Of a DNA stretch of 64,000 bases, positions 1 to 64,000 are shown piece after piece (position 1 is the stretch's first letter; each line of letters opens with the position of its first letter). The notes under the pieces are model-generated. The model did no database searches and had not been told where the DNA came from. It saw nothing but the letters and a program-made list of their open reading frames with translations. Both the position numbers and the translations under genes were made by a program. This DNA comes from Hemiscyllium ocellatum (taxonomy: Eukaryota): contig NC_083431.1 in assembly GCF_020745735.1 (NCBI RefSeq), positions 24,022,496 to 24,086,495 on the forward strand. Reading direction: 5' to 3'.

Positions 1-4
1 TTAC

Positions 5-245
5 CTTTAACATCCAAGTCTGCCTTATTGAAGTCGTGTTCATGACTCTTACTTGACTTTAATGCCTTCTCAGATTTAACTGTGGGCTTCTGTTTGACTG
101 ATGTACTGTCGTTGGTTATTTCCCTTTTGCAGCTACGACGACGAACAAACCGTAACCATGAAAACTGCCTGAGACTCCTCCTCAGGCGCCTGGCAGCTTC
201 GTTTGACATAACAGATAACATTGCTGCCTGTTTTAAAAACTCCAC
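5..245 (-). CDS. Coding exon of an unidentified gene (gene X) continuing beyond the left edge: (VEFLKQAA)MLSVMSNEAARRLRRSLRQFSWLRFVRRRSCKREITNDSTSVKQKPTVKSEKALKSSKSHEHDFNKADLDVK
   Basis: Minus strand: acceptor tttgcttttgacag at 246-259 (alternative cag at 228-230), stop-free frame, in-frame ATG at 221, donor AAG|gtaa at 5/4 (phase 1). CpG-retaining, non-repetitive sequence. Product not recognised. Confidence 0.65.
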
Positions 246-749
246 CTGTCAAAAGCAAATTGTTTCTGTCAAGCCACTATATATACAGATACTCTTTGCT
301 GAAAGAACAGTGACAGCCCAGTAAGTAAATGCATCACTAAATGTAGTACCCAAATCATATTATCTAGAAGGCCCAAGGTTTGATTTCTTGTCTGTGCAGA
401 CAATTCATTTCAACCAGTAATTTGGATGTAGCAAGCTGACTCATGCTATTAGCTGGGAAGGGTAAAGTGGCTAGTTACCATTCCAATGACAATTTAGTGC
501 TTGGTGCTACCCAAAGTACACAGAGAGAGAATTTTAGGTGGGAATGAAGTCTTGCTTTGCATACAATGCCTAAAAAAGTAAAATACCCTCAAAATAGTTA
601 CTAGTCTGCCACATAAAGTAGCAACCAAGAAAGCAATTGGTACTCAGGGATTGCCCTCCAATGTCAATCAGGGCAGATTAACATTGCAACAGAGTTGTTT
701 TTCTCAGGGGGAAGCAGAGAAAGAAAGAAGAGAGTTTAGATTCCAAATA

Positions 750-1250
750 AGAATGACAATATACCATAAGAAAATACAAAACAGGACCAAGAGCAACCAT
801 CAGCCACTTGAGTCTGTCCTGCCATTCAATAAAATCACTGTTGATCTTCTATCACAATGCTACTTTCCCACCTGATCCACATATCCATCTGTTCGCTTGT
901 ATCCAAAAATCTATTGCTTTCAACAATAAATATACTCAATAAGTGAGCATTCATAGACCATTGGGATAGGACATTTCGAAAATTCACAACCATCTGAGTA
1001 AATAATGGCTAACCCTAAATAGGAAACTCTTTATTCTGAAACTATGCACTCTGTTTCCAGACACTTTAACATCAAAAACAGCTCTCGATTCTTTGTATAT
1101 TTGACTGAGGTCACCTCACAATCTTCCAAACTGAGAATGTTGGCTCATTCATCATACCAAAGTCAATAATCTCACATTGCCCACATTCATCTCCACTTAC
1201 TACCTCTTGCCCATACACAATATCTGTCCATAAGCCCTTTCAAACACTTT
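750..1250 (-). mobile_element. Old degraded CR1-type LINE 3' fragment
   Basis: Resembles the reverse complement of CR1 3' ends elsewhere in the window (…ccatcagccacttgagtctgtcctgccattcaat…). Confidence 0.5.
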
Positions 1251-1912
1251 GTGTAGGACTGTCATTCCCAAGGCTGGTCAAGTAGGGCAATTTTCCTGAC
1301 AGATCTGATTTTAAGTCTAGGGATTGAGGGGTAGTGCAAGAATGCAACAGATTTAAGCCCCCTGACCCAGGTGGTCACAAAGACAACTAAGTCTGAAAGT
1401 GTGTTTCTCTTAAATATTAAGTCCTTTAGCTCTCATTAATCCCTCCACCCATTTCCCATCCTAACCTGATAATCTGTCAATTTAATATTCTAACCAACAC
1501 CAGGCCATTTTGCACCCCATTCTATTTCAGATAATGATTGCTTTCCACAATATAGGATCAATAATGGAAGAATGATACCTTCAAGAGTACGGTCAACAAA
1601 CAGCTAGAACAACTTGTTTTTCCAACTCTCATTGATACAGGCAGCATTTGTTTTTATTTAGATGCCAAGGCTTTTTAAAAATTAATTTAATTAGTATTTT
1701 GGTTACTGACATGGGCAGACTGTTTTTATTTTATATTTTAAAAGGGCTGAGAATTCAAACAACTGATTGGTGGCTCAAGAACAGATGCAGTTAAAATGAG
1801 ACAAACTCTAAGGAGGTTTTGCTGTCAACTGCAAAATGGGTTGGCAGAGGCAGTGGTGACAGTGGCTGGTGATGATCCTGAAATTTGACAAAAGTTTCCT
1901 TGACAATGGAGG

Positions 1913-2058
1913 AGATTAGATTAGATTAGACTTACAGTGTGGAAACAGGCCCTTCGGCCCAACAAGTCCACACCGACCCGCCGAAGCGAAACCCACCCAG
2001 ACCCCTACATTACCCCTTACCTAACACTACGGGCAATTTAGCATGGCCAATTCACCTG
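1913..2058 (-). mobile_element. HE1-like SINE, 3' part only
   Basis: (agatt)n tail and the same body as 2314-2625. Confidence 0.8.
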
Positions 2059-2313
2059 ATGTGCAGATCTGGGGCCATGCACATCAGAAATGGAACAGTC
2101 TGGCTTAGCCCAAAAAGGCTCAAAGAATGATTGAATTAGCATTGACAGAATGTCATTCAGGAAAAGAGGGAAGTTTAAAACAATGGTTTTGATTTTTTTC
2201 AGGTGTTGGAGAAAATTCTGGCCTATTCAAGTCTTGGCAGTGGATAACCAGTCTGAAAACAAAGAGGGAGTGGAGGGGGTTTGCACTTGGTGGAGGTTAG
2301 GTAGAATTTTTTT

Positions 2314-2625
2314 TAGATTAGATTACTTACAGTGTGGAAACAGGCCCTTCGGCCTAACAAGTCCACATCGACCCGCCAAAGCGCAACCCACCCATACCCC
2401 TACATTTACCCCTTACCTAACACTACAGGCAATTTAGCATGGCCAATTCACCTGACCCACACATCTTTGGACTGTGGGAGGAAACCGGAGCACCCGGCGG
2501 AAACCCACGCAGACACGGGGAGAATGTGCAAACTCCACACAGTCAGTCACCTGAGTCGGGAATTGAACCCGGGTCTCTGGCGCTGTGAGGCAGCAGTGCT
2601 AACCACTGTGCCACCGTGCCGCCCC
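2314..2625 (-). mobile_element. HE1-like tRNA-derived SINE, full length
   Basis: Minus strand starts GGGGCGGCACGGTGGCACAGTGGTTAGCACTGCTGCCTCACAGC…GGTTCAATTCC (A/B boxes) and ends in (tctaa)n. CpGs are retained, suggesting a young copy. Confidence 0.85.
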
Positions 2626-3029
2626 TAATTGTGTGTCACCAGTATATAGTTGTAAATTAACCTGATGTATTTGCATAATGTAGGAATGTAGAGGAGGAAA
2701 AGGGAGAGCTAGATTCATGGCAAACTCCAGAGAAAGTGTGGGTGTGGGAAAAGGAGCTAACACAGGAAATTCTCCACATATAATTAGATGGCCAAAACGG
2801 TAAAGAAAGGAAAGGCAGTGGAACTGAGCTGTCCAATAGATGATGCACTGTGCTCTCAACCATTTCAAAGGCTGAACAGAGGTGAAGAAGAATAGGAGGA
2901 GACAGTGCACGTAGCACAGTAACAACCAGATGATAACTTTTGATTTTGTTCGGGGTCATTTTAGTGCTGTAAAGAAAGGCAGGTGCAGGTTTGGGAGGTG
3001 CTAAAAACTGCATCCTTAAGTCATAATGA

Positions 3030-3990
3030 TCTACAGCTCAGAAAAAGGCCCTTTAATCCTTTGTGTCCGTGCCAGTCAAAAACAACTACCGAACAATTCT
3101 ATCCCATTTTCCAGCACTCGACCCAAAGCCTTGTATGCTTTGGCATCACAAACGCACATCTAAGTACTTATTAAACATTGACGGTTTTGCCTCTATCATA
3201 CTTACAGGCTGTAAATTCCAGATTCCCACCACCCACTAGGTGAAAAAAAATTCCTCACATCTCCTCTAAACCTTTTAAGACGATAACAAACAGGAACAGA
3301 AGTTAGGCCATTCAGCCCATCGAGTCTGCTCCACTATTCAATCATGGTTGATATGTTTCTCAACCCCACACTCCTACTTTCTCCCTTGATTCCCTTACCT
3401 TTAAACTACACCCTGGTTAATGACTCCTCCACCAAAGAGAAAAGTTTCTTTCTGTATATCCTATCTAAATCCTTCAAAATTTTACACATTTCAATGATAT
3501 CCTCCTCAATCACCTCTGCAAAGAAACCAACCCCAGTCTGTCCAATCTCTTCATAACTGAAACTCTCCAGCCCAACATTTTGTTAAATCTCCTTTAGTCC
3601 AGTGCCTTCCTCTCCTCACGTTCCTCCAATAATGTTCATTCCAGAACTGCACATAACACTCTAGCTCTAGTTTTCTAGAATTCCAGCATAACCTCCCAGC
3701 TCTTAAACTCTTATGCCTTGGCTAATAAAGGCAAGTATACTAACTGCCTTCTTAACCACTTTATCCACCTATCTTAACACATTAAAGGGACCGGTGTATA
3801 CACACAAACCCCAAAGTCACTTAATCATTGGTACTTCCTAGAGTTCAAACATTCATTGTGTATCCCTTTGCTTTGGTTGTTCTGTCCAAGTGCATTACCT
3901 CACATTTACCCCGTTTTCCACTGATTAGCCTATATTTTCCTATAACCTCATTATTAAGCAACCCACCAGTTTTTGCATCATCTGCAAAAT
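3030..3990 (-). mobile_element. Degraded CR1 LINE fragments (nested)
   Basis: Similarity to the RT C-terminal/3' UTR parts of the CR1 copies at 10985-12355 and 33771-36978. Confidence 0.6.
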
Positions 3991-4477
3991 TACTGATCTC
4001 GAAAGAAACAGGAGATTGGAGAAGTTGGGAAATGGGATACTTTACATATCATCTTGTTTACACATGACATGAAGACAGCATCTGCCAACTGCAGAAAACC
4101 CAAAGAACCAGGGCAACACTGGTTTTTCGTGAGGCATCCCGATAACTTTGTCAAAATAGATCACATGTCCTGGCTTTCCGCCTTTTTCTCAATATAAACT
4201 GGGCATGGGAGACAGAAATCTATGTCAAACTCTGTCCTTCTTCCCATAACCACTGATCACATTGTGTGTGGCAGACCTTTATCAACCTCCTGAGCTTTTC
4301 AAGAGGAGCCACCGCAAGTTTTTCGTTGCCCACAGTTTGATTGTGGACGATGCCTCTTAAAACATTCACTGTAATAGGAGTGCCAACTTTTGCTGGGTAA
4401 ATCCTAGCGATGTCAACACATGGCTTTCCACTGCCTGTCCCACAGACTCCTGCTATTACTCAAACAACATGTTGATC

Positions 4478-4692
4478 GTTAAAAATCACACAACATCAGG
4501 TTACAGTCCAACAGGTTTATTTGGAAGCACTAGTTTTCGGAGTGCTGCTCCTTCACCGGATGTTCGGCACCTGATAAAGGAGCGTCGCTCCGAAAACTAG
4601 TGCTTCCAAATAAACCTGTTGGACTATAACCTGGTGTTGTGTGATGTTTAAGCTTTGTGCACCCTAGTCCAAGACTGGCATCTCCAAATCAT
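4478..4692. mobile_element. Fold-back Penelope-derived element (family B), degenerate hammerhead cores
   Basis: Inverted arms (aaaaatcacacaacatcagg… / …cctggtgttgtgtgatgttt) around cacctgataaaggagcgtcgctccgaaaactagtg, plus an unpaired 3' tail. Confidence 0.75.
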
Positions 4693-4739
4693 AACACGTT
4701 AATCAACCCAGACTCTGACCTTGGAGATATTTTCTCATG

Positions 4740-4818
4740 AACCCAGGAACAGGTGGGGCTTGAACCTAGGATTCCTGGCTCAGAGGCAGGTACACTACCA
4801 CTGCGCTGCAACATCCCT
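4740..4818 (-). mobile_element. Short tRNA-derived SINE head (related copy at ~19510-19590)
   Basis: Minus strand: gcagtggtagtg (A-box-like) … ggttcaagccc (B-box). Confidence 0.5.
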
Positions 4819-4999
4819 CAATGTTGACTATTGAAAATCTGGTTAATTATCCAGAACAGGACAGCAAGGTAACGGTGTTCGTAGGCGATAAAGACATTAA
4901 TTAATTAATAAATTATACATCCGGTGAAGTCAGCAGCTGCAGTAAAATGCAAAGGCCTGAACTTACTATTTAAATGTTTGTGGGGGTTAGGGAACACTT

Positions 5000-5300
5000 T
5001 AGTTCCGCCACCCAGTCCACGAGGATTGATCAAGCTGCTCCTCCGGCCGTTGGCCGACTCCCGCTCTCTCGGAGAAACCGCCCGCCCTCCAGCGCCATAA
5101 CTTAGAGCCAGCTCCGGGGATGCACACGGCCCTCACTCTCTGCAGCCACGTGACATTCTCCACCATTACTCCCCTCGGCCCTAGTTACCTAGCAACCATC
5201 CCGGACCGCGACCGGAACCGGAAATTCCGCTACTGACACCGCGCAACCCGGAAATCACCTTCTTAACACCCTGCTACTCTCAGCGCCTTCCATGTGGCTG
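5000..5300 (-). promoter_or_regulatory. CpG-rich promoter of gene X with RFX X-box, ETS sites and E-box
   Basis: GTTACCTAGCAAC (X-box) at 5184-5196; ACCGGAA/CCGGAAA tandem at 5211-5224 and another CCGGAAAT near 5248; CACGTGAC at 5147-5154; local CpG enrichment. Confidence 0.7.
5137..5166 (-). CDS. Possible first coding exon of gene X (MVENVTWLQR)
   Basis: ATG at 5166 inside the promoter CpG region and donor AGA|gtgagg at 5137/5136 (phase 0). It splices in frame to either acceptor of the 5-245 exon. An alternative donor (ata|gtaagt at 4967/4966) would make exon 1 non-coding. Confidence 0.35.
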
Positions 5301-5388
5301 GAATGTTCCCCACTCCACTTCGGTTCGGTTCAGATGTTGAGCTGGGCCCATCGCTGAAGATTTGAAATTTTCTACACTTTTTTTGGTT

Positions 5389-5935
5389 TGTACAAAATTA
5401 AAAATCACAACAGCAGGTTATAGTCCAACAAGTTTAATTGGAAGCACTAGCTTTCGGAGTGCCGCTCCTTCATCAGGTGGTTGTGGAGGACACAATTCTA
5501 AGACTCAGAATTTATAGCAGAAGTTTAGTGTAATGTAACTGAAATTATACATTGAAATTATACCTTGATTGTCTGTTGAATCTTTCATCTGTTCAAATAC
5601 CATGATACTTTCACTTCTTAGCTAACACCACTTGTTAGTTTACCCGAGGAAAAAAAAACTTTTTTAAAAAAAAGTTTTGTGATTTACACATGAAAGTGAA
5701 ACTATCATGGTATTCCAACGGATGAAAAACGTAACAAACAAGGTATTTTTCAATGTATAATTTCAGTTACATCACACTGTAAACTTTTGCTATAAAGTCT
5801 GTCTTACAATTGTGTCCTCCCACAACCACCTGATGAAGAAGCAGCACTCCAAATGCTAGTGTTTCCAATTAACCTGGTATTGTATGTGATTTTTAACTTT
5901 GTACACCCCAATCCAACACCAGCATCTCCAAATCT
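5389..5935. mobile_element. ~540 bp fold-back Penelope-derived element (family B)
   Basis: Long inverted arms centred on the A/T run at ~5650-5678; same termini as 4478-4692. Confidence 0.8.
5445..5479 (-). ncRNA. Minimal type I hammerhead ribozyme motif (Penelope type), intact core
   Basis: Minus strand: CAC CUGAUGA A GGAG cggca CUCC GAAA GCUA GUG. Stem I CAC/GUG, stem II GGAG/CUCC, palindromic AGCU stem III. Confidence 0.65.
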
Positions 5936-6659
5936 TTTGATTTGATATTTTCCTCATTGAAGGTACTGAAATGTTGGCCCTGCATATACGTCCCTACAGT
6001 GACACATCCCACTTAGCTATATCCAGTTTAAGCACTGCACCAAACCAAAAGGTAGATTTTTTTTAAAAATCGACCTGTTCAGACATCCTCTGACAACTGG
6101 GACCCAAGTGCCCCTCAGAAAAGGATTCAGTGCTTTCCCCACAGTTTGTATCCAGGCATTATGGATTATAATGGTACTCCCTTTTCAACCCATTAGAATC
6201 AAAAGACATACAGCACGGAGAAAGGCCCTTCGGCCCAACCAGTCCATGCCGAACATGATCCCAAACTAAACCAATCCCACCTGCCTGCTCCTGGCACTAC
6301 CTATCCAAAATGTCTTTTAAACATTGCAATTGTACCCACACCCACTGTTTTCTCAGGATGTTCATTCCGCACAAATCATCCTGTGTTAAAAAAAAGCCTC
6401 ATGTCTTTAAATCTCTCGCCTCACCTTAGAAATCTGACCCTTAAGTCTTGAAATTCCCCGTCCTACGAAAAAGACAACTACCATTAACTACCTACACCTC
6501 ATGACAAGGTTTGAGAAGATTCGTAGCTCAGGTTGGAGGTTCAGGTTGAGGTTTGCTCGCTGAGCTAGAAGGTTCATTTCCAGACGTTTCATCACCCTAC
6601 TAGGTAACATCTTCAGTGGGCCTCCAGGCAAAGCTTTGCCCAGGGGCCACTGATGATGT

Positions 6660-6877
6660 CTGCTGAAAATGTGTTGCTGGTCAAAGCACAGCAGGCCAGG
6701 CAGCATCTCAGGAATAGAGAATTCGACGTTTCGAGCATAAGCCCTTCATTCCTGATGAAGGGCTTATGCTCGAAACGTCGAATTCTCTATTCCTGAGATG
6801 CTGCCTGGCCTGCTGTGCTTTGACCAGCAACACATTTTCAGCTGTGATCTCCAGCATCTGCAGACCTCATTTTTTAC
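6660..6877. mobile_element. Perfect 88+5+88 bp palindrome (family A fold-back element) with 3' tail
   Basis: 6662-6749 is the exact reverse complement of 6755-6842. Flanked by ccactgatgatgt (6647-6659) and ccactgatgctgt (6878-6890). Confidence 0.9.
6748..6783 (+). ncRNA. Minimal type I hammerhead ribozyme motif (Penelope type), intact
   Basis: AUUC CUGAUGA A GGGC uuau GCUC GAAA CGUC GAAU. Stem I AUUC/GAAU, stem II, loopless palindromic ACGU stem III, GUC cleavage triplet. Confidence 0.7.
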
Positions 6878-7026
6878 CCACTGATGCTGTTACTAGTAAG
6901 GTGACGAAACGTCTGGAAATGAACCTTGGCAGCTCAGTGAGCAAATCTGCTTCCAATATCTACATCTCATTTTATAAATTATCAGATCATCTCTCAACCT
7001 CCTATTCTCCAATGAAAAACATCTCA

Positions 7027-9093
7027 GGCGAAAGTAAGGACAGCAGATGCTGGACATCAGAGTCAAAATTAGAGTGGGTCTGGAAAAGCATAGCAGGTCA
7101 GGCAGCATTCAAGGAGCAGGAAAATCGACATTTCAGGCAAAAACCCTTCATCAGGAACAAAGCTGAGCGCCTCCAGGGTGCAGAGAAATGGGAGGTGGGT
7201 GGGGCTGGGGAAAGGTAGCTAAGAGTACAATAGGTGGGATGGAGGTGGGGATGAAGGTGATAGGTTGGAGAGGAGGGTGGAGCGGATAGGTGGGAAGGAA
7301 GATTGGCCGGTAGGACAAGTCACGAGGATGGTGCTGAGCTGGCAGGTTGGAACTGGGGTAAGGTTGGGGAGGGGGAGGGGGAGGGGGGAGTTGAAATGAG
7401 GAAACTGGTGAAGTCCACATTGATGCCCTGGGGTTGAAGTGTTCCAAGGTGGAAGATGAGGCGTTCTTCTTCCAGGCATCAGGCAGTGAGAGTGTGGTGG
7501 TGGAGGAGGCCCAGGACCTGCATGTTCTCAGCAGAGTGGGAGGGGGAGTTGAAATGTTCGGTGGGGTTAATTGGTGCGGGTGTCCTGCAAGATACAATAA
7601 ATTACATTTGTGAATGTGCAGGTGAAACTTTGTGGATGTGGAAGGCTCCTTTGGGGCCTTGGATGGAGGTGGGGGGGGGGGGGGGGGGGGCGGTGAGAGG
7701 TGTTGCAATTCCTGCAGTGGCAGGGGAAGGTGGGTTGTTGGGGGTCATGGATCTGACCAGGTAGTCACAGAGGGAACGGTCTTTGCTGAAAGCGGATAGG
7801 GGTGGGAAGAGAAATATCTCTCTGGTGGTGGGGTCCGTTTGTAGGTGACAAAATTGTCAGTGGATGATGCGGTTTATGCCAAGGTTGGTGGGGTGAAAGA
7901 TGAGGACCAAGGGGTTCTGTTCTTGTTGCCGTTGGAGAGGTGGGGTTTGAGGGCAGAGGTGGGGTTTGAGGGCAGAGGTATGGGATGTGGATGAGATGCA
8001 TTGGAGGGCATCGTCAACCATGTGGGAGGGGAAATTACAGTCTTTAAATAAGGAGGCCATCTGGTGTGTTCTCTGGTGGAACTGGTCCTCCTGGGAGCAG
8101 ATACGACAGAGGCAGAGGAATTGGGAATACGGGATAGAATTTTTGCAGGAGGTAGAGTGGGAAGAGGTGTAATCCAGGTAGCTGTGGGAGTCAGTGGGTT
8201 TGTAAAAAACAGTCGTCAGTGTTGAGTCAGTCGTCAATGATGGAGAGGTCCAGGAAGGTGAGGCAGGTGTCAGAGATGGTCCAGGTGAAGTTAAGGTTGG
8301 GGTGGAATGTGTTGAAGTTGATGAACTGCTCAACCACCTTGCAGGAGCACAAAGTGGCATTGATGCAGTCATTAGTGTAGTGAGGAAGCGTGTGTGTGGG
8401 GGGGGGGGGAAGAGGAAAGAGGTGCTGGTGTAACTACGCAAGACTGACTGTTCTACATAGCCAAAGAGACAGGCACAGCTGGGGCCCATGGCTACCACGT
8501 TCGTCTGGATGAAGTGGGAGGATTCGAAAGGAGAAATTGTTGAGGGTGAGGACCAATTCAGCCAAACAAATGAGTGTCAGTGGAAGGGTACTGGTGGGAA
8601 TGTTCGGGAGAGGAAGAAACTGAGGACTTGGAGGCCCTGCTCATGGCGGAGGGAGGTGTAGGGGGATTGATTGTCCAGGGTGAAGATGAGGTGTTGGAGG
8701 TCAGGGAAACTGAAGTCTTGTAATTGGAAGGGCGGTGTCTCGAACATATGTGGGGAGTTCCTGGACTAGGGGGGGAATAGGACAGTATCGAGGTAGGTGG
8801 AGATGAGTTTGGTGGTGCAGGAGCATGCTGAGACAATGGGTCAGCTGGGGTGGTCAGGCTTGTGGATCTTGGGAAGGAGGTAGAATGGGTGGTGCGGGGT
8901 TCCCGGACTACGAGGTTGGAAGATCTCCTGAGGTAATGAGGTTGTGTATGGTCTGGGAGCTGATGGTTTGGTGATGGGGAGTGGGAGGAGGAGGTGTCTT
9001 CGAGTTGGCACCTGACTTCAGCAGTGTAGAGGTAAGTGTGCTAAACTACCACTGCACCCCTTTTATCCACTGGTTTGATGGTGAGGTTAGGGC
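7027..9093 (-). mobile_element. Penelope-like retroelement (RT + GIY-YIG remnants), frameshifted
   Basis: Motifs KPVDKRGAVVV, AMGPSCACLF and YKPTDSHSYLDY in the ORF track. The terminus (7027-7160) matches the family A fold-back arms and holds a CpG-decayed hammerhead. Confidence 0.85.
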
Positions 9094-9382
9094 CTATCCA
9101 GCCTTTAAAACTCAAACCTTCCATACCCAGCAACATCTTGGTAAATCTGTTCTGAACCTTCTCCAGCATGACAATATCCTTCCTATTAACTGGATAGCCA
9201 GAACCAGACAGTAATCCAAAGGAGGCCTTGCCAATGTCTTGCACAACCTAAACATAATTTCCTTACTCCTATACTCAAAAGGACTAAGCAACAAAGGCAA
9301 GTGTGCCAAACACCTTTTCAACCAGCCTGTCTATGAGACAAACTTTAAAGAATTATATACCTGAACCCTTAGGTCCCTATGT

Positions 9383-9676
9383 TAGATTAGATAGCTTTAT
9401 TCGATTCCCTACAATGTGGAAACAGGCCTTTTGGCCCATCTAGTCCACACCAACCCTCCGATTAGTAACCCACCCAGACCCATTTCTCTCTGACTAATGC
9501 ACTTTGGGCAATTTAGCATTGCCAATTCACCTGACCTGCACATTTTTGGACTGTAGGAGGAATCCCACGCAGACATGGGAAGCATGTGCAAACTCCACAC
9601 ACAGTCACCCAAGGTTGGAATCGAACCTGGGACCCTGGTGCTGTGAGGCTAACCACTGCCCCACCATGCCGCCCCA
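9383..9676 (-). mobile_element. HE1-like SINE
   Basis: Same body, head and tail as 2314-2625. Confidence 0.8.
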
Positions 9677-9701
9677 ACAGTGTTCTATACCACTACCCAA
9701 A

Positions 9702-9874
9702 AGGAGAAAGTGAGGACTGCAGATGCTGGAGATCAGTCAAAACATGTGGCATTAGAAAAGCACAGCCTGTTAGGCAGTGTCCGAGGAGCAGGAGAGTCAA
9801 TGTTTCTAGCATAAGCTCTTCATCTCCTGCTCCTTGGATGCTGCCTGACCAGCTGTGCTTTTCCAGCACCACAC
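9702..9874. mobile_element. Family A fold-back element with central deletion
   Basis: Tail ggagaaagtgaggactgcagatgctggagatc plus inverted arms. Confidence 0.75.
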
Positions 9875-10984
9875 TTTGGGTAGTGCTAAGCCCCACCCTT
9901 GTTCGTTATACCAAAATGCAATACCTTGAACTCCATTTGCCATTTTCTAGCCCTGTGACCACTTGATCAAGATCCCTTTGTAAATCTTAGAAAACCCCTT
10001 CACTGTCTACAGTGACAATTTGTGTCCTCCATAAACTTAACCACGCTTTCAATATTCATCCAAAATCATTTATATAAATGACAAACAAGAGGTCCCAGAA
10101 CTGATCCCTGTGCAACAGTGTTGGTCACAAGCTTCCAGTCTGAAAAGCAACCCCTCACCATTACTCGTCTCCTGCCATTAAACCAATTACATAGCCAATT
10201 GGCAAGCTCACCCCAAATCCCATGTGTCCTAACTTTTCTAGCTAGTCTACCATGCAGAATCTTGTCAAAGGCTCTACTAAAATCCAAATAAATGTCTCCT
10301 GCTCGGCCAATTTTTGGTAACTTCCTCACAAAAGTTAAGTTTGAGAGACACTATTTTCCTTGCACAAAACCATACTGACTATCTTAATCATTTTTTGCCT
10401 CTCAATGTCCATAAATCCTATCTTTTTATAATCACCTCCAACAATTTACCCACAACCAAAGAAAGTCTGACAAGTCTATAATTCCCCGGTTTCTCCTTAC
10501 AACCCTTCTTAAAGAAAAGGTACATTAGCCACCCTCCAGCCATCAGGCACCGCACAATTATAGATGATGCAAATATTTCTGCAAGGAGCTCTCGTAATTT
10601 CCTCTCTCTCTTCCCACAACTGGGATACGTTGGATAAATCTCTGCGACTTGATCTATCTTTATATCATCTAAGACCTTCCAAATTTCCTCTTCTCTAATG
10701 TGAGCTGTTTTTTATCTGCTTTCTCTAGACTCTACTTCTTCATTAACACCATCAAGGTTCCCATTTTCTTTATGCCAAATAGGATGCTGCATATTATGCA
10801 TTACCCGCTCACTCAGAGGAATGTTTCTGGTGATTAATAACCTAGAATGGTAGACCAACAGTGAGCTAGCTCTGGTCCATTTGATCAATTATTGATCTGG
10901 ATGTTTAGAGCTGCTAAGCTCGACTCTCAACCACCAAGACTCCCAAAGTGAGCCTGAGTTTAATTGTACACTAGACACCTAATC

Positions 10985-22938: not shown

Positions 22939-25401
22939 CTTTTTTAATTTCAAAAATATACTTTATTCATAAACATATTTTGATATCTATATAATTGGTG
23001 ATGCCATTCATATGTATACATTGCATTTCTTTACATATAGAGATCGGACTTAATTGTTTGTATATACAAGTCTGTATGTTAACCATGCAGATGTTTAGCT
23101 GAGGTATCAGCGGAACCCGATTATTGAGTGGGCCCCTGTTCTTCTTAAGCAGGCAGACCATAAACGGTGGTCTTTCTCCACCGTGCCTTGGCAGCAGCTC
23201 CCCCAAGCTTCAGCGCGTCCCTCAACATGTAGTCCTGGACCTTGGAATGTGCCAGTCTGCAACACTCAGTCGGGGTCAACTCCTTCAACTGGAAGACCAA
23301 CAGGTTTCAGGTAGACCAAAGAGCGTCTTTTACTGAATTGATGATCCTCCAGGCACAGTTGATGTTCGTCTTGGTGTGCGTCCCGGGGAACAGACTGTAG
23401 AGCATGGAGTCCTGTGTCAAGAGCTGCTCAGGACGAACCTCGACAAACACCTCTGCATTCCTCTCCAGACTTCCTTTGCATAGGCACATTCCAGAAGGAG
23501 GTGTGTGACAGTCTCGTTCCCTCCACAGCTGCTTCGAGGGCAGCATGCAGTGGGGCAGAGAGTCCGGGCGTGCATGAAGGATCTCACCGGCAGAGCTCTT
23601 CTCACCACCAGCCAAGCCATGTCTTGGTGCTAGTTTGAAAGTTCTGGCGATGAGGCATTCTTCCAAATGACTTTGACAGTCTGCCCAGGGAACTGCTCAA
23701 CAGGATCCGCCCTCTCCTTTTCCCGAAGAGTCTCAAGGACACTACGTGCTGACCACTTCCTGATGGACTTGTGATCAAAGGTTTGTTTTCTTCATAAACT
23801 TCTCCACAAAGGACAGGTGATACGGAACAGAGCAACTACTTGGATCGTTTCACGGCAGCAAGGCCAGGCCCATCCTTCGCAAACCGGGGACAGGTAGAAC
23901 CTCAGTACGTAGTGACACTTGGTGTTTGCGTACCGAGGATCCACGCACAGCTTGATGCAGCCACACACAAAGATGGCCATCAGGGTGAGGGTGGCATTAG
24001 GTGTGTTTTTTTCCCTGTTGCCCAGATCTTTATTCGGACCCGGTCCATCTTTGATCTCCACATAAAGTGGAAAATGATCCAGGTGACTACGGCAGCACAG
24101 GTTCTGGGAATAGGCCAGACCTGTGCCACATATAACAACTGATGACCAGGTTTTTACCTGCGATGGAGAGTGACCGTTGCTCCTATCTGCCCAGTTTCTG
24201 CCTCACTTTACTGATATGCTCTTCCCAAGACTCGGCGCACGTCCCAGCCCCTCCGAACCAAATACCCAGCACCTTCAGCTGGTCTGTCCTGACAGTGAAG
24301 GGGATAGAGGATTGGTCGGCCCAGTTCCCGAAGAGCATGGCCTCGCTCTTGCCTCGGTTTACTTTAGCCCCCGAGGCTCGTTTGAACTGGTCACAGGTGC
24401 ACACGAGTCTGTGCACAGACAGCGGATCCGAGCAGAAAACGGCGATGCCATCCATGTACAGGGAGGCCTTAACCTGTAGGCCTCCGCTGCCATGAATAGT
24501 CACCCCTCTCAGACTCACGTCCTTCCTGATGGACTCGGCAAATGGCTCTATGCAACACACAAACAAGGCAGGAGAGAGAGGCCAGGAGAGATCTGACTGG
24601 GAAGCTTTCTGATTCCCATCCATTGATTGAGTCTGCACTGACAATGTTGGTGTGGAGCAGTCAGATCCAATTGCAGATTCCCTCCCCGAAGCCCATTTTG
24701 GAGAGAACATCTCTCATATACATATGTGATGTCCTGTCAAAGACTTTCTCCTAGTCCAGGCTGATGAGGCAGGTGTCCACCCCCCTGTCCTACACATAGG
24801 CAATCATATCCCTGAGGAGTGTGAGACTCTCAGCGATCCTCCTGCCCGGTACAGCACAGATTTGTTCTGGGTGAATCACCGATCCCAGAGCAGACCTGAC
24901 CTGGTTGACGATGACCTTTGACAAGATTTTGTAGTCTATGTTTAATAGTGAGAGTGGTCTCCAATTTCTGATTTCCTCCCTTTCCCCCTTCAGCTAGTAG
25001 ATTAGGGTAATGATGTCTTTCCTCATAGATTCGCTCATGGTACTTGCCAGAAACCTACTGACATACACCTCCAGCAGGTCCTGACCAATCAAGTCCCACA
25101 CAGCAGAATAGAGCTCGACTGGTAAGCCATCACTTCCAGGAGTTTTATTCTTTTCGAAGGACTCGAGGGCCTTGTTCAGCTCATTCAGAGATAGTGGCTG
25201 GTCCAGCCTCTCGCGTGTTCTGTCGTCTAAGACCTCCATGATAGAGGACAGGAACGACTGAGAAACCGCGCTGTCAGTTGGCTTCGAGTCATACAGACTG
25301 GCATAGAAGGATTTGCTGATCCTCATGATGTCAGCCTGAGATGAAGTTACCGAGCTATCTTCTTCCTTCAGGCTGCTGAGCACCTTCCAGAAGAAGAAAC
25401 A
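22939..25401 (-). mobile_element. Tx1/L1-clade non-LTR retrotransposon, 5'-truncated ORF2 (RT + C-terminal zinc finger)
   Basis: Motifs KTPGSDGLP, LSPALFVCCIEP, LYMDG and C-x-C…ETVTHLLLEC. AATAAA and A-rich tail at the left end. 11-bp TSD tcagggtcatt at 22928-22938 and 25402-25412. Confidence 0.88.
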
Positions 25402-26424
25402 TCAGGGTCATTTTGGCTACTTTCCTGAGGCCAAGTACCACTTTCCCAGGCAGTGCTAGGCAAGGGCAACAAGTGTGATGGACCAAGAGAAATCCATTAG
25501 GAATGTGGTTACTGCACTCACTCCCTCCCCAATATAAATTACATGCAATGTATTGGGTGAGAAAATCGAGATTTGTGTCTACAAGAACTTCCTGGGGTGT
25601 TTTTCCTTTGTTGTAAATATCCATCTGTTTTAAATATTCAACCAACTTTATATCAGTTAGATTATTGTACTGTTATCAGTGTCTTGTCTATATTATTACT
25701 GTTGTGCTACTTTATCTCTGTATCACTCTGTGGGAGTAGCTTCTCGCTTGTAGGAGAAATCAGAGTATTTTTCCACTTTCTGAATTAATACAAGAACGTG
25801 ATGGACACATAATGTATTTTCTAAATAAGAAATTTACCTTAATAATTTATTCTCAAACATTTTGGGAAGTAAAGATTTGACCCTGCATATGGAAACTACA
25901 ATATCTCCGTGAATATCAGCTTTTAGGACAATGTGGAACATCTGGAATAAACATCCTGGAGAAATATTGGGCTTGAAATGTTAACCCTGATTCTCTCTCC
26001 CCAGATGCTGCTTGGCCTACTGAGTTTCTCCACCACTTACTGTCTTTATTTCAGATCTCCAGCTTCTGCAGTGTTTGCTTCTACTATATTAGAATATTAA
26101 TATTATTGGAGTGATTAACTGATAGATAAAATGAAAATAAATGGAGACCAGCTTGATTGTGAAACCAAAGAGGGTATATTGTAAATGATTTGATTAACAC
26201 AAGATTAAATGCCCTCAAATAATCATTAAACAGAAAAACCCATTCCCAACTCATGAAAGTCCAGTAGGTGGCACTCATGTGATAACATTGTAAAGATAAA
26301 TTTATCAATTACATCATCTAAATGCAAAAACAGTCACGAGAAACAGATAATACTTGACATTTAAATAGGCAATGTTTTATTAATTCAATTCTTCTACTGC
26401 TGATTGTTAAGAGATCAAATAAAC

Positions 26425-29400
26425 TTAAATCATGACATGATAAACAGATCAATTTAATAATAACTTGACATTGTAGAAGAGATAGACACAGTCATTGACT
26501 ACAGGCACTGTTTAGTGTGCTGAGATTTTGGCAATGTACATTCACATTAAAAAGAAAGTGTGTTTATATTTAAGGTAATGTTGTCATAGTCCTACTAGAC
26601 CATAGGGCTGATCTTATTAGAGAGAGATGACAGGTGACGGTTTAACCTAAGGGTCACTACTCCTCAGGTGAGGAGAGAAATTAAGAAGGACAGTCCATCC
26701 TAGTAACGGCTGCCCGTTCAGAAATTGAACCCACACTGTTGGTGTCATTTGGCATTGCAAAACAGCTGTCCAACCAACTGAGCTAACCAACTCCTGCTAG
26801 ATTAAAGGATAAAAACAAAAAAAACTGCAGATGCTGGAATCCAAAGTAGACAAACAGGAGGCTGGAAGAACACAGCAAATCAGGCAGCATCAGGAGGTGG
26901 AGAAGTCAACATTTCAGGTATAGCCGTTCTTCAGGCATAGATGTGGGGGTAGTGGGAGGTACAGATAAAGAGGGGGGAATTGGTGTTCGGAGAGTAGGAG
27001 AATGATGGACACAGGTAGTGGGTATGACCTGGTTGGTTGATGGGAGGGATGAATCCAGTTGGTAACTGGAAGGAAGAGTCAGTAGGTGGAATGGAAAGAA
27101 GGAGGAGGGGCTGGAAAGGGAGCCAGGGGATGGATGGGAAGTTTATTTGAAATTTGAGAATTCAGTGTGAAGTCCTTCGGGCTGTAGACTGTTCAGGCAG
27201 AAGGTAAGGTGTTGTTCCTTCAATTTGCAGTCTGATTCACTGTGGTAATGAAAGAGGCCAAGGATGGACATGTCAGAGAGGGTGTAGGCGGGGAATTGGA
27301 ATGGGCTGTGTTGGAGAGGGTGTGGAATAGGTCAATCATAATGCAGGCAAAGACATTTAAGGACCTCTTTCTTAACGCCCAGCAAAGACACTTTCTAGTG
27401 ACAAAAAATACTCTAGGGGAAGGATAAACCATCTGTGGCTAACAAAGAAAATTAAAGTTAGTACCAAATTAAAAGAAAATGTATACAGTTCTTGAAGATT
27501 TTTGATGGGTCAGTAAATTGGGTAAATATAAATCAAGCAAGCATGGAAATAAGGAGGGAGAAATTAGAATATGAGAGAAAGCTAGCTACAACTATAAAGA
27601 CTGATAGAGTGAAGCAATCTCACAGCAATCTCATAAGCTCTGCAATTCTGCTGTGAATGGTAACAGACAATAAAACAATTCACTGGAGGAGGAGTTCCTA
27701 CAAATATTCCAATCCTCAATGATGGGACATTACAATACATAAATGCAAAAGACGAGGCTGAAGCATTTGAAACGATTTTCAGCTCACAGTATAAAATGGA
27801 TGATCCACTGCAGCTTCTTCTCGAAATCCACAGCATCACAGATGCCAGTATCATTCAATTAGATTAACTTCCCTTGATATCAAGAAACAGCTGAAGGTAC
27901 TGGACACTGCAAGTGCCATGAGCCCTGACAACATTCCAGCAATATTACCGATGACATGTCTTCCAGAACAGGCTGTGCCCTTAACCAAGCTCACTTACAA
28001 CACTGGCATCTTTCTGATAATGTAGAAAATTGCCCAGGAATGTCTGTTCATGAAAGCACTATCAGTCTACTCTCAATTATCAGAAAGTAATGAAAGAAGT
28101 TGTCTTAAACATTATCAGTGCGGTTTGCTCACTGATGCTCGGTTTGGGTTCTGACAGAGCCCCTAAGCTCCTGACCTCACAGCACACAAGTGCAAAACAA
28201 AACCCATCTCAAACAAGAGGGAATCTGACCAACTTCATTGTGGCATCACCATCACTGAATTCTCCAATGTCAACATCCAGGGGGTTACTATTGACCAGAA
28301 ACTGAAAGGAACCAGCTATATGGATAAAGTGGCCACAGGAGCAGGTCAGAGACTAGGAATTTTGTGACAAGTAAATCACAAAAGTTTGAAAACATGTACT
28401 AACAGATTCAAGAACAGCTCCTTGCTCTCTAATATCTTGTTTATAATCACCTCTCATATATTAGAGTTGATCATTCCCTGCACCTTCTCTATCACTGTAA
28501 CACTATATTCTATATTCTGTTCTATTACCCTGATGTCCTTAGGTAAGGTATAGTTTGTCTGGACTGCAAACAATGCCTTTCACTGCATCTCAGCACATGT
28601 GACAATAATAAATCAAATCAATACAAAACAAATCTCCTAACTCCCCAAAGTCACCATTTAAAAGCACAAGTTAGGAGCATAATTGAAAACTCTCTAATTA
28701 TTTGGATAAGTGCAGCTCCAACAACACTTGAGAGTACAATACCAACCAGGATAAAGCAATTCACTGCTTTGGCACCCAACCCTCATTCTTCAAAATTTAT
28801 TCCCTCACCCCTGATGCACAATGCAGCAGTTTGTACCATCTACAAGATGCATTGTAATGACTCACTAAGATTCCTTTGACAGTACTTTCAAATCTGCATC
28901 TTTACCACCTGGAAAGCTCAGGGCAGCTGATGTCTGAAAGCACCACCATCAGCTACTTCTCCTTCTACAGCATGAAATCTTGATGTGGAACTATTTTGTG
29001 ATTCATTCCCTGATACTGAGTCCAAATTTTGGAACTTCCTTTCAGTAGCATTGAGATAGATGTGTAGTCACTCACAAATAAGGTAAGCAAAGAGCACTTA
29101 GATTAACATAGATATTATGGGTGAAAAATACAGGCTGGAAATAAAAAATTCTGAAGACCAGAAGTCCAGATGCGCAAGAGGGAGTTAAATTTCTTTTCAC
29201 AATTCTTTTGATTTTAGCAACGATGTCATACTTCTGTCTCTAAAGCAGTGGTCAGTTTTCAATTTGATAGTTGATCAGGTGGACTTAGGTCTTTTGTATC
29301 AGAATTATTTCTATTAAGTTTCTTGTTTTCTTTTGTCTTTCTACTCAGACAGAGAAAAGGGAGAAAGATGTTTTCTGCTTGCTGGTTCTGTATGGTGCAG

Positions 29401-29610
29401 GCTCCACTGCTCCCACTGGTCTATTGATACTGCCCTCACAGTATCCAGTTCCTTAAGCTGTTTCTTGATATCAGAAACATTTACAATTCAAACAACCTGA
29501 GGGCTGTCGCTAGGCAGTTTTTCCTCTCCAGGCAAAATTTCCTGGTGTCACTCTGACTTGATAATATTATGATCTTGCTGCTCCAAAAGCAACTTTGTTT
29601 TGTACAGTTA
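26425..29610 (+). repeat. Left (derived) copy of inverted segmental duplication, block order A-B-C-D
   Basis: Reverse-complement similarity to ~29990-32985 in unique AT-rich flanks as well as in shared TE junctions. Confidence 0.8.
26811..27325 (-). mobile_element. Penelope-like 3' fragment inserted only in the left duplicate
   Basis: Same architecture as 7027-7560 and 42172-42690; the empty site is at ~30795-30815. Confidence 0.65.
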
Positions 29611-29989
29611 AAAAACACATGACCTGATTTTCATACAAGTTGCACATCTAACTTGCTATTTCAGCATTATAACAACGTTCCATTTCAATTTCAGTCTATA
29701 GTTCAAAAAGGAAAAAAATATGGTTCCTTACATCTTTTATTTATAATGATTTCTTTAGCGAAGACAAATGCAAGATATCAGTTTCATTCATTTACCACTT
29801 CCTTATTTTCCATTATTAATTCCAAAAACTACCACCCTAGAGGACCAAAACATACTTTAATAATAACTTCTCTTTTTAAGCACTTTTAGAAACTCTTATT
29901 TTTTTATATTCATGCAGCACTATTGGGTAGGCCAGTGTTTATTGCTAATCCCTAACATCCCTTGAGAAGTTGGTAGTGAGCTCCTTCTA

Positions 29990-32985
29990 AAAATGCTGCT
30001 GTCCATGGAGGGTCAGTGCACACTCCAGTGCTGCTGAAAGGAAATTCCAGAATTTGAACCCAGCAGCAGTGAAGGAATGGCAGATTAGTTCCACATCAAG
30101 ATTGTACGCTGTAGGAGGGAAATTAGCAGGTGGTGGTGCTTTCACATCCTTTATTGCCCTTAGCCTTCGAGATGGGAAGGATGCAGGTTTGAAGGTACTG
30201 CCAAAGGACTCTTGGTGAGATGTTACTGTCCTTGCAGTATCCAGTTCCTTTAGGTGTTTCTTACTATCATAAAAAGTTAATCTAATTGACCGGCATCTGT
30301 GATAATGCTGATCCATAGAGGATGCTGCAGTGGAACAGCTATTTTATACTTCGAGCTGAAGATTGGTTCAAATATTTCATCGTTGTCTTTTGCATTGATG
30401 TGTTCTGATGCTCCATCATTGAGGATTGGGACATTTGTCGAACCTTCTCCTCCCATGAATTATTTTATTATTTGCTACCATTCACGGCAGGACTACAGAA
30501 CTTCGATCTGATCTGTTGGTTGTGAGATTGCTTCGCTCTGTTTATGTTTATAGCTATAGCTAGCTTCCTCTCATACTCATTCTCTCCCTCCTTATTTCTG
30601 TATTAACCATTCGTTGTTTTAATATTCTGTCCAATCTTCTAACCTGTCCAAAATCTTCAAGAATTGTATGCAGTTTCTTTTAACTTGTTACGAGCTTTAA
30701 TTTTCTTTGTAACCTCTAGATGGTTTGTCTTTTCCCTGGAGTACTTTTTGTCAGTAGAAAGTGTTAAAAAAGAGCTCGTTAAAGTCTTCGTCTGTATCCC
30801 TTCTGATCTATCCTTTAATCTAGATGGAGTTGGTTAGTTCAGTTGATTGAACAGCTGTTTTGCAATGCAGAATGATACCAACAGTGTGAATTCAATTACT
30901 GAAAGGGAAGTAGTTAGCTGGATGGACTGTCCAGCTCTCACCACCTGAGGAGTGGTCATCCTTAGGTTACCTTACCACCAGTTGTTTCTTTCTAATAAGA
31001 GAGCAGCCCTATGGTTTGGCAGGACAATGCCAACTTTACCTTTAATATAAACTCACTTCCTTTTTAATGTATGCCGCCAAAATCTAAGCAGACCTAACAG
31101 TATCTGCGGTAAAAAAACTGTGTTTATCTTACACTTACACCAAACACCACCAACTTCATCAGCAGGGACAATGTCGTCAAGCTAGTGGACCTATGCCTTA
31201 CCACCCACTTCACCTTCAGCAACAAAACCTACAGGCAAACCAACAGAATGTCCATGGGATCTCTGATATCAGGGTTCTTAGCAAAGGCAGTAATGCAGAG
31301 ACTCGAACAAACAGCTCTGCCAACCATCCAACCCAGACTTTGGGTCCGCTAAGTGGATGACACCTAGACATCACTAAACAAAATAAATTACAGGCAACCT
31401 TCAAGGTCATTAATAATACTCTTACAGGCATAAAATTCACTAAAGAGGAGGAAAACAATAACAAACTGCCATTCCTAGATGTCGCAGTAGAGTGAACAGC
31501 CAATGGGGACCTTCAAACTAGCATCTACAGGAAAACAACACATACTGAACTACAGAAGCAATCATCCCAACATTCACAAACAAAGCCGCATTAGAACATT
31601 ATTTCAACGAGCCACCACACATTGCAGCACAGTGGTACTACGAAGAGCAGAGGGAAATCACCTATACGGTGTATTCAAAAAGAACGATTACCCAATGAAC
31701 ACAGTCCGCAGATTTTGCAGCAACAAACCCAAACAAGCAGACAAAATGCATCCAGAAATCCTAGCCATTCTCCCCTACATCAAAGACATCTTGGAAATGA
31801 CTGACATGCTACTCAGACCTTTTGGCATCATGGTAGCCCACAAACCCACCAACACACTAAAACAGCAGCTAATGAACTTGAAATACCCTGCAGACAACAA
31901 GCAAAACTAATGTCATTTACAAAATACCTTGCAAGAATTGTAACAAACACTACATTGGACAAACAGGTAGAAAACTCGTCACCAGGATACATCAACATCA
32001 ACTAGCCACAAAAAGGTATGACTCAATCTCACTAGTATCCTTACATACAGATAAGGAAGGACACCATTTTGACTAGAACAACACATTCATCCTAGGACAA
32101 GCCAAACAGAGACATACACACGAATTCCTAGAAACATAGCGTCCCAACTGGAACTCTATAAACAAACACATTGACTTGGATCCCATTTACCAATCCCTGA
32201 GAAAAAGAACAGGAAATGATATCACAACAGGAAATGATACCACCAAAGGAAATGACGTCACCAACCCAAGGAAACCTAAACACATAAATAAACAGCGGGC
32301 CATACCACCAGTGCTTCACCGAAGGCTTACTAATGATGTTACCTAGTATGGAGACGAAACATCTGAAAACAAACCTTCCAGCTCAGCCAGAAAACTTACA
32401 CTCAGAACCTCAACCTGAGCTACAAATCTTCTCAGAACTCACTAACTATGTCTATCTATTCGATAATGTCAAGTTATTATTTAATTGATCGGTTTGTCAT
32501 GTTATGATTAATTGTACAAAACAAAGTTGCTTTTGGAGCAGTGAAATTATAAAATTATCAAGTCAGTGTGACACCAGAAGATTTTGAGTTAAGGAAAACT
32601 GCCTGGTGACAGCCCTGTTTCAACTGTAGGTTGCTGCAGACCTGTGGGAGCAGTGGAACCAGCAAGCAGGAAACATCTTTCTCCCTTATCTCTGTCTGAG
32701 CAGAAAGATTAAAAAAACAAGAAATTTAACAGAAGAAAATTCAAATACATGAAAAGATCTAAGTCCACCTGATAATGATCAAACTGAAAATCAACCATTG
32801 TTTTAGAGACAAGAGCATGTCATCATTGCTAAAATCAAAAGAATTGTGAAAAGCAATTTAACTCCCTCTTGTGATCTGGACTTTTGGTCTTCATAATATA
32901 TTTTTCCAGCCTAGAGTTTTGACCTATATGTCTATGTTAATCTGACTGTTCTTTGCTTGTTTTTTTTCGTGAATGATTACACATA
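29990..32985 (-). repeat. Right (source) copy of the duplication, minus-strand order D-A-B-C
   Basis: See the finding at 26425-32985. The LINE in block C keeps its 3' end, and the interrupted CR1 resumes at ~29750-29900. Confidence 0.8.
31130..32443 (+). mobile_element. Penelope-like element (RT C-term + GIY-YIG), parent type of family C
   Basis: LPFLDV, LNYRSNHPNIHK and NVIYKIPCKNCNKHYIGQTGRKL motifs; decayed hammerhead at ~32328-32365. 14-bp TSD aactgtgtttatct (31116-31129) / aactatgtctatct (32444-32457). Confidence 0.88.
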
Positions 32986-32986
32986 T

Positions 32987-33453
32987 AAGGATGTTGCCAG
33001 GTTTGGGGGATTTGAGCTATAGGGAAAGGTTGAATAGGCTAGGGCTGTTTTCCCAGGAGCATCAGAGGCTGCGGAGTGACCTTATAGAGGTTCATAAAAT
33101 CATAAGGGGCACGGACAGAGTTAAGAGACAAGGTTTTCTTCTCTGGGGTCAGGGAGTCCAGAACTAGAAGGCATAGGCTTAGGGTGAGAAGGGAAAGATA
33201 TAAAAGAGACCTAAGAGGCACGTTTTTCACACAGAGGATAGTAGGTGTATGAGCTGCCAGAGAAAGTGGTGGAGGCTGGTACAATTACAACATTTAGAAG
33301 ACATCTGGATGGGTATATGAGTAGGAAGGGTTTGGAGGAATATAGGCCGGGTGCTGGCAGTTGGGACTAGATTGGGTTGGGATATCTGGTTGGCATGGAC
33401 AAGTTGGATCGAAGGATCTGTTTCTGTGCTATACATCTCTATGACTCTATGAC
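32987..33453 (+). mobile_element. CR1 3' end fragment
   Basis: RMLPGL…RLRSDLIEV and a (ctctatga)n tail. Confidence 0.85.
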
Positions 33454-33770
33454 TCGCTTTGGGGGTTTAAAAGGGTATGGCCTAAGTGAGTAATTGATAT
33501 CTGATCCTTTCTTTTTCCATGCCAATTGTTAAATATTAAGTATGTTTAGAAATAGAGATATTTTCCTTTTAATGATGACCTGGTCAGCATATATTTTGTC
33601 CTGAATACCAGTCTGTCAGGTAAATTGATCATCTTGGTGGTTTATTTGGGTATCTACACATTTGTGATGGCTTATGGAAAAGTAGGTCTTGATTATCTGT
33701 GCACTCTTTCCAGTTAAGTAATATGAATCGAATGAACTAATTACAGGGACCAGGGAAACAGTACTGGGGA

Positions 33771-36700
33771 AGTTATAGAGTCATAGAGATGACAGCATGG
33801 AAACAGAACCTTAGGTCCAATTCATTCATGCTGACCAGATATCCTAACCTAATCTAGTCCCATTTACCAGCACTTGCCCCATATCCCTCTAAACCTTTCC
33901 TATTCATATACCCATTCAGATCCCTTTTAAATGTTGCCATTGTATCAGCCCCCACCACTGCCTCTGGCAGCTCATTCCATACATGTGTGTGTTTTCTGTG
34001 TGAAAAAGTTGCCCATTAGTTCTCTTTTATATCTTTCCCGTCTCACCCTAAACCTATGTCCTCTAGTTTTGGACTCCCCCACCCCAGGGGAGTCTATTTA
34101 CCCTATGCATGCCCCTCATGATTTTATAAACCTCTATAATGACCCCCCTCAGCCTCCCATGCTCCAGGGAAAACAGACCCAGCCTACTCAGCCTCTCCTT
34201 ATATCTCTTATTTTCCAACTCTGGCAACATCCTTGTAAATCTTCTCTGAACCCTTTCAAGTTTCACAACATCCTTCTGACTGGAAAGAGACTAGAATTGC
34301 ACACAATATTCCAAAAATGGCCAAACAAATGTCCTGTACAGCAACAACATGACCTCTCAACTCCTGTACTCAATACTCTGACCAATAAAGGGAAGCATAC
34401 CAACTGCCTTCTTCACTATCCTATCTACCTACGACTCTACTTTCAAGGAGCTATGAACCTGCACTTCATGTCTCTTTGTATAGCAACACTCCCCAGAACC
34501 TTACCATTAAGTGTATAAGTCCAGCTATGATTTCCCTTTCCAAAATGCAGTACCTCACATTTATCTAAATTAAACTCCATCTGCCTCTTCTCAGCCCATT
34601 GGCCCATCTGATCAAGATCCTGTTGTAATCTGTGGTAACCTTCTTTGCTGTCCACTACACCTCTAATTTTTGCGCAAATTTACTAACTATACCTCTTAAG
34701 CTCATATCCAAATAATTTATATAAAATATGAAAAGTAGAGGACCCAGCACCGATCCTTGTGGCACTCCACTGGTCACAGGCCTCCAGTATGAAAAACAAA
34801 CTCCATCAACCTCTGTGTTCTATCTTTGAGCCAGTTCTGTATCCAAATGGCTAGTTCTCCCTGTATTCCATGAGATCTAACCTTGCTAATCAGTCTCCCA
34901 TGAGGAATCTTGTTGAACGCCTTATTGAAGTTCATATCAATCATGTCTATTGCTCTGCCCTCATCAATCCTCTTTGATACTTCTTCAAAAAACTCAATCA
35001 AATTTGTGAGACATGATTTCCCATGCACAAAGCCATGCTGACTATCCCTAATCAGTCCTTGTCTTTCCAAATATGTGTAAATTTTGTCCTTCAGGATTCT
35101 CTCCAACAACTGGACCACCACCAACATCAGGCTCACTGGTCTATAATTGCCTGGCTTTTCCTTACTACCTTTCTTAAATAGTGGCACCATGTTAATCAAC
35201 CTCCAGTCTACTAGCAGCTCACCTGTGACTAACGATGATACAAATATCTCAGCAAGAGGCCCAGCAATCACTTCTCTAGCTTCCCACAGAGTTCTAGGGT
35301 ACACCTGATCAGGTTCTGGGGATTTATCCACTTTTATGCATTTCAAGACATCTAGCACCTCCTCCTCTGTAATATGGACATTTTTCAAGATGTCACCATC
35401 TAGTTCCCTGCATTCTATATCTTCCATGTCCTTCTTCACAGTAATACTTGTTTAGTATCTCCCCCATCTCCTGCAGCTCCGCACATAGGCTGGCTGCTGA
35501 TCTTTGAGCGGTCCTAGTTACCCTTTTGTCCTTAATGTATTTATAAAATTCCTTTGGATTCTCCTTAACTGTATTTGCCAAATCTATCTCCTGTCCCCTT
35601 CTTGCCCTCCTGATTTCCCTCTTAAGTATCCTCCTACTGCCTTTATACTCTTCTAAGGATTCACTCGATCTCTCCTGTCTATACCTGACATATGCGTCCT
35701 TCTTTTTTTGAACCAAAACCTCAATTTCTCTAGTCATCCAGCATTTTCTATCCCTACCAGCCTTTCCTTTCACCCTAACAGGAATACACTGTCTTTGAAA
35801 TTCTTGTGATCTCATTTTTGAAGGCTTCCCATTTTCCAGTTATTTCTTTACCCGCGAACATCTGCGCCCAATCAGCTTTTGAAAGTTCTTGCCTCGTACT
35901 GTCAAAATTAGCCTTCCTCCAATTTAGAACTTCAACTTTTATATCCAGTCTATCCTTTCCATCACTACTTTAAAACTAATAGAATTATAGTCGCTGGCCC
36001 CAAAGTGCTCCCCTACTGACACCTCAGTCACCTGCCCTGCCTTATCTCCCAAGAGTAGGACAAGTTTTGCACTTTCTCTAGTTGGAACATGCACATAATG
36101 AATCACAACATTTTCTTGTACACGCTTAACAAACATGTCTCCATCTAAACACTAAACACTATGGCAGTCCCAGTCTATGTCTGAAAAGTTAAAATCCCCT
36201 AACATGACCACCCTGTTATTCTTATAGGTAACTGAAATCTCCTTACAAATTTATTTCTCAATTTCCCGCTGACTATTAGGGGGTGTATAATATAATCCCA
36301 GTAAGGTGATCATCCCTTTCTTGTTTCTCAGTTCCACCCAAATAACTTCCCTGGAAGCATGTCTGGGAATATCCTCCCTCAGCACAACTGTAATGCTATC
36401 CCTTATCAAAAATGCTATTCCGCCTCCTCTCCTGCTGTCCTTTCTGTCTTTCCTGTAGAATTTGTGTCCTGGAACATTAAGATGCCAGGTCTGTCCATCC
36501 CTGAGCCATGTTTCTACTTTGACATCCCAGTCCCATGTTCCTAATCATGCCCTGAGTTCATCTGCCTTCCCTGTTCGGCCTCTTGCATTGAAGTAAATGC
36601 ACTTTAATCTATCAGTCCAACCTTGTTCTCTGCTTTGTCCCTACCTGCCTGACTGTTTGACTAACTCCTTTTCCCAACTGTACCAGTCTCAGATTGCTGT

Positions 36701-36978
36701 CTTTCATCACTATTCCACCGAGTCCCAGCCCGCCACCTTACTGGTTTAAATCCTCCCGAGTAGCTCTAGCAACTCTTCCTGCCAGTATATTAGTCCCCTT
36801 CCAAATCAGGTGCAATCTACCCTTCTTGTACTGGACACTTCTACCCCAGAAGAGATTCCAATGATCCAAAAATGTGAATCCTTTTCCCTTGCACCAGCTC
36901 CTCAGCTGCTCTATCCTCCTATTCCTACCCTTATTAGCTCATCGCACTGGGAATAATCGAGATATTACTATCCTCAAG
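33771..36978 (-). mobile_element. CR1 LINE, 5'-truncated (end of ORF1, APE endonuclease, RT)
   Basis: ORFs 34774-35439 (PGNYRPVSL, QHGF, FNKAFNKIPH) and 35939-36136; CR1 microsatellite tail at 33771. Confidence 0.9.
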
Positions 36979-37839
36979 GGTCTATGTTTGCAAACCAATT
37001 GGAGAGCAATAATATTTGTCAACCAAAGTTTGTGACACATGATGGGTGAATTTTAGTTCATTTCACCTGACAAAAACTAGATGGAAAGGAAATTAAAATT
37101 TATGCAGAACATTTACTATGCTGTTTCACCTCTTGGCTATTTTAACACACAGTACACTTTAGCAATTAAGACATATACTCAACGTCTGCAATTTTGATAG
37201 GAGCCCAAGGTCATTTCAATGGTCTATTGAGCACAGTGTCCACCACATATCCCTCTGGTCAGTAGAAGCATGTAGAGCAGAAGCAGACTCTCTATTTGGA
37301 AAGTATGAAGCATACCTTAATGGAATCAAGCCCTCACAAAGAAAATGTGGACTTTTATCAACCTGGAACATCTACTTCCAGACAAAATAACGCCTTCTAA
37401 CCTCTCCGCCTGTAATGAATTACAGTACCCGAGTGCCAGCTGATTAGCTTCTGGGCCACTCAATGTTTGAAAACGGCATTTGGATAACCAAGACAGGCTC
37501 ACCACATGTATATTAATGAGACTATGCCATTAAAATGTACTGACCTGTTAAGTATCTCCTGGGTGCCTGAGCTCTCTGCCATCTGCTACTAGAGATATTG
37601 GAATCAATGCCTTCTGGCCTTTGCGACTCCTACATGGAATTTAGAATGTCTTCTTCTGTTTTTTTGTATGAATATTTACAGTAACAATTATATACTACAT
37701 AGAACTATGGCACAGAAACAGGGCTGTGACAGACCTTTTGCCCCTTGAACCACCTTCCTTCATTTTAATCTATTATTAACTCTTTTCTCCATAATAGAGT
37801 GGGTTCTTTCTTGATTATATGTTTTACTGAAATATGTCT

Positions 37840-40800
37840 CTTGATTAAACTTATAAATATAAGCCATAAGTATTAAGTTAGCCTGGAGCAGTATTTCGCA
37901 GAGGAATAAGATGGGGCTAATTTCTGGGTCTGCAGATTGCAAGAAGCAAAAATGGCCATTAGTAGAGTGATATGCTCTTCTTGTTGGATGTGGGAGTTTA
38001 GGGAAAGTTTACGTGTCACTGAGGATTATATCTGCAATAAATGCCATGGTTGTGAATCCTATCAGATCGAATGGAATGGTTGGAGCGACAGTGAGAGGCA
38101 ATGAGAAATTTACAAAAGCAAGGGGGTGTGATGGATGGCAGTTATAGGAAAGTTGCAAATACTGTCGCACAAATGAGTTAGCTCTAGGAAGCATAAGAGA
38201 GGTAGGCAGGTAGTGCAGGCTTCCTGTTCCTTGGATGCTGCCTGACCTGCTGTGCTTTAACCAGCAACACATTTTCAGCTCTGATCTCCAGCATCTGCAG
38301 ACCTCACTTTTTATCCCCATTTCAAACAAGTATGTTGTTTGGAAAATGTAGAGGGTGATGGATTCTCAGGGGAATGTAGCACGAACAGCCAAGTTTCGCG
38401 TATTGAGACTGACTCTAATGCAATGAGGGGTACGTCGGGTTCCAAGATATTGACTGTGATAGGGGACTCTCTAGTCCAAGGCACAGACACATGTTTCTGT
38501 GGCCAGCAGTGAAAAATCAGAATGGTGTGTTGCCTCCCTGGTGCCAGGGTCAAGCATGTCTCGGAGAGGGTGCGGAATGTTCTCAAGGTATGAGAGGGGC
38601 CAGCAGGAGGTCATAGGAAGGGAAAAGGTTGAGATTCTGAAGGGAGAATATAGAGAGTTAGGCAGGAATTTAAAAAGGAGGTCCTTGAGAGTAGTACGAT
38701 CTGGATTACTCCCGGTGCTACGAGCTAGTGAGGGTAGGAAAGGAGGCTAGAGCAGATGAAGACATGGCTGAGGAGCTGGTGTATAGGTGAAGGATTCATA
38801 TTTTTGAATCTTTAGAATCTCTTCTGGAGTCGAAGTGACCTGTACAAGAACGATGGATTGCACCAGAATTGGAAGGGGACTAATATACTGGTGGGGGATT
38901 TGTTAAAACTGCTCGGGAGGATTTAAACTGGTAAGGTGGTGGGGTGGGGAGGGGCATTGGGTAGGTGGTGGGACTCAGGGAGATAGTGAGGAAAGAGATC
39001 AACTGGTACAGTTGAGAAAAGAGGCGAGTTAAGCAGTCAGGGCAGGCAGGGACAAAGCAGAGAACAAGGTCGGATTGATAAATTAAACTGCATTTATTTC
39101 AATGTAAAGAGCCTAACAGGGAAGGCAGATGAACTCAGAGCATGGTTAGGAACATGGGACTGGAAAATCATAGTAATTTCAGAATCATGGCTAAGGGATG
39201 GACAGGATTGGCAGCTTAATGTTTCTGGACACAAATGTTACAGGAAGGACAGAAAGGGAGGCAAGGGAGGAGGGAGACTGGCGTTTTTGGTAAACGATAG
39301 CATTACAGCTATATTGAGGGCGGATATTCCCGGAAATACATCCAGGGAAGTTATTTGGGTGGAACTGAGAAGTAAGAAAGGGATGATCACCTTCTTGGAA
39401 TTGTATTATACACTCCCTAATAGTTCGAGGGAAATTGAGAAACAAATTTGTAAGGCGATCTCAGTTAACTGTAAGAATAATAGGATAGCTATGGTAGGGG
39501 ATTTTAACTTTCGAAACGTAAACTGGGTCTGCCATAGTGTTAAGGGTTTAGATGGAGGGGAATTTGTTAAATGTGTACAAGAAAATTTTGTGATTCAATG
39601 TGTGGATATACTGACTAGGAAAGGTGTAAAACTTGACCTACTCTTGGGAAATAAGGCAGGGCAGGTGACTGAGTTGTCAATGGAGGAGCTCTTTGGGGCC
39701 AGTGACCATAATGCTGTTAGTTTTAAAATAGTAATGGAAAAAGATAGACCAGATCTAAAAGTTGAAGTTCTAACTTGGAGGAATGCCAATTTTGACGGTA
39801 TCAGGCAAGAACTTTCAAAACCTGATTGGGGGAAGATGTTCACAGGTAAAAAGACGGCTGGAAAATGGGAAGCCTTCAGAAATGAGATAACAAGAGTGCA
39901 GAAACAGTATATTACTTTAGGCTGAAAGGAAATGCTGGTAGGTGTAGGAAACGCTGGATGACTAAAGAAATTGAGGTTTTGGTTAAAACAAAAAGGAAGC
40001 ATATGTCAGGTATAGATAGGATAGATTAAGTGAATCCTTAGAAGTTGTACTAGGAATATAATTAAGAAGGAAATCAGGAGGGCAAAAAGGGGACAGGAGA
40101 TAGATTTGACAAATAGAGTTGAGAATCCAAATGTTTTTTACAAATACATTTAGGACAAAAAGGTAACTAGGGAGAGAATAGGGCCCCTCAAAGATCAGCA
40201 AGCCAGCCTTTGTGTGGAGCCACAGGAGATACTAAATGAGTATTTTACATCAGTATTTACTGTGGAAAACGACATGGAGGATATAGAATGTAGGGAAATA
40301 GATGGTGACATCTTGTAAAATGTTCATATTCCAGAGGAAGAAGTCTTGAAACGCTTAAAAGTGGATAAATCCCTAGGACCTGATCAGGTGTGACCTAGAA
40401 CTCTGTGGGAAGCTAGAGAAGTGATTGTTGGGTGTCTTGCTCAGATATTTGTATCATCGATAGTCACAGGCGAGCTGCCAGAAGACTGGAGATTGGCTAA
40501 CATGGTACCACTACTTAAGAAAGGTAGTAAAGAAAAGCCAGGCAATTATAGACCAGTGAGCCTGATGTTGATGGTGGGCCAGTTATTGGAAATAATCCTG
40601 AGGGACAAGATTCACATGTATTTGGAAAGGCAAGAACTAATTAGGGATAGTCAGCATGGCTTTGTGCATGGGAAATCATGTCTCTCAAACTTAATTGAGT
40701 TTTTTGAAGAAGTATCAAAGTGGACTGATGAGGGAAGAGCAGCAAACATGATCTATATGGACTTCAGTAAGCCATTCGACAAGGTTCCCCATGGGATACT

Positions 40801-41935
40801 GGTTAGCAAGGTTAGATCTCATGGAATACAGGGAGAACTAGCCATTTGGATATGGAACTGGCTTAATGGTAGAAGACGGAGGGTGGTGGTGGAGGGTTGT
40901 TTTTCAGACTGGAGGCCTGTGACCAGTGGAGTGCCACAGGGATCAGTGCTGGGTCCTCGACTTTTTGTCATTTATATAAATAATTTGGATGTGAGCATAG
41001 GAGGGATGGTTAGCAAGTATGCAGATGACACCAAAATTGGAGGTGTAGTGGACAGCTATGAAGGTTACCTCAGATTACAACGGAATCTTGATCAGATGGG
41101 CCAATGGGCTGAGGAGTGCCAGATGAAGTTTAATTTAGATAAGTGTGAGGTGCTACATTTTGGAAAGCAAATCCATGCAGGAGTTATACACTTAATGGTA
41201 ACGTCCTCGGGAGTGTTGTTGAACAAAGAGACCTTGGAGTGCATTTTCACAGCTCCTTGAAAGTAGTGTTGCAAATAGATAGAATAGTGAAGAAGGCAGT
41301 TGGTATGCTTTCCTTTATTGGTCAGTGTATCAAGTATCGAAGTTGGGAGGTCATGTTGCAGCTGTACAGGACATTGGTTAGACCACTTTTGGAATATTGC
41401 ATGCAATTCTTCTCTCCTTCCAATCAGAAGGATTGAAAGGGTTCAGGAAAGATTTACAAAGATGTTGCCAGTGTTGAAGGATTTGAGCGATAGGGAGAAG
41501 TTTGAATAGGCTAGGGCTGTTTTCCCTGGAGCATCGGAGGCTGAGGGTTACCTTACAGAGATTTATAAATCATGAGTAGCATGGATAATGTAAATAGACA
41601 AGGTCTTTTTCCCTGGGGTGGGGGAGTCCAGAACTAGAGGACAGAGGTTTAGGGTGAGAAGGGACTAAAATTTAAAAGGGACCTAAGGTGCAAGCTTTTC
41701 ACGCAGAGGGTGGTACGTATGTGGGATGTGCTGCCTGAGGAAGTGGTGGAGGCGAGTATAATTGCAACATTTAAAAGGGCATCTGGATGGGTATCTGAAT
41801 AGGAAGGGTTTGGAGGGATATGGGCTGTGTGCTGGCAGGTGGGACTAGATTGGATTGGGATATCTGGTTGGCATGGACGAATTGGACCGAAGTGTCTGTT
41901 TCCATGCTGTACATCTCTATGACTGTATGACTGTA
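37840..41935 (+). mobile_element. Near full-length CR1 LINE (ORF1 zinc finger + SGNH esterase; ORF2 APE + RT), inactivated by stops and frameshifts
   Basis: ATG at 37952 MAISRVICSSCWMWE…YICNKC; VIGDS…CCLPGA esterase motif; ORF 39287-39925 (GDFN, LDLLL, SDH); ORF 40421-41260 (QGSVLGP, YADD); ctctatgact tail. A half fold-back element is inserted at ~38220-38312. Confidence 0.9.
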
Positions 41936-42171
41936 TATATTTCGCTAGCTTTCCTTTAAATATATCTATTTGCTTCAACTCCACTACCTTCTCCATTAGA
42001 TTCCAGCATGTAGCCCTTTTGGAGATATCAGTTGTTCTGTGCATAAAAAACCCCTAATTTTCTTGTGATTCTAGTCTGTAACATGCTCCCAGGTATTCAT
42101 TCGTCTGGATATAAAGCCTCCAAACCCCACCCTTAAAATATTCATTCACGAATAGGTTCCTATTATATTCT

Positions 42172-43194
42172 AGGTAAAAACAATGACTGCAAATGCTGGA
42201 AACCAGATTCTGGATTAGTGGTGCTGGAAGAGCACAGCAGTTCAGGCAGCATCCAAAGTGCAGCGAAATCGACGTTTCGGGCAAAAGCCCTTCATCAGGA
42301 ATAAAGGCAGTGAGCCTGGAGCGTGGAGAGATAAGCTACAACAGGGTGGGGGTGGGGAGAAAGTAGCATAGAGTACAATGGGTGAGTGGGGGAGGGGATG
42401 AAGGTGATAGGTCAGGGAGGAGAGGGAGGAGTGGATAGGTGGAAAAGGAGCTAGGCAGGTAGGACAAGTCCGGACAAACTGAGCTGGAAGTTTGGAACTA
42501 GGGTGAGGTGGGGGAAGGGGAAATGAGGAAACTGTTGAAGTCCACATTGATGCTCTGGGGTTGAAGTGTTCCGAGGCGGAAGATGAGGTGTTCTTCCTCC
42601 AGGCGTCTGGTGGTGAGGGAGCGGCGGTGAAGGAGGCCCAGGACCTCCATGTCCTCGGCAGAGTGGGAGGGGGAGTTGAAATGTTGGGCCATGGGTCAGT
42701 GTGGTTGATTGGTGCGGGTGTCCCGGAGATGTTCCCTAAAGTGCTCTGCTAGGAGGCGCCCAGTCTCCCCAACGTACAGGAGACTGCGTCGGGAGCAACG
42801 AATACAATAAATGATATTAGTGGATGTGCAGGTAAAACTTTGATGGATGTGGAAGGCTCCTTTAGGGCCTTGGATAGAGGTGAGGGAGGAGGTGTGGGCA
42901 CAGGGTTTACAGTTCCTGCGGTGGCAGGGGAAAGTGCCAGGATGGGAGGGTGGGTCGTATGGGGGCGTGGACCTGACCAGGTAGTCACGGAGGGAATGGT
43001 CTTTGTGGAATGCGGAAAGGGGTGGGGAGGGAAATATAATCCCTGGTAATGGGGTCTTTTTGGAGGTGGTGGAAATGTCAGCGGATGATTTGGTTTATGC
43101 GAAGGTTTGTAGGGTGGAAGGTGAGCACCAGGGGCGTTCTGTCCTTGTTACGGTTGGAGGAGTGGGGTCTGAGGGCGGAGTTGCGGGATGTGGA
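42172..43194 (-). mobile_element. Penelope-like element 3' part (GIY-YIG), relatively young
   Basis: ORFs 42498-42692 and 42749-42988; CpGs retained; terminus related to family A. Confidence 0.85.
42267..42302 (-). ncRNA. Minimal hammerhead ribozyme motif at the Penelope terminus, intact core
   Basis: Minus strand: AUUC CUGAUGA A GGGC uuuu GCCC GAAA CGUC GAUU. Confidence 0.68.
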
Positions 43195-43499
43195 CTAGCC
43201 CATCCTCTGTGTGATAGGTTTGCAGAAGCTTTCCTACTGTATTTCCTTCAAAATAAAAGCATTACACAAAGCATATTTTTCACATTGTTAGTAAGCGACC
43301 CTACATATTTCAGTCACAGTGACTTTCTGTGCAGAGCTGCCCCTGCACACCCCAGAAATAAGACCCAAAAACTAAAATGCAGCTTGCAGTATTCTTATTT
43401 CAGAAAATTCACAAGCTTTTTTTTAAACCGACAGTTCAGTATCAGTTCTCCAGCGCCCTCCTTTTTAATACTGCAGTGATTTCTTCCTTTCCCGAAAGC

Positions 43500-44370
43500 C
43501 AGACATTATTAGCAATATTTGCAAACCGCTCAGATTGCAAAGCTCAACACCCGTCACTTGTGACATTGAATCGTTTGCGACAAAAGTTCGGTGGACACGA
43601 CAAATGGGAATGATAACCGATTGCATACACTCTAATCAAAAACAATTGGTGGACTTTCTATGGGAAAGGGTGATATTAAAAAAAAGCCTGGCCTTTTTTT
43701 TGTTTACCTGTCCTAACATCATTTCAATAGCAAATCAGGTTTGGTTTGATCATGCTCCCAGAAAACGTCTTAAGGCTTTTTCTTAACTGAAGGCGCTATA
43801 TAAACGCAAGGTGAGGTTGTCGATGCCGAATAGCATATGAAATAAGCAATGCTTGTAGTCTTGAGCTATTACTGCATACTCAGTTTCTCTTAAGGTTTGC
43901 TACAGTTCTTCCAGCAGCTGTGCAGAAGGCTGGGGATTTGTCTCCCCCTCTCTCCTGGGCTGAAACTCTCAGTCCTGGTTGTGATTCCTGTGAGGAACAG
44001 CAGCAGCAGGGAGTTCTGGAAGCGGCAATGGAAAACAGCTGGCGACTCTAGCAGGGCGCCTTGCGGGCACTCGGGAATTTTGGGGCAAGTCAGTCAGAGT
44101 GAGCCATCCCTCTTTCTTTTTCAGGAGAAAAAAAATCTGGCCACGTTGATTCTCGGCGAGAGAGCGACTTCCCGAGATTGTAATTAACATCTCCAAGGAA
44201 AGCAAAAAAAAACCCCTGAGGCATCGGCATTAATAAGGTGAGAGAAATGTGGGAGAAAACTTTCGTCCACATTGTGTGTGTGTGCGGTTTGGTCTGTGGC
44301 ATGCAGAGGGTGAAATTATTCCAGGATTAGTTCCCACCTCCTTCACTGACATCCTTTCGAACTGAGGACG
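43500..44370 (+). promoter_or_regulatory. rab34: rab34 promoter and non-coding first exon (donor at 44370/44371)
   Basis: CpG-enriched unique sequence, TATATAAA at 43797-43804, strong donor ACG|gtaaga. The TSS cannot be determined from sequence. Confidence 0.6.
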
Positions 44371-47010
44371 GTAAGATTTTCTGATTGTCTTAAGAAACTA
44401 ACCTTTCGGGTATAGTTTGTATTTATTCATGTAGTGTTTACAGCCACCGCTTTGTAGCGGGAGTTAACACATCGCTTTAATTGTATCGAGTTTACAGACT
44501 GACGTGAAGTTGAAACATAATCAGACAGCACCCAGAGTTACTATAACTGGCCTGAAACATTGATACTTTGTGACAAACCGATGATAATCGGAAACGGGGT
44601 TATCGTAAACTGTGACCATTTGTTTCCCCTGGATGCAGTTTACTAACCCAGCCGAGCTAATACAACTTTGGAATAATCGTCCATTGTAATATTTGCTTTG
44701 GCTCCCTTCCAATCTTGAGGAAGTCATGTTCTATTGTTTCCGGAGGGGAGTGGGGGGAGCGATAATATGAGTTAGGGATCCCGGCCAGAAATCTGGAAAT
44801 GGTTGACTGACAATATTTGGGAGAACAAAACAAAGGAGGCGAGGAAAATCTTTATTTTTGAGGGGAAACGGCGAGGAAATGCAAGGGGGGGGGAATAATA
44901 AGCAAAACTTTATAAACCTCAAAAAAACTTCCCCCTCTTTTTGATAGCAGATCATGTCCCTTAATTTCTGGCCGTTTCACTGCATTTTTTCCCCCACCAG
45001 GATAATGGATTTGGGATAGCAGAGGGGCACCAGTCTCCCAGAATCTAATGAAAACTTGTGGATAAACTGCTTATAGTCTAGCTGCAACTTGGACTCAATG
45101 CACAGTATTAGGCATCTGTGTTGATTTGTAGTCTCCTACTAGCGGTTTGGGGTGGTTCTGCAAACCAGGAATGGGAGGTGGGTTGTTGGCAATGCAGACT
45201 GTACACCACCCACACTCCACAAGTCCGAGCAGTTTGACGATCAAAGATCCAACAATTTATTCTGACTACTGTTATTTCTTCTTTGCAGTTTGTCTTATTT
45301 TTAAAAAAATAATGCCTGGCCTACATACAAATTTTTATTCTGGTGGGTGAGGAATGGCACATGGAGAATTTAAGTCTCTGAAACCCTGTGGAATATTTGT
45401 TTTTTTGATACAGATATCGGATCCTCTACCACTAACCTAAATCCAGGGAGCAGTTGATGGTGCCAAGTTTTGTGTGACCCCTAGTGCCAAAACAAAGCAC
45501 TGGCACACTTCTCGCTAATTCTTTTGATAGGGTAGTCCATTAGATCAGGCATAGGATCACAGGATTATTTTCTGTTTCTGTTTTGGTCACAGTGCCTTCG
45601 TAGTGTGCCATCCATATTCCACCAAAAAGTCTTAGTGGATGAAAAGGCAATGGGACCAGCTCAATTGTCCTTGCAGTGTTGATTGAGGGATGGATATTAT
45701 GCAGGACACCAGGGAGAATTCCTCAACTCTTTTTGGGAATAGTGCAGTCCATCTGGATCTGGGAAGAGAGCCAGCTAACAGTAAGGTGAATGCCTTTTCA
45801 GAATTCCTTGTGAACCAGACTGGTTGGTCAAGTTCCCAATGTTGCCTTCCCCTGACCCCCACCCATCCACCCACCCAACCACATATACTGTGGACCTGAT
45901 TAATCAGATGTTAAGTAGTTATGTTTTCATGGAGGAGTGATTTATTTCTGAACTTTCAGGTCTACATCATCTAAGATCCATTTCTCTTCTAGAAGCTCAT
46001 TTTCTATTCCCCCCACCCCCTGAGGTGGTTAATCATTAAATTGATCCTAATGCCAAAACCTGTACTCAGCCTATTTGCCTAATTAATAGGTAAATGGTAA
46101 CACAGAACATGTTAGTATCAGCTATTTAAGATGTAAGGAAATTAATGGAATATTGATTCAATATTAATTTGTGACTGTCAAGACTCTATATAGAACAGTA
46201 TGAGCACTTTTTCAAAAAAAGAGATGGGGAGTCCTCCCTGGGGTCCTGGACAATATCTATCCCTCAATCAATATGATAAAAAAATACTGAGCTGGTTCCA
46301 GTGCTTTTTCATTCACCAAAAATCATGTTGATATATGGACATCAAACTATAGCATACACCAATGACTTTAATGAAATAAAATCCAAAGAACATGAATTGC
46401 TGATTCATTAACACTCTATACATATAATCCCATGAAGTGAAAATCAATTGAGATCAAAGGCGACAGGGGAGTGAATAAACATTTGAGAGTACATTGACAA
46501 GAATGTAAGAATTAGAAACAAAAGTATACCATTTGGCTACTTAAACCTGCTTTTTCATTGAACAAAATAATGGCTGATCTGATTGCAGACTCAATCTACG
46601 TTCAACCTGAGCCCCATTAATCTTTAACTCCCTTTAATAGCCTATAAATCTCTGTCTTTAAAAATATTAAATGACCCTGCTTCCAATACTATCTGGGGAA
46701 GAAAATTCCATTGGCTTGTGATCCTTTGAGAGAAAATATTTCTGAAGTGGAGTAGAGCAGGGGGAAAGCTGGGAAGTGGAAACAGAGTTTGAACTGATGG
46801 AGAGGATGTGAGGTCAGAAACACAGCTGGTGGGTTGGACAGGATTCCATGCTTATGAGCAGACTTGTTCAACTGAAAGGGCGGGAGCCAAAACTTGGTGC
46901 AGAGTTTTAAAGATATTGACCTTGGTCTTTGAGGGTTATTTAGTTTACTTGAGATTGCAAAGTGCATCAGAAGAGAAAAGCTAATAAGCAATATTGTGAA
47001 ATAGAATTAG

Positions 47011-48417
47011 AATAAGGTTTAATGTCATGTATATACAAGTTACAAAAGAACAGGAGTACAGTGAAAAGCGTACAATGTCCCAACACACAGCTCCATCTTA
47101 GGTACAAAGTACCTAGGTACAAAAAACAGAGAAAATAAAGAAAAAATATTACACTACATTACAGATATGCATAGTATAAGTTAGGGAAATAAGAAAAATC
47201 TAAAACAAAGGACATTACTGTCTTCCTATAATGGCTTCCATGTGGTCTGACTGGGCTCCCGCAGTTCCCACCTAGGAGTCATCTTCATTCTGGGCCTACT
47301 GGCCTCTGTCCCCATTCTGCTCTGGGCCTCAAGCCACTGTCTCTGCTCTGCTACAAGCCTCAGATCACCGTCGCTGCTCCCCTCCGAGTCACCATCCCTA
47401 CTCCGAGCCGCAGGCCACTGACCCCACTCCACTCCGGGCCTCTGTCCCAGCTCTGCTCCGGGTCACAGGCCGCTGTCCCCACTCCGGGCCGCTGTCCCCA
47501 CTCCGGGCCGCGGGTCGCTGTCCCCACTCCGGGCCACGGGCCGCTGTCCCCACTCTGCTCCTGCTGCAGGCCGCTGTCCCCACTCCGGGCCACGGGCCGC
47601 TGTCCCCACTCCGGGCCACGGGCCGCTGTCCCCACTCTGGTCCTGCTGCAGGCCGCTGTCCCCACTCCGGGCCACGGGCCGCTGTCCCCACTCCGGGCCG
47701 CTGTCCCCACTCCGGGCTGCTGTCCCCACTCCGGGCCGCTGTCCCCACTCCGGGCCGCAGGCCGCTGTCCCCACTCCGGGCCACGGGCCGCTGTCCCCAC
47801 TCCGGGCCATGGGCCGCTGTCCCCACTCTGCTCCGGCTGCAGGCCGCTGTCCCCACTTCGCTCCGGGCCACAGGCCGCTGTCCCCACTCTGCTCCGGCTG
47901 CAGGCCGCTGTCCCCACTTCGCTCCGGGCCACAGGCCGCTGTCCCCACTCTGCTCCGGCTGCAGGCCGCTGTCCCCACTCCGCTCCGGGTCGTTGTCCCC
48001 ACTCCGCTCCGGCTGTTGGCCGCTGTCCCCACTCCGCTCCGGGCCGCAGGCCGCTGTCCCCAGTCCACTCTGGGCCGCTGTCCCCACTCCAGGCCGCTGT
48101 CCCCAGTCCACTCTGGGCCACTGTCCCCACTCCAGGCCGCAAGCCGCTGTCCCCACTCCCCTCCGGGCCACAGGCCGCTGTCCCCACTCCGCTCCGGGCC
48201 ATAGGCCGCTGTCCCCAGTCCACTCTGGGCCGCTATCCCCACTCCAGGCCGCTGTCCTCACTCCGCTCCGGGCCGCTGTTCCCACTCCAGACTGCTGACC
48301 CCCATCCCTGCCATGACAATTGAGATGTAAAAAAACACAATAGCGAGGAAGGAAAGTAAAATGGAATGAACGGAGTAGATGAGCTCTGGCTGGAGAGTCC
48401 TGTTCGCTGCCGCCTTG
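47011..48417 (-). mobile_element. Non-autonomous LINE-tailed composite element containing a VNTR
   Basis: Minus strand ends …tttcactgtac…catgacattaaaccttattct (Rex1/Babar-like 3' end). Direct repeat gaattag at 47004-47010 and 48418-48424. Confidence 0.55.
47400..48295. repeat. GC-rich minisatellite, core GGCCGCTGTCCCCACTCC, unit variants of ~19, 26, 30 and 31 nt
   Basis: Directly visible tandem array. Confidence 0.95.
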
Positions 48418-50032
48418 GAATTAGCGTGCTGATCCATCAAAATGTAACAGGTTGCTGATTATTTTTCTATTCCTAAAATCTCTCTGTTCTGGAAATAAAT
48501 AAAAATCAAATGAAGTGGTTTCTGAATCTGCACATAACTATGGTTGATTTTCACCTTCATTGCACTGATGGGGCTAATGGATGCTCTTTATGGAACACGC
48601 ATGATTTTCATTTCAATGAGATACTGTCTCATAAAGGTGCAGTGATGTGCTTAACCAATGTATGATCCAAGCATTGAGATGGAAATTGGTTACACTATCA
48701 AACAGACATGGGATCAGGTGAAAGCCATTCAGACTTCCAGTCTATTCAAATAGATCATGGCTGGTGTGTACCATTATTCTGGATACGTTTCTGTGCTCCA
48801 TGATCTCTCCAAAAAAACTCTGGCAACTTCAGCCTCAATCTCCAAATGATCTGGAATTCAGTCTTATGGGGAAACAAGTTCCAGATTTCCATCCTTGTGT
48901 GTGAATAAATGCCTCCTGATTTTTCTTTGTCCTAAATTGTCCTAAGTTATAATTTTAATCTTATGCTCTTCTGTTGGGAATCTGTTATCGGATGAAATAG
49001 GTTCTATAAGACCCTAAGGCATAGAAGCAGAAATCAGGCCATTCAGCCCATCAGGTCACGTCTGCTCTGCCATTCAAGTATGGCTGATAAGTTTTTCACC
49101 CCATTCTCCTGCTTTCTCTCCATAACCCTTGACTCTCTTGATACTCAAGAACCTATCTATCTCAGTCTTAAATATACTCAAGTGTCTGCATGTATCATAG
49201 TAAATCCCGTTAAATGCCTCTAATAGTTCAACTGCAACCTTCCAAATATGGAAATATAGCCAAAAATAGAAATTGCTGGAGAAACTCAACAATTCTGGTG
49301 GCACCTGTGGAAATAAAGCGTTAATAATGTGACTGAATAGCTGCATTTCACAGTTGGTAAGTGCTCTATGGGTGAGTATACAGTTGTGAATTGGAATTCT
49401 CCCACAGATTTCTCTCTCTAAGGATTCTGCCAGACCTGTTGAGTTTCTTGAGTAATTTCTGTTCTTGTTTCAGATTTTCAATGTTCTGCATTTCTTGTTT
49501 TATAATGGGAGTACAACCCCAGCTTATGTAATCCCTCCTTATAACTTAGTGTGTTAAAATCCAGGACTGTCCTGTTAAAATATTTCCCTAACCTTACCGC
49601 TCCCATCCAACACTTAAATTAAATTGTTCCCCTCTGTTCTGCCATGGTGTTTAGATAAAAGCTGTCTTGTCAAATTGTAGCTTTTCAAGGGAGAATTCCA
49701 ACTCAGAACTGCATCCTCATCATTGATGCTTCACTTCTTTACAATAATCTCATGCACTGTGACCAGAGTGAACGGACAATGACCTACTGAGTTTCGCCAG
49801 CAGTTTCTGTTTTGTTTCAGATCTCCAGCATCTGCAGTTCTTTGTTTTGTTATGTTAATCTCCTCCATCTTGTCTTTGTAACTTATCTATATGAAAGAAG
49901 ATTAGTTTTGGATATTGACCAAACAACGAAAACTTTAGCAGAAGTATATTATATAAATCAGTGTTGCTCATGAGCTTGTTTTGATAACATTTTTTTCTGT
50001 TGTATTTCCTCTGTACAGGGCAGTAGCCAAAC

Positions 50033-50086
50033 ATGAGTGTACTACCACCTGTCAGAAGAGATCGAATCATACCGGATCTCCCTTCG
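50033..50086 (+). CDS. rab34: Ras-related protein Rab-34, first coding exon (MSVLPPVRRDRIIPDLPS)
   Basis: Acceptor at 50018/50019, donor TCG|gtaaag. Matches the RAB34 N-terminus (human MNILAPVRRDRVLAELPQ); syntenic with rpl23a. Confidence 0.93.
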
Positions 50087-50701
50087 GTAAAGTAGACTTC
50101 TTGTTCTCGTTTGAACCATCACTTACATGGTTCTAGCACGGCATAAAACTGTATATTACAGAACACAATAAAACACAAATTTCAGTATAAAATCTAACCT
50201 TAGTAAACATGCAGGAATATAGGAATTGATAATATAAGGATCATAGCCAGTTTTCAAATAATCCAATTGTAAAATGAAATAGACTGCTGAAATGTAAGTT
50301 TTTATATGACAGCATGTGTCAGATTCATACAGCATTAGCGGATGTTGTTTGTCAGTCTCCCAGTTCAAGCAGTGAAAGTGAGAGCTTAATGATGTAAAAT
50401 AACATTGTAATAGTGCTGATAGTTATCTGAGGTTTGACAGCAAAGACTGGAAATTATAAGTCTTGGACTATCTCTGAGTGATGATGCCACAGTAGCTATA
50501 TTGAAGGAGATGATAGTATAGTGGTAAAGTTAGTGGGTTGATCTTCTGGAGCCATAGTCGAAAGATCTGTTCAAATCCCACTACAGCAGAAATTTTAATT
50601 CAATCAAATCTGGAATAAAAAACTAGCCTAATGGTTTCCACGAAAATATCACCGTCGATTGTTTAAAAACTCATTCAGTGTCCTGAAGCCCTTTGGGGAA
50701 G

Positions 50702-50918
50702 TGTAGTGATTGGAACCAGGGCCAGGTAGATCTCATTGACTATGAAATCCTTGATTGGGGTTGTTAACCTTGGGTAATGGCTGACAGATATAGTTACTCA
50801 GAGGATCTCCTCAGTCCAGGGACTGGCTTTGAGCTGGCTAGTCAGAGCCCATGTATGGTGCACATGTTAATAAAGAGTGATTTGGTGACAGAATACTGGC
50901 CTTTGTGCAGTCATTTCA
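50702..50918 (+). mobile_element. Probable solo LTR nested in an old SINE (~50505-51060)
   Basis: TG…CA ends, internal AATAAA, flanks ggaag/ggaat; the host SINE resumes afterwards. Confidence 0.55.
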
Positions 50919-53227
50919 GGAATGAAATCTGCTATCATTACTTGATTCGGCCTCCATGTGTCTCCAGATGTACAACAATGTAATTGATTTTTAACTGCCC
51001 TCTGGGTAATTAGGATTAGGCATTAAATGCCAGCAACACCCACATCCCATGAATGCATTTTTTTTGTAAAAGCTGAATTTTACTCATACCGTCAACCATA
51101 GGGCTTAACAATAATTTGTACACAAACTCAGCATCTGATTTAATAACACTTAGCAAAATGTTTAATATTTCAATATGCCCAATGGTGATATGGTTTACAG
51201 ACTGTGTTTTTTTTTTCTATATGAAATGAGGCTTCAGGGCAGTGGTGCTGCCACAGTATTGCTCTAAGAATTTCCAATCATTAGCAAATCATTAGTGCTT
51301 GTGGATTGTAAAAAGATACTTTTTGCAAGAATTAAGTAGATTTGATCATCTTGCAGCTGCCAGTGCACCATATAATAATGGAATTCCTGTAAGTAAGACA
51401 CACATTGCAGAGTTCTCTGCTTATCCAAATCCCAGCATTCAGAATAATGCTTTGTTTTTGTTTTTGTTCCAATTTCAGATAATTTGCTTTATACATTTAG
51501 TTATAGGGAACTCATTGGCACATCTGTAAATGGCTTTCCTGGGGAAACCAAAGTGGCTTCCTGTTTAAATTAATTAAATGCAGCAAACAATCACTAAACA
51601 TAATATTGATACAGGTTTGACTGAAATATCTGAATTATACATGTTATTCCAGAGAAGAAAAACACAGGGTATTCGACAATAGCAAAGCAATTGGCTCTCA
51701 ATATTTGAAATAAATCCCCCTATTGTACAGTTAAAGCAGCCTTTATAACTTTTTTAACAAAGCAAACTAATTCAAAATACTCTGGTCATGGTTTTCTGAT
51801 CATAACTCCAATAGGAATCCATCACAAATAAAACTGGTCATGATAGAAAATTTTGGCCCTTATTTTGATCACAGTATAATAATCACCATCTTCTCATCTT
51901 CACCATCTGGAGGAAACATAATGAAGTATATTTGAAGCACAGAGCAACAAAGTGAATATGTGCTGAATGTAAGGACATGGTTGATCCTGATAGCTTGCAG
52001 CAATATTTGCTATCCACGCTGATATAAATATCTGACTGAAGGACTGGTGGGTTGTAAAACTGGTCTAGCATGAGGCTGTACTTTCAGGTGAGGAAGGGAG
52101 GAAATAGAAGAGAAATTGAAAAATAAATAAAGGCAGCAGACCTGCATGAACCAGGTCAAGCTATGACTAAGTACATACAGTTTGTGTTTGCTGAGCTTCA
52201 TTATGTGTCTCTACTAGTGTAATTTTAAGTTGTTACAGGTATGATTTTACAATCATGAGATTTATGTGATAGTCTTGAAATTATGGTGTCAATAAGATGC
52301 TGTGGTTTAAAATAATTGTTTGCTCCTCTACCTCAGGAGTTTCGCCAAGCATTCTTACAATCGGGGTCCCTCACTTTAATTTCAAGTTCCTTCTTATTCA
52401 TACAGACAAATAGCAATGTGAAATACGAACAAAAAACATAAAATGCTGCACATCTCAGTACTATGGATGATACAATTTTTATTCCACCTAAATTGGGGCC
52501 CTACATGTTTGTGCATGTATTGGTTGGAAATGATCTCCAACATTATTTACATCAGTCTCAGTTTTAGGAAATTGCTCTTCAAAAATTACCCTAAGCTCTT
52601 ATTCTTCAAAAAGATTTGAAACATCAAAAAACCCTTTACCACTCCTTTGGTCCCAGTCTAGACTTGTCTTTCAACAATGTTTTTCTCACTTACTACTTTC
52701 ACTCTATTTGCAGGCAAAACTTTAATTGTTAAGTTACAGCCAAGATTATTTCTTACTGTGTGGTCTTGCTTATTCATTTCCTAAAGTCTGCAGGCCAGAA
52801 TCAGCAAACTCCGAATGTTTAAGTATTCAACTAACGCACACATAATACAATATGAATATATCAGTCTAAAACTCCATGTTGGCGTCCTGTTCAGAGTTTA
52901 ACACAAACTACTGAAGTTTTTGGGGAGAAATCATGCCCACCTTAAATAATATTGAATTGCATGTCAAAGATTGTACATTTCCCCACCTACACAGCTGGCT
53001 GATTGACAGAGCACTGGATTGCTGAGCAGCATTCAAATGAATTAAAACAATATATTTAACCTGAGGCAGTTTCTCAGGAGAGTGGAACCCAGTAGTTATT
53101 CTTGACAAAGTTATTGTAAAGTCTTTATCATTTTGTTTTTCTGTATTTTTGATTCTGGACTGAAATGGAAGAGGGACTATTTCAAAACTCAAAGATTGTG
53201 GAAGAGACGTCGGCATTTTAAAAAAAA

Positions 53228-53880
53228 ACGTTAGGATAGTGAAGAAGGCATTTGGTATGCTTTCTTTTATTGGTCAGAGTACAGAGTATAGAGTATAGGG
53301 TCGTGTTGCAGCAGTACAGGACGTTGGCGAGGCTACTTTTGCAATAATGTGTGCAATTCTGGTCTCTTTCCTATTGGAAGGAAGTTGTGAAACTTGAAAG
53401 CGTTCAGAAAAGATTTACAAGGATGTTGCTAGGGTTGGAGAATTTGAGCTGCAAGGAAAGGTTGAATACGCTGGGGCTGTTTTCCCTGGAGTGTCGGAGG
53501 CTGAGGGGTGACCTTATAGAAGTTCATGAGGGGCATGGATAGGACAAATAGGCAAAGTCTTTTCCATGGGATGGGGGAGTCCAGAACCAGAGGGCATAGG
53601 TTTAGAGTGAGAGGGGAAAGATATAAAAGAGACCTAATGGGCAACTTTTTCACACAGAAAACACACATGTGTTTGGAATGAGCTGCCAGAGGAAGTGGTG
53701 GAGGCTGGTACAATTGCAACATTTAAAAGGCATTTGGATGGGTATATGAATAGGGAGGGGATGGAGAGATATAGGCTAGGTGCTGGCAAGTCAGACTACA
53801 TTTGGTTGGGATATCTGGTCGGCATAGACAAGTTGGACTGAAGGGTCTGTTTCTGTGCTGTACATCTCTATGACTCTATA
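53228..53880 (+). mobile_element. CR1 3' fragment
   Basis: ORF 53351-53542 (VQKRFTRML…RRLRGDLIEV) and a ctctatgact tail. Confidence 0.85.
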
Positions 53881-54144
53881 ATTGACCAAAACTCATGTTA
53901 AATGGGGTTTATACTGCTGTTTTGCTCAACCATTGGAAGAAGCTGATTGCCAATGAGTTGGCACCAGGGGGTATGTACAAAGTGAGATTCTGCTGGCAAC
54001 AAGTAGCTGATTGGTTTTGGGAAGTTGTTTCCAACTGTGGATGACAACGACCATCTATCTACTATTAGATTGGCTCCAAAGTAGCTGATAAGCCGGCAAA
54101 TGAAGGACATGGGCAGATTCTTTCAAACCTCTTCTGAAGTACTG

Positions 54145-54655
54145 AATCCAGTTCTGGTCTCCCTATTATAGGAAGGATATTATTAAGCTGGAGAGGGTTC
54201 AGGAGAGATTTGCCAGGATGTTGTTGGGAATGGAGGGTTTCAGTTATATGGAGAGGATAAATTGGCTGGGTTTTTTTTCACTGGAACGTAAGTTTATAGA
54301 GTTTTATAAAATCATGAGGGCTATAGATAAGGTGAATGGCAGGTGTCTTTTCCCAGAGTGGGGGAATTCAAGATGAGGGGGTATAATCCCAAGGTGAGAG
54401 GAGAAAGATTTAAAAAAGACATGATGGACAATTATTTTTTTACACAGTGGTTTGTGTGTGGAATGACCTTCCAGAGGCAGTGGTGGATGTGGGTGCAATT
54501 ACTACATTTAGATAAGTATATAAATAAGAAGTGTTTGGAGGGATATGGGCCAAGCACAAGCAGGTGGGACTAGTTTAGTTTGGGATAATGGTCTGCATGG
54601 ACTGATTGGACTGAAGGGTCTATTTCTGTGCTGTATGACTCTTTGACTCTATGGT
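54145..54655 (+). mobile_element. CR1 3' fragment (second subfamily)
   Basis: Same motifs and tail as 53228-53880. Confidence 0.8.
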
Positions 54656-56959
54656 GTCTTTTTCCATCAGTAGTAAAAAAATGCCTAAAGCCAGTTTATT
54701 TTTCCTCACCAGTTACTGTACGCTAGTCCTTTTAATCAAGAGGGTGAGTAAGTGGAATTGGAGCCACAAAAAGATCAGCCATGATCTTATTGATGACAGA
54801 GCAGGCTTAAAGGGCCAGATGGCCTACTCCTGCTCCTGGTTCTTTTATTCTTATGAAATAGCTAAGAGACTTTGCAATTTGTGAACCAACCACTCTGTGC
54901 CTTCTGCAAGAAAGCGAACAGTATCTGGAGATAAGACGTTGAAGAATACCAAGCTCTGGCAAGCAAAAAAAAATCAGTTCAATGTGTGGACATAGACCAT
55001 TGAACCGCCTTCCCAGTATCTCCCTTCACTTATAATGCTGATGTATATTTTTCTGCCTCTCTCTGTATGTGTGTGTGCATGTGTGTAGAGGGAGTTTTAT
55101 AAAGGATTAGAGTTTTAGCTAACAGAACAATGTATCAATATGTAATAGGGTCTACCTGTAGCTAGAATCAGTTTATTTCTAATATGTAGTCATTCTTGGT
55201 CCATGCCATCTGTTAGCCTAGGTCTAAAAAGACAGGTAATTTTTGTCTATTTTGATGAAATCTTTAACTTTTGTGATGACTCCCAGAATAACAGGGCCTG
55301 ATTTCCAGAGTACTTCTCCAGTGAGAGGTTACACCATGAAAAATAGAGGTTTTCAGAAAAACGAAATTTGTGATTTTATGCCAAAACCATGGAGGTTACC
55401 ATTTTAAGCAGTGAGGTAAAGGATTCCTTTCATGGGCTAAGGACACTGTCCTCACTCGTCATGGGAGATCATTTCAGGCAAAGTCAGTTGTATTTGCTGA
55501 ACGGAATCAGGCCAGAGAAAAGTCCGTGGACTTCTTTAAAGAAAGCTGCAGTATAATTTCATGTCAAGAGCTTATCCCTGGCTGAATGTCCCTCAGAGAT
55601 CCTATGTACAAGCAAATCTTAAGCCCTTCATACAAGCTCACCCTATGCAGGGCTGCAGTTAACCGAACATATAGATGGCCAGACTGTAACAATTTAGATG
55701 GCAATTTATTTGACTTAAGTTTTAATCATGTTATCCTTATAAGACAACTTCACAAGATTTTCTAGTGGAATGGGCAGATATATGTGCTGTCTAAACTGGC
55801 AAAATATGAAGATCACTTCACTGCATTGGACCTAAGACAGAACATGATAACATACAGGAAATGAGAGCACAGTGAAGAATGATGTGGAGGCAAGAGTGAA
55901 TTTGAGGTTTCAAAGATTTTGTTCATTTGAGGAGATAGCCATAATTGCTATTGTGTGGGGCAGCTTTGAAGGAGAAGGCTGAATGGCCTAGTCCTGCTCA
56001 TGTTGGTTGTGTTTTTATTTGAGGGTATAGTGATAATGCGGAGAGATGGAAGTAAATTAGGAGATTGGGCCATGACCCTATTGAATGTGGAGTAGACTTC
56101 AAAGGTCAAATGACTTTCTCCTGCTCCTATTTCTTATGTTCTTAAGGGATATAGAACCAGAGACCTACTGCAAGGCTAATATAAATCTAGTCTTGTTGTG
56201 GTTTGACCCGTACTCACTCACTGACCAAAACAAAAGATCAGCTTCAAAATGTTACTCACTGTATTTTGCAGTGAAGCGGATGTTTGAGGATTTTTTTTCA
56301 GAAAACATTTCAATGTGTTCTTCCTTTATTTTTGTTGAGCTTGAAGAGCAGTAGAAAGTACCACTTCAGCAATCCTTATCACTCACATCATGACCTCCAT
56401 TCTCCATGTTGGTTTAAAATGTCTGCCCTGATCAAATTGACATAACATTTGAGGCAGAGATTCACAGATGTTAATGTTAACCTGAGTGCTACCTGAAAAC
56501 AGATCATTAGGCTGACAATTTGTGAAGAAATCATGCAGTCAACACATGTGCAATCACATAGTTGTAACATGTTTGGGGCAAGACAATATACATAATGAGC
56601 CAGCACTGTGTGAAGGTACCATAGTAAGACATTTTGACACTACTCACATATTATACTGAGTAGGGTAATAAGTTGAATGTGTTGTACTTAAACTTCCAGC
56701 ACAGTGTTTACCTTTATTTATGTATGATCACAATGCAGCAAAGAATTAAATTTGTTGATGGTTGAGGAAATGTAGCGGTCAGTCTTATAGTTTGGGGCTT
56801 GGGACCATTTGTGCACACTTGGACAGGACAATTCATAAAAGAAGCAACTAATCACTTAACAAGATGTAGCCTGCATTTTAACCTAATGTACCAGTTGATG
56901 TAGTGTTTCAGGAGCTATCTCGTTTACTGTATGTTGTACTTCTCATGAACACTGGGCAA

Positions 56960-57340
56960 CTCAAAGTAGATTATGGCTGCTGAAGTGTGTTTGAAGTATG
57001 TTGACTGTTGCAATATAGGATCCGTAGCAGCCAATTTGCACAGAGCAAACTCCCATAAGCAGCAATGACCATATAATCACTTTTTTGTTATATTGATTGA
57101 GGCCAAATGTTGGCCAAAACAAAAGAGTTCAACCACCTGCTCTCCTTTCAAAATAGCTTCATAGACTCTCTACCCGAGCAGCCAAATGTTTAATATCTCA
57201 TCTAAAAGACAGCATCTCTAACTGTGCAGTTCTCCCTCAGTATTGCACTGCGGTGTCACGTATCAACTATTATTATTTGACTCAAGACCTGAAGTGGGAC
57301 TTGAAATTAGAACCTTGTGACTCAGTGGTATGAGTGACTG
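56960..57340 (-). mobile_element. Ancient Deu-domain-type SINE (fragments also at ~45670-45750 minus and ~46200-46280 plus)
   Basis: Resembles the DeuSINE core/tail as recalled (…gctgcttatgggagtttgctctgtgcaaattggctgc…); not verified by search. Confidence 0.5.
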
Positions 57341-57639
57341 GGTCAGCAGGAGCAAAAAGACCGACTACAAAATGGGAAAGCGAGGAAACTTCTGAACTGT
57401 TTCCCAATTTTGCCCTTTCTTTCTTGAGGAGGCTAATGCAGATTAACATTTAGTGCGTGTCCATACTACCTTTCTGTGCAGGAGACTGTGGATTTTGTGT
57501 ACTGGGCTGCCAGTGTTTGTTCAACTGGATAAACCATCATGACCACAACCTTCTGCTGTCCTCACATAAGATCCATTGACATATGCAGACTGGCACAGGA
57601 AACTAGACAGAGATTGACAGCAGCGACTGCACTGCTTGA

Positions 57640-57900
57640 TCGTAGAATCCCTACAGTGTGGAAGTAGGCCACCTCTCCGAAGAGCATCCCACCCAGGCTC
57701 ACTCCCCTACCCTATGTCTGTAACCCTGCATTTCCCATGGCTAATCCACCTAGCCAGCACATCCCTGGACACTGTGGGAAATTCAGCATGGCCAATCCAT
57801 TTAACTGAACATCTTTGGACTATGGGAGGAAACTGAATCCCCTGGAGCTAACCCTTGCAGACATGGTGAAAATGTGCTAACCACTGAGCTATCCCACTGC
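57640..57900 (-). mobile_element. Degraded HE1-like SINE
   Basis: Similarity to 2314-2625. Confidence 0.65.
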
Positions 57901-58060
57901 CTTGCTTGTGTTCCCTTTTTAGCCAAGTGGCATTGAACTGTTGCTCTCTCTAGTCAGACGAATTCAGCACATGCTTATCATTGAATTTAATTAAAATCTA
58001 TCTTCAAATTTTAATTCAGTATATTATTGCAACGTGAGTTGACACCTATTTTTTTTCCAG

Positions 58061-58152
58061 TGTTTCACAAAAGAAGCTGCTCTCCATACCAAGGCCACAT
58101 TTAATCCCAGAGTGAGACGTGCCTGTCAGGATGACCGGACAGGAACAGTTGG
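58061..58152 (+). CDS. rab34: rab34 second coding exon (CFTKEAALHTKATFNPRVRRACQDDRTGTVG)
   Basis: ttttttccag|…GG|gtaagc, 92 nt. Matches human CLRKEAALHGHKDFHPRVTCACQEHRTGTVG. The GTPase-domain exons lie beyond the window. Confidence 0.95.
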
Positions 58153-59045
58153 GTAAGCCTTTTCTGAGATGTTCATTAAGAATACTAAGTTTACTTCACT
58201 AAAGGAGGTAAATTTCATAATATTTTTGTGGTGCACAACAACTTTAAGTGAAAACCTACATCAGTTATAATTGGAGACTGTGTAAGAGAGTGCCAATCTA
58301 AAGTTTACCAGTTCTGAATAGTTACAATGCCCATTCCTGTATGAAAATCTTTTCAAACGTTTCACAGAATTTACTAAGTTTACCATAACAAGTACAAAAG
58401 AAAATGATACTTAATAAAAGCAGTTGGTTTTCACTCTGTCCGCTTCAGGATGCCAGAGCACAGCACTTATTGACTGGGCACACGTCTCTTGTTCTGGTCA
58501 GTTGAAGTTCTGCTTCACTCTTCAGTCTTCCTCCTTGTTCTTCGAGCCACTGAAACCCAGACTTTATTATGGGCACCTGCTCTGAGACATCCTGAGCTCT
58601 AATTGACCTATCCACGTGTGACAGTTTGTGGTCAATCATGGTTTGGCTAGTGTCTGTCTAATTCCTGAGTGGTTTCTTTAACAGTAAAATATTAGTAATA
58701 TCCTACTTATTCTTCATTCATTCTTTGATATGCAAAGAATTCGTAGGATTATTTTATGATACCTTGTCCCTCTCAGCTTACTACCTTCATTTTCCTTTGG
58801 TAAGGATCTGATGAAATAATTTACATACTGCTTAGTATGTAACTATCATTCCAAATGTCCAAACTGATATATCTAAAAGGATCAAACTATTGACAAGAGA
58901 ACCTAACTTATATACACATAGGCCTGTTATATATTTTAAGCCATATCAATATATGCCTATATCCTTGAGCCAAAGCCTTTTACCTGAAAGCAGTTCTTAC
59001 ATGTGTTAGCCCAAGTTTACATCAGCATGAGTCATAAAACCATAA

Positions 59046-59263
59046 GTTGAAAGGTGTGGCACTGGAAAAGCACGGCAGGTCAGGCAGCATCCAAGGAACA
59101 GGAGAGTCGACGTTTCGGGTATAAGCCCTTCATCATTCCTGCTGAAGGGCCTATGCCCACAACGTCGACTCTCTTGCTCCTTGGATACTGCCTGACCTGC
59201 TGTACTTTTCCAGCGCCACACTTTTCGATTCTGATATCTAGCATCTGCAGTCCTCACTTTCTC
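59046..59263. mobile_element. Family A fold-back element in a rab34 intron, hammerhead cores mutated
   Basis: Inverted arms plus tail; TSD cataaaaccataa (59033-59045) / cattaaaccataa (59264-59276). Confidence 0.85.
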
Positions 59264-60249
59264 CATTAAACCATAAACCAATGATGTTACTTATGACCTA
59301 AGCCAAACTGCTCTCTCCCTTATCAAAAATGTTTACAACTAACCACATTCAAATAAAATATAATTTACTTCTTCATTTGCTTAATCAAATCAAAAGTATT
59401 AATTATTCAAAAATATTACAATCCTACACAGTTTGTGAGCATTAGAATGGAACCTAATTACCACTCTGAGGTGAAACTAAATCTGGTTGACATTAAAACT
59501 TGAACTGGTAATCATTTGGACAATTACAGAACATCAGTGGTATTTCCTGTCTTTTCAAAGGTCCAGAGCATTCCATAGTCTTAAGTGCTGTTCTGCTGTC
59601 AAGGTGATTCTGTCTTTCTCTGATTGAATTATCCCAATTACGTTAAATAGTCACTTTATTCAGAGTTTCACTTTATTTTTAAGTGTAATCAAACTTAAAA
59701 AGCAAAAGGCATTTAGCCTGGATTTTCTAAACCCTGAGGATCTAGACTTCTGACACAGCAGTCTTTGGTTCATGGACAATTTTGGCCCACTTTCAAAGCT
59801 GCCCTCATTTCTTTAGAAAGTTTTACACTCGTGACACAAATATTTGACTTTGATACTTGAAGCGTGAATTTCTGGAAGTTCTTCATCACTTACATGAAGA
59901 GATTTCTCACAGAGCCTTCCACAGGAGTCCACTGACCTTAAAAAGGGTGATACACTTGCAGCAGCCTTGACAAGGTTAGAACAGGGCTTTTGCTGTTCAA
60001 GGACAGGAAGACCTGTCTTTGAGCAGTGTGTTATGAAGTCAAAAGCACATATGTTCACTTTAAAATAGAAAGAGTTTTCTGAATTTTGAAATAAACTTAA
60101 AGCGCAGGCTCAGCTGCCCAAGTGGAAAGGCTGGGAGATGAATTGTTCCAAAAAAAATACGTGTAACAATTGGCTGTTAAATGGATACCTCAGTTTTGGT
60201 TGTTGTTTTGAGAACAATTCAAATTTAACCAATTTGTTTAAATTATTAT

Positions 60250-60577
60250 ATTAGATTCTCTACAGTATTGAAACAGGCCCTTTGGCCCAACAAGTTTACA
60301 CCGACCCTCCGAAGAGTAGCCCAATTAGATCCATTTCCCTACCTTATATTTACCACTGACTAATGCACCTGATACAATATGCAATTTAGCATGGCCAATT
60401 CACCTAACCTGCACATGTTTGGATTGTGGGAGGAAACCAGAGCACCCGATGGAAACCCACGCAGACATGGGGAGGATGTGCAAACTTCACACAGACAGTC
60501 GCCTGAGGTGGAACTCGAACCCAGGTCCCTGGTGCTGTGAGGCAGCAGTGCTAACCACTGAGCCACCGTGCTGTCCC
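60250..60577 (-). mobile_element. HE1-like SINE
   Basis: Same family as 2314-2625. Confidence 0.8.
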
Positions 60578-61590
60578 CGGGAAATTATGCCCAGGATACC
60601 AGAAGCCAACAAAATTTGAATGTTATTGTTTTGACGACTGGAAACCAATCAATTTATAAGAATTTAATGAAGCATTGAAGGTATACAAACCCGATATTTT
60701 GAAAATTAGACGGAAAGCAACTGCCATCGATCAGAAGGGAAGAGCGGATAGAAAACACTCTCTATCAAAAGTACCTTTCACGTGAAATTTTTTTTTACTA
60801 TGAAATAACATGAACCAGGGAAATCAGCAGCTGGAAAAGTGAAAACACTGAAGACAGAAACTATGTGGTCTTGAGATTAAGTTAATGTTCAATAAGTTTG
60901 CTATTGGAGTAGCATATTATTTTAGAGTTGGGGTCAGATGGGGGAGCTTGGATTTTTGAATAGTTCTGTTTAATGTTCACTGATAGAGAAAATTGTTGTT
61001 TTTCTTTAAGTAATGCAATTTAGGAGTTCTCTGTCACTCACTAACATTTTGACAGATTATGAGGCGAGACAAGCTTTTCTGGGAGTTTGGTTTTAATTAA
61101 CAGAGGGGTTCGACCTTCACGTTGAAAAAGATGTTAGCCAATGTGATTGGTAGCAGCTTAATCTCAGCAATGCTAGAATATAGTAGAGGCTCTTGCTAGG
61201 ACAACAAGCGGGTCCCAAGGAGAAGATCATGGTTGTAGAATATAGAGGTGAATAGGAGTTTTTGATCAGGGAGGAATTGGGGACTCCAGTGAAGGAGAGA
61301 AGGTGCTGGGATGTTCAAGATACCAGTTCATGAGTTACCGGCCTCTCACCATCACATCTAATTTATTTAAGTCTCGCTCAGAAATACTCTAAGCATTGTA
61401 AAGCTGGTAAAACACAAGGAACACATAATATAAGGCCTGTCCACACATTCCCTGCTTCTCAGATGTCACAGTGTGTTGCCAGAACCTCCAACATTGCCAC
61501 ATTCCTCTTCAGTTTGGGGGTAAGGCTGGTGTGGAGGAGGGAGAGTGGTGCCACATTGTAATGGGGAAAGGGGTGTACCCCTTTTTTTAG

Positions 61591-61701
61591 GCCTCTTGCC
61601 CTGAGTCAGGATATTATTCCGAGCTGTGCAAAACGATCTGATTTCATTTACAATGATCCTTCAGCAGTTGGAGCGACAGCTATCAGCATCAACGTTATCA
61701 G
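61591..61701 (+). CDS. Candidate alternative (cassette) exon of rab34, +37 aa
   Basis: cccctttttttag acceptor, CAG|gtaaat donor, 111 nt, phase 2-2, stop-free in the rab34 frame. Confidence 0.4.
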
Positions 61702-64000
61702 GTAAATGCTGGGTAGACTTTTTTAAAAGTTTAATTTGCTGCCAGGTGCTCACGTGAGAAGATCAAAAGATAAAAAGCTGCATTTCCAAATGGCTGCAGA
61801 GTCAGCCACAGGCTCCGAATAGTATATTTTGAACAGCTTCAAACATGCAGTCTAGACTTGCCAAATAGGTATTGTTTTAGCCTCCTCAGTCTCCCACCAT
61901 TTTTTTTAATCCATTGGCAAGGGTTTTGAATTTGGGCCAAAAATCAATAGCTTTTGGCAATGAGTAATGGCTAAATTGGGTTGGAGGTGGTTTGAAGGCA
62001 GTGACAATACATGAGTTGTTCTCTCAGTAATGGGCAGAGACTATAAATAGCTTTATTCACTGGGCCTTGTGAACTTGTGAGCAAATGACAGTGTTAAAGT
62101 TTTCTTTTCTGAAATAGGAAGTTTTCTTTCTGTATCTTCAGAAGCACTTTCTTACAAAAATCTTGGCTGTTTTCCACACTTTGAGGCATGATAAGCAGCA
62201 GCAAAATTGAATAAAAAGAGTTCTGACTGATGACTGAAATTACACTGTTCTCGCTAGATAACTGGGTTATAATTTGATTTCCTTCAGCAGTGGCTTTTAC
62301 CTTGTAACCTTAAATGATCACATGTCTATTGCAGTGAGCTAACTAAAGAGGAATGCGGCAACGTTGGAGGTCCTGGCAACAGGCTGTGACATCCGAGAAG
62401 CAGGGAATGTGTGGACAGGCCTTTTATTATGTGTTCCTTGCGTTTTACCAGTTCTACAATGCTTAGATGTCTGTCTCAGCAAGACTTAAATAAATTAGAT
62501 GTGATGGTGAGAGATGAGGAACTCTTCAGGGCATCTCAACATTGGTGACAATAGCCGCCAGTAAACAGTATTTTGAGGCTGAGATTTCTGAACACTTTCC
62601 GAAGCTAGCAAAAGTGTGGTGGGAGGGACAGAAATGAGACCAAGAACTGGGTAATTCAGAATCCACTGTGTGCTGGAAGTTTCTACCAAGCTGTTGCAAG
62701 ACCACACATAAGGGGCATGGACTCCTCACAATCTCGGTGAGAGTTTTAGTTGGCAGTTCTTCGGAGGGTGGGACAGCCTTTGGGAAGTGGTTACACTGCC
62801 TGATTTCTGAGCCAAACTTTACAGAAGAACACAGCCGGTATTCAGTTTGTCTGCTTTTGGTTATGTAACTCTTAAGTATGAAAAACTGCAGCGAACTAAT
62901 TCATGCAGAAGATAATGTGGATTCATGAATCTGTAATCAGTGCCAGGGTTCCTCCTCCTGTAAATAATGGTGGTGGTGGAGAGGTGGGGGGGGGGGGGGG
63001 GGGGGAGAGGAAGCGGAATACACCTGTGTATTCGTCCCTTAAATAGGTTTCAAATCTATATGTAGAAAAAAAGCTTATTGTGCCTTTCCTAAGACAGGAA
63101 TGATATTTAAAGATAAACTCAATTCAAGATAAACAGTAAATACAAAAAAAAGTAAAAATGCTGTCTGCTTAAAATATGTGATGAGGAGAACCCTTTGCAT
63201 AGAGAATCCTTGCTAGATTCTTGCTATTTCAGTTTGTTTTCCCCCCAGAGGGACAGGAGGCCATTGGCACATCTCTCCCAATACCTACCAGTCCCTCTCT
63301 GTGAAGTGTTCTGGAATCCTTTGTTCCCTTAAAACCACCGCAGGAGCAAGCCCGGTAACAAACTTGTAGCATCTTGTCAGAGACCATTGTTTTGTTAGAA
63401 TAAACCGACACAAGCAGCTGTTTCATAATTGATTAGTTGTGTTTCTAAAGGAGAGTGGAAAGGCCTTGATGAAACAGAACCTGAAGGCCAATTTCATGTT
63501 TACATGCGCCTGCACACCAGTGATGGGGGATGGGTGCTAACATTCTAACAATCATTCAGGAATCTATCCACTGAGGTGTTGAGCTTGGTTAAACTGAGAA
63601 TAGTTGAGTAGCAGTGTGCCATTTGTTTATGGTGAGCATCATTCGCATGGTGAGAACAGTTCAGGGGGCCAGCCCACATGTGAACATTCGCTAACATAAC
63701 TCACCTCTGTTTTGGACCTTTGTACCCCACTGCTGCTCCTACTATGTTATTGATGGCTGGAGGATTAGCCATTACTTACTGCTGGAAGGAAGTTTTCACC
63801 AACATAACAATTCTCTCACAAAATTATATACCAGCTAGAATTACTTTCATTTGCAAGTAGGATTGGTGCCAAGTAGAAGGAAAGATGGCAGTGAAGGGAA
63901 GAGGGAAGCAGAAACAGAGAAAGGCAATGCGATGAGCAAATGGGAGAGAAAGAGGACAATGACGGAGATAGGCAAGGAAGAGAGTGGGCAATAAAGGAGA

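Follow-up and report, generated by a model that had tools for sequence, protein, structure and literature searches.

Pairs of segmental duplications with circularly permuted blocks have been described in the human genome and attributed to circular DNA intermediates (Chicote et al. 2020, PMC7450558; Takahashi & Innan 2020, PMC7188851). The human pairs are about 20-130 kb or larger, are 95-97% identical and usually lie far apart or on different chromosomes; their junctions show 0-2 nt of microhomology or short indels, and their breakpoints fall mostly in interspersed repeats (PMC7450558, PMC7188851). PMC12235870 also mentions the colour-sidedness translocations of cattle (KIT locus, Cs29/Cs6) via circular intermediates. 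Permuted duplications of this kind are the main sequence-level evidence for the germline re-entry of chromosomal circles; those published so far come from mammals and are large and recent. In our study, we analyzed a 64 kb stretch of shark DNA (hereafter, the window) in which a transposon-rich, non-coding unit of about 3 kb occurs twice, in inverted orientation.

Block order and composition of the two copies

Self-comparison with blastn and a repeat search identified four blocks that lie in the order A-B-C-D in the left copy (26428-29611) and recur inverted at 30026-32987, where they read D-A-B-C on the minus strand (Table 1). All blocks keep one relative orientation between the copies; C and D are contiguous in the left copy, and D and A in the right. 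An earlier note on this DNA had proposed an inverted segmental duplication with ABCD versus DABC order, and the four blocks were all recovered within a few bases of where it had placed them, which confirms that the inverted duplication with circularly permuted block order is real. The extent of block C had to be corrected: it is present in both copies, as had been claimed, but homology in the right copy stops at 30026 and not at 29990, and the left segment 27914-28860, formerly counted as part of C, is unshared LINE body that is deleted from the right copy. The search for further copies of blocks A-D in the 64 kb window returned none, except for weak and far more diverged relatives, of A at 17.2 kb and of C at 22 kb. 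A fold-back palindromic duplication predicts the mirror order ABCD...D'C'B'A'; since the right arm reads C'B'A'D', with D on the spacer side in the left arm and on the far side in the right arm, a simple fold-back is excluded.

Table 1. Coordinates of the features of the duplicated locus and of the homologous segments of the two copies
Feature	Coordinates	Strand	Basis and remarks
TTAA, left outer junction (flank/A)	26425..26428		Homology to right copy begins at this point (junction alignment)
Block A, left: SINE-like repeat, antisense	26428..26811	-	tRNA-like head at 26811, tail toward 26428
High-copy retroelement insertion, left copy only	26815..27345		Flanks contiguous in right copy; other copies in window
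LINE1, left: CR1-like LINE, 5'-truncated beside SINE head	27346..29055	+	tblastn, fragments P0002-P0004, covers 27652-28179
C/D junction (putative closure), novel, left copy only	29055..29057		Blunt, 0-1 nt microhomology
Block D, left: low-copy, non-coding	29057..29611	+	Alignment to right copy
TTAA, right outer junction of left copy (D/spacer)	29608..29611		Followed by imperfect 12-mer (ACATGACCTGAT)
Spacer, AT-rich	29612..29900		Original flank downstream of donor LINE 3' end
Donor LINE1 3' tail, right copy only	29901..30025	-	Colinear with independent LINE1 copies across 30026
Donor LINE1: C' 30026-30219, B' 30231-30764	30026..30805	-	5' truncation near 30805
Block A2', SINE-like head and body	30809..31129	+	blastn and alignment
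Very high-copy retroelement insertion splitting A'	31130..32438		Putatively Penelope-like by reading; Pfam search of its ORFs gave no match
Block A1'	32439..32507	+	blastn and junction alignment
Single TTAA at contiguous D/A of donor	32508..32511		Both outer ends of left copy map here
Block D'	32512..32987	-	Alignment; depth 91-297
LINE2: 5'-truncated 3' fragment of abundant CR1-like LINE	32988..33454	+	Three other copies in window
A1, left = right	26428-26498 = 32509-32439	+ = -	86%, E 2e-17 (blastn)
A2, left = right	26480-26811 = 31129-30809	+ = -	77%, E 2e-68 (blastn)
B, left = right	27388-27913 = 30764-30231	+ = -	76%, E 1e-108 (blastn)
C, left = right	28861-29053 = 30219-30026	+ = -	79%, E 1e-40 (blastn)
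D, left = right	29057-29623 = 32987-32496	+ = -	72.5% with gaps, E 7e-94 (blastn)

The minus strand of block A has readable box A-like (TAGCTCAGTTGG) and box B-like (GGTTCAATTTC) motifs, a diverged relative of this SINE-like block occurs at 17166-17379, and its right-copy counterpart has a high read depth. Neither ARAGORN nor Rfam called a tRNA in the SINE head, and the Rfam matches to it, all sub-threshold (SNORD5, E 0.38), were taken as chance. Reading A as a LINE endonuclease domain with D upstream, from six-frame translations, was rejected on the basis of its opposite-strand tRNA-like boxes and the SINE-like match at 17.2 kb; the search for a full-length copy of the LINE family in which to place A and D returned only short database fragments and a fetched locus (L001) that is 5'-truncated within B. 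The left LINE1, colinear with the LINE copy of L001, consists of block B (27388-27913), then LINE body (27914-28860) that holds a nested insert at about 28380-28633, then block C (28861-29055), and it ends about 125 bp before its 3' end; in the donor LINE1, the body is deleted internally at about 30219-30231. Two features of left block D, a 16-nt indel and a patch of 48 nt that is antisense to LINE1 (about 29425-29473), are without counterpart in the right copy. The comparison of D with the LINE fragments at the protein level gave no similarity beyond a 19-aa antisense patch, which also told against D as an upstream part of the LINE.

Each copy later gained its own insertion, as the earlier note had held. 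The left one (about 20,000 in depth, where single copy is about 40) lacks a counterpart in the right copy and is therefore younger than the duplication. The one that splits A' in the right copy (depth 2e5 to 1e6) has a target duplication of about 14 nt, AGATA(G/A)ACA(T/C)AGT, with left positions 26480-26498 aligning to both its flanks, and it is also found in both related species (about 4% diverged). Outside the blocks, the flank upstream of the left copy is unrelated to block D, and the spacer has no significant similarity to blocks A-D or to CR1-like LINEs. The proposal that an interrupted CR1 resumes at about 29750-29900 was not supported: no nucleotide or protein similarity to the window's CR1-like LINE copies was found over 29612-30025. 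At the other end of the locus, the LINE2 5' junction falls, to the nucleotide, at the outer limit of D', and a loose-end consensus derived from hundreds of contigs diverges at 32987.

A duplication of DNA, its direction and its age

Three lines of evidence establish that the locus was duplicated at the DNA level and did not arise from two transposon insertions. First, the two copies share an identical junction, consisting of the SINE head, 15 bp and the LINE 5' truncation. Second, scoring against three independent LINE protein fragments identified lesions common to both LINE copies: an in-frame stop (EW*Q), a frameshift just before this stop, and a -1 shift at LQPIRF. Third, block D is near single copy and not an independent multicopy repeat, its summed contig depth being 58-297 (58-154 in the left copy and 91-297 in the right) against about 40 for single copy, and 1e4 to 2e6 for known repeats by the same measure. 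Blocks B, C and A2 belong to families that are repeated elsewhere in the genome (depth 2,000-11,000); within the window, however, no other copy is nearly as similar to either copy at this locus as these two are to one another. C/D (29055), D-spacer-C'B'A2' (29200-31005) and D'/A1' (32416-32846) are all crossed by independent read-derived contigs, which come from another sample of this species and from two further species at about 4% divergence; the structure is therefore neither an assembly artefact nor recent, in agreement with the previous reading.

The structure is already carried by all three species sampled, so the duplication and the later changes are older than the split of these species, and the divergence from copy to copy is several times that between them. 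Copying in a single event predicts equal divergence in all blocks; the gap-free divergence observed between the copies is p 0.14-0.21 (0.12-0.20 at non-CpG sites), of one order in every block. At non-CpG sites, the values are 0.139 for D, 0.189 for B and 0.200 for C, or 0.136 for D and A1 versus 0.192 for B and C when grouped (z about 2.6); gene conversion, gaps in the alignment or a history of several events might lie behind this mild heterogeneity.

The right copy is the donor and the left one the derivative, because the right LINE continues past the left copy's breakpoint, running colinear with independent copies (window 22054-21792; L001 13939-14017) across 30026. The left copy switches from LINE to D at the equivalent point. 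This agrees with the earlier claims that the right copy, which keeps the LINE 3' end, is the source and that a novel C/D junction cuts the LINE in the left copy. Three junctions, all of them novel, are unique to the left copy (flank/A, C/D and D/spacer). C/D joins donor positions 30026 and 32987, and the left ends, 26428 and 29611, fall on a single point of the donor, the TTAA at 32508-32511 where D and A are contiguous, close to the previously suggested 32510. The insertion site lies about 290 bp beyond the donor LINE 3' end, near the roughly 300 bp that had been proposed for an inverted reintegration.

At base level, C/D is blunt, and the integration junctions carry TTAA, behind which, at D/spacer, lies an imperfect 12-mer (ACATGACCTGAT) similar to the beginning of A (shuffle z = 2.8; score reached in 10 of 300 shuffles). 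The TTAA occurs once at the donor D/A and is present at both outer ends of the left copy; the cut lost no bases, TTAA being kept on both pieces, and neither inverted termini nor filler or templated nucleotides were found at the junctions. It is important to note that a 4-bp TTAA within AT-rich DNA is, taken alone, weak evidence. Tandem remnants, that is, a spacer continuing A or a left flank continuing D, had marginal support (z 2.8-3.6 on short AT-rich matches) and are given no weight.

Histories that could give the permuted order

The most economical history, not proven and in our judgment with about even prospects of being correct, is a circle of unit length, or a tandem pop-out, opened again at TTAA. 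The donor was a decayed transposon mosaic on the minus strand (32987-30026), composed of low-copy D, SINE-like A and a 5'-truncated CR1-like LINE (B, body and C). This segment was copied as DNA, and its C-end would have been joined bluntly to the D-start, either closing a unit-length circle or forming the junction of a tandem duplicate later popped out as a circle. The circular intermediate would then have reopened at the TTAA between D and A and integrated, inverted, at a TTAA about 290 bp past the donor LINE 3' end, giving flank-TTAA-A-B-C/D-TTAA-spacer. Afterwards, most of the donor's LINE body was deleted and a retroelement entered the donor's A; in the left copy, a retroelement inserted between A and B, and D acquired the 48-nt templated patch. 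We infer that the intermediate was a circle or tandem and that TTAA microhomology was used; with such an intermediate, the double coincidence that both outer ends map to one donor point and that the donor ends are joined in the derivative becomes automatic. Against this history stand the mild heterogeneity of divergence between the blocks and the fact that neither a circle nor an empty acceptor site, with flank-TTAA-spacer contiguous, was seen in the three species.

The permuted order had been called the signature of a circle, and this is the accepted inference in PMC7450558 and PMC7188851, but it is not unique to a circle, since a tandem duplicate that pops out has the same topology, and an identical product follows from two fragments captured in swapped order or from three template switches. 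A single complex repair or replication event without a circle, in which a linear copy was cut at the D/A TTAA and its pieces captured swapped, or in which MMBIR/FoSTeS made three template switches, is the strongest competitor, and in our view a less likely one. It needs the same three novel junctions as the circle, these are blunt or show 4-nt microhomology as in end joining or MMBIR, an inverted copy within about 300 bp of its source is typical of template switching, and the templated patch in D indicates that short templated copying does happen at this locus. However, random assembly of two fragments yields the observed order and orientation in only 1/8 of arrangements, and template switching must hit one nucleotide by chance with both its donor entry and its final exit; the junctions free of filler and the cut without base loss also weigh against repair of this type.

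Two separate inverted duplications of different age, one of A-B-C and another of D, would explain the unequal non-CpG divergence of the blocks (lower in D than in B and C), but we consider them improbable: two exact coincidences are needed, in that the last nucleotide of D and the first of A-B-C must be neighbors in the donor and that whichever copy came second must have inserted precisely where the earlier one ends. Moreover, the units proposed would set A, B and C apart from D, but the divergence separates D and A from B and C.

The plain circle model leaves to chance that the D-start breakpoint on the donor side is the 5' junction of an unrelated LINE fragment. It is conceivable, though we rate it as no less doubtful than two duplications, that integration of the neighboring CR1-like LINE2 (32988-33454) triggered the event, its break freeing the D-start, which misjoined to C inside the nearby old LINE and so formed a small circle that re-entered at the TTAA 290 bp away. 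In favor of this, the D-start matches the LINE2 5' truncation junction to the base, LINE2 is about 17-19% diverged from the other window copies and is therefore roughly as old as the duplication, and retrotransposition-associated rearrangements do occur. Against it, only one breakpoint coincidence points to LINE2, whose structure is not unusual, and a chance coincidence amounts to a few percent, which is not negligible because transposon boundaries are dense at the locus. If true, this history would make the locus a base-resolved germline fossil in which the integration of a LINE is tied to the formation of a circle and to an inverted duplication nearby.

That there was no duplication, but independent insertions of dispersed LINE, SINE and repeat D or an assembly artefact, is scarcely credible: the repeat-family membership of B, C and A2 would suit it, and it is contradicted by the shared SINE/LINE junction and inactivating lesions, the near single-copy D, the closeness of the two copies to each other within the window, and the junction-spanning contigs from three species. 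Two routes through RNA were also rejected: a back-spliced circular RNA template would require GT/AG signals that are absent at the donor positions joined in C/D, and a retrotransposed read-through transcript would yield D-A-B-C without permutation.

Comparison with described circle-mediated duplications

The shark case is small and very old, with all three of its novel junctions resolved to the base, and it brings permuted duplications of this kind into cartilaginous fish and down to kilobase size. Donor and recipient are told apart here by transposon anatomy alone, and the approach, which combines transposon junctions and lesions common to both copies with colinearity to independent copies, serves as a worked template for assigning polarity without an outgroup. 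No functional consequence of the duplication is evident, since what was copied is decayed transposon and low-copy non-coding sequence.

The locus resembles the human pairs in its rotated order, in a closure junction that unites the donor's two ends, in breakpoints that fall mostly within interspersed repeats, and in the lack of long homology at the breakpoints, and its blunt or microhomology junctions are like those of human circle-mediated duplications (PMC7450558). In contrast to the human pairs, it measures about 3 kb, its copies are about 80-86% identical, it lies inverted about 290 bp from its donor, it belongs to an elasmobranch, and its integration junctions carry a duplicated TTAA. With a fold-back or palindromic inverted duplication, it shares the inverted arms and the short spacer but not the block order. 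In cattle, the original report of the KIT case is said to describe a circle-copied segment reinserted with permuted order, hundreds of kilobases in size, moved between chromosomes, recent, polymorphic and phenotypic, whereas the shark duplication is small, local, fixed and of no evident function. The rotated blocks of the shark locus are in keeping with an intermediate, circular or tandem, like those known from humans and cattle.

Block structure of the two inverted copies

A repeat search over 25.5-34 kb and a blastn comparison of this region with the entire window recovered five inverted matches between a left copy (26428-29611, plus strand) and a right copy (30026-32987, minus strand; blocks primed below), within a few bases of the block coordinates proposed in an earlier note made from the sequence alone. 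The left blocks run A-B-C-D; the right ones, taken along the minus strand, run D-A-B-C. Within the 64 kb, further matches to blocks A-D are limited to two relatives of far greater divergence, one of A (17166-17379, 66% identity) and one of C (22054-21792, 64% identity).

Inverted matches between the left and right copies (window coordinates)
Block	Left copy (+)	Right copy (-)	Identity	E value
A1	26428-26498	32509-32439	86%	2e-17
A2	26480-26811	31129-30809	77%	2e-68
B	27388-27913	30764-30231	76%	1e-108
C	28861-29053	30219-30026	79%	1e-40
D	29057-29623	32987-32496	72.5% including gaps	7e-94

B and the sequence after it are part of a CR1-like LINE (LINE1): a stop-free 67-aa piece of B matches LINE fragments in a protein library, and these fragments align to left 27652-28179 and right 30545-30227. 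Left 27914-28860 is LINE body, lost from the right copy by an internal deletion at 30219-30231, and no insertion in the left copy, because left B runs on into a reverse-transcriptase region colinear with an independent LINE copy at another genomic locus (L001). Comparison with the L001 copy places a nested insert at about 28380-28633. In contigs that derive from copies elsewhere in the genome, 28306 adjoins 28703 or 28823, and 28423 adjoins 28595; these joints within 28303-28823 show more nested repeat insertions in the left LINE body.

C is the 3' region of LINE1. A, as judged from its sequence, is a SINE-like repeat, antisense to LINE1 and head to head with it: its opposite strand shows a tRNA-like box A and box B, the relative at 17.2 kb is a diverged copy of it, and read depth in the right A2' bin is about 11,000, where single copy gives about 40. 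Neither ARAGORN nor Rfam called a tRNA in A. The joined elements, SINE-like repeat and 5'-truncated LINE (26428-27400; 30740-32509), have both 3' ends outward, a layout as expected from twin-priming-type chimeric retrotransposition. D is low-copy and non-coding, and much of its read depth (58-297) is explained by cross-mapping of a D paralogue of about 86% identity.

Common ancestry of the copies and the donor arrangement

The two copies share a mosaic joint, in which the SINE head is followed by about 15 bp and a LINE truncated at the same nucleotide. Compared with three independent LINE fragments, they also have in common an in-frame stop (EW*Q, as against EWWW, EWCW or EWRW in the family), a frameshift just upstream of it, and a -1 shift at LQPIRF. 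Because a dead chimeric mosaic cannot insert twice independently, the copies arose by DNA-level duplication and not by two transposon insertions.

Right LINE1 continues past 30026 to its 3' end at about 29900, colinear across that point with the 22-kb copy and with the 3' end of a LINE in L001; the left copy changes abruptly to D at the corresponding position, 29055. Three adjacencies are found only in the left copy and all are novel, namely flank to A, C to D, and D to the AT-rich spacer (29612-29900), whereas those of the right copy are natural, with D' and A' contiguous, C' passing into the LINE tail and the tail into the flank. The right copy is therefore arranged as the donor and the left one is derived, which bears out the earlier choice of the right copy as source; the sequence comparisons gave no support for an interrupted CR1 being resumed at 29750-29900, as the earlier note claimed.

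Junctions and the possible intermediate

The closure joint between C and D in the left copy (...CATTGAG/ATAGATGTG...) is blunt and without filler; the donor reads ...CACTGGAG/TGTGCAC on the C side and ...CATCCTT/ATATGTG on the D side. In the donor a single TTAA (32508-32511) lies where D meets A; in the left copy each outer end carries one (26425-26428; 29608-29611). The spacer after the right-hand TTAA, AAAACACATGACCTGAT, resembles the start of A, ATCATGACATGAT, at 10/12 positions, a statistically marginal match (z = 2.8; score reached by 10/300 shuffles). Besides this short motif the spacer shows no relation to A-D, and the left flank upstream of A shows none to D.

The ends of the donor segment are joined in the derivative, and both derivative ends map to one donor nucleotide. 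These two features follow automatically from a unit-length circle, or from a tandem duplicate recombining out as a circle, which would be an equivalent intermediate; we give a circle or tandem-type intermediate an even chance. The circle would have closed through blunt end joining and integrated via TTAA (plus the imperfect 12-mer), inverted, at another TTAA, 290 bp past the 3' end of the donor LINE. The permuted order had been taken as the signature of a circle, through ancient eccDNA reintegration; this order is strong evidence for a circle but not unique, since other routes give the same product. Such circle-free routes seem to us less likely than a circle or tandem-type intermediate. One would be a single cut at TTAA in a linear copy and capture of the two fragments in swapped order; the order and orientation required are one of the eight that are possible. 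Another would be three template switches, given that entry and exit coincide to the base. Among the readings sharing the odds left over, two separate duplications need two exact coincidences, and divergence groups D with A, not A with B and C.

The donor breakpoint at the start of D (32987) matches to the base the 5' truncation of an abundant, unrelated CR1-like LINE fragment (32988-33454). The chance of such a coincidence is a few percent, transposon boundaries being dense here; alternatively, a break during integration of that fragment may have supplied the free end. This fragment and another 3' fragment of the same LINE (33771-34237) lie tail to tail with about 316 bp between them and inverted arms at 33249-33430 and 33794-33975 (81%); the right-hand one is part of a longer copy, which has a reverse-transcriptase ORF at 34774-35439. 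Elsewhere, on the minus strand at 47360-48285, three overlapping ORFs of 259-295 aa, in all three frames, consist of a repeated GQRP/SGDSG-type unit, which indicates not a gene but a GC-rich tandem-repeat array.

Age and order of events

Contigs from four public runs were aligned to 27100-33099. Another sample of this species yielded contigs of 2296 nt (28592-30887, one mismatch) and 601 nt (32416-33016). Contigs of two other species, diverged by about 4% (e.g. 72 mismatches over 1827 nt), cross the C/D joint (28599-29224), D-spacer-C'B'A2' (29200-31005) and the D'/A1' joint (32416-32846). The entire structure, with the retroelement in right A, is therefore older than the species split. Gap-free divergence between the copies is 0.14-0.21, several times that between species. 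The duplication is accordingly old and no assembly artefact, as the earlier note had held. Non-CpG divergence is mildly uneven (0.136 for D+A1 versus 0.192 for B+C), which gaps in the alignment of D or gene conversion from one arm to the other could explain.

In the order we propose, the LINE and SINE-like mosaic was in place and decayed before the duplication; the donor then lost its LINE body and gained a very high-copy retroelement (31130-32438), which has a 14-nt target duplication, AGATA(G/A)ACA(T/C)AGT. These steps are older than the species split. Later the left copy gained a high-copy insertion (26815-27345) and left D a 48-nt patch. Pfam gave no match on the insertions proposed as Penelope. 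The patch (29425-29473), absent from right D, is antisense LINE1 sequence that translates as DIKKQLKELDTVRAV. It matches the donor across the deletion joint (30221-30279) at 48/59 positions, and its left edge fits this joint better than the undeleted left LINE (compare 27875-27916), so it is younger than the donor deletion; it looks like a short templated insertion copied from about 800 bp away.

The material involved is only decayed repeats and low-copy non-coding DNA. The locus is a real, ancient, base-resolved example of an event kind already known, new in its lineage and small scale; in human permuted duplication pairs (PMC7450558, PMC7188851) the logic is the same as here and the junctions are of the same kind.
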